Source of the DNA: a virus | Reading direction: 5' to 3' (one strand) | Virus record (IMG/VR): IMGVR_UViG_3300044946_000078 | Span: 11,625 to 75,624 of that record | Length of the DNA: 64,000 nt | In this document: in pieces, positions 1-64,000 of the stretch | How the letters are laid out: each line of letters begins with the position of its first letter | Numbering within the stretch: position 1 is the stretch's first letter | Position numbers and translations under genes: made by a program | The notes under the pieces: model-generated | What the model saw: only the letters and a program-made list of their open reading frames with translations | Database searches by the model: none | What the model was told of the DNA's origin: nothing

Positions 1-256
1 GAATAAGCAATAAGATGCCTATTACTCAAGAAGACATCATTGATCTTTATTTCGATGTATGTAGCAAAAATGGCCGAACAATTAGAATCAGGAAAGGGAT
101 GAATTGGAATCAAGTTACGACAGCTATAGAGGCCGATAAAGATCACCCAGAGGTTCGATATAAGGCCAGGCAATGGTTTATGAACAATCTCGGCAATTGC
201 ATTATCAAAGGCAAATTATTAGTTATTCCAGTTATAGAAATAGATTAAAATATATT

Positions 257-457
257 ATGAGCAAGAAAAGTAGACAAAATAATTATCCAATTGTTGATGA
301 ATTGCCCGATGGCGCGATTAGAGTCAGTGAATTCGCCGAAGAATGGCCGTGCAACACTTCCTATATATATAAGTTAGTCAGCGAAGGCAAAAACGAAAGC
401 CATAACTTCTACATTGTGGTATTTAAAGGCATCAATTTCGTCATTAAAATGAATTAA
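257..457 (+). CDS. small helix-turn-helix DNA-binding protein (excisionase/AlpA-like)
   Basis: ORF 173..457, likely start at MSKKS (257); IRVSEFAEEWPCNTSYIYKLV resembles an HTH. Confidence 0.4.
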   Translation: MSKKSRQNNYPIVDELPDGAIRVSEFAEEWPCNTSYIYKLVSEGKNESHNFYIVVFKGINFVIKMN

Positions 458-488
458 CAATTTTTCTTTAAAAATAGTTGTAGAATTA

Positions 489-520
489 TTTGATAGTTAC
501 AAGTTACTATCCTATCTTTG
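489..520 (+). promoter_or_regulatory. Bacteroidota-type sigma70 promoter for the + strand early genes
   Basis: TTTG (489-492) - 20 nt - TATCTTTG (513-520) matches the TTTG/TAnnTTTG consensus, just upstream of ATG 552. Confidence 0.7.
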
Positions 521-3500
521 ATTCATCAAACAAACAATAACACTTTCCTTTATGAAAAAGATTGAACTTATTTGCAAAGGGACCTCTTGGTACGCAAAGT
601 TTTATGAACCCCGCGTAATTGCGCTTTTCGGAACCGATACCATTATGACCCCCTATATGAGCAATACGCCCGCAAGCGTTGTTCTCCGGGAAATATCTGC
701 TAAGAATCCGGATTGTATCGTAATCGTTCTTTAACAAGTTATCTAATCTCTTAACCTCTAAATAATAATTAGTTATGAAAAAGATGCACACACACAAAGA
801 CTTTAAATCGATAATGCTCGTTCTAGTTATCAGCCTCTCTTTTTTTGCACTCTTAACGTACGTGTGGTTCACCCTTTTACCTATTGATTAAACTAGCTTG
901 TATTCCTATATCCGCCAAACCCGATACCGTAAATGGATCGGGCTTTGGGGGCAAAACCTCTTACTATATGACTACCATTACCTTATCAAGCAAGAAAATA
1001 ACATTAGCCACTGTCAAATCATTCGTAAAGGCTAATCGTGATCGCCTCTTTATCAATGTCGAATCCTCTTTTGATGGAATGTATGATATGTGTATGTCCA
1101 AAGACGGAGGATTTAACCCTGTCGAGGCTGCTTCCTTTGAAGGCTCTCCTTTTTATATAAAAGATATGCAAGACACAACGTTAGGCATTAAAGGCGCATG
1201 GTTTGTTCGCCAAAGTAGTGATTATTTCAGGCATTATGATGAAAATGGATTTGAAGGAATCGCCGTATCAAATTCATGCGGGGCTTTTATCTTAGCCATT
1301 AAAAAATAGTCTCCATGGAACCGTCTATAATAAAAATAAGCGGATGTCAAAGTATGACCGGCGATGATTGCCCTTTTTATCGGATTTCTGAAAATCCAGA
1401 TGAAGGAGTAGGAGATAAATGGTGTGAACATCCACATGCTCCACGTAATTCATTTTTGACTACCCTAAAGACTAATCACCCCAAGTGGTGCCCCTTATTA
1501 ACACAAAATATCCTAATCACTTTAAATACTTCTATATGAAATACGAACTTATGTACTGGCACGCTTTCTTTGTTAGACGTGGCTTATATTCCAGGGCAAC
1601 CGTAGCAATGTTCCTTATGAAAGAAGGACGTTTTACCACCAATAAATCAGAAAGCTATTCTAAGCTGTGGCGCATGACGTACGCAACTCCTATTAACTAA
1701 TATTAATCACCTTTTAATATGCTCTCATGAAAAAAATATTGGTTCACGGTGTTGAAATGACTCCTCTCCAAGAAATGCAGTTATCCAAATGGTTATCAAA
1801 CAACCAAATAGCTCTCAATACCCTTTATCCGGCGCAAAGAACAGCGCTTATCCAAAAATGGCTCGTCGCTAACTCTTAATTTATCACCTTTTAAATAGTA
1901 AGTAATTATGAAATTAGAAGGAACGTCTAAAAAATCTCTTTTAATTGATTGCTTGGATATTCTAAAAGAAGCTGTTGAGCTAGAAGAGCGAACCTATCAC
2001 ATAGTCAATAGAAGTAACCAGCAAGAACCATACATGATGCCGCCTTGGTACATAAAAGCTAAAAGCATCCTCAAAAAAAGTAAATCCTTAAACTTATGAT
2101 ACTCTACAAGTTATCTTTTAAGCAAACAGTTATAGACTTCTATGGGTCTAGGATTGTATTTGGATTGTCTCATTACTCTTTCAGTAAAATTTAAATCAAT
2201 TATTTATGTTCAAATATGTATTCATCTTTGAAACCGGCAAAATATACAAGGCTAACGAAATAACAGCGGCGGATCTTATAAAGGTAGGAGAAGGAATATT
2301 GGATATTGTACGAATAAGTGATATGAAACTGCTTAAGACAACCCATGTTGATGGGGCATGGATTAATATACCCGAATATATATAATTTAAACGTTACCGG
2401 ATAACGATACCGGATTTTAAAATGGACCCACGAATAGATGAAACCCTCAAAGCCGTATGGGCTGGCATTCTGACTGATCAGCAACTAAAAGATGCGATTA
2501 CTCATTACCAACAATTAGTTGACTTGTTGTCACCTCATGGTGATATATACGCTCTTACATATAGAGATGCATGTCAAACTCTCGATACTCTTCGTCGAAT
2601 GAAATATCTTAGAGAAGATTAATAATTACCTTATGCGCCACAACATAAACATATCCAAATCTCAAAACGACTTCCTAGAACTTATTATCCACGAAGATGC
2701 CGCAAAAAACATCTCTGGGGCCGTTCAATGGTGTATAGATGCTTGCCAACGTATCGAAAAACTATATGGTACCGATGCTTGTGATATTAGCTTCAACGAT
2801 ATAAGAATACCAGATTTACCAAGCGCCGAAGAAGTACTTAAAGCCGGAGAGGAATATGAAAAAGAACACCCAAATCGGTTCTTTTCTAGGAATGAAGTAA
2901 TGGGTATCTTAGAACAATATGAAAATAGCGTTGATCATCTTGCCCCACCTTTTCCTACTGACTGGTTTCAAACAAACTATCCAACTAAATAACAAAACTT
3001 ATGACCAAAAATGAATTTCACGCTTTCTTGCGTAGCGAAGGATTAACAGGACACTACAAAGGAAATTTAAACGACGGTATCATGTATATACGTGGTAAAG
3101 TAATAGGCAAAACACTATGGGATTATATCCGTAGTAAAGCCTATAGTTGTCACTTCCAGGTTGAAATAGATAAAGCCTAATTTATGTACGCAATAGGATC
3201 AGCAATATACGATGGGCTTCTTTCTCACGTCAACGGAAACGCTTATGCCTTTCGCGAAAAGACCGAACAAATAGAACAAGGTGCTACAGTGTGTTTTTTT
3301 GATACAAAAGAAGACACCATTAATTACATAAAAGATATGCAGAGCGAGACATCCTTTTTTATCGGCGATCTCCCTTATCCAGTTTATTTAGGAGATAATC
3401 CATAACCAATACAACAACTTAGCATTTAATTACGTTTAAATAAGAAAAAATGAACTTGCAAGAATTTCCATTCCCCAAAATGACAGCCATAGATATGGCA

Positions 3501-4076
3501 TTCCCAACGGCCAGTACTGACCCACTTCTTTTAAAAGAAGCTAAAGAAAGGGGATTTTATAATGGCCATGAAAAGGGAAACGAAATGTTTAATCAACTAT
3601 TTTATAGCGGTGGGCAAGTAGTATTTAAGAAGGGAATCTCTGAAGAATTTGCTAATGACGCATATAGTTATCTTCGGGGATTTATAGGATCGTGGGCTCC
3701 TAAACATCAAGAAAAGGAGGCTATATGTGCGCTTATTCTTTCAGAAATAGCTGAACGAGTTGATCCTGTAAAAGAATCTAAAAAGAAACAATAAATACTA
3801 TTAGTTATGCCCCATACTCCTGCCTCCTGGTTTTCCCATACTAGTGACGATGGCTGGAAATCCGTTATAGATAGAAACAATCACCTTATATGCTCACTTC
3901 CTCGTATAGCCACTAATTCCGATCAAGAAGCTAATTTAAGGCTATTGGAACGCGCCCCGGAATTGTTAGGCGCATTGGAAGAAATAACAGACTTGATCGC
4001 TACCTATCATTTGGATACACAACAAGATGTTTTTGATTCCAGTTACAAAGCCAAAGATCTAATCAAAAGAATAAAA

Positions 4077-4421
4077 GATAACCAATAAACATTACTTATG
4101 CGCCATGAAAAAATATTTATCCGGGAAGATAAAAGCAAAGTGAGTCTTACCGTTTCTATTGACATCTCAACTTATTCCAGAACTCCCATAGAATGGGATT
4201 TTTCAGTAGCCATTTGCGAGCCAAGAAAGCGTACATGGAAATATGTAACAAATAAGGATGATTATAGTTGGCGAAAACTATCCATGGAAGATAGAGCTAA
4301 ATATGATAGATCCATGTATCTTAAACACGTTACAACTGAAGAGGTTCTGGAAGTTCAGATGGAATTGTGGGAAATGATCAAACCTAAACTTATTGATAAC
4401 CAATAAATACATTACTTATGC
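4077..4421 (+). repeat. imperfect direct repeat flanking ORF 4098..4406
   Basis: GATAACCAATAAA-C-ATTACTTATGC (4077-4101) and GATAACCAATAAA-TAC-ATTACTTATGC (4395-4421). Confidence 0.85.
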
Positions 4422-4682
4422 CTTTACTTAATATAGAAGTTCTCAAATATGGAGAGGAAAACCACGCTATCGAGCAAATGGTAGCTAATCATCGCCAAGG
4501 AAGAACTCAGCTCGTCTTAGAAACAATTGCTGGATACATGCTCGCTAAAAGGGCTCAATTTCCTATCGTCAATAAAGGCTATACAATTTGCTATTTGGAC
4601 GCCTTTCAACGACTAAATATTTCAGAAGACGGAGGAGAGACCAATACACTTAGTATTTATTGGGAAGAATAAAATAAAAATC

Positions 4683-5138
4683 ATGAAAAGAAAAATTGAA
4701 TTTAGGGCCTTTGACACTGAACTTAAAGTAATGATGGACGACGGAGGTATCTGTGTATATTCAGATGGGACTATAGGCATGGATATTGGCGATTTTGATT
4801 CATACTATGGCCACATAGTAGATCATGATAGTCTCCCAGTACACATAGGCGCAGGAGACGACTGGCTGTTTATCCTAGATAAAATTGAATTAATGCAATT
4901 CACTGACCTATTCGACAAAAACAATACACCCATATACGAAGGAGATATTGTAAGAGACAGTGAGGTTATTTATTGGGTTGAATTTGGTTCTTTCACTCAT
5001 GATGAATGTACTTTTCAAGGATGGCTCATTAAAAGCAATAGACTTGGATTTGGTGGGGGCCTATCTCCGGATGATAGTTCAGTTTTAGAAGTAATAGGGA
5101 ACATCTATCAGCACGCTCATTTGCTAGAACAAAAATAA
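4683..5138 (+). CDS. YopX family protein
   Basis: N-terminal IEFRAFD, LMQFTDLFDKNNTPIYEGDIV and C-terminal EVIGNIY signature. Confidence 0.85.
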   Translation: MKRKIEFRAFDTELKVMMDDGGICVYSDGTIGMDIGDFDSYYGHIVDHDSLPVHIGAGDDWLFILDKIELMQFTDLFDKNNTPIYEGDIVRDSEVIYWVEFGSFTHDECTFQGWLIKSNRLGFGGGLSPDDSSVLEVIGNIYQHAHLLEQK

Positions 5139-5692
5139 ATTCATATTATATGGGACTAAATACTTATGAACTTGTTGACGATTCCTACTCCTCCATACAG
5201 CATGTATTTGATACATGTGAGGCAGAATCAATTGAAAGTGCGAAAGATATTTTCCGTGAACGTGGATGGGGAATAACCACCGAAAATGTAAGGCTTCAGC
5301 CAGATCAGGAATAACCATTAAACTAACTACTTATGGAACACGATAAAAAACTATTGGATGCCGCCGATCATTTCATGGAAAATGATGAAACACTTGATAG
5401 ATTGGACCAAGAGAATAGATCTTTCAGCGCTGGTAAATACGGTTTTATGAGTGGGGCTGAATGGCAAAAAGAACAAGATAGTGATCTTCTTAAAGCACTA
5501 CAAGATTTATACGTGGTAGCTGCTCCTAAATTTACACATATTTTCGATGGTGTAAAAAGCGAACATCCAGTGCTTTTGCAAACAAGGGAATCCATTATAA
5601 AAGCAGGAGGTGCAATATGATGATCTTATCCATACTCGAATTAACTGGACTAGTTGCTGCTTGTATTCATTACTTAATTAAAAATATGAAGC

Positions 5693-6376
5693 ATGGAAAA
5701 TAAACTTGAATGTAGACCTGTATTGCTTCAATCTTATGATGGAACAAAAGGATTAATCAAGGTAAAAGATGGCATATTATCACTTGTTCCTCCATTAATG
5801 AGGTTCTATACCTCTGAACATCTATACCTTGTTAGTGATAGAGAGATAGAAGAAGGTGATTATATATATGGGTATGGGGGGATTAGTAAATTCGGGGGAA
5901 TGCTTCAAATGTATGAATATCTTCATAGATATAAGAAAGTAGAAGCATCTACAGACCCTTCATTAGGTCGTCCTGGCGTCCCTAAAGAATGGATCGAAAA
6001 AGAGTATATAGCAAAGCAGGGTAAGATTGATAAGGTTTGGCTTAAAATGTCAGAATATACAACAAGGTGGGACATGGGAGAAATTGGAGTACAGGCAGAA
6101 AATACAACCGCCCAAGCTCCTTCAACTAATCAACGAGGTGAAGTAATCATCCTATCTACAGTAGAGGAGAAAAAAGATTATCTCATGCCTGGGGACGGCG
6201 ATGGATTCGGCAACTTCTTAAAAGGCAACTTAAATCTACCTGGCAAAGTTATCGTAAATAAACCACCGACAAAAACATACACAAGAGAAGAAGTAATGAA
6301 TATTATATTGAATTGGCATGATGACCAATCGACACTTTCTATCAAAGATTGGTTCGACTCAAATTATCCACTCTAA
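5693..6376 (+). CDS. hypothetical phage protein
   Basis: 227-aa ORF; C-terminal YTREEV...WFDSNYP resembles the end of ORF 2633..2992 (FSRNEV...WFQTNYP). Confidence 0.6.
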   Translation: MENKLECRPVLLQSYDGTKGLIKVKDGILSLVPPLMRFYTSEHLYLVSDREIEEGDYIYGYGGISKFGGMLQMYEYLHRYKKVEASTDPSLGRPGVPKEWIEKEYIAKQGKIDKVWLKMSEYTTRWDMGEIGVQAENTTAQAPSTNQRGEVIILSTVEEKKDYLMPGDGDGFGNFLKGNLNLPGKVIVNKPPTKTYTREEVMNIILNWHDDQSTLSIKDWFDSNYPL

Positions 6377-8001
6377 ATAACTTACTTTATGCAAAAGATA
6401 ACAGGTAATGAAACCGTATTGGGAATGCCATCATGGCAAGGAGAAAATCGCATATTTGAACCAGCTGAAGGAATGCCCCTACGGCTATATATAGCAACTA
6501 TGATCCAATCTGGTCTTGTTTCTAACCCCACCTGCAACAAATTTGGCCCTAATTGGTATTCAGAAACGGCACTTAAACATGTTGACGTATTAATAGACGC
6601 CTACAACAAAACACCTAATCCCAATGATGGCTCTCAAGACTATTAAATATAAATTGTATGTCATTCACAATTGTATTAAATAATCACCTATTCTTTATCT
6701 GCGTAGCTGTACTTTGGGTAGCTGCTATAGTATGGATAGTGATTGAAATAAGGAATGCTCCGCTTGATCCTTCCGATCTTAATGAAGAACCTAGGCGATA
6801 CTACAACGAAGGTATAATGGACGAGATCCACAAAAACTAATTAAAATGAGCAATAAAACTTTTGGTACTATTGGGATTTGCATAATATTCATTGGGTCCG
6901 CATCGTTTTTTTTTGGTATAAATGATGTTGGAATTATGTGCGTTCCAACGGGGACTATCATGTCAGTTGGTGGTCTTATTTTACGTGAAATAGATAACTT
7001 AAAAAACAAACCATGAATTGCCACGAATATCAAAACCTAAACATCAAAGAGAAGCGAGAATTCATTGGCAGCTTAGTTCACGCTGCTACATGCGATTCAA
7101 TTGGATTTACGGACGCAGAAAAGCTCATCGCCAAAGCTCATATAAGAGGTGTCTTTGAAGATGTAATTATTAATCCCTCGCAGGAAGAACCAGAAACCGA
7201 AAAATAGATTATATGAATATAAAATTATTTCAGTATGGATGTACGCTCGTGTTAGGACTAACATTAGGTTGGATAGCTGCTTGGAATGATAAGCCAGTTC
7301 AGGTAATTACACATACTATAATAGATTCAATTTGTTATATAGGCCCATGTCCTTCCCCGAAATTAGATTCAGGCTATACCGCACTTTCTGTTTATAGCAT
7401 AACGCTAAATCCATACTGGCATAGATATCATCAAGGGAAGTTTTTATATGTGATAAAATATAAAAACATGGGACCTGGATTTACTTATCTATCAATTAAT
7501 AGCAACGAAAAATGGCAAGTTGGAGATTACATTTACGTCAGCAATAAAATTCCATTAAAATGAAACCACACACATTATTTGAGATAGAAGACTTCCAAAG
7601 GGATGATCTTACTATCCAAGTCCAAATCGAAGGAAGAGGAGCTATAGACATCCCTCGCCCAGCGTACGAAAAGTTCCTTAAAGATTCGGGAAGACTTAAT
7701 ATCTATGACCCCGAAAATCCTATAAAATTTTGGGGACAAATGAATGCCGAACTATATTGGGATTGTAAGTCTGAATTTTTCATTGCCAACGATTTGTATG
7801 AGTACATCATACGAAATCACGATTTAGTACATGAAATACTGATGGCATGAACGACAGCCGCGATAACTCAGATTTTTCAGGATGCTTCGATTACTTAATA
7901 ATCGGAATCTTAGTCCTGATTATTGTACTCGGTTGCTTTGCTCTTATTACACCTCTTTTGCCAGATCATTTTTTAACAACTTTAATTAATAAAATCACAC
8001 A

Positions 8002-8148
8002 ATGAAACGTTCAATTCTTATTTTAACTCTATTAACAGGTATTCTTGGTGGATTACTTGGAGGATGCGCAAAGTATCCGTATGGCGTAAACTACTACCGG
8101 AACAATCCCCACTGTGGCTCTATCAATGGTCATTATCATCATCTATGA
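8002..8148 (+). CDS. small putative lipoprotein (48 aa)
   Basis: MKRSILILTLLTGILGGLLGG-C: basic N-terminus, hydrophobic core, lipobox-like LGGC; not in the ORF track. Confidence 0.5.
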   Translation: MKRSILILTLLTGILGGLLGGCAKYPYGVNYYRNNPHCGSINGHYHHL

Positions 8149-8227
8149 AGGCGATACCATACATAGCTACGGCGGTTCTTATTGCATTGGCTATTAGAAT
8201 CATATTCATCATTTAAAATCAAAAAAT

Positions 8228-8650
8228 ATGTCTCTTTTATTTTGGAAAAGAAAAGGAACAAATAAGGTGATCCATCCTGATTGCTACCAAAAACTTCCTA
8301 TTAGTAAGAAGGTTCTGTACGAACAGACAAAAAACCAACCTACTCATTACTATAGGGGTGATTCCTATGACGATGGGCTTGCTCTCATAGAAGGTGCAAT
8401 CATCGGAGCCGAAGTAGCTAATTTAATGGATGACGGTAGCTCTAATTCTGGCTCATCAGATACTTCTTTTGGCGGTTTTGGTGGGGGAGATTTCGGGGGC
8501 GCAGGGGCTGGCGGAGATTGGGGCAATTCTGGATCTTCTGACCTTGGTAGTTCCTCATCCGATTCCGGATCTTCCTATGATTCTGGCAGCAGTTCGGATA
8601 GCTCAAGCACCTATGATAGCGGATCCTTGGATTCTGGTGGAGGATGGTAA
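8228..8650 (+). CDS. hypothetical protein with Gly/Ser-rich low-complexity tail
   Basis: SFGGFGGGDFGGAGAGGDW followed by SSSSDSGSS repeats. Confidence 0.7.
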   Translation: MSLLFWKRKGTNKVIHPDCYQKLPISKKVLYEQTKNQPTHYYRGDSYDDGLALIEGAIIGAEVANLMDDGSSNSGSSDTSFGGFGGGDFGGAGAGGDWGNSGSSDLGSSSSDSGSSYDSGSSSDSSSTYDSGSLDSGGGW

Positions 8651-8687
8651 TTACGCAGCAGGTATTTTTTCATATAGGATAAGGTTT

Positions 8688-8768
8688 GAAAAAACGGGGG
8701 TTGTATTCTTACATGCCCCCTATTTTTTTATCCAAAGAAAAGGCCCGTGTGTAGATACACCGGGCCTA
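8688..8768. terminator. pair of hairpins at the convergence of early (+) and late (-) transcription
   Basis: GGGGGTTGTA-TTCT-TACATGCCCCC followed by a T-run, and AGGCCCG-TGTGTAGATACAC-CGGGCCT preceded by an A-run. Confidence 0.7.
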
Positions 8769-8794
8769 ACGATTGCTTGCCATATAAAATGTCT

Positions 8795-9448
8795 TTATGC
8801 TGGGGCTAACCAGATAACTGAATCTAGTAAGTTGTCATTTTGTGTTGTAGATGGATCATATTCGATCCCATCTAGGGTCTTTTGATCATGCTGGATTAGC
8901 TGATATCCCCTTACAGCCACAGAACCGCCGTTATAGGCTCGCCAGTAGTGCGTAAAGCTTAAATTGGCATATAGCTGCTCCGGAGATAAGCCAGTCTGAA
9001 ATCCAACATATAGCCCTGGTAGATAGCCGCCCTCGGTAACGGCAGATGCCCAATTATTACAATACCCAATGATGTCTTCGGAAGTTGCCTCTTTTGACAC
9101 CATTTCTAAATCGAGCCACAATACCATCCCGCTAGGCAATCCAACTGTATTTTTAGCATACGATGCCGCAAAACCACCATATTGGCTCCCTAGTTCCGGC
9201 GTAGGTAACCAGTCGGGCAATGGAACGTGTTGTACTGCGCTAAGACACAGTCCAGATGCCAATATCAAAGTAGCTTCTTCATAAGTCAGATTCCCCGACA
9301 TTAAGGCCGACGTACGTGGTAGATATCGAATGGCTCCCACAAATCCAGCCTCCTTAAACTCTTTTGCTTGTAAGGCTGTAAGAGGAGCGTTGACATCAAA
9401 TACTTGAAGTCCCTGAGAGGCCTTTTGTACTGTTCCTTGTAGTGGCAT
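8795..9448 (-). CDS. endolysin, DUF1906/GH25-like glycoside hydrolase
   Basis: AIRYL, LTYEE, GLPSGMVLWLDLE, GYLPGLYVG motifs; last gene of the late operon, near membrane-protein genes. Confidence 0.75.
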   Translation of the reverse strand: MPLQGTVQKASQGLQVFDVNAPLTALQAKEFKEAGFVGAIRYLPRTSALMSGNLTYEEATLILASGLCLSAVQHVPLPDWLPTPELGSQYGGFAASYAKNTVGLPSGMVLWLDLEMVSKEATSEDIIGYCNNWASAVTEGGYLPGLYVGFQTGLSPEQLYANLSFTHYWRAYNGGSVAVRGYQLIQHDQKTLDGIEYDPSTTQNDNLLDSVIWLAPA

Positions 9449-9954
9449 TATGATGCGCTTGAATTAGAAACTTTATAAGCTACACGGGCCGTATTGGCGG
9501 TCGCTACTGTTATATTAGATCCAGCAGGAGCGAGTTTCGACATTACCAAATTACCGTAACTGTTCAGTAATACTTGCTGCTGTGCGGGACTTGCGGTAGC
9601 TACTTTTGTTAAAGCGGCTTTAGCTACGGCATCAGGATTAGCCAAGGTTTCATTTTCTGCGCCGGTAGCGGGTGCGCCAGTGGCTGTAACTAACCCATCC
9701 AAATAGGTAAGACCAGCAAGAATACCCGCCAAAATGGTATTAGCAATGGATGCTGCCGTAGTCCCGATATTATCCGGGATAAGCGATTCTATTGTAACTG
9801 CTTCAGGATTGTTTAATTCACTTTGAAGTTTTTCGATGAAGGCTTCGGCAGTAGGCACCAATTCCTGTTCTTCCTTGGAAAGAGAAGAGAAAAATGATTT
9901 TATGGCATCCCATGCGCCTACTAAAATGGATTCAATGTCTTGTAAAAGATTCAT
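9448..9954 (-). CDS. hypothetical protein in lysis cassette
   Basis: 168-aa Ala-rich helical ORF coupled to the endolysin start. Confidence 0.6.
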   Translation of the reverse strand: MNLLQDIESILVGAWDAIKSFFSSLSKEEQELVPTAEAFIEKLQSELNNPEAVTIESLIPDNIGTTAASIANTILAGILAGLTYLDGLVTATGAPATGAENETLANPDAVAKAALTKVATASPAQQQVLLNSYGNLVMSKLAPAGSNITVATANTARVAYKVSNSSAS

Positions 9955-9971
9955 GATTTTATGATTTATAG

Positions 9972-10232
9972 TTAAATTTCGATGTCGATTGAAAGCTCTC
10001 GTTTATCCAGCGCCACTTTTTTCTTAAACTCGTACTCCTCTTTTTTTAGAGCAAATTTCCTTTCCTTTCGTTTGTCATGCCAGTTTATTAAGCGAGTTAC
10101 CAAAATAGTAATTAGCGACACCAATGCTATGATCGATTTAACATCGGCTATCCCATTCTCCCATACTATGCCGCCGGTTAAAGCTATCATAATTATTTCC
10201 GCTATTACCCATTTTGATATAACTATTTCCAC
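9972..10232 (-). CDS. holin-like membrane protein (2 TM, basic C-terminus)
   Basis: ORF 9972..10358, likely GTG start at 10232; two hydrophobic segments followed by a K/R-rich tail. Confidence 0.5.
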   Translation of the reverse strand: MEIVISKWVIAEIIMIALTGGIVWENGIADVKSIIALVSLITILVTRLINWHDKRKERKFALKKEEYEFKKKVALDKRELSIDIEI

Positions 10233-10531
10233 TTTTTTAATTTTAGCAATTGCGGAATGGAAATCATCAACATGATTACGATATCTATCGAAAAAAACAC
10301 CAATATTATGTTGGGTTTGCTCGCTTTGACGTAATTGTTTTGTGCGGAAATCTGCCATAAAAGTAAAAAAGTTGCGAATAATGTAATAAGAAGGGCAATC
10401 CTTCTATATTCTTTATTCGTTCTAAGATACAAATATAATACCCAAAATCCTAAGCAGTCTTTTATCTTGTCCCAAAGATAGAATTTGGCATTCCATGCCG
10501 CTAAGACATTCAAATCAAATCTAGCGAACAT
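10223..10531 (-). CDS. multi-pass membrane protein in lysis cassette
   Basis: three hydrophobic segments; N-terminus may extend via a frameshift (see findings). Confidence 0.55.
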   Translation of the reverse strand: MFARFDLNVLAAWNAKFYLWDKIKDCLGFWVLYLYLRTNKEYRRIALLITLFATFLLLWQISAQNNYVKASKPNIILVFFSIDIVIMLMISIPQLLKLKKWK

Positions 10532-10590
10532 AAAAAACCCCCATCAATCCGACAAGATAAAAGACCACTAAGAGCCTGAAGACATACTCC

Positions 10591-10764
10591 TTATGGAACA
10601 TCTGGCGGAGTAGGAGGTGTGATCCCGCCAGGAGGATCTTGAGCACTTTGTTGTTCGATAGAGATGAGCGCATCTAAGTGGGCCAACTTTTGCTGTACCT
10701 TGGCATCTAAGGTAGATAAAAGATTCGATTTTTCAGTCATTAAAGACTCCAAAAATGTAGACAT
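10591..10764 (-). CDS. 57-aa coiled-coil protein with Pro-rich tail
   Basis: MSTFLESLMTEKSNLLSTLDAKVQQKLAHLDALISIEQQSAQDPPGGITPPTPPDVP; fills the gap in the - strand operon; not in the ORF track. Confidence 0.6.
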   Translation of the reverse strand: MSTFLESLMTEKSNLLSTLDAKVQQKLAHLDALISIEQQSAQDPPGGITPPTPPDVP

Positions 10765-10785
10765 AGTTTTACTTTTTATTGTTAG

Positions 10786-11049
10786 TCAAACGGGATCTGA
10801 TTTCGGTGCTGGCTCGGGATCGGGCGTTAAAGAAATTCCGAACATTTCCCCAATCAATACAAACACAGGAGCAAAGGCGGCAGCAATGACGGCAATCTTG
10901 GCTATCATTGGCTGTGGAATACCAAGTGCAGCCAACATCCCTGTTCCAGATGCAGCAAAGAGAATATAAAATTTAGGTATCCAATGGGCAAAGGCGGGGG
11001 TTTGAGCGCCTAATATTTGTCCAAATCCAAATTTCGTCGTAGTTGCCAT
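10786..11049 (-). CDS. putative holin (2 TM)
   Basis: 87 aa with two hydrophobic helices, located in the lysis region. Confidence 0.5.
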   Translation of the reverse strand: MATTTKFGFGQILGAQTPAFAHWIPKFYILFAASGTGMLAALGIPQPMIAKIAVIAAAFAPVFVLIGEMFGISLTPDPEPAPKSDPV

Positions 11050-11052
11050 TAT

Positions 11053-11916
11053 TTAAGATTTTTGAAGATTATTTAAATAAGCCTGGGCGCTATTAACGCC
11101 AGATTGAAATAGAGCTTCTTTTTGCGCATCCGTAATGCCAAAGTCTGTTGCACTGATTCCCAAGTCGTCTATTACAATAGTTCTTTTCATGATTTCAGGA
11201 TTGGTTATAATATATTCATCTTGTGCGGAAAGAACGCAATCCAATACAGCGGCAGTGAATTTTGGTAAATTGCCGGTTTCTATTGGATAGTCACTTTTAC
11301 CGTTAACATCATAAAGAAAAAGTCCCAAGGTTTCAGATGGGTCACAAAAGTAGTCAAAAACGGTAATTGGATAATTATACATAGTCCCTCCATCTACATC
11401 TAATGTTTGCGGTTGGTCATAGGGATAAGATACGGGTTCAAAAAAGAAAGGAATACCCATTGAACTACGAACCCCCAGCGGAACTGAAACATTCGGGAAA
11501 TTACCGGCATCTAGTATCCTTGGTGCTCTTTTCCTTAAATTGGTGGAAACTACCGTAAGACCTAAAAATCCTTTATTCTGAAGATGCCCAAATGTTATAT
11601 CGCCCCCTGTTTTATCACTTACCACTTTTTGTAGCCATTCCAAAGCAAATTCACCCTTATAAAGGGAATCTTTTGTAAGTTCTCGCAAAGGATTAAAACC
11701 ATCCTCGAAGCTCTTAAAATCCAATGTATTTACAATATCATATATTTCAGCAGCCGTATATTTTAAGGCAACTAACATAGCTACAATTGATCCGGCAGAG
11801 GTTCCAGCCGTTCTTTGGAGCCCTTTTACGATACCTGCTTCTTCCAAAACTTTCAAAGCTCCTGCGTATGCTATTCCGAGGACTCCGCCTCCTTTCATTA
11901 CTAAATTCTTAATCAC
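11053..11916 (-). CDS. patatin-like phospholipase
   Basis: GGGVLG oxyanion loop, GTSAG nucleophile elbow, DGG catalytic motif. Confidence 0.9.
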   Translation of the reverse strand: MIKNLVMKGGGVLGIAYAGALKVLEEAGIVKGLQRTAGTSAGSIVAMLVALKYTAAEIYDIVNTLDFKSFEDGFNPLRELTKDSLYKGEFALEWLQKVVSDKTGGDITFGHLQNKGFLGLTVVSTNLRKRAPRILDAGNFPNVSVPLGVRSSMGIPFFFEPVSYPYDQPQTLDVDGGTMYNYPITVFDYFCDPSETLGLFLYDVNGKSDYPIETGNLPKFTAAVLDCVLSAQDEYIITNPEIMKRTIVIDDLGISATDFGITDAQKEALFQSGVNSAQAYLNNLQKS

Positions 11917-11917
11917 A

Positions 11918-14900
11918 TTAATTTATTTGAGTAAATCTACAATAACTACCTGCCGAATATACCGTTGTAGTCCCGTTCCCATTTGCGGCAAATCCAACGG
12001 TGGCGCTCCCTGATCCTGTACAGGTAATAGTTCCTTGAATATTAACCATTCCTATTCCCAATAAGGCAATAAAGGATGCGCTTGTCGGTGACCCTATAGC
12101 TGCTTGAATATTTGTGAAAGTAGAAGAAGTTGTAGTCTCTCCAAAAGCCGTCACCTGCCCCGTAGCTGATCCTGAAGCTGCTATTACATTGACCGACGCA
12201 GCTCCTAATGCAGAAGAATTCCCTACCACTAAACGACAATCTACTGCGTAAGTGTGCCCACTTACCATATTAAAGCTAAAGATAGGCGACGAAGAAGTTG
12301 TTGCATTAGTCGCATTGGATGTTAATGCCTCTAAAGTGTCCAATTGAACCAATTTTGTTTTAACAACACCGGCTTCCACAACTAGCGCGCTATCTGAAGA
12401 AGGAGTGGTGGCTGATGGAAGCCCCCACAAAGTAGCCCCTGTTCTTATTAAAGCTGATCCATTAACATCTAATGTCTTTGATGGTGAATTAGTGTTTATC
12501 CCGATGCGGCCCGTGGTGCTTTGGGTGCTATCCCCTGTTAAATCGATTCCTGTACCATACAATACATTCCCAATTGTCAATGTATTTGAGCTATTATAAG
12601 TAGGCGGTTGAATGCTGTTCCCTATGATGATGTTTCCGTTGCCTGTATTCCAGGTATATCCTGCTCGATAACCTAAAGCAATATTTGTATTGCCATACAT
12701 TGAACTTCCTGATTGAGTACCGAACAGAGTTAGATTTGATCCTATCGAATTCAATCCACTTTGTTTCCCAAATTCAGCATTATTAACGCCACTTACTCCA
12801 AGTTCACCGGCCGCCTCACCAAAGTATGAATTTGAATTCCCTCCTACATTATTTAATCCAGTAGCCCACCCAAACATACTATTAGCTGTTGCTGAATTAT
12901 TGGATTGATAACCTGCATCATAACCAAACAAAAGGCTTGTAGATGAATTAGATCCTCGAATGGAAGCGGTAATAGATCCTGTCGTATCATATACCGTGAA
13001 TGCAGGTGTCCACTGATTGTAATTTGGATATGGATAAATGTTAACCATATTTGCCTGGAACTGACCATTTACATTTTCATCTCCACCATGCCTTACGCCC
13101 ATAAGCGCTAATGCTCCTTCTGCCCACACACGATGCCCTTGGTCGTTAGGGTGTACATTATATGTTGACGGAGAAAATAAATCATTTGCGGCTCCGTTCC
13201 AAAGCATATTTTGATAATTGTTGACGAATATGCAATTATTGGCTAAAGCTGTGGCTTGCAAAGCTGCGGCAAATAAGGGCTGCTCTGTTGTATTATAACT
13301 AGACGTATCAACCCAATACCCAACGGACATCAATACAATCCTATTAGTTGGCCATCCGTGCGCTATAGCGGTATCAATTCCGGCAACAATTGCGGACTGA
13401 TACTGCGCTGTGGTAATAGTCTTAGAAACAAGATCATTAGTGCCATATTCCAATATTAACCATTGGGTTGAACTTGTATGCCCTGGAATTATATAAGTTG
13501 AATTATTCAAAAGCCTATCGACTAAAGACGAATCACCGACAGACTGACGATATGCTGTTGTTCCTCCAATTCCCCTATTGACAACTGAACAGTTTAGGGC
13601 AGCACCCAATCTATTGGCATATCTAAACCACGTTTGTGATGCCCCAGTGCCGGCTGTAATACTATTCCCAACCACATAGATGGTATTGCTACCGGCTAAT
13701 TGAGCGCTTGTGTCGCCCGATTGAATAAATGTATTACTTCTTAATGTTCCCCTTACATCAGCCTTAAATCCAGAATCTGCCGATGCAGAAGTAAAGCCAT
13801 TTCCAAAAACTTCATTTCCTGTTAAACTGAATAATTGATTATAAGGCGTAAAGGTGGTCCCAATAAAAGACCCCTCGACCAATGAATTGGCAATAGAAGA
13901 AATAGAGCCTAAAAATCCACTCCCCGTACCGCCCAAGGAAGAATTAGACGCGCTCAAAACATCGGTAGCTAAATAATTGGCACCATTATTTGTAATGGTA
14001 ATAGAAGACACATCTGTCCCGGAAACTACGATTGTTGCCTGTGCGCCTGTCCCACTTCCTCCTGTCAAAGGAACGCTTGTATATGTCCCATTTACATATC
14101 CAGATCCGGCTGCGGAAATTGCTACCTTATTTATTGATCCGTATACATTATTATAAAGCCCGCTCACTTTTATATTTCCTGTGCTAATTTGTGCAGCTCC
14201 GAAAATGGTACCATTGATAACAGCCCGTGTCGATACTGTCAAAGTATCTGAAGTTATTTGTCCTTTAACTGCCAATGGAACAAATCCTGGCAATTTACCT
14301 ATGCCAATATTGTTACTTGTCGTATCTCCATTTAAAACAACATTCCCTAATGTTAAAGATTTGGCAGAATTCGCTAGATTATGTAAATAAAGTGTATCAT
14401 TATTTAAAATAAAAACGCCGCTTTCATTGGGAAAGGTATCTACCTGGGGAGCTGCTGCTGAAATAAGCGCCTTACTCAATCTAATAATTGATCCGTTGCT
14501 TCCTTTAATATTTATTCCTGAGCTATCGTACATTTCATTACCAGAAGCCGGTATTGGTGTTAAAGTAGATTGTGGCAAGAACATATACGCCCCTCTGGTA
14601 AGCACATTACCATTTACGTCTAGTATCTGCTGTGGGTTGTATGTTCCTATGCCATTATTAATTCCGGGTTGCGTTATCAATCCAATGGCACTATCTCCTC
14701 CAAAAGATCGTAGTAATAAAGATGCATTTACCAATTTACCAGACCCAGACACCCTTGATGCACCTGCCACAAATTGGGCTTCAGTGACTATAAAATCTTG
14801 ATTAGTCCCGACATTATAGGTTGCCCCACTGTCGCTGGCGTATATCCCTGCATTATTTGCATTGGTTATGTTTGCATTGGTGTTCCCAATTTGTAAAGGG

Positions 14901-17719
14901 CCATTGGGAGCAGCGCCAGTACCAATAGCCAAACCATTTCCATTTGTCCCATTTACTGCTGTAAATCTACCAACTTCAGAAGTAAAATGAACTTGTGTCC
15001 CAGCTGATATTTCATGCCCAGCATTTATAATCACACTTCCAGAAGTTCCAGAACCTGTCGCTAATCCAGGATTGATGATTAAGTTTGATCCTGAAATATT
15101 AGACCCCAGCGCTATACTCGGGCTTACAGTAAAAGAGTGTGGCTGTGTGGCCTCAAATCCAGAACCACCATACAGGTTGGCAACATAATTTGTACTATCG
15201 CCTCCGACAACCATCGCGTGACCCAACGTTATTGTCGCATTATCGGATTGATCTCCACTTTGAGCGCCTAGAAAAATATTGTTTGTTGAAGTATTATTTA
15301 ATCCCGCCAACGGACCTATAGCAATAGATTTTGTAAAATTTGCATTTTCAGCGGCGGTTGATCCTATTATCACATCATAATTGCCGGATACAAGTTCATA
15401 TCCTGCAAAAGCTCCTACAACAGTATTGTTGCCGCCACTGGTTATATTTGCCAAAGAATTTGGACCCAACGTCACATCATAATCAGCAGTGGTATTTACA
15501 GAACCAGAACCTCCGCCAACAAAAAGATTAAATGAAGGCCCCGATCCTCTAATTTGCAACACGGAAGTTGATGACGTGTCATTAATATTAAGATAGGACG
15601 GATTACCTCCGTATACATTTCGGTTTCCCCATAATGTCAATGTATTTCCTTCCAGGCCGGCTCTAGCTGTCAAAAAGCCACCATGTTTATCCGGCAGCGT
15701 AACTAAAAATGCCTCTGATTGAATCGTTTGCCCCCATGCGTTCTTATGAATATTATCATAAAATAGATCATTGTACCCATTGGCCAGTTCCGCCGAATCG
15801 ATATTTATGTAATAGCACCCTTTGGCTAATGCAATTGTCTGGATAGCAGCTGACCAAATAGGTGGATTTGCCGATGATGCGTCCCGTCTTATTGGAACAC
15901 CAGCGCATATTATTTTATTATACGGATATCCTCTATCTAAATGAAGAGAATCCATATAGGAAGAATAAGTAGCCTGAAACGTACTTAAACTCACTCCTGC
16001 ACCCGGATCATTTTGGCCATAAAATATAACGATGTATCTATAATTCGTACTGTAATTGGGGACTTCATAAAACCTATTGACGAAAGATGAATCTCCCGCA
16101 CTGACCATGCAAAAGGTAGTACCAGGAATCCCCCTATTTACCTCGCGGGAATTTATGGCATTGGCTGTTTTAGAAGAGACGCCATCCGTGCGTGACGTAA
16201 CGCCTACCCATGCCACCTGACTATCTCCCCACCACCACATTGAGTCGCTACCTAGTTGTGGAATTGTATCTCCCACCATTGTCCAATTTAAAGGATAATC
16301 ACTTTGATCAAATATCGGCAACGAGGAAGTATTTCCCCTAGTGAGAACACCTTGCAAATTACCAGCCGCACTGCTTGTATCAAATTGATATTGCGTTACA
16401 TAGTCAATAGGTTTGGACGGAAGGCTATCTCCGTGCAGCATTAATGAATCACCGCCGCCAGGCACTTTTAATTCTGGTAAATAAATTATTCCATTAGCCA
16501 AAGATGTAGCAGCGGGATTTGCTTCTAAATAAAAGTTATATCCTAATTGATTTGATAATTGAATGCTTCCTGAATTTATGACTGAATATGAAAAATTTGA
16601 ATTGCCCCCCTCGACAGAAATTCCCGATGGAATAACTTGTACATATGGATTCTGATTTGATTCAGAACCAATTGTTAGAGTGGGATGTCTTACGCCAGTA
16701 TGTATTAAGTCAGTAAATATGAAATTGGTATCATTTGCTAAATATTTCCCAGCGCTATCATAAGGAACTCCATTTGGGTATAGAAGGTCATTGCCAAGGA
16801 AATTTGATCTTAGGGTATAGGATGAAGTCCCGTCGTAATTTAATAGTTGTACAAGCGACGCCGTATCGTTCCTATACGGATTTCTTATCTGAATGGTATC
16901 GAAAATGGATCGCCCACCAGCAACTTGAAATAAAGCCTGTGGAGATGGCGTTCCTATTCCTACGCTATCATTTCCTCCTGTAACTGGATTGGAAGTTGGG
17001 GGGGTATATTGGGGGGAAAGATAGTTTGCATTCGCTCCCGATCCTCTAACAAATGAAACTGCCCCTGTAGAAGCAAAAGTGATATTAGGGTATGTCCCCG
17101 ATAATGAAATATTTGCTCCGGCAATAGGATTGAATTGTGCCGGTATTGTTGGTTGATTGGTTAGATTGTTATAGTTGAGATAATCGGCCGGTGTCAGTCC
17201 ATTGAATTTATTTACTGTTACGTTATTGATAGGTCCTGAAATATCACCACCTAAAGTAAGCGCCAATGAAAGATTGGGCGTAGTTGTGGGACTTGTTATT
17301 GTCCAAACTTGACCGGCATTATTTGTCGCTGTGATGTTGCTTACTGTACCGGTAGAAGTTACTGGGTCTATATTTATTAAAACAAGATTCGAGTCAGCTA
17401 CACCATTACGGAACATGTATTCAAAGGCTTGGCCGCCTATAAAAAATCCATTTGATTGGAGGGAGCCAGTATTGACCCAATACGGAACATTACCAACCCT
17501 TGTTTGCGCAACGGGAAAATAGGTTAGAAGTTCAGTAGTAGATTGAAATTGACGGTATACTCCTCGACTTGCATCCCACATATAAGTCCTCATATCAGAA
17601 GGGAATGCTCCTTGGGGGGCCATTGGCTTGTTGAAAGTTTGGCCGATAGTGGGGTTGTATTGGGCCTTAGATTCTCCAACAATAAAAACAAGAAATATGA
17701 ATATTATAATTTTCTTCAT
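11918..17719 (-). CDS. tail spike/fibre (1933 aa) with two SGNH/GDSL esterase domains
   Basis: G/S/T/N-rich beta repeats; IGTxxP..LDVNG tail-fibre motifs; two sets of GDS/GNS, NRGIxGTT, GxND and H blocks. Confidence 0.75.
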   Translation of the reverse strand: MKKIIIFIFLVFIVGESKAQYNPTIGQTFNKPMAPQGAFPSDMRTYMWDASRGVYRQFQSTTELLTYFPVAQTRVGNVPYWVNTGSLQSNGFFIGGQAFEYMFRNGVADSNLVLINIDPVTSTGTVSNITATNNAGQVWTITSPTTTPNLSLALTLGGDISGPINNVTVNKFNGLTPADYLNYNNLTNQPTIPAQFNPIAGANISLSGTYPNITFASTGAVSFVRGSGANANYLSPQYTPPTSNPVTGGNDSVGIGTPSPQALFQVAGGRSIFDTIQIRNPYRNDTASLVQLLNYDGTSSYTLRSNFLGNDLLYPNGVPYDSAGKYLANDTNFIFTDLIHTGVRHPTLTIGSESNQNPYVQVIPSGISVEGGNSNFSYSVINSGSIQLSNQLGYNFYLEANPAATSLANGIIYLPELKVPGGGDSLMLHGDSLPSKPIDYVTQYQFDTSSAAGNLQGVLTRGNTSSLPIFDQSDYPLNWTMVGDTIPQLGSDSMWWWGDSQVAWVGVTSRTDGVSSKTANAINSREVNRGIPGTTFCMVSAGDSSFVNRFYEVPNYSTNYRYIVIFYGQNDPGAGVSLSTFQATYSSYMDSLHLDRGYPYNKIICAGVPIRRDASSANPPIWSAAIQTIALAKGCYYINIDSAELANGYNDLFYDNIHKNAWGQTIQSEAFLVTLPDKHGGFLTARAGLEGNTLTLWGNRNVYGGNPSYLNINDTSSTSVLQIRGSGPSFNLFVGGGSGSVNTTADYDVTLGPNSLANITSGGNNTVVGAFAGYELVSGNYDVIIGSTAAENANFTKSIAIGPLAGLNNTSTNNIFLGAQSGDQSDNATITLGHAMVVGGDSTNYVANLYGGSGFEATQPHSFTVSPSIALGSNISGSNLIINPGLATGSGTSGSVIINAGHEISAGTQVHFTSEVGRFTAVNGTNGNGLAIGTGAAPNGPLQIGNTNANITNANNAGIYASDSGATYNVGTNQDFIVTEAQFVAGASRVSGSGKLVNASLLLRSFGGDSAIGLITQPGINNGIGTYNPQQILDVNGNVLTRGAYMFLPQSTLTPIPASGNEMYDSSGINIKGSNGSIIRLSKALISAAAPQVDTFPNESGVFILNNDTLYLHNLANSAKSLTLGNVVLNGDTTSNNIGIGKLPGFVPLAVKGQITSDTLTVSTRAVINGTIFGAAQISTGNIKVSGLYNNVYGSINKVAISAAGSGYVNGTYTSVPLTGGSGTGAQATIVVSGTDVSSITITNNGANYLATDVLSASNSSLGGTGSGFLGSISSIANSLVEGSFIGTTFTPYNQLFSLTGNEVFGNGFTSASADSGFKADVRGTLRSNTFIQSGDTSAQLAGSNTIYVVGNSITAGTGASQTWFRYANRLGAALNCSVVNRGIGGTTAYRQSVGDSSLVDRLLNNSTYIIPGHTSSTQWLILEYGTNDLVSKTITTAQYQSAIVAGIDTAIAHGWPTNRIVLMSVGYWVDTSSYNTTEQPLFAAALQATALANNCIFVNNYQNMLWNGAANDLFSPSTYNVHPNDQGHRVWAEGALALMGVRHGGDENVNGQFQANMVNIYPYPNYNQWTPAFTVYDTTGSITASIRGSNSSTSLLFGYDAGYQSNNSATANSMFGWATGLNNVGGNSNSYFGEAAGELGVSGVNNAEFGKQSGLNSIGSNLTLFGTQSGSSMYGNTNIALGYRAGYTWNTGNGNIIIGNSIQPPTYNSSNTLTIGNVLYGTGIDLTGDSTQSTTGRIGINTNSPSKTLDVNGSALIRTGATLWGLPSATTPSSDSALVVEAGVVKTKLVQLDTLEALTSNATNATTSSSPIFSFNMVSGHTYAVDCRLVVGNSSALGAASVNVIAASGSATGQVTAFGETTTSSTFTNIQAAIGSPTSASFIALLGIGMVNIQGTITCTGSGSATVGFAANGNGTTTVYSAGSYCRFTQIN

Positions 17720-18586
17720 CTATGATAGAGTTAAATCTGAAGAGGTATCAAAGGATTGTAAATTTCTGGTATAATAGTAGGTATTGCCCCCAAACTGCAC
17801 ATAAGGAGCAAATACGGTGTCACCAATCGTACCTGAATTGAACTGATCATTTACCCATGTTGTCTTTATTGATTCCGTTGATGGTACCCTTATAATGGAA
17901 TATTGGAATGGACTAGATCCTGACGGAAGGGGGACTACAAGTGGCTGATTATGGGTTATATTGAATTCTTCTTCGTAGGTAAACGTATCTTGGTTAGTCG
18001 TTAATAACGGCCCCGGATTGGTAGTTGTATAACAATAATTCCCGGTTATTGTTTGGGTAACCGTCAATGTAGCCGAAGAAGACCCTACCGAACCAGCCGA
18101 ATTATTAGCAGTTACAGAGAAAACCGATCCGCTGTCTGTTAATTGAGCATTTGAAAGCGTATATGAAATCCCGGTCGCTCCTGGTATAGCTACTCCATTT
18201 CTATACCACTGATAAGTTATGGGAGTTGTCCCTCCTGTTATTGAAATCGAGAATGTAGCAGCACTTCCTACCGTAACTGACTGATTATTGGGTCCAGTAA
18301 ATACTGGTAAGGTTGCGGATAAGCTATTCTGTATATTTTGTGCCTTTAATTGAAAAAATCCAATTAGCGACAAAAGAAATTGTCCAGTAGTTATCAAATT
18401 AGGATCATTGGGGTTCACCGAATATTGATATGCAACCGAATTGGTTACGATATATAGTCGCCTAGCGTATTTTGCGTTTAAAGAACCATTGATAAATGCC
18501 CCGTCCAATTCCTGCTGATCTTGCCGAAGGAATTGGGCTATTTGACCCCATTGGATCCAAAGTGGTATAGGAAGAAATATACTCAC
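17720..18586 (-). CDS. virion protein with Ig-like (I-set) domain
   Basis: QSVTVGSAATFSI...TYQWYRNGVAIPGAT..SYTLSNAQLTDSG...ANNSAGSV.S..ATLTV. Confidence 0.8.
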   Translation of the reverse strand: MSIFLPIPLWIQWGQIAQFLRQDQQELDGAFINGSLNAKYARRLYIVTNSVAYQYSVNPNDPNLITTGQFLLSLIGFFQLKAQNIQNSLSATLPVFTGPNNQSVTVGSAATFSISITGGTTPITYQWYRNGVAIPGATGISYTLSNAQLTDSGSVFSVTANNSAGSVGSSSATLTVTQTITGNYCYTTTNPGPLLTTNQDTFTYEEEFNITHNQPLVVPLPSGSSPFQYSIIRVPSTESIKTTWVNDQFNSGTIGDTVFAPYVQFGGNTYYYTRNLQSFDTSSDLTLS

Positions 18587-19119
18587 GCAAAGAAAAGTTG
18601 CTGATTAATTATGTAAAATTGAATCCTATTAAGGGCATTTTGAGCCGACGTCTGTTGATTGAATGTTTGGGCATTTTCGGCGCTATCTAAATTCGTTTGT
18701 ACATTTCCAAGGCTTCCCATAAAATTATAACTATCCAAATATGCTGGATTGGCAGCAAGTTCTTGCACCATTTGATTGATGAAAGAATTTGAATTGCCCG
18801 TGAAAGTATACAATTGATATTTAGTATATGTGCTCCCGCTAATGGGGTCACTAGAAATCCAAGAAACTAAAATATCGAGGCTGTAATCTTGCGTGAGAAG
18901 TCCTGTAATTTGCAGGACATCACCTATTCCTTCTGAGATAGGCCAATTTATGTAAGGCGTCGTAGCATCGGGATAATTGAGTGTCGCAGATGTAGAGGTA
19001 TACAGAAATACTTGACGTCCCGTCAAATTAGTGTCTGCTCCAACACTAGTATCGGTTATGCTAAAAGAGGTTGGATCGGTGAGATCCGGCGTCACTGAGA
19101 AATTTCCAGAAAAAGACAT
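18583..19119 (-). CDS. putative tail hub/fibre-attachment protein
   Basis: 178 aa with beta-rich N-terminus and helical C-terminus; first gene of the tail-fibre block. Confidence 0.45.
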   Translation of the reverse strand: MSFSGNFSVTPDLTDPTSFSITDTSVGADTNLTGRQVFLYTSTSATLNYPDATTPYINWPISEGIGDVLQITGLLTQDYSLDILVSWISSDPISGSTYTKYQLYTFTGNSNSFINQMVQELAANPAYLDSYNFMGSLGNVQTNLDSAENAQTFNQQTSAQNALNRIQFYIINQQLFFA

Positions 19120-19179
19120 AATTTAATGGGTTACACTAAAGTACACAAATTTTGTTAATCGGTAGTTATTTCTATTGAT

Positions 19180-20391
19180 TTAAGCTAAATTTTGATCAGT
19201 GTTATTTTCTCGATAGGCTATTTTATTCATTATATCCAAAAGGCCCTTATCATCGAAGTTTGAAAAAACACGCTTGCCAGTAAAAGAATTCTTTATATCC
19301 GGGTCAGCTTTTATCTTTTGCAATAATTCTGGCGTTAAATCTTGGGTTCTTGCATCGTAGATCCCCTTTTTATGAGCCATATATCTTAACGCTTGTATGT
19401 CGCTCATGTTTTCGCTAGGGGCTATGTCATGCGTCGCGGCATTATGAGCTAGTTCGTCAGAAATAGATTGTCCTTGTTTTTCTGCGTATTGGGGCCAATA
19501 TTTTTTGTCATCGCTCGTTGGCTGCGTTTCGCGTTGGAAAATATAGTCTTGCTCTACTGGGTTAAGCTGTGTTGATTTGTATTCACCTGAATTTTGACCA
19601 TGGGCTAGTTCGTGAACATCCGACTCCCCTCGTCCAGCCTTCAGCTCTTTGAGTTGATCTGGATTGACATTCATGCTATTGTCGGCGGAATCATAAACCG
19701 TTGCGCCATTTCTGACCACTTGGCCGTCTACGAGTTTCGTCCCCGATGTTTCGGAGAACTTGACATCTTTCAGTTGATTATCCCTAGTTTGTTGTACATA
19801 CGCTGGATCTTTCCAGAAGTTATTGAGTCTTTCCTTATATTTTGGCGATTCTATGTACGACTGTAGCCATTCTTGGGCATCTTTGTCCGTTGGATTAATT
19901 GCCGCTCCCGGTTTCTCTACCGGTTCTGCTGTGGGCTTATCGGGAGGGGTCAGATAATTTTTGGCATAGCTTTCAATATCTGTTCCATGGTCTTGTATTT
20001 GTCTTCCTTTTGAATCTATTATCTTAGCTGTAGGGTAGAACAGGCTTGCCGTTTTTGAGTCAATCACCCCATTAACTTCAGGTAATGGCTGCTTCATGAA
20101 AGCCGGATTCAATTTATTTCTAAGCGCCGACAATTGATCAGATGATAGGTCGCCAATTAAATCCCCATTTCTTATATTATCATGGTCTTGTTGAACGGAC
20201 GCAACATGATCAGGCGTTAGTTTAAAATCTGGATTTTGATTGGCATAATGAGCCATATAAGCATGGCCTAGTTCTGGATCAGCATCCAGATTGGCCTTTT
20301 GACTCCCCAAATAGGAAAGAAACCCATTCCATTGGCCTCTCTCATCTGGCGTAAGTGGCTTATAGTATCCTATTTTATTATCAGTCGGCAT
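19180..20391 (-). CDS. putative ejected/cargo protein with zincin (HExxH) motif
   Basis: VHELAH at 19600-19614 with downstream PSE..SDI..LR; follows the giant ejection protein. Confidence 0.55.
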   Translation of the reverse strand: MPTDNKIGYYKPLTPDERGQWNGFLSYLGSQKANLDADPELGHAYMAHYANQNPDFKLTPDHVASVQQDHDNIRNGDLIGDLSSDQLSALRNKLNPAFMKQPLPEVNGVIDSKTASLFYPTAKIIDSKGRQIQDHGTDIESYAKNYLTPPDKPTAEPVEKPGAAINPTDKDAQEWLQSYIESPKYKERLNNFWKDPAYVQQTRDNQLKDVKFSETSGTKLVDGQVVRNGATVYDSADNSMNVNPDQLKELKAGRGESDVHELAHGQNSGEYKSTQLNPVEQDYIFQRETQPTSDDKKYWPQYAEKQGQSISDELAHNAATHDIAPSENMSDIQALRYMAHKKGIYDARTQDLTPELLQKIKADPDIKNSFTGKRVFSNFDDKGLLDIMNKIAYRENNTDQNLA

Positions 20392-23300
20392 TACCTTTCT
20401 TCTTTTTCAGGAACGTTTTTATTGAGCCATGGCAAGCCAGATTCTATTGGCTGACCCATGTTTTCAGGAGCATATTTTGTACCACCACTTTGCCATTGTG
20501 ATATTTGTTGGAGCAACACAGGGTCAACTGTATTTTTAGCCAAATCGTTGAAATATTGGCCACGTCCTTTTTCGGTAGAAAGATTGCCAATGTTTGACGG
20601 GAATAGCGGCGCTTCTTCAGCGAGTCCCATCATAGAGGCTATGATGGCATTCGTCATATGTGGATCATCGTCTGTATCCACCGATTTATCCATTAACTTC
20701 CTCGCAGTAGCGCCCAATTGCATAGTCTGAAATACCGGCGATTCTAAAAGCCAGCGAGGCACATTTACGCCCATTACATTGGCCTCTCCCCAATTTGGTT
20801 CACCATCTTCCTTCTTTTCGCCCTTTTGATAAAAGCCACCGAAATGTTCGGGATTTAACGCTCCAATAGTCAATAATGCTGCCCCAAATGACCCTTTCTT
20901 TAAGTTTCTCATTATCCTATTGGCCATTTCGGGCTCCATATTGTCAAACGATTTTTTCATTAATTGGCTAGTAATATCCCATCCAGCCCTAAGAAGACCG
21001 CCGCCGGCCAATGTCCCCGTTTCTCCAATAATATTAGTAGGCACTTTAACAAAAGGAATAAACCATTTCAAGCCAGTTGCTACGGCCTTGCCTCCGGGCT
21101 TATCACTTTTTTCTAGGCTCCTGATAGTTGCCTTATAGGCATCTGTTACTAAGTTATCGCTCATGAATATAGCCCTATCTGCATCTTTAACTGCTTGAAT
21201 AGCCATTTTTTCTATTAGAACAGGATCTTTTACATTGACCCCATTTTTCATGTTATTAAATGTCTGATTCATAAAAGACTTCTCAAATATTGCTCTTCTA
21301 ATGGGCGTTTTTATTGTTTTATGAATCCGACCAAAAAAGTTAATTCCTTCATCAGGCATAGGTGATTTGCCTCCTAAAACATCTATTTCTGTTTGATGGC
21401 CCGTCTTTTTATCCCAAACATCACCAATATCTTTTATACCCTTTATAATGCCGTCAGTAAATATTTTAGCTTCAGCAGCAATATGTAAATTACCTTCGGA
21501 GGTTGCTTGCTTTGCTATTTTTGAAATGCCGGGGATTTTAGAGAGAAGCCCTCCAATAGCATCTTCCACTGGCGTCTGGACAAGTCTAGTCACGCCAGCC
21601 GCTCCCAACTTAGCCAATGTAGTTATTCCAGATAATTTTGCCTCTCTTTCATAATTCAAGAAAATGTCTCCTGCTTTTTCGGCCCATGCTTTATTGACTG
21701 GCGCGGCAATCTGTGACACCTTTTGATTAAAATTATTTTGAGCCTTCCTTAAATTGGTTAAGGCCGTTCTGATTGCCCCAGCTTGATTTGATTTTTGAGA
21801 AGTAAATCCAGCCGTAGCCATTTTTTGCAATTTATCTTCCTGGTCATTTATTTCATTAAATGAATTTTTTACATCATTCATTTCTTCTATAGTCAATTTA
21901 GCCCCATCTCCTTTAGCTGCTCTCATTCTATTGACCATGTTTTCCAAAGAATATTGATTTCTGGCGATTATTTGTCGAGTAGCTAACCCACGGGCATTTT
22001 CTGTACCAGCTTTTTTACCAGCATCATATACATCTTGAAGCTGTGCTAAAAGCGCTTGCTGACGCACATGGAGATCATCAATAGAATTTTGATCTTTAGC
22101 TTCTTGTGCCTTAATTAGTCCTTCTTGGGTTTGCCCTAGTTGAGATTCAAGGCCAATTTGATGTTTAAGGACCACTGCATTTTCAACATCTGACCAAGGA
22201 CGCGGTTTCTTTAAAGTAGATGATATGATGGTTGTGGCACTCATTTTATTATTATCAATAGCATCTTGGGCTTCTTGCCATATTTCTCCAAATTCTTTTC
22301 TGGCTGTTTTTTCTGCCTCCGGTAATCCAAATTGGGCCCGCTTAACTCCTGTTACCTTATTCATCAAGGATGTTAATTGAGGATCTATTTTTTCTCCTGA
22401 TCCTTCTTTTTTTTCATTGCTACTGTTTTCGGTAAATTCTTGGGGTCCTTCGTTTTGTCCGCCCACTCCTGGGCGAAGGGCTTCTTCGTTGCGAACGCCC
22501 ATTTCATTTGTTGTTTGCTCTGGAATGGCATTGGGATTTTGTTTTAAGAGTTTTGGTTCATTATCCTCGATAAATAACTTTGCTCCATCCTCATCATTAA
22601 TCGCATGAGCCTTATTTTTTAACTCTTCGATAGTCTGTTTCATTCGTACCATATCGGGATCATTCGGATCTGCTCCGCCTTCGATAAGACGGTCGTAGCT
22701 CCCCTGTACCGCGTCGGCAGCCCAATTAGGATGCTCGTTGTCATTTATTTCTATTGCGCTAGGGGGCGCTTTTTCACCAGATACTACCTCGTGAATTAAA
22801 TTAGAGGTGTGAATTGTTCGAGGCAAGTCAGATGAGATTATTTTTGGTATTTGCCTGCCATTCAATTTATTTAAAAGTTCCTCACCGGCGGCTTTTGCTT
22901 CGTTGATCCCATTTTCGGTAAGTTGGGCATCGTTGCTTCTGAAGAATCCTGCGGCGTTGTCGTCCGTTTCCCCGTGCCTGACGACATGAATTTGTTCATC
23001 AGGGCTAGTTGATTGTTCTTGGGCAGCTTTAGAAAGTCCGCCATTTTGAACTGCGTCCGAATTTTCGGGATCATTGAGGAACTCTTCAAAAAGGGATTTA
23101 GTCTCATTGTTGGCTGTTATATGTTGTAAAGTAAGTTGATACGCTAGGTCATCAGCGGCATCCCCTTTAAATGTTCTTTTTTGTCCATCCGGGGTTTCCA
23201 GATTAACCGAAACGATATTGCCGTCTTTGTCTCTATTGATAGCCTGTATGGGATCATCAAAAGTGTTTACATATTTTTGACCCCTCACTATTATATTGCC

Positions 23301-26138
23301 ATCATTATCAATTTTAGCCGTAGGCTCTTGTGTTTGTATATTAAAGCTGGTTACCGGTTGATCGGATAGCTTGTCTACATTGCCTAATTCATATTCCCTA
23401 TTTGTTCCGTCAATTTTAGCAATAATCGTTTGACCATCTTGTTCAATGGTTGCTTTCTGCCCCTTGTACATTACCGGTTTGCCAATTACATCGCTCATTT
23501 TAGCAATATCTGAAGATGATGCCTTTTTATTAAAGGACTCAACAGCTCCCGGTTCGATTGATTGATCGTTATATTTATCTGCAAATTCTTTTTCCTGCTC
23601 TGGCGTTAAATTATCTATATCAGGTCGCCCCATATCGTCCCATACTTTATAGGCCTTTAGGACGCTGCTATGGGTAACTACCGTTGTGTTGTTGGGGTCT
23701 TCATCCAATGACTTTTTGAATGCCGGGATAACCCTTCCTAAAAAATCTCTAAACGTTTCACCAGTTTCACCAATCGGCTTATCCCAAGATGATATATCCT
23801 TTGCTATTTGATCTTTTGCTATTGGTGTTTCTGGGGTCTTCCCATCTGCATAATCTCCGTAATCAATAGTTCTAAGGGATTTATCCGGCTGGATAGTATT
23901 AGAAATAGGTTCGTGGGTATTTGATTCATTTTCATCTCCTGGTTCAATATGATTAATTCTTGCTGTATATTCTGGCATCGATTCGATAGGATGCATCTCT
24001 TGAGCAATATCAATAAGTCCTTTCCCAAAGATATTTTCAGCCCCTTTCGAACGATTTGGATCGTAGGACTGTTCCGCAACCTCTCTTAACAATTGGGGCA
24101 GTTGTTCGGGTGTTGCATTTTCAAATATTGACTTACTATATCCTTTTATTTCTCCTTTGGCTATTTCGGCTTGCGCTTTCCCTACAAGATCATCGGACGA
24201 TGGTTTTGAACTGAGCGATTTGATCTGCTCGTTAAGACCACTTAAATGTTCTTCCATTTGTGGCCTATAAGCATCATCTGCATTTTCCAACGCGGCCTTT
24301 ATATCATTTCTTTGTTTAAGGAGGTCTAATACTTTGGGTACATTTTGTGACGGTATATCGGTAGGCAACTTTCCCAATGTTTCTTTTAAGTCTAAAAAGT
24401 CTTTAGCGTGTGCTTCGGCTTCATTGGGCAATAAGATACCATCCTTAACTAGGGTTGCCAGTGATTTATTTATTTCATCTTGTGGGGCGGTAGCTATCAG
24501 GGCTTTTATATTGTTTGCCGATTTTTTACTGAACATTTCGGGAGACTTCAACAATGTTCCCAATATTCCAGTGAAAGCGGCTGCCCCCTCTCCGGCTTCT
24601 GGAACATCTTCAAATATTGGCCTGTTATTGGATAAGTTCGTTAGAACTTGAGTCCCTGATCCAATAAGCCCTTGCATTCCTGCCTCTTTACCTATCTTAC
24701 CAAGGCTTTGAACTACTGAATTTTTAGCAGCGGGAGTTAATTGAAGACCGCCCTTAATCAGGGGGTTTTCAAATGAGGGCGCACCTTCTGCACCAAATTT
24801 AGCTCCGGCATAGGTCATTAGCGCACCCTGCGCACCCTGAAGGGCACTTTCCCTTGTTCCCCTATTCTGAGCTATTTCCAAAGCTTCCTGCGGATCTTTC
24901 CCTTCATCTCTTAATTGACGATAATTATTTGTTACAGATTGGGCATATGCTCTTTGCATTATTTCTGGTGTAGTAACTGCCGTTGCTGCGACTGGTCCTA
25001 ACTCAGGACTACCGAAGAGTGAGCCACCAATACCACCAACAATACCAGTCGTTAATCCTTCAGCGGTTAATATGCCTTGCCCCCCCACAAAAGCGCCAGG
25101 AACACCACCAAAGCCTTTTGGAACCGGGATAGGTTCATCTGGATCATGCCTATGATAATCAGTTTCGAGCTTATTTATGATGTCATTATCATTAGAATTA
25201 GCCAGAAAGTCGTAGTCATCAAGGTCCTTATTTCTTTTAGCGAAGGCCGTTCCCATTGCTTCAAAGAAGTTGGTTTGCGGCCGCGTTACTTGTCCGGTGG
25301 ACGCATCGTATCCAAGATCACCAGTCCCTATCTTTTCGGCGTTTGAAAGTATTTTTGATGCGTTATATGACCGATTCCCAGAGGATGCTAAATAGGCGCT
25401 TCTGTTTACCTGATTTGCTATCTCTGGGTGATCATTAGCTATCTGTTTAATGAATTGTCCTGTAGTATTCCCCGTTGCGTCATTAGCTAAGTTTATTTTA
25501 GCCGCCGCCGCGTATCCGGTTTCTGGATCTAGCGCTTGATCATGGATATTTTTTATTTGCTCCTTTAGTTTCTGGAACTTTTCGCTATTAGATGAAATAT
25601 CAATGGGGTTAAGATTTGCACCTTTAATGGCGGCTTCTACTTGTTTTTGAACAAAATCAGATGCCATTTTTGTGGCTGCCGATTTAGAATACTTATCAAT
25701 ATTAGCCGCCGTATTCTTTTGTTCTTGATCGACTATTGCGGCATGTGCCTCGGGAGCAGATCTACCTATATTTGGTGATGGTATTGGAGCCCCGGGTATT
25801 TGTGGTTGCTGGGGTTCTGGTTGATACTGTAACGATTGTCCCGTTGCTGGCTGAAAGTTTGCGGGATTTACTTGGTTGGTAGCCTGTTTACTTGCTGCTT
25901 TTTGATAAAAATCGTCAAATCCTATTGTAAAATTCCCCTTTATGTATTTGCCATTTTCTCCATATGCTTGATCCATTCCATTATAGACCTTTTGGGCATA
26001 GGAACTATCACTCATTTTTTGAGCGAATTGATCATACGGCAAATTAAAATTGCCTTTAGCATAAGCCCCATTATCTCCGTATGCTTGTTGCATACCTTGA
26101 TAAACCTTTTGCAAATATGGATTATCTCCCTGCGGCAT
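20391..26138 (-). CDS. giant internal virion/ejection (polyvalent) protein with histidine-phosphatase motifs
   Basis: 1915 aa; Gly/Ala-rich hydrophobic segment; RHGET motif; position after smaller ejection proteins. Confidence 0.65.
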   Translation of the reverse strand: MPQGDNPYLQKVYQGMQQAYGDNGAYAKGNFNLPYDQFAQKMSDSSYAQKVYNGMDQAYGENGKYIKGNFTIGFDDFYQKAASKQATNQVNPANFQPATGQSLQYQPEPQQPQIPGAPIPSPNIGRSAPEAHAAIVDQEQKNTAANIDKYSKSAATKMASDFVQKQVEAAIKGANLNPIDISSNSEKFQKLKEQIKNIHDQALDPETGYAAAAKINLANDATGNTTGQFIKQIANDHPEIANQVNRSAYLASSGNRSYNASKILSNAEKIGTGDLGYDASTGQVTRPQTNFFEAMGTAFAKRNKDLDDYDFLANSNDNDIINKLETDYHRHDPDEPIPVPKGFGGVPGAFVGGQGILTAEGLTTGIVGGIGGSLFGSPELGPVAATAVTTPEIMQRAYAQSVTNNYRQLRDEGKDPQEALEIAQNRGTRESALQGAQGALMTYAGAKFGAEGAPSFENPLIKGGLQLTPAAKNSVVQSLGKIGKEAGMQGLIGSGTQVLTNLSNNRPIFEDVPEAGEGAAAFTGILGTLLKSPEMFSKKSANNIKALIATAPQDEINKSLATLVKDGILLPNEAEAHAKDFLDLKETLGKLPTDIPSQNVPKVLDLLKQRNDIKAALENADDAYRPQMEEHLSGLNEQIKSLSSKPSSDDLVGKAQAEIAKGEIKGYSKSIFENATPEQLPQLLREVAEQSYDPNRSKGAENIFGKGLIDIAQEMHPIESMPEYTARINHIEPGDENESNTHEPISNTIQPDKSLRTIDYGDYADGKTPETPIAKDQIAKDISSWDKPIGETGETFRDFLGRVIPAFKKSLDEDPNNTTVVTHSSVLKAYKVWDDMGRPDIDNLTPEQEKEFADKYNDQSIEPGAVESFNKKASSSDIAKMSDVIGKPVMYKGQKATIEQDGQTIIAKIDGTNREYELGNVDKLSDQPVTSFNIQTQEPTAKIDNDGNIIVRGQKYVNTFDDPIQAINRDKDGNIVSVNLETPDGQKRTFKGDAADDLAYQLTLQHITANNETKSLFEEFLNDPENSDAVQNGGLSKAAQEQSTSPDEQIHVVRHGETDDNAAGFFRSNDAQLTENGINEAKAAGEELLNKLNGRQIPKIISSDLPRTIHTSNLIHEVVSGEKAPPSAIEINDNEHPNWAADAVQGSYDRLIEGGADPNDPDMVRMKQTIEELKNKAHAINDEDGAKLFIEDNEPKLLKQNPNAIPEQTTNEMGVRNEEALRPGVGGQNEGPQEFTENSSNEKKEGSGEKIDPQLTSLMNKVTGVKRAQFGLPEAEKTARKEFGEIWQEAQDAIDNNKMSATTIISSTLKKPRPWSDVENAVVLKHQIGLESQLGQTQEGLIKAQEAKDQNSIDDLHVRQQALLAQLQDVYDAGKKAGTENARGLATRQIIARNQYSLENMVNRMRAAKGDGAKLTIEEMNDVKNSFNEINDQEDKLQKMATAGFTSQKSNQAGAIRTALTNLRKAQNNFNQKVSQIAAPVNKAWAEKAGDIFLNYEREAKLSGITTLAKLGAAGVTRLVQTPVEDAIGGLLSKIPGISKIAKQATSEGNLHIAAEAKIFTDGIIKGIKDIGDVWDKKTGHQTEIDVLGGKSPMPDEGINFFGRIHKTIKTPIRRAIFEKSFMNQTFNNMKNGVNVKDPVLIEKMAIQAVKDADRAIFMSDNLVTDAYKATIRSLEKSDKPGGKAVATGLKWFIPFVKVPTNIIGETGTLAGGGLLRAGWDITSQLMKKSFDNMEPEMANRIMRNLKKGSFGAALLTIGALNPEHFGGFYQKGEKKEDGEPNWGEANVMGVNVPRWLLESPVFQTMQLGATARKLMDKSVDTDDDPHMTNAIIASMMGLAEEAPLFPSNIGNLSTEKGRGQYFNDLAKNTVDPVLLQQISQWQSGGTKYAPENMGQPIESGLPWLNKNVPEKEER

Positions 26139-26141
26139 ATA

Positions 26142-27572
26142 TTAATTGAATGCTCCTGCGTTTTCTTTTACGTTAGCTGTTTTTGTTGTTGGTGGCGTTA
26201 CTTGTGGATTAACTCCGGTACCCGCCAACGATGCTGGTAACCCCTTTATGGTTTTACCTATTTCTGTTTTCAATGAATTGGCATCGTACCATTCATTGTT
26301 ATTGTAGTATGGATCAAGCATTGGCGTTCCGTCATCATTCATTATTGGCTGTCCGGTATGCTTATTCTTTTTATAGAATATCCCCCTTACTGCTGAGCCA
26401 TCTGAATTGAATGTGTAGGTGTCTGGGAGCACTTTATGCGAATATGTCCCTTGACCTAGGGATCGAAGGATTATATAATCTTTATTTTTAGGTTCAAATT
26501 CTTGCGTTCCATCTGGATGAACAATGGGATTGGCTTGAGCATCTTTCCATGAATTATCTACGTGGCTACTATTGGCTGCTGCTTGGGTCGATGCGTCCTG
26601 CATCTTATACCAATGATTATAATCAACTAATTCTTTTCTGTCCCCTTGTCTAACTCCTTCCATTTGTAGCCTATTTCTTTGCAATATATTTTGATGAGCA
26701 GCAAAATTGGGCTTAATCAAGGGCGCTCCTTCCGTATTTAATGCAGCGTTCGATGCTATATGAAATCCAGCAAATAGTTCTGCCGAATTTTGAGGAGGTC
26801 TTCCATATGCGTCCACGAATGCCTTATAAGATTGCGTATACAGAGCCGGATCATTTACTATTCGATCCGCCTGTGCTTGGATGCGTCTATCTGTGCCGTA
26901 TAATGTCATAGCCGCATTTCCATAGGCCTGTTTTTGGGTTTTATCATACCCCATAGGAATGTATAGATTCCCATCCGATTTTGTTTGTGCAGGTCCTATT
27001 GGAACCATTTTAATATTCTTCATGAGTCCTGCCTGTTGCGCTTGTAATGTTTTGGCGTCCAGTGGCTGCGTATTCATATGAAGCTCATTAATATCTAGGG
27101 GCTTACTTCCTGGCGAATTTATTGGCAAATTATTGGCATGGAGGGAGGGGATAATTTGATCATTATCGAATAAGTAGCTCCTAGTTGGATCTGACCTTAA
27201 TTTTAATACCTGATCACTTATATTCTGACGATCTTTACTGCTTTGAATAAAGGCCATAGCATCATTGTAGCGAGCATTATTTTCATTAAGCGCAACTCCT
27301 TTATCATTACCTGGATGTAAAATATTTTCTTTATTTTCGGCATAATGATCCTGCCACGCGTTGACTTTACTTAAATAATCTGGCATATCCGCCGGTCGTA
27401 CCCCGTCTGGATTTAATTCCTTGTGCTGGTTCTGATAGTATTCATTTAAAGAATCATCCCTAGCTTGTTTCCTTGCTAGAAGATTGGCAGCAAAAGAAAC
27501 TGCTGGTGATGTATCTATTGGTACCGCACCTGCCGTATATAATCCCCCTGGTAAATTAATTCCGTCAGCCAT
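26142..27572 (-). CDS. putative internal virion/ejection protein
   Basis: 476 aa, Q/N/A-rich helical; podoviral synteny. Confidence 0.5.
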   Translation of the reverse strand: MADGINLPGGLYTAGAVPIDTSPAVSFAANLLARKQARDDSLNEYYQNQHKELNPDGVRPADMPDYLSKVNAWQDHYAENKENILHPGNDKGVALNENNARYNDAMAFIQSSKDRQNISDQVLKLRSDPTRSYLFDNDQIIPSLHANNLPINSPGSKPLDINELHMNTQPLDAKTLQAQQAGLMKNIKMVPIGPAQTKSDGNLYIPMGYDKTQKQAYGNAAMTLYGTDRRIQAQADRIVNDPALYTQSYKAFVDAYGRPPQNSAELFAGFHIASNAALNTEGAPLIKPNFAAHQNILQRNRLQMEGVRQGDRKELVDYNHWYKMQDASTQAAANSSHVDNSWKDAQANPIVHPDGTQEFEPKNKDYIILRSLGQGTYSHKVLPDTYTFNSDGSAVRGIFYKKNKHTGQPIMNDDGTPMLDPYYNNNEWYDANSLKTEIGKTIKGLPASLAGTGVNPQVTPPTTKTANVKENAGAFN

Positions 27573-27581
27573 TCTTAAAGT

Positions 27582-28256
27582 TTAATAAGGTAACCCCATT
27601 GGAATATCGGTATTAGGTTGTCGTGAGTAAACAGAAGATGCTGTCCCAGATAAATTATATGGTGCCGGAGAGGAGCTACCATTATTTGTCCCGTACATTT
27701 TATTAAGCATCATTTGATTGCTCAAACTATTTAATCCGCTATTAAATGTCTGTAGCCCGGCATTAGCCACCTGATTTTGCCCCGCCGCCTTCATCGCCAA
27801 TAGATTATAATTTCTCGTAAATGGTTGAACCTGATTTATATCAAAAGCTTGTTCCTGTTGTTGGGTTTGCGCACCAGCAGCTTGCCCCAATTGCGCTAGG
27901 GCCGAAGACTGTTGTTGTTGAACTGCTGCCGTATTTGCTAACTGAGCGCCTTGCGAGCCAGCTACAACTGCCCCAACACCACCTATTGCCGACCGGCGAT
28001 CTTGTAGCCCCTGTATCCCGGCAGCTTGAGCACTTTGTATATTTTGTAACTGCTGCTGATATGCTGCATTTTGGTATGGGTTAAGGCTATATCTGGCTAA
28101 TGCCTTTTGATAGTAATCGGCAATAGATTGACTAGGGGTATAGACCAGACTTTGCTTGCGCTCTAATTCCTCTTGCGTTTTATGTGCCTGAATGCCTTTA
28201 TATATTGTTTCTCCGGCCCCTATGGCTAATGATGCTATTGGTATTGCTACTGGCAT
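27582..28256 (-). CDS. putative small ejection protein (positional analogue of T7 gp14)
   Basis: hydrophobic N-terminus, Q/A-rich body, directly after the GNAT gene. Confidence 0.55.
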   Translation of the reverse strand: MPVAIPIASLAIGAGETIYKGIQAHKTQEELERKQSLVYTPSQSIADYYQKALARYSLNPYQNAAYQQQLQNIQSAQAAGIQGLQDRRSAIGGVGAVVAGSQGAQLANTAAVQQQQSSALAQLGQAAGAQTQQQEQAFDINQVQPFTRNYNLLAMKAAGQNQVANAGLQTFNSGLNSLSNQMMLNKMYGTNNGSSSPAPYNLSGTASSVYSRQPNTDIPMGLPY

Positions 28257-28257
28257 A

Positions 28258-28698
28258 TCAAAGATTTGCTAATATTACACAATTATTTTCCTTATCCTCC
28301 TTAATGATACTCATTCCGCATTTCAAGAGCCAATTTATACCTCGCGTATTATTCATATATAATGAGGCAACAAAATCAGCCCCCATAATGTGTTTAATTT
28401 TACTCCACCATTCTTTAAGTACCTTCTTTTCCCTCCATTTTATCCCTATGCAAAAGCTAAACAGTAGAATATCTGCCGTAACAACATATCCTATTGCCTT
28501 TTTATCAAGAAGTACTTTATAATATTTCAATTCATACTGATCTGCCATTTCTAATATTAATTTCATCGTATGATCCACACAAGATTCAAAATCCTGTTTA
28601 ATTATATGGTATTTGTCAAAAAGATCCTGATCTCCCTGGTATGATATTGCTATCAATTCAGGAAGTTCATTAATGGATGTTTTTTTCAATGAAACCAT
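28258..28698 (-). CDS. GNAT-fold protein (positional analogue of T7 gp13)
   Basis: IGYVV...FCIGIKWR...NTRGINWLLKCGM resembles GNAT motifs A/B; lies between nozzle and ejection genes. Confidence 0.6.
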   Translation of the reverse strand: MVSLKKTSINELPELIAISYQGDQDLFDKYHIIKQDFESCVDHTMKLILEMADQYELKYYKVLLDKKAIGYVVTADILLFSFCIGIKWREKKVLKEWWSKIKHIMGADFVASLYMNNTRGINWLLKCGMSIIKEDKENNCVILANL

Positions 28699-31600
28699 TT
28701 ATGAAGCATTTAATGGCGAAGTGATGTATTTAAGCTTTACCTCCGAAATCCACACAAGGCCTGTCGGATTGGTCACTTGTAATTGAATTCCCAAATAAGA
28801 TCCTTTCATAGTATATCCATTTATCCACCCTCCCGGAGAATTAATATCCCTCATAAAACTGGTTTCAAATAGCCCTTCTAAGGTAGCAAAATTAGCTGGT
28901 ATTAGCTTACTTTGTTGCCGAGTAGTTCCGTATGTATATTGATTCGTATAAATGAGCGGCGCTTCCCAAATCTGAGACGCCAATTCGGCAATAGAAATGA
29001 AAGTTTTCTTTTCTATTAAATTCTGGTTGAATACTGTTTTTACATAACAGGGATATTGCACGCCAAAATAATTACAATAAGGTGCTGTATTAGTATTCGG
29101 ATTATTATCGTGAAAGTATAATTGCCCATTGAGGAATGTATAAAAATCTTCTTCAGCCGAAATTATCCATTCGGCTTCATTAAAGCTATATTTTGATCCA
29201 TAAGCGTTGTTCTTTTCATTAAAGGCAATAGCGTAGTTTTGTATCGTTTGTGCCCCATTGGTACCAGCCTGTAAAATTCCTATCCATTCTTCCTCAAAGA
29301 AATTATAGCATCCAATAATCCTAGCATTAGATCCGTCAGCTTTTGTCCAATTGCTAAGATATGGCGTAATGAGAGACCGGATATAATATTGTCCTTTATA
29401 CAATTCACTGACCGGAATTAGTCCATCTTGACTAAGACGAACCATATAGCCTCTAACCGGATCAAAAAAGTAATCCTGAATTTTGCCGGATACAAGGCTT
29501 TCGGGATGGTTACCTAGTCCAAATTCGCCTTCATAATATGGGGTATTCCCTATGGTAATGATGGCATTCGTCGTGGTAAGGACATTTTCTCCTGATGCTT
29601 GATTTATGAAGCTATTATAAACGCCTTTCTCAAAGCATCCTCTTGCTTGGAATCCACGTAATATCCTATCTCTTGATTTTAAGCGTAATAGTGGCCCCTT
29701 TGCTCGATCTACTTCATCTTGGTTCTGATCATAGAACCTATTTAATTGGTTTATTTCAGTCCCAAATTGATCCGACAGGCTCCATCTTAAAAGTGTTTCA
29801 AATGTATTTTGTTGAGCATTATCATCATAGGGCAATGGACGTAGATTGGCATTGTAGACTATGTTATAGGCGTCGTCAAAACTAGAATCCATAACGGGAA
29901 TAGTTATGTAATTAAGGACATCCAGCCTTAAAGTAAAACCGCCTACTTGGCCAGTAAAGTTAGTGTCAATCCCTGGCAAAAATCCATAGAATAACCAAGC
30001 TTGCGTATTAGCAGGAATAGTTATAATTACATCTACCACTACTTCATATCCCTGAACGGTTGCCTCTTCTGTAAGATTGAAATTTTGGAATAAATATTGG
30101 AATTGAGTAGGCGGTATATTAGCAGCATTCATAAAATATAGTGCCCCAAAAACAGTACAGCTTGTTGTGGCATTTAGGGGAATAGTTCCTCTAAGACGTA
30201 TATTTTGCGGGCTACTTGTTTCATTCCAGTAAAGTGCCCTATCTGCATTTGTAGGAGAATATTGGGGATAATTGCCAGGCCCAAACCCTACTCCATTTTG
30301 TAATTGCTGATTTATTTGGTATGGTGCTGATCCAGCAGTAGGATTAACGACTCCTTGTGGATTCTCTGTTGCCTGAGTCGTAAATGTTTGAGAATGCTGG
30401 GAAAAGGCACATTGTTGTGCATTTATATAATAGCTTAACCCTGTAGGCACTTGTCTTTCTCTATAGAAAAAATCCCCATCCGACATTCTTATTATTGCCG
30501 GTGTTGTATAATCGATTGATTGAGATTGATCTGATCCTATATGAAATGCCGTATTGGTTCCTGGATTGCCTATCGCATATTGTCTCCCAAAATCATAAAA
30601 AACTTCCTGATCTTCTGTGACTCGCTTTGCGTAATTATATATTAATATTTTATATCGCTGAAAATTGTCCGATTGAAGAGGCGTCAATCCACTTGCAAAT
30701 CCAAAATTGAATGATGCACTAATATCAGTAGTTGGGTATATTATCTTGATAAAAGACCCCTCTTGAATAATCCCATTTAATACCGGATCTGTTTCAACTG
30801 AAACTATTTGATAATCATTCGCAGGACTCATCTGAACAGAGCTGCCATTCAAGGGATAGTTTATTAAAAATCTGATTCTATCGCCTTGTGAAAATGTATA
30901 TCCGACAACTGGTGTGCCTCCTGGATTTGCAGTCGTTACATTTTCATTGTATAATTCCATATTTGAATATCCAATGTAAGCATATTGGTAACCAGTTGCT
31001 AGGTCAGTATTGACAAAAGTCTGGTTACATATCCACATTAAATATTTATCATAGGTTAGATTTAACGATCTTACAATTGAATAGTAATAGGCATAAAGAG
31101 GTGGCTGATTATTGATAGTAGCTATTATCTGTGGTGTAAGATTACCAGATAAATCATTTAAAGTGGTGATCCCATTATTGGAAGGGAATTGAGCCCCTAT
31201 TGTTCTACCTTTTTGATCATAATAGCATACAGCCAATTGATATGCGCATCTGTCTACAAAAGAATATACGGATTCGGTATATGGAGAACTTCCTCCCGTT
31301 GTTGAGTTAGTTGTTTGGGCATAGTACAATGATACATTAGTCAATGATACGGTGAATGAATTTGCCCCAACTGAACCAACTAATGTAAATCCTTTAACCT
31401 CGGCGGCCGCTAAAATACCATCAAGAATTGTGGCAATCGAGGTATTTGATCCGCTTGAATATTGGAATGAATTATTTGTTCCAGCAACACCATAGGTCAC
31501 TGTATAGTTTAGCCCGTTGCCGGGGATATTTCCCGCTCCGTCATTTGTCCCAAATAAATATATTGTTATGTTATCGCCAACATTACCATAGGAATCAAGT

Positions 31601-32718
31601 CCAGATTGAGACGCAAAAAACAAAAGGCCATTTATATCATTAACAGGAGGTATATAATTAAGATTGGATGTTAAGGTCATATTTATCGGAGTCTGATTGT
31701 ATCCCTCCGTAATATTCCCCATTATAATGGTATTACCATTTAACAATTCTAGGCATTGGGCCGCAATGGGACAGAAATCAAAAAGTTGAACGATTTGGGC
31801 CGGATCGGCAGATACATATACGCCATCATTATAAAAGTCAAATTGATAAATGCTATTATCTGGTATAGCCAACATTGCTTTATCGAACGACTCAACCAAA
31901 AGCCAATTGCTATTCTCAACATTATCTGTTGCTTGCTGCACCCATAATTCAATTTTTATTACATCTTCATCTCCTGTTGAAAAAAAAGTGTAAATAAAAT
32001 TATTGCTTGTCTGATCGCTATATATATCTTGGTTGAATGTTTCATTTGGTAGTGACACTCTACTACCGACACTATATACAGGTTTCATGTAATCTCTGTA
32101 TACGTATCTGGTCCTAAACTTGAACAAGGCATTTTGCAGATTATTCAAATTAGTAGATGGATCGTTGCCATAACAACATCTGACGGGACACCTGGGCGGC
32201 GCTTTTGCCAAATCGATGAATGACCGCTTAGTTACTGCATAAGGAGTATTTAAGAAGAAAAGTATATTGATGCAAGTTGGTCTCCCTTGACTATCCAGGT
32301 AAACGAGTAAATCCCCTTGAATATCTTCTTGGTATACGATAACTATAGAAAGAATTGGATTATTAAGTGTAAACCCAAGTATATCCCCTTGGGTAGCCGA
32401 ACCATTTATTAAAAGGGTTTGAATTGTTTTAGGAACGGTATTGTATATGAATATGGCATGATTGCCGTTACTATTCCAGTTGAACCAAATTATCCTTTGG
32501 CTTACTTGGTCATAAAATGCACCTATACATTCATTATTCCCAGCCGGAAGTGCAGAATTGGATATTAATGAATTCCCTATTATATTTTGAACTCGCCTAT
32601 TATTAGCTTCACCCCTATACACTACATTTAAAGCGTCCAATACTGAAAAAAAGTCTACTTCCGTCTCGGATAAGTCGGTATCTAAAATAGCATTGAATCT
32701 TTTTATCTGTACTGGCAT
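28699..32718 (-). CDS. tail nozzle/stabilisation protein
   Basis: 1339-aa beta-rich protein with ALNV..R, CIGA, FKFRTRYVY and YxGEFG..NHPES motifs typical of crAss-like stabilisation/muzzle proteins; follows the ring genes. Confidence 0.7.
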   Translation of the reverse strand: MPVQIKRFNAILDTDLSETEVDFFSVLDALNVVYRGEANNRRVQNIIGNSLISNSALPAGNNECIGAFYDQVSQRIIWFNWNSNGNHAIFIYNTVPKTIQTLLINGSATQGDILGFTLNNPILSIVIVYQEDIQGDLLVYLDSQGRPTCINILFFLNTPYAVTKRSFIDLAKAPPRCPVRCCYGNDPSTNLNNLQNALFKFRTRYVYRDYMKPVYSVGSRVSLPNETFNQDIYSDQTSNNFIYTFFSTGDEDVIKIELWVQQATDNVENSNWLLVESFDKAMLAIPDNSIYQFDFYNDGVYVSADPAQIVQLFDFCPIAAQCLELLNGNTIIMGNITEGYNQTPINMTLTSNLNYIPPVNDINGLLFFASQSGLDSYGNVGDNITIYLFGTNDGAGNIPGNGLNYTVTYGVAGTNNSFQYSSGSNTSIATILDGILAAAEVKGFTLVGSVGANSFTVSLTNVSLYYAQTTNSTTGGSSPYTESVYSFVDRCAYQLAVCYYDQKGRTIGAQFPSNNGITTLNDLSGNLTPQIIATINNQPPLYAYYYSIVRSLNLTYDKYLMWICNQTFVNTDLATGYQYAYIGYSNMELYNENVTTANPGGTPVVGYTFSQGDRIRFLINYPLNGSSVQMSPANDYQIVSVETDPVLNGIIQEGSFIKIIYPTTDISASFNFGFASGLTPLQSDNFQRYKILIYNYAKRVTEDQEVFYDFGRQYAIGNPGTNTAFHIGSDQSQSIDYTTPAIIRMSDGDFFYRERQVPTGLSYYINAQQCAFSQHSQTFTTQATENPQGVVNPTAGSAPYQINQQLQNGVGFGPGNYPQYSPTNADRALYWNETSSPQNIRLRGTIPLNATTSCTVFGALYFMNAANIPPTQFQYLFQNFNLTEEATVQGYEVVVDVIITIPANTQAWLFYGFLPGIDTNFTGQVGGFTLRLDVLNYITIPVMDSSFDDAYNIVYNANLRPLPYDDNAQQNTFETLLRWSLSDQFGTEINQLNRFYDQNQDEVDRAKGPLLRLKSRDRILRGFQARGCFEKGVYNSFINQASGENVLTTTNAIITIGNTPYYEGEFGLGNHPESLVSGKIQDYFFDPVRGYMVRLSQDGLIPVSELYKGQYYIRSLITPYLSNWTKADGSNARIIGCYNFFEEEWIGILQAGTNGAQTIQNYAIAFNEKNNAYGSKYSFNEAEWIISAEEDFYTFLNGQLYFHDNNPNTNTAPYCNYFGVQYPCYVKTVFNQNLIEKKTFISIAELASQIWEAPLIYTNQYTYGTTRQQSKLIPANFATLEGLFETSFMRDINSPGGWINGYTMKGSYLGIQLQVTNPTGLVWISEVKLKYITSPLNAS

Positions 32719-32721
32719 AAG

Positions 32722-33489
32722 TTATACCTTAACTGTAAATCTTTGATTGCGCAAATTCCATTCGTATGCGTCTTCAAATTCAAATGGTTCATATTTGCTC
32801 CATGCGAGACGACGATCATTGTAATATTTTTTAGATCGCATCATTATCATATTATTATTTACATGGGTAGAACTAGGCATAGATACAATGTCCATCCAAC
32901 GAAGGAAGGAAATCATAGCCTCCCTAAATTGAATTGGTATTCGATAAGTGACCGACGGATCTGGGATAGACGTGTATTCTACAATTAAATAATTATAATA
33001 AAAATGTTCATTGAGAATTATTATCCCAGCTTGATTATCTACTTTGTAATCCCCTACAAAGGGCCCTCCACTTGGAACGCCAAATAGATTAAAAAAGGAG
33101 TCCCCATTCCAATAATTGAAAAACATGAACGAGTTATTCTGATAATAGTTAACTAAGGTATTATCTGTTACTTTTTGTTCTCGTTCGGGGCTTAATTCGG
33201 CGTAGAAAGTAAGTTTATCATTATACATTAATGGTATCACTTCTCCTTTCTGATTTAATACACCGATTTTAGACCATTGCATACATCGGGATGGTAGGTA
33301 CGCGGTAAAGTTTGAATTTATTGGGATTTTTTCAGATTGTATTCGGTAAAAAAAATCAAGCCCCATATCGTCCATGCCACGTACTGCTATATCCCACATC
33401 TTTACATATTTGTAGTCTCCTTGTTCGGATTCACTCAAATAGCTATTGACACAAGAATCAAGTGTTATATATTGGGCTGTTCCTGGCAT
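32722..33489 (-). CDS. neck/tail ring protein
   Basis: LPSRC..WSKI and LIVEYTS...IP..FREAMISF pattern; synteny. Confidence 0.55.
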   Translation of the reverse strand: MPGTAQYITLDSCVNSYLSESEQGDYKYVKMWDIAVRGMDDMGLDFFYRIQSEKIPINSNFTAYLPSRCMQWSKIGVLNQKGEVIPLMYNDKLTFYAELSPEREQKVTDNTLVNYYQNNSFMFFNYWNGDSFFNLFGVPSGGPFVGDYKVDNQAGIIILNEHFYYNYLIVEYTSIPDPSVTYRIPIQFREAMISFLRWMDIVSMPSSTHVNNNMIMMRSKKYYNDRRLAWSKYEPFEFEDAYEWNLRNQRFTVKV

Positions 33490-33498
33490 TTTTTATAT

Positions 33499-33768
33499 TT
33501 AATAAGCGGCTAAAATATCTATCGATTCCATCAAATATAGGGTTTCGCCATTTTCAATAAATGGCTGCCCGGCATCTAACACATGATGCACTTTCATTCC
33601 TGGCTTAACATTCATTGGCCTTTTTTTAAGACCATTACCGCACGCAACTACTGTCCCCTTCATTGGTCTTTTTTTGACCGAATCGGGCACATAGATACCT
33701 CCTAAGCTGATCTCATCAGGAGGATCGGGCCTTACTAATACTTTTGTTCTAATGGGTTGTATTGACAT
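33499..33768 (-). CDS. groES: co-chaperonin GroES homologue
   Basis: IQPIRTKVLV, SLGGIYVPDS, GTVVACGNG, VKPGMKV, LMESIDILA; start at MSIQP (33768). Confidence 0.85.
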   Translation of the reverse strand: MSIQPIRTKVLVRPDPPDEISLGGIYVPDSVKKRPMKGTVVACGNGLKKRPMNVKPGMKVHHVLDAGQPFIENGETLYLMESIDILAAY

Positions 33769-33775
33769 AATTTTA

Positions 33776-34423
33776 TTATTGTTCTGGTTGTGTTGGAATA
33801 TCCTCTCCATCATTACCTGTATTACGTGGCTGGGAACGCTCCCAGGCTAATTCTTTAACGCAATAATCAATCACTATAGGCATGTAATCATCGGGGATAT
33901 TTAAGATACTATTCAAGTCTGTAGAGTCCCCTGCACTTACCATTGTAACAGTCGAAGTCCATAATGATAGGGGGAATGTAGCTTTACACCTTACATATAC
34001 CCCTTCTGGTAGGTACACTACTTTATTTTGAATAGGCGGCATTCTGTCAAAATAGGACGCTTGATTTTGACTTATAGGTACTCCATCAAAAGACGTAAAT
34101 CCATTTCTGTAAAATCTTAACCTGGAAATACCTTGTGTTTTATCAAATGCCAAAGGAATTTGGGGTAGTTGAAACATCCAACCTAAATTATTGGTTGGAT
34201 CTTGAACTATGGGTATCCCAGAATAAGTACAATAAAATGAGTTATTGATATATCCAGTTCCTTCAATAGCTATATTATCAGTATAATTTTTTTGAGCGGC
34301 AATGGCACACCCGTCATTTAAAAACCTATTTACAAGTTCGTAGGTAATACTTGAATCTTCTGTTGGTTGACCAGCATATACCATTCTTAAAATACGTTCT
34401 ATTATGGAATTTCTAATTTCCAT
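33776..34423 (-). CDS. neck/tail ring protein
   Basis: 215 aa ending LNIPDDYMPIVI; synteny with adaptor/ring genes. Confidence 0.55.
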   Translation of the reverse strand: MEIRNSIIERILRMVYAGQPTEDSSITYELVNRFLNDGCAIAAQKNYTDNIAIEGTGYINNSFYCTYSGIPIVQDPTNNLGWMFQLPQIPLAFDKTQGISRLRFYRNGFTSFDGVPISQNQASYFDRMPPIQNKVVYLPEGVYVRCKATFPLSLWTSTVTMVSAGDSTDLNSILNIPDDYMPIVIDYCVKELAWERSQPRNTGNDGEDIPTQPEQ

Positions 34424-34424
34424 A

Positions 34425-35126
34425 TTATTGGCCCCCCTTTGTTATCATTCCAGCATATTGAGATACTTCTTGAGATTGTAGATTTATTCCGATCATTGCA
34501 AGAGCCCTTGAAATAACTTCCATCATATCTACGTCATACCACTTTGGATCTACGCTAGTCGAAGGATTATAAACTGGTAATCCGGTTATTGAATCTGGGG
34601 TGTATCTCCATACAATAGCTGGTGGTGTGCTTACATAGCTTAATTGAAATTGAGAATTTGGAATAGATGTACCAGTATCAGTAGGATTAGGATAGACTCT
34701 GAATCCTTTATCTTCAATTGTTACAACCGGATTAGTGGCTATAGGATCGATAAAACTTTTTATGAAAGAATATAGTTTATTTTGTTGTACAGGTCTAAGG
34801 CGATGAATGAGATTAATTTGGAAAAAGGCATCCCATTGTTGATAATCTGCTGGATATGAAACAAATCCAGTATCATCAACGGTCAATAAGACTCGGGGGC
34901 CTATAAAAGGAGCAAGCCGTTGCCTGACAACCATATTAACTCCAAATTCCACCCTTGCTCCTGGACGTCCTACGCTATAATCTTGAAATTGGCCTAACAA
35001 ATAATTAAATAACCCAAGTTGTGCTTGCGTGATGACTGCATTGAACTCATCGGGGGATATATTGCCTCCATTCTGATTTTTATTGCAGATAAACTGAGTG
35101 ATACTATACGCAAAATCGACCGTCAA
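34425..35126 (-). CDS. head-tail adaptor/ring protein
   Basis: NKNQNGG.ISPDEFN...QAQL and YVSTP...W.Y motifs as in crAss-like ring proteins; TTG start. Confidence 0.6.
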   Translation of the reverse strand: MTVDFAYSITQFICNKNQNGGNISPDEFNAVITQAQLGLFNYLLGQFQDYSVGRPGARVEFGVNMVVRQRLAPFIGPRVLLTVDDTGFVSYPADYQQWDAFFQINLIHRLRPVQQNKLYSFIKSFIDPIATNPVVTIEDKGFRVYPNPTDTGTSIPNSQFQLSYVSTPPAIVWRYTPDSITGLPVYNPSTSVDPKWYDVDMMEVISRALAMIGINLQSQEVSQYAGMITKGGQ

Positions 35127-35144
35127 CTTGGGTTATTTTTTTTA

Positions 35145-36071
35145 TTAGTGAACTCTTTCTTCTAGGTTTTCACAGAAATTACGCCCTTCTGGACTATTGG
35201 TCAAGACAAGTTCAAACAGATACTTGAAAGAATTATGCTTTGCTACTGCCGGAAGGGTACAAATCTTACCTCCATTTGACCAATGCGCTTCGCCTCTATT
35301 CCTTTGCAAATCGATCATCCCTTCCGTAAGGGCCTTTCTGAGTAAGCAGAATATTTCGACATCTTTACTGTCCATAATCTTTTTAAAGCGCTCTGGATTT
35401 TCTTCTACTTTGGCCAAAAATTCAGTCCTAACGCCATTATCTGTTCTAGGCTGGCCCATCACATCCACGAATTTAACGCCTAGAAAAAGAGCATGTTTAC
35501 GAACCTTATCGATTGGCATTTGCATCGCCAATTCGAGTTGTTCCATTTTAAAGATTCTCTTTTCGTATGCCTCACGCTCCATCCGTTCCGGGTCCCATTT
35601 GTAGTACCCATATTTACCACCACCATACGGCGACTTATCATTGTTATCGAAGTAATCATTTCCTAGTTCAAGGAACTGAATAGCGGTTTTGTCTTGAACC
35701 GGGATACGGCATACTCTATTTTTAAAAACTATCGATCGGCGATGGCTTTTGATATAATCTGCACTAATGTCTTTTTGCTCCTTAGCCCATATAGTCCCTA
35801 CTCCACTTAGTAGCCGGGCCAGTTCAATTTCTCCCGTTGATGGGTTAATGATATTAGCTTCTCCATGTATATTAACTGCTCCGTGTTTTTTGTTGTCTCT
35901 AAGCCTAAAGATCACAAATTGTTGGCCTTGTGGCTTTTTGTCTTCAAACTCAAAGGAAGTATCATATAATACTTCGCTCGGGGCAGTTACCGATCCATTT
36001 TCTAATTCTTGGCGTATATCTACACCAGTTGAGTGAGCCATTGTAGAGGCTCCTGTACGCTGTTTTGCCAT
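35145..36071 (-). CDS. hypothetical protein immediately downstream of the major capsid gene
   Basis: 308-aa ORF in the morphogenesis block. Confidence 0.6.
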   Translation of the reverse strand: MAKQRTGASTMAHSTGVDIRQELENGSVTAPSEVLYDTSFEFEDKKPQGQQFVIFRLRDNKKHGAVNIHGEANIINPSTGEIELARLLSGVGTIWAKEQKDISADYIKSHRRSIVFKNRVCRIPVQDKTAIQFLELGNDYFDNNDKSPYGGGKYGYYKWDPERMEREAYEKRIFKMEQLELAMQMPIDKVRKHALFLGVKFVDVMGQPRTDNGVRTEFLAKVEENPERFKKIMDSKDVEIFCLLRKALTEGMIDLQRNRGEAHWSNGGKICTLPAVAKHNSFKYLFELVLTNSPEGRNFCENLEERVH

Positions 36072-36139
36072 AAAATTTATTTAATTTTTGAAATATTAAG
36101 GCCTGTTTCCGGCCCCCTCCGATCCGGAGGGTTAATTAT

Positions 36140-36168
36140 AAAAAGGAGAGCGGCATTACCGCCCTCCT
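36140..36168 (-). terminator. intrinsic terminator after the major capsid gene
   Basis: - strand AGGAGGGCGG-TAATG-CCGCTCTCCT-TTTT. Confidence 0.75.
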
Positions 36169-36176
36169 ATATTTGA

Positions 36177-37604
36177 TTAGTTGCCTGTTACCTCTACGAA
36201 CTGGTTGGCTGCGGCCAAACGCATACCTCTGTACGTCACCATTTCGATCAGATCGGTCAATTGACCATCGGTCGGGTTCCTGGAACCACCACCATGTTGC
36301 CATACACGGATACCATTACCCACTGTGCCGCCACCTACTGGCTGCTGATACATAACGGTCATGTTTTTGTAGGTCTTGGTAGAGTCGCGGGAATCACGAC
36401 TTGTCCCCATCGGGCAGATATAACCAGTATAACGGTATTTATCTACCAACGGAGTATGGCCCGTGATTATTTCCGTATTAAAGTTGATATAGACCTTCTT
36501 ACGGAAATTAAAGCCATCGATAGCCAACGTGTCAAACCCATAAGACATTGCAGCCTCTTGGGACTTTTCGCCATTACCCCATACGAACGCTCCGGCAGGA
36601 AGTTCATTGAAGATGCCATCGGAGAATGCCTGAGCTTGGAAGGTATCCTGAAGCCAGATATTATCCTTTGCGCATCCGTTTGCCCTCATGATGCGCGTAA
36701 TTTCGTGCATCTTGGCAAAATCAATGCTATTGGGATCAGTCCCTACAGTTTCACCAAATTGGCCGATGAAAGGGAACATACCTTGTGTACCAAGAGAGTT
36801 ATTGATGGCGGTATTGTTTTGGGCATTACCAAACATCAATTTGCTTTCTACTTGGTTCTTGAAGCGCATATTGGTTTTAACCATTCCCTTATAGGTGAAG
36901 AAGGAAGTACCGGCTTGCTCTACCGGCATATCACCAGTAACGCCATTTTCATAGAAAACCTGGCTCATTTCAGCCCAATCCGTTGCCTGCCAAGTATCAC
37001 GCATTGTCGTGATAGTGTTGGTCAGCTTATTATCCAAATGGATCAGCGCCTCGATAGAGTTAGAGGCTTCAGCCGCATCCACATACCCCCCAAAGATCAG
37101 AACTTCGCCAGCATTCAGGTTGGCGGAGTTTGCTGAGGTAAAGGGAACGCTGATATTCTTTGGCGCTACAGTAAATTCAAAAGCAAACGGCGTATCATCG
37201 TTGATGTCGATAATTACACCTTCCAGGAAGGAAGACGCGATACGGACAGTTTCGTTAATACGAAGGGGGCTTTCGGTACCATTGTTAAAGTGGTCTCCTG
37301 CGTCGAGCGTAAGGACAACATTTGCCCCGGCTGCAACGTTATTAACTGCATTGACACTGATGATGGATGGCATCAATTTGCCGTAGTTCTCGAACCAAAA
37401 GAATTCTTGGTTAAAGACCTGTTCCATGCCTCCATAAGTGGCTAACCACCATGTAAAATCCTCATTCCCGTACTTTTCTACATAGGTACGGTAGTACTGA
37501 GGGGTAAGCAATTGCAGCATCGAGATAAGCGCCTCATTAGCGCCGCCTTGGATACTTATGGCACCTGGCTGCAATATATTTGATGTAGGAATACCTGCGG
37601 GCAT
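36177..37604 (-). CDS. major capsid protein
   Basis: 475 aa after portal and scaffold; F.WFE.GKL, ESKLMFG, GTQGMF, YGFDT and RG......NQF motifs; distinct GC-richer codon use; followed by a terminator. Confidence 0.8.
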   Translation of the reverse strand: MPAGIPTSNILQPGAISIQGGANEALISMLQLLTPQYYRTYVEKYGNEDFTWWLATYGGMEQVFNQEFFWFENYGKLMPSIISVNAVNNVAAGANVVLTLDAGDHFNNGTESPLRINETVRIASSFLEGVIIDINDDTPFAFEFTVAPKNISVPFTSANSANLNAGEVLIFGGYVDAAEASNSIEALIHLDNKLTNTITTMRDTWQATDWAEMSQVFYENGVTGDMPVEQAGTSFFTYKGMVKTNMRFKNQVESKLMFGNAQNNTAINNSLGTQGMFPFIGQFGETVGTDPNSIDFAKMHEITRIMRANGCAKDNIWLQDTFQAQAFSDGIFNELPAGAFVWGNGEKSQEAAMSYGFDTLAIDGFNFRKKVYINFNTEIITGHTPLVDKYRYTGYICPMGTSRDSRDSTKTYKNMTVMYQQPVGGGTVGNGIRVWQHGGGSRNPTDGQLTDLIEMVTYRGMRLAAANQFVEVTGN

Positions 37605-37636
37605 CTTAAATCATTTTTGATGTTAAAAAATAGGCA

Positions 37637-38791
37637 TTATGCCTCGTCCCACATTTTCTGGATTGCCTTTTGACGGGCAGCGTCCTTTGCGTCGGCAGTA
37701 AAAGCATCGCCTGGATTACTTCCTGGTTGTTCTACCTGGATATTGCCCCTTATTTTCAAATGATTATCAACGGCTTTTGATGCCGCTTCATTAGCGATTT
37801 TTTGATGGATTTTATCCCTATTTTCAAGCTCATAAAGATCTTGCTTCATGAGGGGAATATTGGGTTTCCCATCTTTGAACCACCGTTTGTCGAAATAATC
37901 AGTTAAATCAAAGTCAAACATTTTTGATTTTAGGGCCGTATCTTCTTCCGGAGATATTCCATAGCTGATAGGCAATTTCGCTTCCCCGCTAATTGCTTCA
38001 ACATTGAATCCGTTGAATGCCCCAAAGTCTTTATTAAATGCTTCTTCATAGGAAGATCTCATTGCCGCCTGCTGTTGCGCGATCCCTTGCGCCCTAGCTG
38101 CTGCATCTGAATCTCCCTTTTGTATATCAGGTAGAACTAACTCAGTTTTTAATTTAGCAAGTGCCTCTTTAGCGGAGAATGAATCCCGACCAATACTACG
38201 ATTGATCTTGTCTACTTGCTTTTGCCATTTATCCAAATTAGCTAGATAAACGGGGTCGGTTTCATCACCACCAGAATCTGGCTTTTCCGGCAAAGAATAT
38301 TTATCCTCAAACACATCCTGGATATCCTCTGGTGTATAATGCGGATTAGCCTCTTGAATATGCATTTTTATGATCTCGTCCGGCTTGAGTGCATCCAAAG
38401 AGGATAGTCGCTCTTCTCGATCTAGGTATTTTTTTATTTCTGCCTTATTGCCGCTTTTTATGTGGTTATATATGCGTTCGCTCTCTTCATTATCAAATTT
38501 GAGCGGCTTATTACGAAGTTCTCTTAGTTCGGCCAGCTCACTCTTGCCAATATCCGGATCATCCCAACCATAAGTTTCTTTTACGAAAGCCTTAACATCG
38601 AATGGCTTATTTTCTTCGTTTTTAGTCGCATCTGGTTGTACAACAACACTTTCCTTAACTGTTCCACGTGGAACATCTGCTTGTTTTTGGGGCCTTGTTT
38701 CGGTCCAACTATCATCAGCAAAAGGATCTTTCCTTGTAGGTGCCACCTCGGTTGCGACTGCTGGCTGTTCAATTACATCTGTATCGGGCAT
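37637..38791 (-). CDS. capsid scaffolding protein
   Basis: acidic, helical 384-aa protein directly upstream of the capsid gene. Confidence 0.6.
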   Translation of the reverse strand: MPDTDVIEQPAVATEVAPTRKDPFADDSWTETRPQKQADVPRGTVKESVVVQPDATKNEENKPFDVKAFVKETYGWDDPDIGKSELAELRELRNKPLKFDNEESERIYNHIKSGNKAEIKKYLDREERLSSLDALKPDEIIKMHIQEANPHYTPEDIQDVFEDKYSLPEKPDSGGDETDPVYLANLDKWQKQVDKINRSIGRDSFSAKEALAKLKTELVLPDIQKGDSDAAARAQGIAQQQAAMRSSYEEAFNKDFGAFNGFNVEAISGEAKLPISYGISPEEDTALKSKMFDFDLTDYFDKRWFKDGKPNIPLMKQDLYELENRDKIHQKIANEAASKAVDNHLKIRGNIQVEQPGSNPGDAFTADAKDAARQKAIQKMWDEA

Positions 38792-38794
38792 ATA

Positions 38795-39157
38795 CTAACA
38801 AATTTTTGATAACGTTACTAATAGTTTGGTTACAGTATTAGGGGTACCGGCATTGTTGGTTATCTGCAAGTATTGCCCTATGTATTGAAACCGATAAAGT
38901 CCTATGGTTGCTGTTGACACGGATTGGGATCCTGTCGCCAAATTAGTCCCTTGGACGGGCTCAAAATTTATTGCGGTTTGTGGTGAATTATCCGGCAACT
39001 CCCCCTGAATGGCTCCCCCATCATTGGAATGATTGAAATAAAATGTACCGGTCATCCCTATAATATGGACAATTATAGTTTCATACCCAGCCGTATCTAG
39101 GTTGACATATCCCTTTTCGTTGAATTGGACGGTATAGTCAAATGGACGCGTTATCAT
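38795..39157 (-). CDS. small beta-rich putative virion protein
   Basis: 120 aa between portal and scaffold. Confidence 0.45.
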   Translation of the reverse strand: MITRPFDYTVQFNEKGYVNLDTAGYETIIVHIIGMTGTFYFNHSNDGGAIQGELPDNSPQTAINFEPVQGTNLATGSQSVSTATIGLYRFQYIGQYLQITNNAGTPNTVTKLLVTLSKIC

Positions 39158-41628
39158 GCTGCTTGGGGTTGAGGGGTGTTTATACCCGGCGACGGCGCAG
39201 GTGATTGCGCGGGCGATTGACCCTGATCCGGCGTCGGTTGATTATTATTTTGAGGTTGAAGTCCACTTTGTTGATCTTGTCCTTGCATGTTTTGTAGCGC
39301 ACCCGAAAGGGCAATCTTATTCCCTATATTTTGACCAAAAACCGGGATAGCTACATTTGCTATCATCTCTTTTTCAATGGCTTTTAATTCTTCTGGCAAT
39401 GGAAGCCCTTTCGCATAAATCCCGGCGAACATTGCCAAAATTTCCTTTTCCTTTTCCTGTTGCCACTCAAGTTGTTTGAGCGCCATTTGGTTGCTATGCT
39501 TCAGATTTTCCAAGTCCATTTCGCTTTGGCTCTTAGCCTGGGCGCTTTGTATTTGAACTTGGGCCGTCATTTGGCTATTTTGCTGGGCCTGTTGCTGCTT
39601 CTCTAAGACATACTTCTTTTGGGCTAATTGAAACATTGTTTCGGCCAACTTAACATCTTCTTTGGCTATTCGTTCTAATTTCCATGGATCACAATAAGTA
39701 AAGAGGTCGGGAGAGGCAGCAATCAATTGATTCATATAGGCCGAGAATTGAGCCACCTCAGCATCGGTTGGGACCATTTTTATTTTCGTATCGAAGATGC
39801 GCCCCTTAACGTCTTCTTCTCCTAATAATTCTCGGTAAGCCTTCCCGGCGTATAAAACAGATGGTTTAAGAAGACAGGCCACTTTTCTGGATACGTCTTC
39901 CAATATATGTATATAGGCGTTATACATATGGTCTGTAGCTGCGTCTCCTGTATTTTGCGATGTTTCAACGTTCTCGGCAGCAACTCTGGGTTTTGTGGCG
40001 GCCGTAATTAGGTTTGGATCTTCTCCGAGATTATCCTTCAGTCGTTGATAATGGAAGTTATACCCTTCAACAAGGGCATTATATTGGGCAATAAATCCAG
40101 AGTTTTGAAGTTCTGTGATAGGGACTGGAATTATATTCCCTTCGGCATCACGCCCCCTATAATAGAGATCGCCAGTTTGATCATAGTATTGGCGCGGCTT
40201 TATCTTAGTCCCACCAGCCGTTCCTAGTGTTATGGCCTCCAATGCGTCCATATTAATTGCCGCTCCGGCTGGGCGCATCTTCATCATTAGTTGCTGAATC
40301 CGAAGCGTGCATAATACCATTCCCTGGACAGGTTCTTCGATCTTTTCCGGAACGGCAATGTTCCTCATGTTTATATTATGGTACATGAAGAACGAGTAGG
40401 AAAAGTCGCAATCCCCATATTTAGAGGGATCATTAGGGCGGATCATATTGGGCTTTAGTTCCCACTCTAATAGCACTCCGGCTGTACGGCAATAAACACC
40501 ACGATATATATTCCATACATCCTCTTCTCTCAAAGATGTATCGCCAGATAATTTAAAACTGGAATCTGCCTTTTTGATTAGGGTGCTTTTTGTACTCCCC
40601 GTTTCCTTTACTACGTATGTATATTTATCAAGAGATTTAATCTCGCACTCGATCACATCAAAGTTCCAGTCATCGTACGGCCGCATCAAGGATACATTCC
40701 ATTCCCCTACCCATCTAAGTTTATCTGAAAGTTGATAATCTTTGCAGGTAGCGACAATATCCATGATTTGCTCGGGGGTAAGATTGCGTTTTGTCCCCGG
40801 TCCGTATTTGGATACTAGTTCGCATATTTTCATTCCCCATACTTCGCCGCGCCAAGAGGTATCTTTTAGATCTGGAAGTTTTGAATAGGAATAAATGGAG
40901 TTTTCTGGTTCAACCCATTTCAATATAATGTTTCCCTTCGCATCCATGGTTACCTTCATTCCCAATAGACCAACTTCGGCACTATCGTAGAGAAGGTGTT
41001 CCTTCATTACATCAAAGAATCCTTCTTTATCTAAAATATCATTGATGGCTTTTTCGTAAGAAATTTCTTCGGGAATATGTTGGCCGTCTTGCACCCATAA
41101 GTCCAAATCCGACTGAGTTTCCGGAACGAAGTCATTCGGGCCATTAAGCTTTACTTTAGATGCCTGTTCCAGTTTGGCTAGACGCTCCTTTTGATGAAGG
41201 GCAAATTCAGCAGCTTGGTATTGTTTTTGTTTTTCTTTTATAGAAAGGGGGTCAATGGCGCTTACAGTTATTCGCTCATCTCGTCCCATCCATCGCCCAA
41301 CAAGGCCAGAAACGATCCTATTAACGATCATGATGCAAGACCACTTCAGATTTAGGAAGTTGATCTTCCCATTCATTTGCATCCGGTCGGCGAACATGGC
41401 TTGCATATCTTGCTTGCCAGCGCTCCAATCCCGGTTTAACCTAAATCGGTTGTTTCTGGGCCAATAATAGCCGTTCCCTATACCAGCATTAATTGTGGTT
41501 TCGATATAAGCCATGAGGCCCCGGCCAACTTCAGGGGTTAGCTTCTTGGAAGAATCCCGCTCAAGTTGAAAGTTGCGCAAGGCTGCGCCCGTCCCCGATT
41601 GGGGATTAGATGATACATCTTGGACCAA
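39154..41628 (-). CDS. portal protein
   Basis: 824 aa following terminase; NLKW...IVNRIV, AIDPLS, YYDQTG.LYYR motifs; Q-rich coiled-coil C-terminus; TTG start. Confidence 0.8.
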   Translation of the reverse strand: MVQDVSSNPQSGTGAALRNFQLERDSSKKLTPEVGRGLMAYIETTINAGIGNGYYWPRNNRFRLNRDWSAGKQDMQAMFADRMQMNGKINFLNLKWSCIMIVNRIVSGLVGRWMGRDERITVSAIDPLSIKEKQKQYQAAEFALHQKERLAKLEQASKVKLNGPNDFVPETQSDLDLWVQDGQHIPEEISYEKAINDILDKEGFFDVMKEHLLYDSAEVGLLGMKVTMDAKGNIILKWVEPENSIYSYSKLPDLKDTSWRGEVWGMKICELVSKYGPGTKRNLTPEQIMDIVATCKDYQLSDKLRWVGEWNVSLMRPYDDWNFDVIECEIKSLDKYTYVVKETGSTKSTLIKKADSSFKLSGDTSLREEDVWNIYRGVYCRTAGVLLEWELKPNMIRPNDPSKYGDCDFSYSFFMYHNINMRNIAVPEKIEEPVQGMVLCTLRIQQLMMKMRPAGAAINMDALEAITLGTAGGTKIKPRQYYDQTGDLYYRGRDAEGNIIPVPITELQNSGFIAQYNALVEGYNFHYQRLKDNLGEDPNLITAATKPRVAAENVETSQNTGDAATDHMYNAYIHILEDVSRKVACLLKPSVLYAGKAYRELLGEEDVKGRIFDTKIKMVPTDAEVAQFSAYMNQLIAASPDLFTYCDPWKLERIAKEDVKLAETMFQLAQKKYVLEKQQQAQQNSQMTAQVQIQSAQAKSQSEMDLENLKHSNQMALKQLEWQQEKEKEILAMFAGIYAKGLPLPEELKAIEKEMIANVAIPVFGQNIGNKIALSGALQNMQGQDQQSGLQPQNNNQPTPDQGQSPAQSPAPSPGINTPQPQAA

Positions 41629-41635
41629 AAAACAA

Positions 41636-41687
41636 TGGGTTAATAAGTACTATTAACCCAAATGTACAAAAAAACAGGAACAACAAA
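41636..41687 (-). promoter_or_regulatory. promoter plus perfect 10-bp inverted repeat upstream of portal
   Basis: - strand TTTG (41684-41687) - 17 nt - TACATTTG (41659-41666); TGGGTTAATA-agtac-TATTAACCCA at 41636-41660. Confidence 0.55.
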
Positions 41688-41707
41688 TATTTTTTGTTAT
41701 TCACCGG

Positions 41708-43786
41708 TTAAAAGTCTAATTGATCCTTTGCTCCTTGATAATTCTCATTAACGTAAAAATTGACAAATGGCTCATCCAATTCTATTTCAATGGGTACTGG
41801 CTCGATTAAGCATACCAGCAGCATAAGGAAGGAAACAGTCATATCAAAGGCAGTACGTTTAGCTGGATCAAACTTTTTGGCATCTGCAAGTAGCTCTTCA
41901 AAGTCGATAAGATGGCAGAAATGATTGAAAAAGGCTATTCCCACATCAAGTTGGCGCGTAAGGCTTACGGGAGTAGTTGGAAAGCCCCTATGCCGTTCCG
42001 CTTTTTGGCGCTTATTGGGATCAATTGTGCTTAATGGGTATACCCCAAGGTAGCCCTGTTTACCTCGTTCTCGGTAATAACTATCATAGTCGTCTGCATT
42101 GTGTTCATACCACACCTTATATCCAAAATATTCGGCAGCAAGCATTACTTGCTCATGAAGTTTCCCTTTTTCAGTAGGTCTCCCATAAAGAAGCGCGACT
42201 GGTTTTCCGGTATTTTGTGGGTCAAGGATGCTATATCGCCTCCCTATCCATGCCGATGCCTTAGACCCATATTTTTTACCCCCTTGGCTATTGCTGTACC
42301 CATCCACTGTAATGGCTCCGTCATGAATTCGGCCAGGAACACGAATACCATATTTATACTCAAACTTGTTTGACTCTTTGGGATCTAATAAATATGTGGT
42401 CTTCCAATGAAATTCTTCTTCACCTTTCCTAATATTGCGCCACCCAACTAGGCCGTCTTCACCCCTCTCAAAAATAACCTTCCTTTTATATATAGGCCCC
42501 TTTTTTAGCTCGGCCTCACGATCAACTATCTTTTCAAGATTGAAAACACAGTCATCGTTAGAATAATTAAAAGCCTCTTCTATTGTCAGCGGTTCCTTTC
42601 TCTTACGCGCTGATAGAGATTTCTGATTATGTTCTACGGTTGCTCTATCTGCTAATATTTCCCTTAGCGTCTTTTCTTCATCTGGGAAACCATATTTATC
42701 AAAATTACGCGCCCTCTTGGCCGACATGAAAAAACGGTATAGTCCACTTGCTGTTCTTCCATTTTCTCCACGGCTTGCCTGATCGCTATCGTCCCATAGT
42801 TTTTTAGCGCCTTCTTGAACTCCGTCCTTATCAGTATCTAACTTTTCAACTGTACTAGAATACAGGGCCTTTCCTATGACATTGTTTTCATCGTCTACAA
42901 GGCAATACCGTATAACTTCATGGCGATCATATATATCACATTCAATCGTTTTGGCCCATTCGTCCTCAAATACACGGTGCAACTTTTGCCCGTCATAGGC
43001 TAGTGGATCAGCGCTTTGATGATCTATCCTGGATTCAAGTTCATCTTTATCTAAAAGATCTTCAGCTTTTCTTCCCTTAACATTTGTTTGCTGAAAAAGT
43101 ATTTCTGTTTTTGGAGTAACGCCACCTGCTGTATCATACTCGGGCCTGAAAAATGGGGGCAATTTTTTAAACGGCGATATGATAGCCTTCGCAAATACTT
43201 TTTTAGCATCCAATCCTGTCTTAGATTGGATACCACCGTTTGCCATTTTTGTTCTAGTAACATAATCAGTAACGAAAAGCCCACCACGGAATGTTTTACC
43301 GAATCGGCGCTTTGTGATTTCGAGCATCCCAAGACACAATGGGTCTTCGATGCAATATTCAAGGAAGTAAAAGTATTCTTGATCAGGGACACGAAATTTA
43401 GGATAACCTATATCTATATGCCACCATTGAAGGTACATATAATGGGCTCCGGTAATATAGGTGGCAACTCCATTGTTCATGAACCAAAAGCCATTCAGCC
43501 TTCGATCCCATTCCTGAGCCTTAAATATTTCATAAAGAGCATCGTAAAAAGGCGGATCTTCATCCTTCTTTTTCTTATTATAAGCCTTTTCCTCCTTGAT
43601 TCTTTGATTATACCAAGAAGGGAGCCATAGACGCTCCCAATATTGTTCGCTCTCAATTTCAGAGCGTTTGTATATGTCAACTTGCTTTAGCTGTCCATTT
43701 CTGTCAACTACCCATCCGGGTTCTGCTATCCAGCAATCAAGGTCCTGAATATTATGTACGCTGCCCCGCTGTATTTCCGTAATCAT
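41708..43786 (-). CDS. terL: terminase large subunit
   Basis: Walker A TKRRFGKT, Walker B VFEDE, nuclease TVDGY and FDMTVS; upstream of portal. Confidence 0.85.
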   Translation of the reverse strand: MITEIQRGSVHNIQDLDCWIAEPGWVVDRNGQLKQVDIYKRSEIESEQYWERLWLPSWYNQRIKEEKAYNKKKKDEDPPFYDALYEIFKAQEWDRRLNGFWFMNNGVATYITGAHYMYLQWWHIDIGYPKFRVPDQEYFYFLEYCIEDPLCLGMLEITKRRFGKTFRGGLFVTDYVTRTKMANGGIQSKTGLDAKKVFAKAIISPFKKLPPFFRPEYDTAGGVTPKTEILFQQTNVKGRKAEDLLDKDELESRIDHQSADPLAYDGQKLHRVFEDEWAKTIECDIYDRHEVIRYCLVDDENNVIGKALYSSTVEKLDTDKDGVQEGAKKLWDDSDQASRGENGRTASGLYRFFMSAKRARNFDKYGFPDEEKTLREILADRATVEHNQKSLSARKRKEPLTIEEAFNYSNDDCVFNLEKIVDREAELKKGPIYKRKVIFERGEDGLVGWRNIRKGEEEFHWKTTYLLDPKESNKFEYKYGIRVPGRIHDGAITVDGYSNSQGGKKYGSKASAWIGRRYSILDPQNTGKPVALLYGRPTEKGKLHEQVMLAAEYFGYKVWYEHNADDYDSYYRERGKQGYLGVYPLSTIDPNKRQKAERHRGFPTTPVSLTRQLDVGIAFFNHFCHLIDFEELLADAKKFDPAKRTAFDMTVSFLMLLVCLIEPVPIEIELDEPFVNFYVNENYQGAKDQLDF

Positions 43787-44162
43787 TGGCCATTGTTTCA
43801 GGGGTTATTGCGCGCCTTACGCCTTTCGTGTCTCGCTCCTCGTCACCTGTTATTCCAGCAACGGCACCCAAGGATTGAACCGAGGCGGCTACATCAGTGC
43901 TATTTTTTATTATAACCATGATCCTTTCAAATCCCTTCGACTTTCCGTCGTCAATGTCTATATCTGTTAGTTTTTGAGAATTTAAAAGATCGGCCATTTC
44001 TATGCTTTTCCTAGAAAGCGCATAGTATAATTTTGCTGGGCCGCCTTGTTCATAGAACGCAACCAGCCCAGTTAGTTTTTTATTTTCAGCCGTCAACGAC
44101 TTTACTTGTCGCTCCAACTCTTCAATTTTTTCTATTTCTGAGTCCATTATTAATTTTTTCAT
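43752..44162 (-). CDS. putative terminase small subunit
   Basis: 136-aa helical protein overlapping the TerL start. Confidence 0.4.
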   Translation of the reverse strand: MKKLIMDSEIEKIEELERQVKSLTAENKKLTGLVAFYEQGGPAKLYYALSRKSIEMADLLNSQKLTDIDIDDGKSKGFERIMVIIKNSTDVAASVQSLGAVAGITGDEERDTKGVRRAITPETMANDYGNTAGQRT

Positions 44163-44914
44163 CCAATAACATAATCAATTAATGGTTTAGCCTCCCATGA
44201 TTCATGCCCAACTAATAATTCTCCTGAATTTACTTTTTCTGTATATTCATGATGAACAGCAATTATTTCATCGAGCCATCTTGAGTATGGCTTATCATCT
44301 TCCTCCCCGTTTTCAAAGTGTTTGATTCTGATAATTCGCCTTTCTCTACCATCGCTTCCTTGGTATATAACTTCGTAGTCAGAAGCCTTTTTTGTCATAA
44401 CTACTTGGCCCGAATATTCGCCACAAGTTACATATACAAAATTGGTAATTTTCTTTGGTTCTATGTTTTTTAACGGGCCTACATATGGCTTGAATATACG
44501 TAGACAGGTAACCCAACCAAGGATAGGTTTATAATTTTCAACCTCTGGATCTGTCCATAAATAACAATCTTCCTCGCGTAGAGAAAAGTACCTGAAATTA
44601 GAGGCTATATCTTTACCAGAAAGAGGATTATAGTTGAATATTTCATTTTGTGGATGTGTACCATTGTGTTCAAATAAAATAATGGAACCAGGAGAAACAA
44701 TAGTTGAGTCTATTACTTCGCCTTGCACAGGCCACGTGTATCGCTTGTCCAAATTTTCCACGTCTCTTTCCAATATGATCTTAGTTCCATCACCGAAAGT
44801 ATGGAAATTTTTACCCTCTCTATCAACACGGACGACAACTCTACCTGAAACACACTTTAAATCGCTATTCATATAACTAAATTTATACACTTTTAGGGAC
44901 GCGTCAAAATCCAA
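44159..44914 (-). CDS. hypothetical protein, possibly with a GroES-like barrel
   Basis: GRVVVRV...GEVI....SPGSIILF pattern loosely resembles GroES. Confidence 0.35.
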   Translation of the reverse strand: MDFDASLKVYKFSYMNSDLKCVSGRVVVRVDREGKNFHTFGDGTKIILERDVENLDKRYTWPVQGEVIDSTIVSPGSIILFEHNGTHPQNEIFNYNPLSGKDIASNFRYFSLREEDCYLWTDPEVENYKPILGWVTCLRIFKPYVGPLKNIEPKKITNFVYVTCGEYSGQVVMTKKASDYEVIYQGSDGRERRIIRIKHFENGEEDDKPYSRWLDEIIAVHHEYTEKVNSGELLVGHESWEAKPLIDYVIG

Positions 44915-45651
44915 TCTTTCATGATCTTGGGATGATCTTCTGGTATTGGCTTTAGGTCATTAGGTCCAAACCATCGTTGTGGGATGAATATATCAGAGCC
45001 ATCCAACTTCTTATCATGATCAACCAGAAACACCTTTTCCTGCATGTGAATGACCTTATCTTTCATTATTCGCCTGTCTCGTATGAATCCATAATGCCAG
45101 ATATTTATTTTGTCTATGTACTCTACATTTGCGGCAGGAACGGCGAGGCTTTCACCATCTCCATAGGATATATATTCGCTTTTTGCTAGTCGAACAATGA
45201 TCCTAGAGCATGGATTTCGCTCTCCTTCAACATCAATATACAGGTATGGAGATTCCCAAAGATTCAATCGGGTGCAAAAGAAGGCTTCATTATCAGTCTC
45301 AATAGCTTTGCGCACCCATTTTATTGAATTATCATGTAAAATTTCATCCCCCTGAACAAGTAGATTCCAATCTGTATCTAATGCTTCAATAGCTATATTT
45401 TGAAAGTACGCAAGTTTTTGCCATCCTGATTGGGCTTCCCAATCCGAATAGGGAAGATAGATTACCTTTAAATTATGATGAATTGATTCCAGCCACTTTA
45501 ATACGCTTGTAGTTGTATCAGTAGACCCAGCATCTACTACCGAGACTTTATCGCAGAATTGACATAAAGATTCTATCGTTTCTTTATAGCAATAATCAAA
45601 CGTCTCTCCATTATGGACAAATAATGTCCCTCCAAGTGATTTCGCCATCAA
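44893..45651 (-). CDS. glycosyltransferase family 2 (GT-A fold)
   Basis: VVDAGSTDTT, DWNLLVQGDE, IWHYG motifs. Confidence 0.8.
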   Translation of the reverse strand: MMAKSLGGTLFVHNGETFDYCYKETIESLCQFCDKVSVVDAGSTDTTTSVLKWLESIHHNLKVIYLPYSDWEAQSGWQKLAYFQNIAIEALDTDWNLLVQGDEILHDNSIKWVRKAIETDNEAFFCTRLNLWESPYLYIDVEGERNPCSRIIVRLAKSEYISYGDGESLAVPAANVEYIDKINIWHYGFIRDRRIMKDKVIHMQEKVFLVDHDKKLDGSDIFIPQRWFGPNDLKPIPEDHPKIMKDWILTRP

Positions 45652-46277
45652 TTACGTTTTAAAAGTAAAACACGGAATCCATTCCACCATTCATTTGAAT
45701 CACTTTCCTTGCCATTCCACAGCAGGTTATCGTATAGCACTTCTAGTCCGGCGTCTTTAATACCGTCGTCTGTTCCTATTTTAACTGAATCCCAAGAGGC
45801 ATCATCTACTAGCATTACAAATTCCTCATACATCATGGGGGCAAAATGAGTTACGGCTTTTTTCTGACTTTCATAATCATGTCCTCCGTCATATAGGTAA
45901 AGATCAACCGTAGGAATATCGTGGATCTTCTGTATATCCCAACAATTCTTTTCCCATAATTGATGCCGGCCCAAATATCGTTCACAGTTTTCAATGAATT
46001 GATCTTTTGTACGGCCGTTGTTATTGAATTCACAAAAAGAATCACAAGCGAACGCCCCTCCGACTAATCCAAGTTCATTTTTATAGCAGGTGCTTATATA
46101 TGTAGATCCTATGTGAGACCCTACTTCAAAATAGGCCGTCGCTAAGAAGCCAAGATTATTGAGTAAATGACGGATTTTAATGCTCGTAAACCCACCAACT
46201 GATAATGGTCCATCATCTAATTGAGATATATGGTTATTAGCGTTTTCTATTGCTTGTTCTATTAATTGAATTTCCAT
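45648..46277 (-). CDS. class I SAM-dependent methyltransferase (Methyltransf_24-like)
   Basis: FEVGSHIGST, DLYLYDGGHDYE, LVDD motifs. Confidence 0.8.
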   Translation of the reverse strand: MEIQLIEQAIENANNHISQLDDGPLSVGGFTSIKIRHLLNNLGFLATAYFEVGSHIGSTYISTCYKNELGLVGGAFACDSFCEFNNNGRTKDQFIENCERYLGRHQLWEKNCWDIQKIHDIPTVDLYLYDGGHDYESQKKAVTHFAPMMYEEFVMLVDDASWDSVKIGTDDGIKDAGLEVLYDNLLWNGKESDSNEWWNGFRVLLLKRN

Positions 46278-46870
46278 ATTTCGGTTTTTATTTTTTCAAA
46301 AATATCTTCTATTTCATGCTTATGTTCTTTCCCACTAAATCGCTTGTCCTTCCAAGCAAAGAAGGCCCCTATATTTAATTTTTCGTGAAAATTTGGGAAT
46401 ACAATAGTTGAATATCCTTTTTTATGAAAGTCTTCTGGTAGCCATCCTGAATGATGATGATCTGGATTAGCATCATCTTCTAACAGGTATTCGCCTAAAG
46501 GAGTAAAGAATATTTGCGTTACAGACAAATCCTCCATTTCTTTCATTAATCGGAATCCATTCTCTTTTGTTAGATGTTCTATGCCGTCTAAGCACACCAT
46601 TACATCGGCTCCCCATCTACCAAAATTAATGGCTGATAAAAAATCAAACACATCTGATTTTATGAATAGATCATTTTTTCCAATGTTTACTATTGGCCGC
46701 TCTTGAATATCAACATATATTTTACTCCTAAAATCCAATCTGCTTGTTTGACTCCCTTCACAACACATTAAATCAATAAAAGTATCCGTTGGTTCGCTCC
46801 AAGAAAGCAACATCTTCATGACGCATAAATGTATTTCTGAATTCCCAGGACTACCTATAATTATTTGCAT
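46262..46870 (-). CDS. class I SAM-dependent methyltransferase-like protein
   Basis: FIDLMCCEG, YVDI, DVMVCLDGIEHL, HHSGW motifs. Confidence 0.65.
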   Translation of the reverse strand: MQIIIGSPGNSEIHLCVMKMLLSWSEPTDTFIDLMCCEGSQTSRLDFRSKIYVDIQERPIVNIGKNDLFIKSDVFDFLSAINFGRWGADVMVCLDGIEHLTKENGFRLMKEMEDLSVTQIFFTPLGEYLLEDDANPDHHHSGWLPEDFHKKGYSTIVFPNFHEKLNIGAFFAWKDKRFSGKEHKHEIEDIFEKIKTEIWKFN

Positions 46871-47311
46871 TTAGAAAAAGTTACATTAACATTAAGATGA
46901 GGAACATATAATACTTTCCCTGTGTCTACAGCCGACAATATTCGTTCATTAAATAGTAATACTGCTTTTTCATGGATCATCATAGATACGTCACTTTCTG
47001 AAGTAAGCCAATCAAAATAATCATTAGCCCGTTCAATGACATTTTGGTCGCTTATTTTTACAGCACATTCAAGTGCGATACCTCTAAGATTTTTTAATTC
47101 GTTTGTCATTTTCTGGCATTTATAAAAGCGGTTACTAATTCTTTTCTAGCGGGAGGCATATTTTCAAATTCTGGACTATTGTACATGCATTCCATCATGT
47201 CAACAAATGGCTTAGGGGCATGTTTGGCATTTTTTAGAAATTGCTTTTTTTGTTTCTTCCAATGAGATAGGAATATATTAGCCTGTTCAGCCGTTAAGGT
47301 ATACTCTTTTT

Positions 47312-48763
47312 TCATGGCAGTTTTGTTTGAGGCGAAGAGACCATTTTATAAAGAACCTTTATCACATCCCCGGTTGTAAATTGAACACAAGGAGGATTTT
47401 TTTTATCTATATAACAATCTAATCCTTCGGTCCCTCCTGCTATTCTGTGCCAACATTTTGGAGTATCACACTTATCTTGTAGTTCTATTGGGTAAACATT
47501 CTCCAATGTTGGATATACTTTACGCGGATCTACTGAACCAAAGAAAATTGCGCAAGGAACACCAAAGGCGTTTGCTATGTGTGCTGGCCCACTATCTATC
47601 CCAATGAAGTAATCAGCCCCACCTACAACCCATTTCATTAGTGCCTCATTTGGGGTTTTCATTGAAATTGCTCCCTCAATGGATTTATGCTCATTTAACC
47701 CTATCTGAATGACCGTGTATCCTGATACACTTATCCAATGGACTATTTTCTGCCAATCAATATTCCCCTGAATATTTCGCCCCTCTTGAGGTCTATCTGC
47801 TAGATGAAGGACTATATATCGATCAAACATCTTTTGAGCGCCAGCAGGGTCAAAGGTAAGGCTTAATTTAGGGGCTTTCAATTCCATTTCATCTTCGGGG
47901 ACTTCGCAGTATTGAAAATAAGATTTTAGGTAGTTTTGATGCGGACTCGTTTCATAGGAAAGATCAAGATTATATATTTTTGCAGTCTCTAAAACGCGCC
48001 CATCCATTTCTTCTAATCGATGTACTTTAAAATAATGTGGGACGAATAAGTTATAGAATTGTGGGAGGGTATCTAAGACAACCTGATAACCATTTTTATG
48101 AAAGTAGTTTAAGACTGGCTCTGTCAGAATAACATCCCCCATCGCTGCTGTTCTTTTGATAATTACGACTGGCTTGTATCGTTCATGGAAATATCCGTGA
48201 TGTCCAAATGTCGGCTTTGTGGGGGCCCGCAATTCAAAAGAAAATCCCTCGGCAAGTTCAACCGAAGCCCATTTTAAACCATATTCTTCTTGTAAATAGG
48301 GCCTGTAGACTGTACAAATGGCCCGATCTTCCGGATGCGTGATCTTTATATTGTCATCAGTTCCTATTGCTTTACACAATTTATGGGATCGCCAAGATAG
48401 TCCGCCATTCCCCACCTCCATTCCGTCGGATTCTAGCCAAGGAGCCCCGCAATAGTCCACATCAAAAAGCCGATCATCGAACGCATCCCCATCAATAATA
48501 AGCCCATCATGTTGAACCGTAATGCAAAAGTCTGTATCAAAGTATTTCCATAATTCTTTGACCATGAACCTACTATATTCTTGGATACTCTTTATGGAAG
48601 GGATTTGAACTACTTCAACATCTGGATGCGAAATGGCTATATCTGTAAGTAAAATGGCCCTTTGTGGTTTTATATGTTTTAATCCCAATAACAATGCCCC
48701 TAACCCTCTCCCAGGCGAATAACAGTCAACAGCGATAAGCGTTACATTTTTTAACTCCCGCAT
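47312..48763 (-). CDS. fused DUF5672-like GT-A domain + GT9 (heptosyltransferase-like) glycosyltransferase
   Basis: N-half VQHDG, DYCGAPW, GNGGLSWRS, PED, FGHHG; C-half AMGDVIL..P, FIGIDSGPAHIANAFG.P...FFG. Confidence 0.8.
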   Translation of the reverse strand: MRELKNVTLIAVDCYSPGRGLGALLLGLKHIKPQRAILLTDIAISHPDVEVVQIPSIKSIQEYSRFMVKELWKYFDTDFCITVQHDGLIIDGDAFDDRLFDVDYCGAPWLESDGMEVGNGGLSWRSHKLCKAIGTDDNIKITHPEDRAICTVYRPYLQEEYGLKWASVELAEGFSFELRAPTKPTFGHHGYFHERYKPVVIIKRTAAMGDVILTEPVLNYFHKNGYQVVLDTLPQFYNLFVPHYFKVHRLEEMDGRVLETAKIYNLDLSYETSPHQNYLKSYFQYCEVPEDEMELKAPKLSLTFDPAGAQKMFDRYIVLHLADRPQEGRNIQGNIDWQKIVHWISVSGYTVIQIGLNEHKSIEGAISMKTPNEALMKWVVGGADYFIGIDSGPAHIANAFGVPCAIFFGSVDPRKVYPTLENVYPIELQDKCDTPKCWHRIAGGTEGLDCYIDKKNPPCVQFTTGDVIKVLYKMVSSPQTKLP

Positions 48764-48832
48764 TCAGAATTATTTTGTTATTTTGATGTTAATGGCGTTA
48801 GCCTATTTTATTAACACAATAAATTTTTTATT

Positions 48833-49117
48833 ATGGCATCCGGTTTTCACTTTTTCGCGTACGGAACAGTCCAAACGTATGATTCTTATAATGGGGGTTA
48901 CCAAATGACCCTGTATAGGAATGCCCCCGTCTACAAAGTAGAGCCAACGGGATCGGTTGTCGGAGTTACCGATGTTAGCCCAGCAGAGCCACTTGGCAAC
49001 TGGATGATTAATTCGATCGTTGAGATTCAACCGACAGGTCTCAATGTCAAGTCACAAAAATTTGCATGTGATGCGCTTGCTTCTGCACTATTGGCAGAAA
49101 TCAATGGTGGCGGCTAG
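48833..49117 (+). CDS. isolated counter-oriented 94-aa protein
   Basis: clean ATG ORF with AT-rich leader and downstream terminator inside a - strand block. Confidence 0.6.
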   Translation: MASGFHFFAYGTVQTYDSYNGGYQMTLYRNAPVYKVEPTGSVVGVTDVSPAEPLGNWMINSIVEIQPTGLNVKSQKFACDALASALLAEINGGG

Positions 49118-49135
49118 TATTTAAATGGTTAGTTA

Positions 49136-49171
49136 AAAAGCGCCTTGTATCTACGGGGCGCTTTTCTTTTT
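49136..49171. terminator. bidirectional intrinsic terminator
   Basis: AAAAGCGCCTTGT-ATCT-ACGGGGCGCTTTT flanked by A- and T-runs, between convergent genes. Confidence 0.8.
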
Positions 49172-49274
49172 ACTTTTTGGGCTTTCCCCCTGGCTTAGGC
49201 TTAGGAAAACTTGGTGCCGGTGGCATACCTTTGGGTTTGGTCATCGGCGGCTGTTTAGATCCACATTCTTTCAT
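49170..49274 (-). CDS. 34-aa Lys/Pro-rich basic peptide
   Basis: MKECGSKQPPMTKPKGMPPAPSFPKPKPGGKPKK; ends at the terminator; not in the ORF track. Confidence 0.5.
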   Translation of the reverse strand: MKECGSKQPPMTKPKGMPPAPSFPKPKPGGKPKK

Positions 49275-49307
49275 GATTACATAGTTTTATGCTAGTAAAT
49301 ATAGCTA

Positions 49308-49550
49308 TTATTCAGCAGATTCAAAAGCTACCGCTATCCAAGATTTAGTTATACCATCAGCTTGGTAAAGGTAGGTTATTGTTGTTTTGTATTCCTCTCC
49401 GGTAGGATGTTCGTCTTCTCCGGCTACTTCCTGGAAGATCAAAGGATCTCCTATTTTAAGGGGCTTATTGGCCTTAATTAGCTTAAAGGGGACTTTACCT
49501 TCTTTGATGGAATTAAATTCGCTTTTAGATACTTCGATTAAATGAGTCAT
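49308..49550 (-). CDS. DUF3850/ASCH (PUA-like) domain protein
   Basis: FNSIKEGK..F, KIGD.LIFQE, TGE.....ITYL motifs. Confidence 0.65.
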   Translation of the reverse strand: MTHLIEVSKSEFNSIKEGKVPFKLIKANKPLKIGDPLIFQEVAGEDEHPTGEEYKTTITYLYQADGITKSWIAVAFESAE

Positions 49551-50224
49551 TGTATTTTATTGTTTTTAATTGATGGATATTCGTCTATTTGCTTTACATA
49601 GAAATTATAGCAACTGTAAGGGAACCTAAATCCTCTTGGCCTTACTATTCTATTATCATATTCAAATTTGTCGAACTCTTGCACTCCTTCAAAATCCAAA
49701 GTTTTTACATGGGCTAAAAGTTCATCGTAATCTTCTTTTATCAAATGCAATTGAGACATAAAAGAGGATGGGCAACCATAATAATCCATAAGTTTAGAGT
49801 AGTCAAAAAGAATCGTATATACATTGGCTTCGCTATCTGGCCTAAATGATTCTCCTAAGAAATAACAAAGTCGATCTATGTTATATTCATATCCTTCTTT
49901 AGTCATTGGATTAGGGTATTAAATGGTTATTATTAAGAAACGCACTACAATCTTCTATAGCATGTAAAAGACTTTCTTCGTCAGATATGTTTTCGGCCAA
50001 GTAAAGAAAACTACAGCTATACGACTCATTTTCTTTTATAAACGGATTATCCCAGCAGTTGAAGTTATCGTGACGATTCCTATGTGGTGAATCTAATTCT
50101 ACTGAATCAATATCATATACAAGCCTAATTTCATAGGAATGATTCTTGAATAGCAGTAACCTAAAACTTATCCCTTCAAAATCTATATATTCAGGAAGAG
50201 ACAAAAGTTCCTTTACCAAGTCCG

Positions 50225-50545
50225 TCATGGCTTCTTTGTTTTAACGGTATCCGCAATAATCTGTGGCCTTAGCTTAGCAATTAACCTTTGTTGCCATACT
50301 TGTAGACTGTCTTCTGTAGCTTTTACCTGAAGGTGAGGCGCATTACTTTGTTCGACTAGTTGCTGGGCGGCTGCTAATATTCCAATTAGGTTTTGCCAAT
50401 CCTGAACAGTTCCTTTGAAGGAGTATGTATGTTGAGGTAATACCGGATCAGCGGTCTTTTGGGCAATAGTCACATTAAAACTCAAGATACTTACGACTAG
50501 TAGGCCGCATAATACTTTCATACTTTTTCTTTTTTGCTCTTTCAT
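50225..50545 (-). CDS. secreted/periplasmic hypothetical protein
   Basis: signal-peptide-like N-terminus MKVLCGLLVVSILSFNVTIA-Q. Confidence 0.5.
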   Translation of the reverse strand: MKEQKRKSMKVLCGLLVVSILSFNVTIAQKTADPVLPQHTYSFKGTVQDWQNLIGILAAAQQLVEQSNAPHLQVKATEDSLQVWQQRLIAKLRPQIIADTVKTKKP

Positions 50546-51050
50546 ATTTTAAACGTTTTTCTAGTTTAATTCTTTTTTGTTCTTCTCGATGTTTCATGAA
50601 TGCAAAAGCCTTGGCATAATCTTCTTGAGTCATTCTTTTGGCTTTTACATTTAGCATACTTTCCCATACTTGATATATCCTATAAGGGAAGACCATCTTT
50701 TCAGCAAACTCCTTTAGATCGTTGTAGTTTTTACTTTTGAATACCTGTCCCTCTATGTGTAGTTCAAATCTCACAGGCTAAGGAGATATTCCATTAAGTA
50801 AAGAACATGGGCCATTTGTATCATGCCTTCGTTATTTAATCTATCTTTTGAAAAATCCTTTGCTGTAAGCCATAATTCCTTTTTTTGATCAATGGGCAGA
50901 TCCTCGATGGCAGTAAACCGGTTGGCCCTTACAAATGATCCGTATATGTTATTCATTAATACCCGAACAGAATCACAACCTACGAGCCCATTTAAGTAGC
51001 CTATTTGATCTTTTTGGAAAGTCTCCAACTGCTTAATGGCCAATTTATAT

Positions 51051-51674
51051 TCAATCGACTGAGGGATCATCTTCTGCACCACGGAAATCTTTATAAAGTT
51101 CCATAAAAGTTTGAGCATCTACATCATGCGTCATGCGCGGACCGTCACCCCTACCCATAATTTTATTTTGGGCATGTTGTTCATATCGAATGTTTTGAAG
51201 TGATTCCCATCGCTCTTGCCTATAGGTTTCAAAGAGTTTAAAGAACGTTGACATATCCATCTTATAGCCTATCTCTCCTATTTTCCCCCGTACCAAATCC
51301 CTTAAAAAAAGTAAAATGTCCTCTAAGGCTAATCGGTCTTCATGGGAGGTGTCTATAATCGCTTCTGCAAGTTCAAAGGTCTGATCATCGTCCATTCCGT
51401 ACTTTACATTCATATTGTTGAATGCGCTTACTAAAGAGGCTGATATGGCTGCTGAAACCCGCATACGCCCGTCTTTTTGTAAAAGCAATTCAGGGATACG
51501 ATCAAATGGGGCTATTGCAAGCGTTTTGGAATGATCAATAGCTCCGAACTGGTTTCTAAACTCAGACAGCCTTGAGGAAATCGCCTTGTTGTCCTTCGCC
51601 TCCATAATGCTTAGCATGGGCGCTTTGCGTTCCGGTAACTGTTGGTCCGGTTGTCCTGTGTTGTTGTTGTCCAT
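51051..51674 (-). CDS. hypothetical protein, possible helicase-loader-type replication protein
   Basis: helical 207-aa ORF overlapping the replication-protein candidate; L.LEDI.LF....RGK.GE pattern. Confidence 0.35.
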   Translation of the reverse strand: MDNNNTGQPDQQLPERKAPMLSIMEAKDNKAISSRLSEFRNQFGAIDHSKTLAIAPFDRIPELLLQKDGRMRVSAAISASLVSAFNNMNVKYGMDDDQTFELAEAIIDTSHEDRLALEDILLFLRDLVRGKIGEIGYKMDMSTFFKLFETYRQERWESLQNIRYEQHAQNKIMGRGDGPRMTHDVDAQTFMELYKDFRGAEDDPSVD

Positions 51675-51924
51675 ATCCTATTCCATTGTCTGTTTTAAGC
51701 TCAAACAAGCCTTTCCAGCCGTTTGCAATACTTTGATCTATTATTTTCATGGCAACTTCCTCGCGCCCTTGGCTAATGTCTACCAAGGCCTTTAATGCTC
51801 CCTGTTCGCCTATTGTCTTATATTTAAAACCAAACTGCTCTACCTTGAAATCTTTCCACAGTTCCCATTTGTCTTTGAATGCTTCCCCAAAGGGTAAGAC
51901 AACTATTCTTTCTTTCCGTTCCAT
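51562..51924 (-). CDS. putative replication-initiator C-terminal-domain-like protein
   Basis: F...WELWKDFK...YKT.GEQ.AL..L...S.G....A..II.QSIANGWKGLF pattern; start taken at MERKE. Confidence 0.45.
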   Translation of the reverse strand: MERKERIVVLPFGEAFKDKWELWKDFKVEQFGFKYKTIGEQGALKALVDISQGREEVAMKIIDQSIANGWKGLFELKTDNGIGYGQQQHRTTGPTVTGTQSAHAKHYGGEGQQGDFLKAV

Positions 51925-52102
51925 TATTAACTTTTTAAAAAATAAATAATAAAAAAAATAAACGTCGCCCCCCCCTCCGACACCCCCCAAAGGGGCTCAA
52001 ACATAGTGTCAGAGAGGGTTCCATCGATTTTTTCGAGGAAAAGCACCTTTTTCTCGGTTCCGTGAGAGGCCAATTTCAATCAGCTTCATCTTGTGGTGTA
52101 TT

Positions 52103-52441
52103 TTAAACTGGGAAATGCTTATCAAAAAAATCACAAACTTTATTTCCTACTTTATCAATATCAGTATACTTGATTCTAAGTAGTTTGATGCCTTTTTTTA
52201 AACAAAATGCAGTCTTTAAAAAATCACTTCTTTCGCAATCTATTTTCATTCCCTTCCATTTCCTGGTATAATGCTGTTTCCCATCAAATTCAATACAGAC
52301 ATTATATTTGGGAATATAAAAGTCATAGAAAAACAAAGCCGGACGACCCCTGATTGAAAATTCTTTGAAATAAAACTCGTAATAAAATCTTATACCATTT
52401 TCCTTCAAAAAATTAGCTACTTCTAGCTCACCTTTTGACAT
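52103..52441 (-). CDS. DUF559/Vsr-like PD-(D/E)xK endonuclease
   Basis: MSKGE.EV..FL, YDFYIP..NVCIEFDGKQHY, D..K..FC...GIKLLRI. Confidence 0.75.
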   Translation of the reverse strand: MSKGELEVANFLKENGIRFYYEFYFKEFSIRGRPALFFYDFYIPKYNVCIEFDGKQHYTRKWKGMKIDCERSDFLKTAFCLKKGIKLLRIKYTDIDKVGNKVCDFFDKHFPV

Positions 52442-52681
52442 GGTAGATCCTTTCCTAATTTCGATTAGGTCATATTGGAACATATAAAAATGGAAATGCC
52501 GCAGACCTGGACGATTCTGCGGCAGATGAAAATCCCTAAAAGATTCCCATTTCCCGTTTCTGCGTCCAGACAAAAACGGAAATTATTTAAACAAATGTGT
52601 GGAATATTTTATTCATAACCAAATATTTTTTGCTTGGGTTGATGAAATTAATATTCACTTTTCAAATAAAAAAATAAACTT

Positions 52682-53059
52682 TTAGAAAAGACTAGCTTGT
52701 CCAATAGACTTAATGGCTTTAGCGTATTCGTGGACTGGTTTTCCGGTCATTATTCGTTCGCGGATCTGCTCCTTGGCAGCATTGTCTTGCCCCTTTATCT
52801 TCCAAATGAAGGCATTTCGACCGCTTGGTGTAAGCGAAGTATGTCCCGGCTTAAAAATGAGGTCTAAAGAGGCTAATTCCGATAGGCGTTTGCGGACTTT
52901 ATCCTCTGGCTTCTTCAAAACGGCTGCTATTTGATGTGAATTTCCTCCATCTGGCATGTTTTTAAGAGCAAAGATGATTAGTTTCTGCATTTCTGTTATT
53001 TGAGCTTTAGAAAGGGAATTATACGCCTCTTTACTTGTTTCGGTTACTGTTCCTTTCAT
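52682..53059 (-). CDS. winged-helix DNA-binding protein
   Basis: NSHQIAAVL......VRKRLSEL...DLI...G....PSGR.A.IW. Confidence 0.6.
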   Translation of the reverse strand: MKGTVTETSKEAYNSLSKAQITEMQKLIIFALKNMPDGGNSHQIAAVLKKPEDKVRKRLSELASLDLIFKPGHTSLTPSGRNAFIWKIKGQDNAAKEQIRERIMTGKPVHEYAKAIKSIGQASLF

Positions 53060-53919
53060 GGTATTTTATTTTGTAGTATAAAATCTGAATCTTTCGTATG
53101 ATAAGCCATTTTGACACACGAACACACGTACAGGTCCACCCCCAATTACTCATACCCGGATCAGGATCTCGATCCCAAGTCTTGAAGACTTTAACGATAA
53201 GTCGCTTATTCCCCCATATGGATTTAGCAAGAGGATCATTGCTTGATTTAATCCATTGCCATTTTCTGAATGGTGGTCCAACATGATTAGAATAATTATC
53301 CTTTGATAGTTTTATTGTAAACGGCTCTCCTACTTTCATTGTCAAAATTTTGATTTATAATAATCTTCCCCACTAACTGTTACATTAGTCCCTTCTACCG
53401 GCAAATTATTTTTGTATATAACATGACCAACTCCTGAGTCATAGGCTGATTCTATTATTTGTTTTTCTTTTTCTAAAAGAGGTTTTAATAAGTCCCCACA
53501 TAGTTTTACTAATTTGGCGGAAGGTGTTGCGTGGAGACCCAGTTCAGCCATTTCTTTTGCTTTATTGTGCAATAGATTTATCCCTTCCTGTATCGGTGTC
53601 ATTGTTTTGGTATTTTAAAGAAGTAATAAACATCATGCTTATGATCATACGTAGACTGGATACTTTTTGTTTCGAGTAGTTCTTTGAGCCATTCATCGAT
53701 ATTCCACATTGAGGCCGGAGAATCATGACGAGCTTGATATCTGTTTTTAGGGTTTTTTGCAGCACGCAAATAATGACCCGCCACACAGTGCGTTTGACTT
53801 GGTTCAGTTTCGATCGCATTCATTAACCAGTCTATTAAGTTATAACCATATTGTTGGTCTATGTTTTCCTGTTCTGTTAAATAGTGTTGGGGTAGTAGCA
53901 TTATCTATGGTTTTAGTTA

Positions 53920-54366
53920 TTAGTCAATAAAAGATAGCCACCAGAGAAACACAAATATTCCTACGACAACGAAAGCAACCGATAATGGATCTTTCCAACT
54001 CCCTGGCATATCCACGTATGAGAAAATGTCGTATCCAACGCGGTCCCCTATGTTCATCCTATAGTAATCTTGATCAGTAGGTGTAATTTTAATTACACCA
54101 TATTGTCCGAAATCGATAACAAAGCAAGTATTTGTAGATACCCATTCCGCCCCATGCGCTCCTGTATGATGCTCATTTTGCATATACTTATCTACAATTG
54201 TGCCTCTGGCTATTAAGGTATGATTTCTATGGGCGAAGCAAATACAAAGCCATGTCGAAATAGCTACCCATATACCTAAGCAAATAAGAAATGACAGATA
54301 CTTGTTTTTACTTTCCCGGTAATCGCCTTTGTAATAATCAAGGCCATAATAGTTGTAGCCATTCAT
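53920..54366 (-). CDS. two-TM membrane protein
   Basis: N- and C-terminal hydrophobic helices flanking a beta-rich domain. Confidence 0.55.
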   Translation of the reverse strand: MNGYNYYGLDYYKGDYRESKNKYLSFLICLGIWVAISTWLCICFAHRNHTLIARGTIVDKYMQNEHHTGAHGAEWVSTNTCFVIDFGQYGVIKITPTDQDYYRMNIGDRVGYDIFSYVDMPGSWKDPLSVAFVVVGIFVFLWWLSFID

Positions 54367-55046
54367 GATTTATTCAAGTTAAATGAAGGATAGTTTATTT
54401 CAGCCCATCCAATTACTTCGGTGAATTGTCGTCCTTTTCTACAATGAAAGTTAAAAGTCTCTCGCCTAAAATTATATTTACCTGAAGTTATTTGATAGTC
54501 CTCTGGATCTTCATCATCAATATGTCTAAAACAGATAAGTATGTCTTTTGTGGCTATACTATTAGGACTAGCTTTATGAGGTGCATCTTCTGGCCTTTTC
54601 CATTCAATTGGCATATTATTTAAGTTTAAAGGTCTTAGCACATACTGGACAGTAAACGTTTTCTTTAGTGGCAACCCAACCTTCTGTCTCTAATTTATCC
54701 ACAACCTCGAAAGGTGAAAACATTTCAGCATTGTAAAATGCAGAGGTTCCTTCGCAATAAGTACATTCTATTTGGTGAAATGTTTCTATTTTAGATCTAA
54801 TAGGAACAAGTTCAACGGAGGCTTTCTTTTTCATGATTTAATCAAATTTAGGTTCCGGAGCATTTAATATAGCTGATCGTGTATCTTTGGCTGATTTTAA
54901 AAATTTATTGGCGCACAAATCTTTTTGTTCTTCGCATTTGATACGAGCATATTCTTTCATTGCCTCATATATCTTATCCTCCCACCACCACCAATCATCT
55001 TGATCCGACATTATTGGATATTCTTTTTCTATAAACTCTTCCGCTG

Positions 55047-55460
55047 TCATGGTTTTTGTTTTAGTGATTCAAAGTAAAATATTCCAGAAAAGGGTTTCTC
55101 TGGTGTTATTCCAAAGGCGGAAGCAACTTTATTCATGTAGACTATTCGGTTCTTTGATTTTTCAACTTTTGGATTCTTTGGCAATTTCCCAAGACGAAAA
55201 TGGAAACTTTGCATGTATGACCTAAAGTATTTAAGATCCGAGGCTCGCTTGTAATGATTTACTATTTTAAGGGCTGGGACAAGATTTGATATATCATTTG
55301 CCTTTTTGTAGAACAAAGGATTATCTTCATGTACATAATCGACAAACATATATTTTGGAACAATGTGATCTACTTGCCAATCATCATCTAATGGCAATCC
55401 GGTATAAGCACACCTGCCGTCGAATTTGTCAAATATTATTTGTCTTTGTTTTTTTGTCAT
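55047..55460 (-). CDS. HNH endonuclease family protein
   Basis: GRCAYTG, WQVDHIVP, SNLVPA....NHYK (most Zn-binding Cys lost). Confidence 0.75.
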   Translation of the reverse strand: MTKKQRQIIFDKFDGRCAYTGLPLDDDWQVDHIVPKYMFVDYVHEDNPLFYKKANDISNLVPALKIVNHYKRASDLKYFRSYMQSFHFRLGKLPKNPKVEKSKNRIVYMNKVASAFGITPEKPFSGIFYFESLKQKP

Positions 55461-56611
55461 TATTTAGTGATTCAAGGTATATACTGTATAGTTCTTCAGT
55501 CGTTTTACAGATTGGCTCCCGGTTAATATCTTCCCACATTTGGGCCTTACCATTAACGTAGTAAGATCCGTATCCATTTTCCTGAATCCATTCAGCGAAT
55601 CCTATACATTCAGAAGGTATTGTTTCATTGCATACATTATATCCGCTTCCAAATATTGATGCTCCCCATGAATCAGATGGGAATTGCTCCTGTGAAAGAT
55701 CTCTTATTTCTTGTTGATTAAGCATAATGGATAATATTTAGTTTCTGGCTCTTAGAGAGCTTAGTCTTTGAGGTCATTGGTTATATTTTTAGCGCAATCA
55801 GGACAATAAGTAGTTTCGTCTTTTACTCGCCAGCCACTATTATAAAACCTTTTTGCGGCGTCTTGTCCTCCTATATCATACTTAAAGTTATCTTTACCGC
55901 ACTTGCTACATTGTATATTGTGCGTTGTAGAAATAGATTCGTATATTTTTCGTATGTCTATTGTTTGTTGATGATCCATTAGAAAGTAGATTTAAAGTCT
56001 GTCCAGTGAGTTTAACGATTATACATTTTATAATTAAAATCCTTATTTGAAACCATTTCGACTTCCAAGGATCCTTCATTAAAATATTCTGCTAATACAG
56101 CTGCTAACTTATCTTCTAATTCCTGGTTTTTAACGCTTCGGTATATAGCATCTGTTTTTTTGAAATCATAATGAATATTAGCCGTAATATGGATATGTTG
56201 TATCCGTCTTTGCATATCACATCCACTTAGTAATAGATACATCTCAGATTATTTTATTGTTCAAATTCATCTGGTCCAAGCTCTTCTCCATCATAATCCG
56301 TTTCAGTATCATCCTGCCCGTGAAGCAGTATTTCAAATGGGACTCTGGCAACTCTTGTATCAATATGGCAGATGCAATCATGACCGTTAATTAAGTCCCC
56401 AAGATTTTCCAATATGGCAGCAAGTCCGTCTACTGTGTCAGACAGCACCTCGTCTTTCTCTTTTATACCTGCCGAGTGGATATTTTCAGGATCTGGGATA
56501 GTCTTTATTTGCTGGTTTACTCCATCTATAGATGCGGCCATATAGTTTATTTGACCTGTTGCAATAAGGATCTTTGAGAAGTTGTCTAGTTTCATTTTGG
56601 ATTATTTTATG

Positions 56612-56659
56612 TAAATGTAAAAGTTTTATTTGTTAGTATCAAAATAATATCTAAATTTG
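56612..56659. promoter_or_regulatory. overlapping divergent Bacteroidota-type promoters
   Basis: + strand TTTG (56629-32) - 19 nt - TAAATTTG (56652-59); - strand TTTG (56640-43) - 20 nt - TACATTTA (56612-19); located at the strand switch. Confidence 0.7.
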
Positions 56660-56664
56660 TTTTC

Positions 56665-56823
56665 ATGAAGGGAAAGAAAGAATATAAGGTTCTGGTCAGA
56701 TTAGACCCTAAATTAAAAAAGCCGCTTCAAGATAAGGCTACAGAAAATGACAGGTCGGTTAATTCTGAAATTAATGTAGCTCTTAAAAACCATGTCACTT
56801 CCGATAAAGACAAATTAAAATAA
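56665..56823 (+). CDS. Arc-like ribbon-helix-helix repressor (52 aa)
   Basis: VLVRLDPKLKKPLQDKATENDRSVNSEINVAL matches the Arc/Mnt pattern; not in the ORF track. Confidence 0.8.
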   Translation: MKGKKEYKVLVRLDPKLKKPLQDKATENDRSVNSEINVALKNHVTSDKDKLK

Positions 56824-56831
56824 ACACATAA

Positions 56832-57296
56832 ATGGAACAACCTATTTTAATACTCCCTAGTAATGCCTTAAAGGCTTACAACAATGCTAAAACACAAGAA
56901 GGAAAGGACTCTATTGCTCTTCTTTGTGGTGGATTGGATAAGATTCAATTAGACTGGAGTTCTGTGGTTGACTTGGAGTCTGCTTGCCGAATAACTGGTT
57001 CAGATCCTAAAGATCAAAGATTTCATATAGGAACTCCCAGTGCGCAGGCATTCGCCCAATTGGAAGAATGTATTAAGGCTATTAATGGAGTAGATTTTGT
57101 ATTTGATTATACAAATAAAAATCAACCAAAATGGTATATCGTCTGGGAATATTCGGGTTCGGGCTTCCGATTGATTTACGTCCACTACGGCTACAGCAAT
57201 TCGGGTGTCGGTTCGCGCCTTTCGTTTGAAACGCAAGAGAAAGCGAAGCACGCAGCAGAATATCTCATCAACTTATTCAATCAATTTTTAAAATAA
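56832..57296 (+). CDS. DGR target protein 1
   Basis: contains VR1 (SGSGFRLIYVHYGYSNSGVGSRL); paralogous to targets 2 and 3. Confidence 0.9.
   Translation: MEQPILILPSNALKAYNNAKTQEGKDSIALLCGGLDKIQLDWSSVVDLESACRITGSDPKDQRFHIGTPSAQAFAQLEECIKAINGVDFVFDYTNKNQPKWYIVWEYSGSGFRLIYVHYGYSNSGVGSRLSFETQEKAKHAAEYLINLFNQFLK
57152..57218 (+). repeat. DGR variable repeat VR1
   Basis: 67-nt ungapped match to TR 57702-57768; 10 mismatches, all at TR adenines. Confidence 0.95.
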
Positions 57297-57303
57297 CCAC
57301 AAA

Positions 57304-57675
57304 ATGCTATTTAAAACATTTGAGGCTTTATGTGAAAAAAGGGGGTATGATCCCGTAAAAATACTTCCCGATGTTTCTGGTATGTTGGAAAGGCTTAGGG
57401 CCCCTTTTATTGCGGAGGCCAAGTTGACAATGTTGATCGATGAAGTAAATGAAGGCAAAGAGGCGAATTGGGAGGATACTAACGAGCCAAAGTATATGTT
57501 GCTTTGGGATATGGAAGAAAGCGCTTCGGGTTCGGGCTTCCGCTTGGAGTACGTCGACGACGGCTACCGCATTTCGACTGTCAGTTCGCGCCTTACTTTT
57601 CGTAACACGAAAGGCGGCAAATTTTCCGCAAAACATCATTTCGATTTGTGGAAAATTTACATGAAAGGGAAATAG
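57304..57675 (+). CDS. DGR target protein 2
   Basis: contains VR2 (ASGSGFRLEYVDDGYRISTVSSRL). Confidence 0.9.
   Translation: MLFKTFEALCEKRGYDPVKILPDVSGMLERLRAPFIAEAKLTMLIDEVNEGKEANWEDTNEPKYMLLWDMEESASGSGFRLEYVDDGYRISTVSSRLTFRNTKGGKFSAKHHFDLWKIYMKGK
57521..57591 (+). repeat. DGR variable repeat VR2
   Basis: 71-nt ungapped match to TR 57698-57768; 11 mismatches at adenines plus one T>G. Confidence 0.95.
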
Positions 57676-57681
57676 ATCTTT

Positions 57682-57865
57682 AGGCTGTGTAATATTCGCG
57701 CTTCGGGTTCAGGCTTCCGATTGAATTACGTCAACAACAACTACAACAATTCGAATGTCAGTTCGCGCAATTTGTCCGTTTTATATTTAATATTACAAGC
57801 CTTGGCTCTTGCCAGAAAAATACATTCTCAAACGGAGCATTGGTAGCATTAGCGAAGATGGTCTA
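57682..57865 (+). ncRNA. putative DGR template RNA (TR plus structured flanks)
   Basis: 57682-57696 pairs with 57789-57802 around TR; TGGC-tctt-GCCA hairpin near 57803-57814; non-coding spacer before the RT ATG. Confidence 0.6.
57697..57768 (+). repeat. DGR template repeat (TR)
   Basis: intergenic, AAC/AAT-rich (reads RASGSGFRLNYVNNNYNNSNVSSR in VR frame), 19 adenines, directly upstream of the RT. Confidence 0.95.
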
Positions 57866-57878
57866 TATGGGCAAAAGC

Positions 57879-58946
57879 ATGAAAAGAATAGGTAAGTTAT
57901 ATGAAAAAATAATCAGCATTGACAATCTTACTTTGGCTGATCATAATGCCAGGACGGGTAAGGGTCGTCAATATGGTATAGTAAAACATGACCGGCATAG
58001 AGAAGAAAACATTCAACTACTTCATGAAATGCTTGTCAATAAGACATATCAAACATCAAAGTATACCACTTTCAAGGTTTATGAGCCAAAAGAAAGAACC
58101 GTATATCGATTGCCATACTTTCCGGATAGGATCATGCACCACGCTATTCTCAACTATCTAGAGCCTGTTTGGACCGCTTCTTTCGTCGCCGATACTTATT
58201 CCTGTATAAAAGGGCGCGGTATCCATAGCGCCGCCGAGAAGTTAAAGAGGGCGCTCAAAGACACTAATAATACAAAGTATTGCCTCAAATTGGATGTTCA
58301 AAAATTCTATCCGAGCATTGATAATGGCATTTTAAAGAAAATCATTCGCCGGAAGATAAAAGATAAGGACCTATTGTGGTTGTTAGATGAAATAATCGAC
58401 AGCGCCCAGGGATGCCCGATCGGGAATTATCTATCCCAATTTTTCGCAAATCTTTATCTATCTGGATTGGATCACTGGCTAAAGGAGGTCAAAAAGGTTA
58501 AATATTACTTTAGGTATTGTGACGATATGGTTATCCTCGGTGGCAATAAAGAAGAGCTTCACGCGTTATTTATTGAGATCAAGGAATATTTGGCAACGAA
58601 CCTAAAATTAATAGTCAAAAAGAATCATCAAGTCTTCCCGGTAGACGTACGAGGTATTGACTTCATTGGATTCGTATTTCGTAGTACACACGTTCGGTTA
58701 AGGAAAAGGATCAAACAAAACTTCGCTAGGGCTGTAAAGAAAAACAAGGAACAGTCAATAGCATCTTACATGGGTTGGGCTCTTTTTAGTGATAGCAAAA
58801 ATTTAGTCAATAAACTCTTACCCAACCATGAAAAGATTTTCAGAATTCAACATAAAGCCACAAGAAACAGAAGAAACGGGCTTTATTGGAGAAAAAATAA
58901 AGATCGAAAAGATATTGAACAGGGAAATAACGGTACTGGCTTATAA
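57879..58946 (+). CDS. DGR reverse transcriptase
   Basis: PKER...LPYFPDRIMHHA, LKLDVQKFYPSID, GCPIGNYLSQ, YFRYCDD (YxDD), GIDFIGF; no maturase or HNH domain; ATG 57879 preferred over TTG 57840. Confidence 0.95.
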   Translation: MKRIGKLYEKIISIDNLTLADHNARTGKGRQYGIVKHDRHREENIQLLHEMLVNKTYQTSKYTTFKVYEPKERTVYRLPYFPDRIMHHAILNYLEPVWTASFVADTYSCIKGRGIHSAAEKLKRALKDTNNTKYCLKLDVQKFYPSIDNGILKKIIRRKIKDKDLLWLLDEIIDSAQGCPIGNYLSQFFANLYLSGLDHWLKEVKKVKYYFRYCDDMVILGGNKEELHALFIEIKEYLATNLKLIVKKNHQVFPVDVRGIDFIGFVFRSTHVRLRKRIKQNFARAVKKNKEQSIASYMGWALFSDSKNLVNKLLPNHEKIFRIQHKATRNRRNGLYWRKNKDRKDIEQGNNGTGL

Positions 58947-59127
58947 ATTGGTTCCTTCTAAGTATAAGGACGAGTGTTTATATCTTAGCCTTCAGTTTAA
59001 TGATAAAAAGCATGTCCTGTTTACCGGATCTAAATTCCTTGCTGAAATGATTAAACGAGTTCCTGCCGATGGCTTCCCTTTTGTAACAATAATTCAGAAA
59101 GAAAACGAAAGATTCGAGTTTACATGA
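58828..59127 (+). CDS. 99-aa beta-rich protein overlapping the RT 3' end (candidate DGR accessory)
   Basis: ATG inside the RT gene, ATGA coupling to the next gene. Confidence 0.65.
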   Translation: MKRFSEFNIKPQETEETGFIGEKIKIEKILNREITVLAYKLVPSKYKDECLYLSLQFNDKKHVLFTGSKFLAEMIKRVPADGFPFVTIIQKENERFEFT

Positions 59128-59522
59128 GTACAGATCCTGAAATATTACGGCAACTACAAAAAGCTAGGGAGCCTAAGCCGCCCAAGGCTAAAAAGGCAAT
59201 AGCGAAGGTTTCCAAAAAGAAACAAGGCCAAATGATTCTTCAAAAGGTCTTGGCAGAATTAGATAAGGAGTTTTATTTAACCGTGTGGCATGCAAGCGCC
59301 CATGTATGTCAAAATTGTGGATGTGGGTTAGGGAATACTCCCAATAACATTTTCTTTCATCACCTTTGGGAAAAACGAAACTATCCACAATGGAGACATA
59401 GACCAGAAAATATAATGCTGTTATGTCTAACTTGTCATTCAAAGGCTGAAACTAATATTGACTTCGCTCCTGAAATAAAAAGGCGTAGAGAACAAGCTGA
59501 AACCGAACTTTTAAAACAATAA
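59124..59522 (+). CDS. HNH endonuclease family protein
   Basis: CQNC...FHHLWEK..YP..R...ENIMLLCLTCH. Confidence 0.7.
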   Translation: MSTDPEILRQLQKAREPKPPKAKKAIAKVSKKKQGQMILQKVLAELDKEFYLTVWHASAHVCQNCGCGLGNTPNNIFFHHLWEKRNYPQWRHRPENIMLLCLTCHSKAETNIDFAPEIKRRREQAETELLKQ

Positions 59523-59524
59523 TT

Positions 59525-59995
59525 ATGTCTCTTTTACTCGAAGAAAAAGATGCTTTACTGGCCCATAAAAATGGCACAAAATCTGATCAGGCTCTTTTGG
59601 AGCGGCTATATCCAGCTTTCTTTAATAGAAAGATTACGGATCGAATCCAGTGTCTTGATGATGTTTATTCCATTATGTCAGTCGATTTCGAGGGCCGTCT
59701 TAGGATATACAACCAAATTCCAGGTATAGACCACGTTATTGCTTTCGATCAAGCATGTCTTATCGTTCAGGCATACAATGAAGGATGGGTCCCAAATTGG
59801 GATGATAATAGCGAATATAAATGGTATGGCTATTGGGATCACCGCGCTTCGGGTTCGGGCTTCCGTTTGTCTTACGTCTCCGACATCTACGTCATTTCGA
59901 GTGTCGGTTCGCGCCTTGTCTTTAGAACGGAAGAACTAGCACGAGACGCGTACGAAAAATTTCCTCATATCTTTAAGTTGTTTATGACTTTTTAA
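59525..59995 (+). CDS. DGR target protein 3
   Basis: contains VR3 (RASGSGFRLSYVSDIYVISSVGSRL). Confidence 0.9.
   Translation: MSLLLEEKDALLAHKNGTKSDQALLERLYPAFFNRKITDRIQCLDDVYSIMSVDFEGRLRIYNQIPGIDHVIAFDQACLIVQAYNEGWVPNWDDNSEYKWYGYWDHRASGSGFRLSYVSDIYVISSVGSRLVFRTEELARDAYEKFPHIFKLFMTF
59843..59914 (+). repeat. DGR variable repeat VR3
   Basis: 72-nt ungapped match to TR; 13 mismatches, all at TR adenines. Confidence 0.95.
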
Positions 59996-60751
59996 TATGA
60001 ATCTCTCTAATTATAGATGGTATCGACGATGGTATGGAGGTTCATGGTATAAGGTTCGTTGGTGGAGTCGAACAAAAAATAAATGGGTCGTTGATTGGTA
60101 TATCTATTTTGATATGAACTGTCGTCCGTCAATATGTTTAAAAGAAGAACATTATTAAATAACTATATTCTTTATGCCATCTAAATTTGAACGAACTAAA
60201 TTGTGTGTATCTCCGTTAACAGGAACTGTTTATATAGCCGACATTTCTAAGAAGGACAAACATATGATGCTTGATACCCGAATAGAGGTTACTGAAAATG
60301 AATTTATGCACTGCATATTTGAATATTTGGAGGCAAAATATCCTGATACCATTTGCGAGGTAACAGTAAGGGGAAAGCCTGCAATGGAACTTAAACTTAT
60401 TAAGCAATGAAACAAGAAGATGTTTTTATGATCGTCTCGGTAAAAGATAAATTGCCTCCTAAGCATGCTATGTATAATTGTAGCACTGGGCGACGAGATT
60501 TGTTTGAAAAACTTGAATTTATCGATGACCATGATGAAGAACCGGGCTTTTATGATACTCACGGAAATAGAGTTGATGTATACTACTGGCTAGAAAAGAA
60601 GACCAACTTAATAACCTGCACTAAGGAAGACTTAGTAAAAGTCTTCTATGCTGGTCAAGATAAAGGACACGTAATGGAAAAAGGATTTGGTAATAGTACA
60701 ACACCAACATGCCAAGAGTATTTAGAATCTTTGGGAATAAAACTATAACTT

Positions 60752-61024
60752 ATGTGCAATTGTGTAAAAGAACTTCCCCCCAAAATAATAGATCAACTCC
60801 AAGATCGAGAGAAAGGAAAGGCTAAATTAGGTACTGGTCGATTATTGACAACTGGACTAACTTTTCCCAAAGGAAACAAAGAGTCTTGGTATCAAACTGG
60901 GCAACAACTGGAATACGAATATACACCAATTAAAAAGGATGGATCATTCGGCAAGCAGATAAATAAAACCATTCAATTAGTACACCATTTCTGTCCTTTC
61001 TGTGGAGAAAAGTATCCTGAATAA
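60752..61024 (+). CDS. small Zn-binding protein
   Basis: N-terminal MCNC and C-terminal FCPFCGEK. Confidence 0.6.
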   Translation: MCNCVKELPPKIIDQLQDREKGKAKLGTGRLLTTGLTFPKGNKESWYQTGQQLEYEYTPIKKDGSFGKQINKTIQLVHHFCPFCGEKYPE

Positions 61025-61039
61025 AGATCTTTGATATAA

Positions 61040-61656
61040 TTAGTGTTGATTAGTCATATAGATAAGGATTGGGCGCGTAACGGCGTACGTATATCTGGGG
61101 CGATTATTTCCGAGACGCCGGGATCAGGAAATACAAAGTAAGCTAACCAATTCATTCTAATCAACACTAATAACTATTTGTATTGAGGCGGTGGGACGTG
61201 CGCCACCTTAGACTTTGTAGCGTTCAGCCTCAATACATTTACTTTAATTGTGGGTGGCGAAAGCGATACGGTAATAATTGGGTTGGAGGAAACCAAGACG
61301 GCAAACGGACACACCTAGAATCCCAATTTGCTCACAAGGTTATTAATCCCTGAGTCTGCAAGAGTCGCCTTAGCGTCTCCCGATGACTCTCACGAAGCTG
61401 GGTAAAGGCTTCAACTTATTGGATGTGGATTTCCCGGAAAACAGTGGAAGTGTAAACGGGTCCTTCTTAGTAGCGTTAACCTTGGATAGGGCATGTCTTA
61501 TCTTAGGGAGCAAAAGGAAGTCAGGAATCGGGACGCCGAGCTTTCAGACCTGAGCGCCGGTCAAGTGTGCTACTGTGTGTAATCTTGGTCGAATGAAGCA
61601 TCAAATCCCTGGGTACTGGGTTATAGGCCCTCATGAAGGATGGGTAAAGTCCTTTA
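61040..61656 (+). ncRNA. putative structured non-coding RNA(s)
   Basis: no ORF of 60 aa or more; GC-richer than flanks; several long closing helices; abuts tRNA. Confidence 0.6.
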
Positions 61657-61659
61657 TTT

Positions 61660-61733
61660 ATAGAAGTAGTTCAGTCCGGTAGAATACGTGCTTTGGGAGC
61701 ATGAGGTCGTGGGTTCGAGTCCCACCTTCTATA
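61660..61733 (+). tRNA. tRNA-Pro(TGG)
   Basis: acceptor ATAGAAG/CTTCTAT, D-arm GTTC..GGTA..GAAT, anticodon arm CGTGC-TT TGG GA-GCATG, T-arm GTGGG-TTCGAGT-CCCAC; CCA not encoded. Confidence 0.9.
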
Positions 61734-61770
61734 CTGAATGTAAGCAATCGTTAGATTTTGGAACCAGATC

Positions 61771-61799
61771 GGGGATGGTTTCTACTATCCCCACTTTTT
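61771..61799 (+). terminator. intrinsic terminator after tRNA
   Basis: GGGGATGG-TTTCTA-CTATCCCC-ACTTTTT. Confidence 0.65.
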
Positions 61800-61811
61800 A
61801 AAAACTTAGTT

Positions 61812-62021
61812 ATGGAATTGACAGTAAATGAGCATTTGGTACTTCAATATATGAAAAGAGAGAATTTCTGGATCTCTCCCACAGAAATTGGGCAGATTGT
61901 GTTTGATAGACCATATTCTCAAGCATCATCTAGGGCGGCCCCTTACTTAAAGAAACTTGTTGATCTTGGCCTTATAGAGCGATCCAAAGGCAAATACAAA
62001 ATCATAGAAAAACCTAACTAG
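61812..62021 (+). CDS. small winged-helix protein
   Basis: start at MELTV; SPTEIG....YLKKLVDLGLIER..GKY. Confidence 0.6.
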   Translation: MELTVNEHLVLQYMKRENFWISPTEIGQIVFDRPYSQASSRAAPYLKKLVDLGLIERSKGKYKIIEKPN

Positions 62022-62024
62022 TAT

Positions 62025-62279
62025 ATGTCTACAGGTGAATGGATAAGTGTAAAAGACCGACTTCCCCCAATTAAGGATGAAAAGACTGGCGTATCAGGAA
62101 GGGTAATAGTCTTTCTTAAAGGAACGAATAGGGATAACATAGAAATGGCCCTCCTTTTTTATAATAGCTACGGAACACCAAACTTTTGGTCTTGTCATCA
62201 ATCGGGGATACAAACATTTGAATATGGTGTTTGCACACATTGGATGCCGATGCCATTACCTCCTAAACCAGAAAACTAA
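62025..62279 (+). CDS. DUF551 family protein
   Basis: EWISVKDRLP ... THWMPMPLPP. Confidence 0.8.
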   Translation: MSTGEWISVKDRLPPIKDEKTGVSGRVIVFLKGTNRDNIEMALLFYNSYGTPNFWSCHQSGIQTFEYGVCTHWMPMPLPPKPEN

Positions 62280-62922
62280 AATAATATGCGTGCCATATAC
62301 AACGCCGAAAGAAACATAATTGATATCTATACCGATGATCCTATGGATCTTTATAATCACGTACCCTGTAGCGAAGAATGTAGATCCATATGGAAAGATG
62401 GACAAGTGTTGGAAGAGGGGAAGGATTATAAAGTCGGATGCCCGGTTGATAAGACAAAAGCATATTGTCAATATCCAAAATGTACTTGCATCTTAATAGC
62501 CTATCCCATAAAGCAGGATAATACCAACGAAGACGATCTATGGAAGGATATTATCGTTTATTGTAACAAGGACTACTATGTCCCAATGTCCAGATCAACA
62601 CTTATCGAAGAACTAAAAAAGAAATACAATATAACTCGTAAATAATCACTTATTCAATAACAATTACCTATTATGTCAGAAATAAAAGAATTAAAAATTG
62701 GAGACCGCGTAAAGGTAATGCGCCAAATCGGTAAAGATGTTCACCCAACAGAAGAAATTGGAACTATAGAAAGGTTTAATAGTATAATTCATATTGGTGG
62801 CGAAAAAACCGCGATGGTTAAGTGCGATGATGAACATGAAGCATATGCATATCCACTTTCCAAAATCAATCTTCTTTAAAGCCATTACTTGGCAATATTA
62901 AATCACAATCTAAAATACAATT

Positions 62923-63285
62923 ATGGAATCAGGAACAAGGCCACTTTCTAAGGCCGAGATTATCGCTCCCATTTGCCACGAAGCGAATAAAGCCTACTGT
63001 GAATCTAATGGAGATTATAGTCAAAAACATTGGTCCGATGCAGAGGACTGGCAAAAAGAATCTGCTGTAAGGGGAGTTCAATATCGGCTGGACAATCCCG
63101 ACGCACCACCTTCCGCTCAACACGACTCATGGCTGAAAGAAAAAGTAGACAATGGGTGGGTGTTCGGATACGAAAAGGATGCTGAAAAGAAAACACATCC
63201 CTGCGTTCGGCCCTATGAAGAGCTTCCAGAATTTCAACGAAAGAAAGACCAGCTTTTTCAGTCCGTTATTGACGCTCTCAAATAA
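62923..63285 (+). CDS. RyR-repeat domain protein
   Basis: HDSWLKEKVDNGWVFGYEKDAEKKTHPCVRPYEELPEFQRKKD. Confidence 0.85.
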   Translation: MESGTRPLSKAEIIAPICHEANKAYCESNGDYSQKHWSDAEDWQKESAVRGVQYRLDNPDAPPSAQHDSWLKEKVDNGWVFGYEKDAEKKTHPCVRPYEELPEFQRKKDQLFQSVIDALK

Positions 63286-63383
63286 AATGTATATATTTAA
63301 CCTTATAAGGTTTTTCATAGGATAAAGGTTTAGTGGTTAATGGCTTTGATTAGTAACTCCTGGGTTGTTTAACTTGGGAGTTT

Positions 63384-63866
63384 TTATTGTTTAGATTTAG
63401 CTCTTTCTTGAGCAAATTTGGCTGTCCCTGGTTTGTCGTCCAATCCCAAGTAGTCCCTAAGAGATGTACGATTCCCTGATTCGCTATCTGTTACAACAAT
63501 ATCTCCCGGAGCCGAAATATCTTCAATGACCCCCTTTCGTTGTTTGCCTTTCAATAATTGGTCATATTTGTCCCCTAGAGCCTTATATTTTTCTTCCCAT
63601 TCGATTATTTTATTCTTTAATGATTGATTTTCAAGTTGAAGGGATATTAATTTTGCTTCTCGCTCAGGATCGTAGTTGACTACGGGGGATTGATCCAATG
63701 GCGGGATAACGCCGGTATATGACACTTGAGAAGCAAGATCTTTCGGTTCGGTTTGTTCTTGCGTCTTTTTTCGCCAGTTTTTTTGACGACAAGCAGATGA
63801 ACAGACTTCGGCATCTGCCCGTTTTGCCTCGAAAGGGGTGTTACAGATAACGCAGTTCTTAATCAT
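63384..63866 (-). CDS. Zn-ribbon plus coiled-coil protein
   Basis: CVICNTPF...R..A..CS.ACRQ..WR N-terminus; TATATTTG promoter-like box at 63905-63912 (- strand). Confidence 0.65.
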   Translation of the reverse strand: MIKNCVICNTPFEAKRADAEVCSSACRQKNWRKKTQEQTEPKDLASQVSYTGVIPPLDQSPVVNYDPEREAKLISLQLENQSLKNKIIEWEEKYKALGDKYDQLLKGKQRKGVIEDISAPGDIVVTDSESGNRTSLRDYLGLDDKPGTAKFAQERAKSKQ

Positions 63867-64000
63867 GGTTGTAGTTTTTATTTAGTTTAAAAATATCTTC
63901 TACACAAATATAACATCAACTATGTAGAACTTATTTATAAATGTTACATTTACCCCCCCCCCTCCCCCCTCTATCATCTAACCTCCAAATAAATCCACCA

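Follow-up and report, generated by a model that had tools for sequence, protein, structure and literature searches.

A diversity-generating retroelement cassette class of Bacteroidota phages with small, putatively non-virion target proteins

Results

Organisation of the locus

The window is the whole stretch of 64,000 nucleotides of viral DNA that was analysed (positions 11,625 to 75,624 of IMG/VR record IMGVR_UViG_3300044946_000078). It carries a template repeat (TR), a reverse transcriptase (RT) gene, a structured spacer RNA, a gene for a 99-residue protein (O99) and three paralogous target genes (T1 to T3), each with a variable repeat (VR1 to VR3) (Table 1). The first gene of the operon encodes a ribbon-helix-helix (RHH) protein, and the promoter motif in front of it, in its full form TTTG-N19-TAAATTTG, has 2 matches in the window against 0.53 expected.

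Table 1. Positions (window numbering) of the retroelement and of the genes around it.
Feature	Position	Strand	Remarks
Bacteroidota-type promoter motif, TTTG-N19-TAnnTTTG	56629..56659	+	Motif match only; 5 nt before RHH start
RHH (Arc/TraY-like) DNA-binding protein, 52 aa	56665..56823	+	PF05509 5.8e-5, PF03869 4e-4
Target T1, long type, 154 aa	56832..57296	+	phrog_11581
VR1	57152..57218		Residues 107-129 of T1
Target T2, short type, 123 aa	57304..57675	+	
VR2	57521..57591		Residues 73-96 of T2
TR	57697..57768	+	Intergenic; 16 adenines at mutable positions
Structured spacer RNA, TR-RT interval	57798..57884	+	Full-length match to Rfam RF03020 (RT-17 RNA)
DGR-type RT	57867..58946	+	Frame open from 57840; PF00078 4.5e-17; phrog_1423 4.7e-122
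O99, predicted OB-fold protein, 99 aa	58828..59127	+	Basic, pI 8.7; overlaps RT 3' end
HNH endonuclease, 132 aa	59124..59522	+	PF01844 1e-4
Target T3, long type, 156 aa	59525..59995	+	
VR3	59843..59914		Residues 107-130 of T3

The Arc-like and HNH genes were found as the first-pass annotation had described them, with the Pfam matches listed in Table 1. No homologue of the RHH gene was found in 158 related loci, from which the HNH gene was also absent, and in one relative (L145) the third target directly follows O99 with no HNH gene between them. The HNH gene is an insertion peculiar to the phage of the window, and the Arc-like gene is local to it, both lying outside the conserved cassette.

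Template, variable repeats and reverse transcriptase

When the TR was scanned without gaps against the window, on both strands, and then against the complete genome of 75,624 bp, exactly three partners emerged, VR1 to VR3, and no further VR. All 10 mismatches of VR1 and all 13 of VR3 lie at TR adenines, as do 11 of the 12 in VR2 (the other is at T57726), giving 34/35 over the three VRs, the same alignment as had first been reported. At its 3' end the TR has GTTCGCGCAAT and each of the three VRs has GTTCGCGCCTT, a difference of the IMH*/IMH-like kind. The mutable TR codons (seven AAY, two TAC and one AGT) allow 1.09e10 peptides, a recount that agrees with the previous estimate of about 1e10 per target. 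DNA hairpins 3' of the VRs, sought for comparison with the target-recognition element of Bordetella phage BPP-1, gave z values of -0.3, -1.9 and +1.3 and so scored no better than shuffled sequences.

The RT start codon lies 98 nt beyond the end of the TR, and the protein has the motifs IGNYLSQ (at residue 185) and YCDD (at residue 217), the latter being the YxDD motif noted at first pass. Its best solved relative is 8ub7_A (328 aa, E 1.8e-45), which we take to be bRT. The adenine-site mismatches and the RT motifs show that the initial identification of a diversity-generating retroelement (DGR), and the account given of its anatomy, were right; that this DGR belongs to a recurrent cassette class is, on sequence comparison, almost certain.

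The structured spacer scored 34.2 bits against RF03020 (E 5.7e-4), short of the 40.4 bits set as gathering score, while the spacer at the homologous position in a relative (L123) scored 43.5 bits, above it. Compensatory changes were seen in 11/12 consensus pairs of the spacer RNA across 44 loci.

No Avd-like gene is present in the cassette, and a conserved protein, O99, follows the RT instead; Avd occurs in about 74% of DGRs and is not universal. O99 was found in 54/72 and 53/58 RT-bearing loci and had no match in Pfam or NCBIfam. Its model (pLDDT 89) has the topology E-E-E-H-E-E, and the best 30 VIA matches were almost all OB domains of SSB, PriB, RPA and RuvBL proteins, including RuvBL2. Superposition on solved OB folds gave Z 4.4-6.9, with an rmsd of 2.3-3 A over about 65 residues; for SSB, PriB and RuvBL2 the values were Z 5-6.9 and an rmsd of about 2.5 A. 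These are middling matches, with Z below 7. By topology and superposition the modelled protein is an OB fold, for which nucleic-acid binding is only predicted, and its position suggests a DGR accessory in place of Avd.

Variation between samples

The same phage was recovered from an independent soil sample (run X2) with identical flanks and a different VR3, on low-depth contigs (depth about 2) that cover one VR in one sample. Against the TR this VR3 segment shows 8 changes, every one at an adenine, and against the VR3 of the window it shows changes at 10/22 positions. Because the X2 segment departs from its template solely at eight adenines, the DGR is or recently was active. It could be argued that the TR/VR differences are historical and that the element in the phage of the window is dead, since one of the VR2 mismatches is not at an adenine, the cassette contains an inserted HNH gene and DGR activity is known here from sequence comparison. 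This is very improbable: all parts are intact, including the RT motifs, the mutable TR adenines, the O99 gene and the RT-17-like RNA, and the VR3 of the independent sample varies solely at adenines between otherwise identical flanks.

Target proteins

Small, soluble and slightly acidic, the targets have a helical N-terminal domain and neither a signal peptide nor an anchoring domain. Their lengths, the 25-27 residues that follow each VR and the lack of a membrane segment (no 19-residue window was hydrophobic enough, the maximum Kyte-Doolittle value being 1.14) agree with the original description of paralogues of 123-156 aa without transmembrane segments and with about 25 residues beyond the VR.

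The phrog_11581 profile gave partial matches to T3 (2.2e-10), T1 (1.8e-5) and T2 (6e-3), and matched the family members P0013 and P0022 at about 1e-32 and a protein of phage Versailles at 1.3e-78. Comparison of the target family profile with this Versailles protein by hhalign gave 99% probability (E 4.8e-18, 151 columns). The targets had no match in Pfam or NCBIfam, and T3 had none by tblastn against 50,697 phage records, in which homologues were reached with a more central family member as query.

Structure prediction, which had been recommended at first pass, gave a target model with pLDDT 86. All that the ESM Atlas yielded were viral clusters without names, Foldseek gave no credible match in the PDB (best E 0.23), and the target family profile found nothing among PDB sequences. 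The wide VIA search and a second look gave a best Z of 3.9, with no CLec protein among the matches listed, an absence that does not by itself prove a different fold. The predicted fold of the targets has no credible match among solved structures. A CLec-type VR is common to the Versailles and LoVEphage homologues and a tail protein.

A recurrent cassette in related phages

Relatives of the element were found in IMG/VR (180) and in GTDB genomes (116), almost all of them from Bacteroidota. An adjacent RT was seen in 71/79 and 58/79 kept loci. The recurrent cassette consists of a long (about 155 aa) and a short (about 125 aa) target, the TR, a spacer RNA that shows covariation (RT-17), and the RT followed by O99; the targets usually form a long and short pair, which some genomes encode as a single fused chain. 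In 115 phage and prophage loci, almost all from Bacteroidota, 234/241 unique VRs had the adenine-only pattern (at least 5 mismatches, with at most 1 at a non-adenine), and the totals, which also stand for 237 related TR/VR pairs, were 2554 adenine-site and 31 other mismatches.

In 150+ related loci the cassette lies among genes for transposition, recombination, replication and regulation. Conserved neighbours include Mu-type transposase A/B, RecT/exonuclease/Ant, SbcCD, ParB, DnaB and methyltransferases, and also T7-like exonuclease, SSB, DNA polymerase and primase-helicase; tail genes were never among the conserved neighbours in these loci. The N-terminal domain of the targets is conserved across very different phages with unrelated virion modules. 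The class comprises hundreds of 50%-identity clusters from soil, aquatic and gut Bacteroidota phages, and this type of cassette is widespread in such phages and barely characterised. Neither the cassette class nor an OB-fold DGR accessory was found described in the open-access literature.

Discussion

Role of the diversified proteins

We propose that an RNA carrying the TR and the RT-17-type structured spacer would be copied by the RT, probably with the help of O99 in the place of Avd. Adenines would be miscopied and the cDNA would replace the 72-nt segment in each of the three paralogous genes, such that about ten residues of a beta-hairpin/loop would be randomised, with about 1e10 variants per gene. 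Since the target genes lie among early genes, with which they are probably also expressed, the targets would be non-virion proteins, most likely cytoplasmic binders. We put the probability that they are non-virion proteins, and not a receptor-binding tropism switch, at roughly 0.6. The same contrast had been drawn in the first-pass annotation, and it is partly supported here, by comparative gene context in the related loci. That the targets serve as hypervariable binders in phage-host or phage-phage conflict, with inhibition of defence proteins as one candidate activity, is a more tentative suggestion.

The likeliest competing explanation is that the targets are virion-associated, as trans-assembled adhesins or decoration proteins that are encoded outside the structural module and varied to alter adsorption or surface adhesion. 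Gene position does not prove absence from the virion, and some phage decoration and adhesin genes are encoded outside structural modules. A receptor-related role is possible because a tail protein and the homologous small protein are diversified from a single TR in Versailles and LoVEphage, and the VR region of the small protein matches the C-terminus of the tail-protein family phrog_5302; the Versailles homologue is moreover labelled a tail protein in GenBank, and receptor-binding proteins are what classical phage DGRs diversify (PMC8144416, PMC5758913). However, that label rests only on a VR match of about 45 residues, whereas the whole Versailles protein matches phrog_11581, a family to which no function is assigned. 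The cassette class has no tail target, the genome of the window has no further VR, and the cassette lies among early, replication and transposition genes in phages whose virion modules are unrelated. Since the N-terminal domain is nevertheless the same across those phages, docking to one particular virion is argued against, and we regard a virion role as unlikely.

Quite improbable, in our estimation, is that the targets act extracellularly after lysis, as soluble lectin-like binders of debris, decoy receptors, environmental surfaces or neighbouring cells. Small soluble proteins without an anchoring domain from a soil phage would suit such a role, and DGR variable proteins are typically ligand binders, but the targets show no signal peptide or sign of export and their co-location with early genes suggests that they are needed during infection or lysogeny; the extracellular hypothesis is hard to tell apart computationally.

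For the non-virion reading, the gene context suggests a cytoplasmic location, and the recurrent pairing suggests that a long and a short target may form a heterodimer. It is conceivable, though doubtful, that two independently randomised loops of such a pair make up one binding site, so that an Avd-less DGR (RT, OB-fold protein and RT-17 RNA) would supply an antibody-Fv-like cytoplasmic repertoire, directed at competing phages or at the defence proteins of the host and built on a scaffold without a recognisable CLec fold.

Significance

To our knowledge, work on phage DGRs has dealt almost entirely with tropism through tail fibres and with the C-type lectin scaffold. In the present case an entire class of cassettes is devoted to small early-region proteins alone, with a predicted fold unmatched by solved structures. 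If the targets are cytoplasmic binders, targeted hypermutation by phages would extend past adsorption into intracellular conflict, and the targets would offer a compact natural scaffold for large binding-protein libraries. Two leads on mechanism emerge: an OB-fold protein is proposed as an alternative to Avd, and the orphan Rfam motif RT-17 can provisionally be placed in a defined DGR class. The question is open to laboratory test, since homologous targets occur in cultured Bacteroides phages (Versailles, PV4-TP1 and BI-TP1).

Comparison with known systems

The DGR of BPP-1 (mtd-avd-TR-brt) resembles that of the window in its RT with IGxxxSQ and YxDD motifs, an intergenic TR just 5' of the RT with a structured spacer RNA in between, adenine-specific mutagenesis, the dominance of AAY codons and an IMH-like difference at the 3' end. 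RT-17 was left unassigned among retrons, DGRs and other elements by Weinberg et al. 2017 (PMC5737381); the sub-threshold match to it in the window lies directly 5' of the RT, the same position as RT-10 in BPP-1. In contrast to BPP-1, the window lacks Avd and has an OB-fold protein 3' of the RT; it has three small targets instead of one tail-fibre protein, VRs of 72 nt (followed by the short C-terminal stretch described above) instead of 134 nt, a target model without a solved CLec match and an early-gene context.

DGR lineages without avd and with multiple targets, like that of the window, were described by Wu et al. 2018 (PMC5758913) and likewise have small, acidic, conserved flanking proteins without recognisable motifs. 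The CH1 accessory reported there has 160-169 aa and a pI of 4.7, and the 'Ig1' VR class is weakly supported (PMC5758913); O99 is not CH1, since it has 99 residues and is basic.

The idea of a non-virion DGR target is already published and is not new. Benler et al. 2021 (PMC8008677) described the remote target of Quimbyvirus/LoVEphage as a non-structural protein whose gene is nested within a set of defence-related genes, and had proposed a part for it in phage-host conflict. It belongs, as the targets of the window do, to the phrog_11581 family. The Versailles and LoVEphage homologues are remote DGR targets with adenine-only mismatches, lying in recombination/replication or methyltransferase/RtcB neighbourhoods (in LoVEphage among methyltransferases and an RtcB ligase), and no O99 counterpart was found after the Versailles RT. 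Unlike the DGR of the window, that of Quimbyvirus/LoVEphage adjoins a CLec tail protein, its primary target, has an RT split over three frames and no O99, and serves only one remote copy of the small protein, in which the VR is longer and of CLec type, whereas in the class described here the cassette serves only small proteins, as tandem long and short pairs.

Template, variable repeats and operon

An ungapped scan of both strands found three partners for the 72-nt template repeat (TR) of the diversity-generating retroelement (DGR), and reproduced exactly the anatomy, mismatch counts and adenine bias described in the first-pass annotation; when the scan was extended to the whole 75,624-bp genome, a single contig containing the window, no variable repeat (VR) was found beyond these three. 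TR lies between the stop codon of the second target and the reverse transcriptase (RT) gene. In the frame of the VRs its sequence is RASGSGFRLNYVNNNYNNSNVSSR, with seven AAY codons, two TAC and one AGT, for which recomputation gives 1.09e10 possible peptides, in agreement with the earlier figure of about 1e10. After a common GTTCGCGC, all three VRs have CTT whereas TR has AAT, a contrast resembling the IMH/IMH* difference of classical DGRs. The adenines of the two TAC codons (57727-57729 and 57742-57744) are kept in VR1-VR3 and in a VR3 variant from an independent soil run (X2, below) while the neighbouring AAY codons are heavily altered, which suggests selection for scaffold tyrosines.

Features of the DGR operon and flanking sequence (window coordinates)
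Feature	Position	Description
HNH-like ORF	55047-55460	second in window, minus strand
Promoter motif	56629-56659	Bacteroidota-type, full, TTTG-N19-TAAATTTG; 5 nt before first ATG
RHH/Arc-like gene	56665-56823	first gene of operon
T1		target carrying VR1, 154 aa; after RHH gene
VR1	57152-57218	10 mismatches to TR, all 10 at TR adenines
T2		target carrying VR2, 123 aa; after T1, before TR
VR2	57521-57591	12 mismatches: 11 at adenines, one at T57726
TR	57697-57768	before RT
Spacer RNA	57798-57884	RF03020 (RT-17 RNA) match
RT	57867-58946	PF00078; phrog_1423 (4.7e-122); motifs IGNYLSQ and YCDD
O99		99-aa ORF, phrog_19665; overlaps RT 3' end
HNH endonuclease	59124-59522	between O99 and T3; overlaps O99 by ATGA
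T3		target carrying VR3, 156 aa; last gene, after HNH
VR3	59843-59914	13 mismatches, all 13 at adenines
Small ORF	60174-60410	directly downstream; DUF7446 match (PF24233, 3.8e-6)

The operon genes are tightly packed (2-8 nt gaps, or overlapping) and, as had been noted from the sequence, the Arc-like gene leads, with the promoter recognised by motif match. The best solved relative of the RT is 8ub7_A (328 aa, E 1.8e-45). Neither the HNH nor the RHH gene has a homologue in 158 related loci, so the HNH gene looks like a recent homing-endonuclease insertion; in one related locus (L145), which lacks an HNH gene, a third target directly follows O99. Elsewhere the window, which derives from a soil metagenome, is phage sequence, with minus-strand genes for a large terminase, portal, virion and tail proteins; the terminase shares about 28% identity with its counterparts in Flavobacterium and Cellulophaga podophages.

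A widespread cassette of Bacteroidota

Relatives of the targets, of about 155-160 aa, number in the hundreds, and phmmer gave 476 clusters at 50% identity; the motifs KITDRVKTFEDAC, NEGWVPDW, YKYYPWF and VGSRLCFKSEELA.YA are conserved among them and frame a hypervariable stretch. Scans gave 180 relatives from IMG/VR and 116 from genomes in GTDB, the latter nearly all Bacteroidota (including Chryseobacterium, Dyadobacter, Pedobacter, Chitinophagaceae, Elizabethkingia, Tenacibaculum and Apibacter). A close RT (E 1e-104 to 1e-147) lay a few hundred bases downstream in 71/79 (IMG/VR) and 58/79 (GTDB) of the loci kept, followed in most RT-bearing loci by O99. The usual order is a long target (~155 aa), a short target (~125 aa), in some loci a third, then TR, RT and O99. 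Natural long-short fusions of 280-305 aa with a VR-like stretch in each half (P0029, P0035, P0036, P0038, P0047, P0057, P0104) suggest that the two paralogues act together. Several family members, among them L009, L074, L075, L095 and L113, lack an RT gene within 5-6 kb. Two of these, L095 and L113, share a contig with a full cassette (L085, L153) at a distance of about 9-11 kb and may be remote targets; the others may be undiversified relatives.

TR was located between the last target and RT in 115 loci, with mismatches counted per 60-nt window: 234 of the 241 unique VRs had five or more mismatches, of which no more than one lay outside adenine. In total 2554 mismatches fell at adenine sites vs 31 elsewhere, the opposite of the non-adenine-biased divergence in relatives that had been named as evidence against DGR activity. 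Activity was further assessed on assembled contigs in public runs, and hence as a between-sample comparison. Run X2, from another study, holds short contigs identical to the T1 and T3 flanks; one matches 59902-60030 without difference, then continues on the VR3 side with 22 nt not matching the window, which differ from TR at eight positions, all adenines, and from the window's VR3 at ten. Since the flanks are identical and this segment differs, the same phage has a differently rewritten VR3 in the two samples (depth about 2, VR3 being the only VR covered). The DGR is real and probably active.

Spacer RNA and putative accessory protein

In an alignment of TR-RT spacers from 44 diverse loci, one conserved structure emerges (a hairpin, an A-run, then a longer stem enclosing a small, often GNRA-capped hairpin), with compensatory changes in 11 of 12 consensus pairs. 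The window's spacer matches RF03020 over its full length at 34.2 bits, below the 40.4-bit threshold; in Elizabethkingia miricola (L123, 5500-5585) the match, immediately upstream of the cassette RT, reaches 43.5 bits, above the gathering threshold. Weinberg et al. (2017; PMC5737381) left RT-17 unassigned and placed RT-10 in the same position in BPP-1; from these matches, the orphan motif RT-17 can putatively be placed in this DGR class.

The O99 model (pLDDT 89) is a beta1-3/helix/beta4-5 barrel, and OB folds make up almost all of its structural neighbours (SSB, PriB, RPA, RuvBL2; Z 4.4-6.9, rmsd ~2.5 A over ~65 residues). The protein is basic (pI 8.7), and may take the place of Avd, the usual DGR accessory protein, as nucleic-acid-binding partner of RT. 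No paper linking DGRs to an OB-fold accessory was found in the open-access literature, nor any description there of a dedicated cassette of tandem small targets, RT-17 RNA and OB-fold accessory.

Role of the targets

Structure prediction, proposed earlier for telling a CLec-like from a new fold, gave a T3 model (pLDDT 86) in which seven short helices (7-85) precede a beta-hairpin (99-118), a loop modelled with less confidence (~119-130) and a C-terminal pair of helices; VR3 spans the loop and the second strand. No solved structure matched (best E 0.23 by Foldseek against PDB; best Z 3.9 by VIA against 48,161 chains), the target profile had no match among PDB sequences, nor the targets in Pfam and NCBIfam, and BFVD and ESM Atlas returned unnamed phage proteins only. 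Neither a signal peptide nor a hydrophobic segment is present in the targets, as first described.

Gene maps of related loci, with PHROG annotation of recurrent neighbours, place the cassette behind Mu-type transposase A/B and ATPase; among RecT, exonuclease and anti-repressor; inside T7-like exonuclease/gp2.5 SSB/DNA polymerase/primase-helicase modules; or adjoining primase, SbcCD-like, ParB, DnaB and methyltransferase genes. Structural genes start several genes off, or on the opposite strand in Mu-like phages. The cassette therefore keeps one and the same N-terminal domain across these unrelated early-module settings and in phages whose virions are unrelated, a pattern that fits poorly with docking to the virion. 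The non-virion role proposed in the first-pass annotation stands as the best-supported reading, with a probability of roughly 0.6, but it is not wholly new, a homologue having been published; a role as inhibitors or decoys of defence proteins would be one among several possibilities for such targets.

Homologues in cultured phages

A central family member matched the Bacteroides phages Versailles, LoVEphage, PV4-TP1 and BI-TP1 (tblastn), whose homologue (~193 aa) belongs to the uncharacterised family phrog_11581 (1.3e-78), as do the targets, and has an hhalign probability of 99% against the profile of the target family. In Versailles it is flanked by NinB and the replisome organiser, and its LoVEphage neighbours are methyltransferases, PAPS reductase and RtcB. 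In each of these phages the DGR RT lies elsewhere, beside a tail protein, and the VR of the small homologue has 6-7 adenine-only mismatches to the distant TR. The Versailles protein (WAK79127.1; L160, 6001-6582) is labelled 'tail protein' in GenBank, apparently only from a ~45-residue VR match to the phrog_5302 C-terminus; the whole protein matches phrog_11581.

The LoVEphage RT (MW660583.1, 47903-48996; L163-L165) is split in three frames, the arrangement that Benler et al. reported for Quimbyvirus, and the mismatches of its remote small target are nonetheless confined to adenines. Because the Bacteroides dorei CP011531.1 prophage aligns with LoVEphage and Quimbyvirus alike, and both have this split RT, the LoVEphage protein is the 'second target' of Benler et al. 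(2021; PMC8008677), who described it as non-structural and situated amid defence-related genes, and the concept of a non-virion target is to that extent already published for one homologue. These cultured phages bring virion proteomics, transcription timing and pull-downs within reach. In contrast to the cassette described here, the VR of the Bacteroides gut phages is longer and of C-type-lectin type, matching the C-terminus of the phrog_5302 tail-protein family, so the present scaffold may be a much-reduced lectin derivative.
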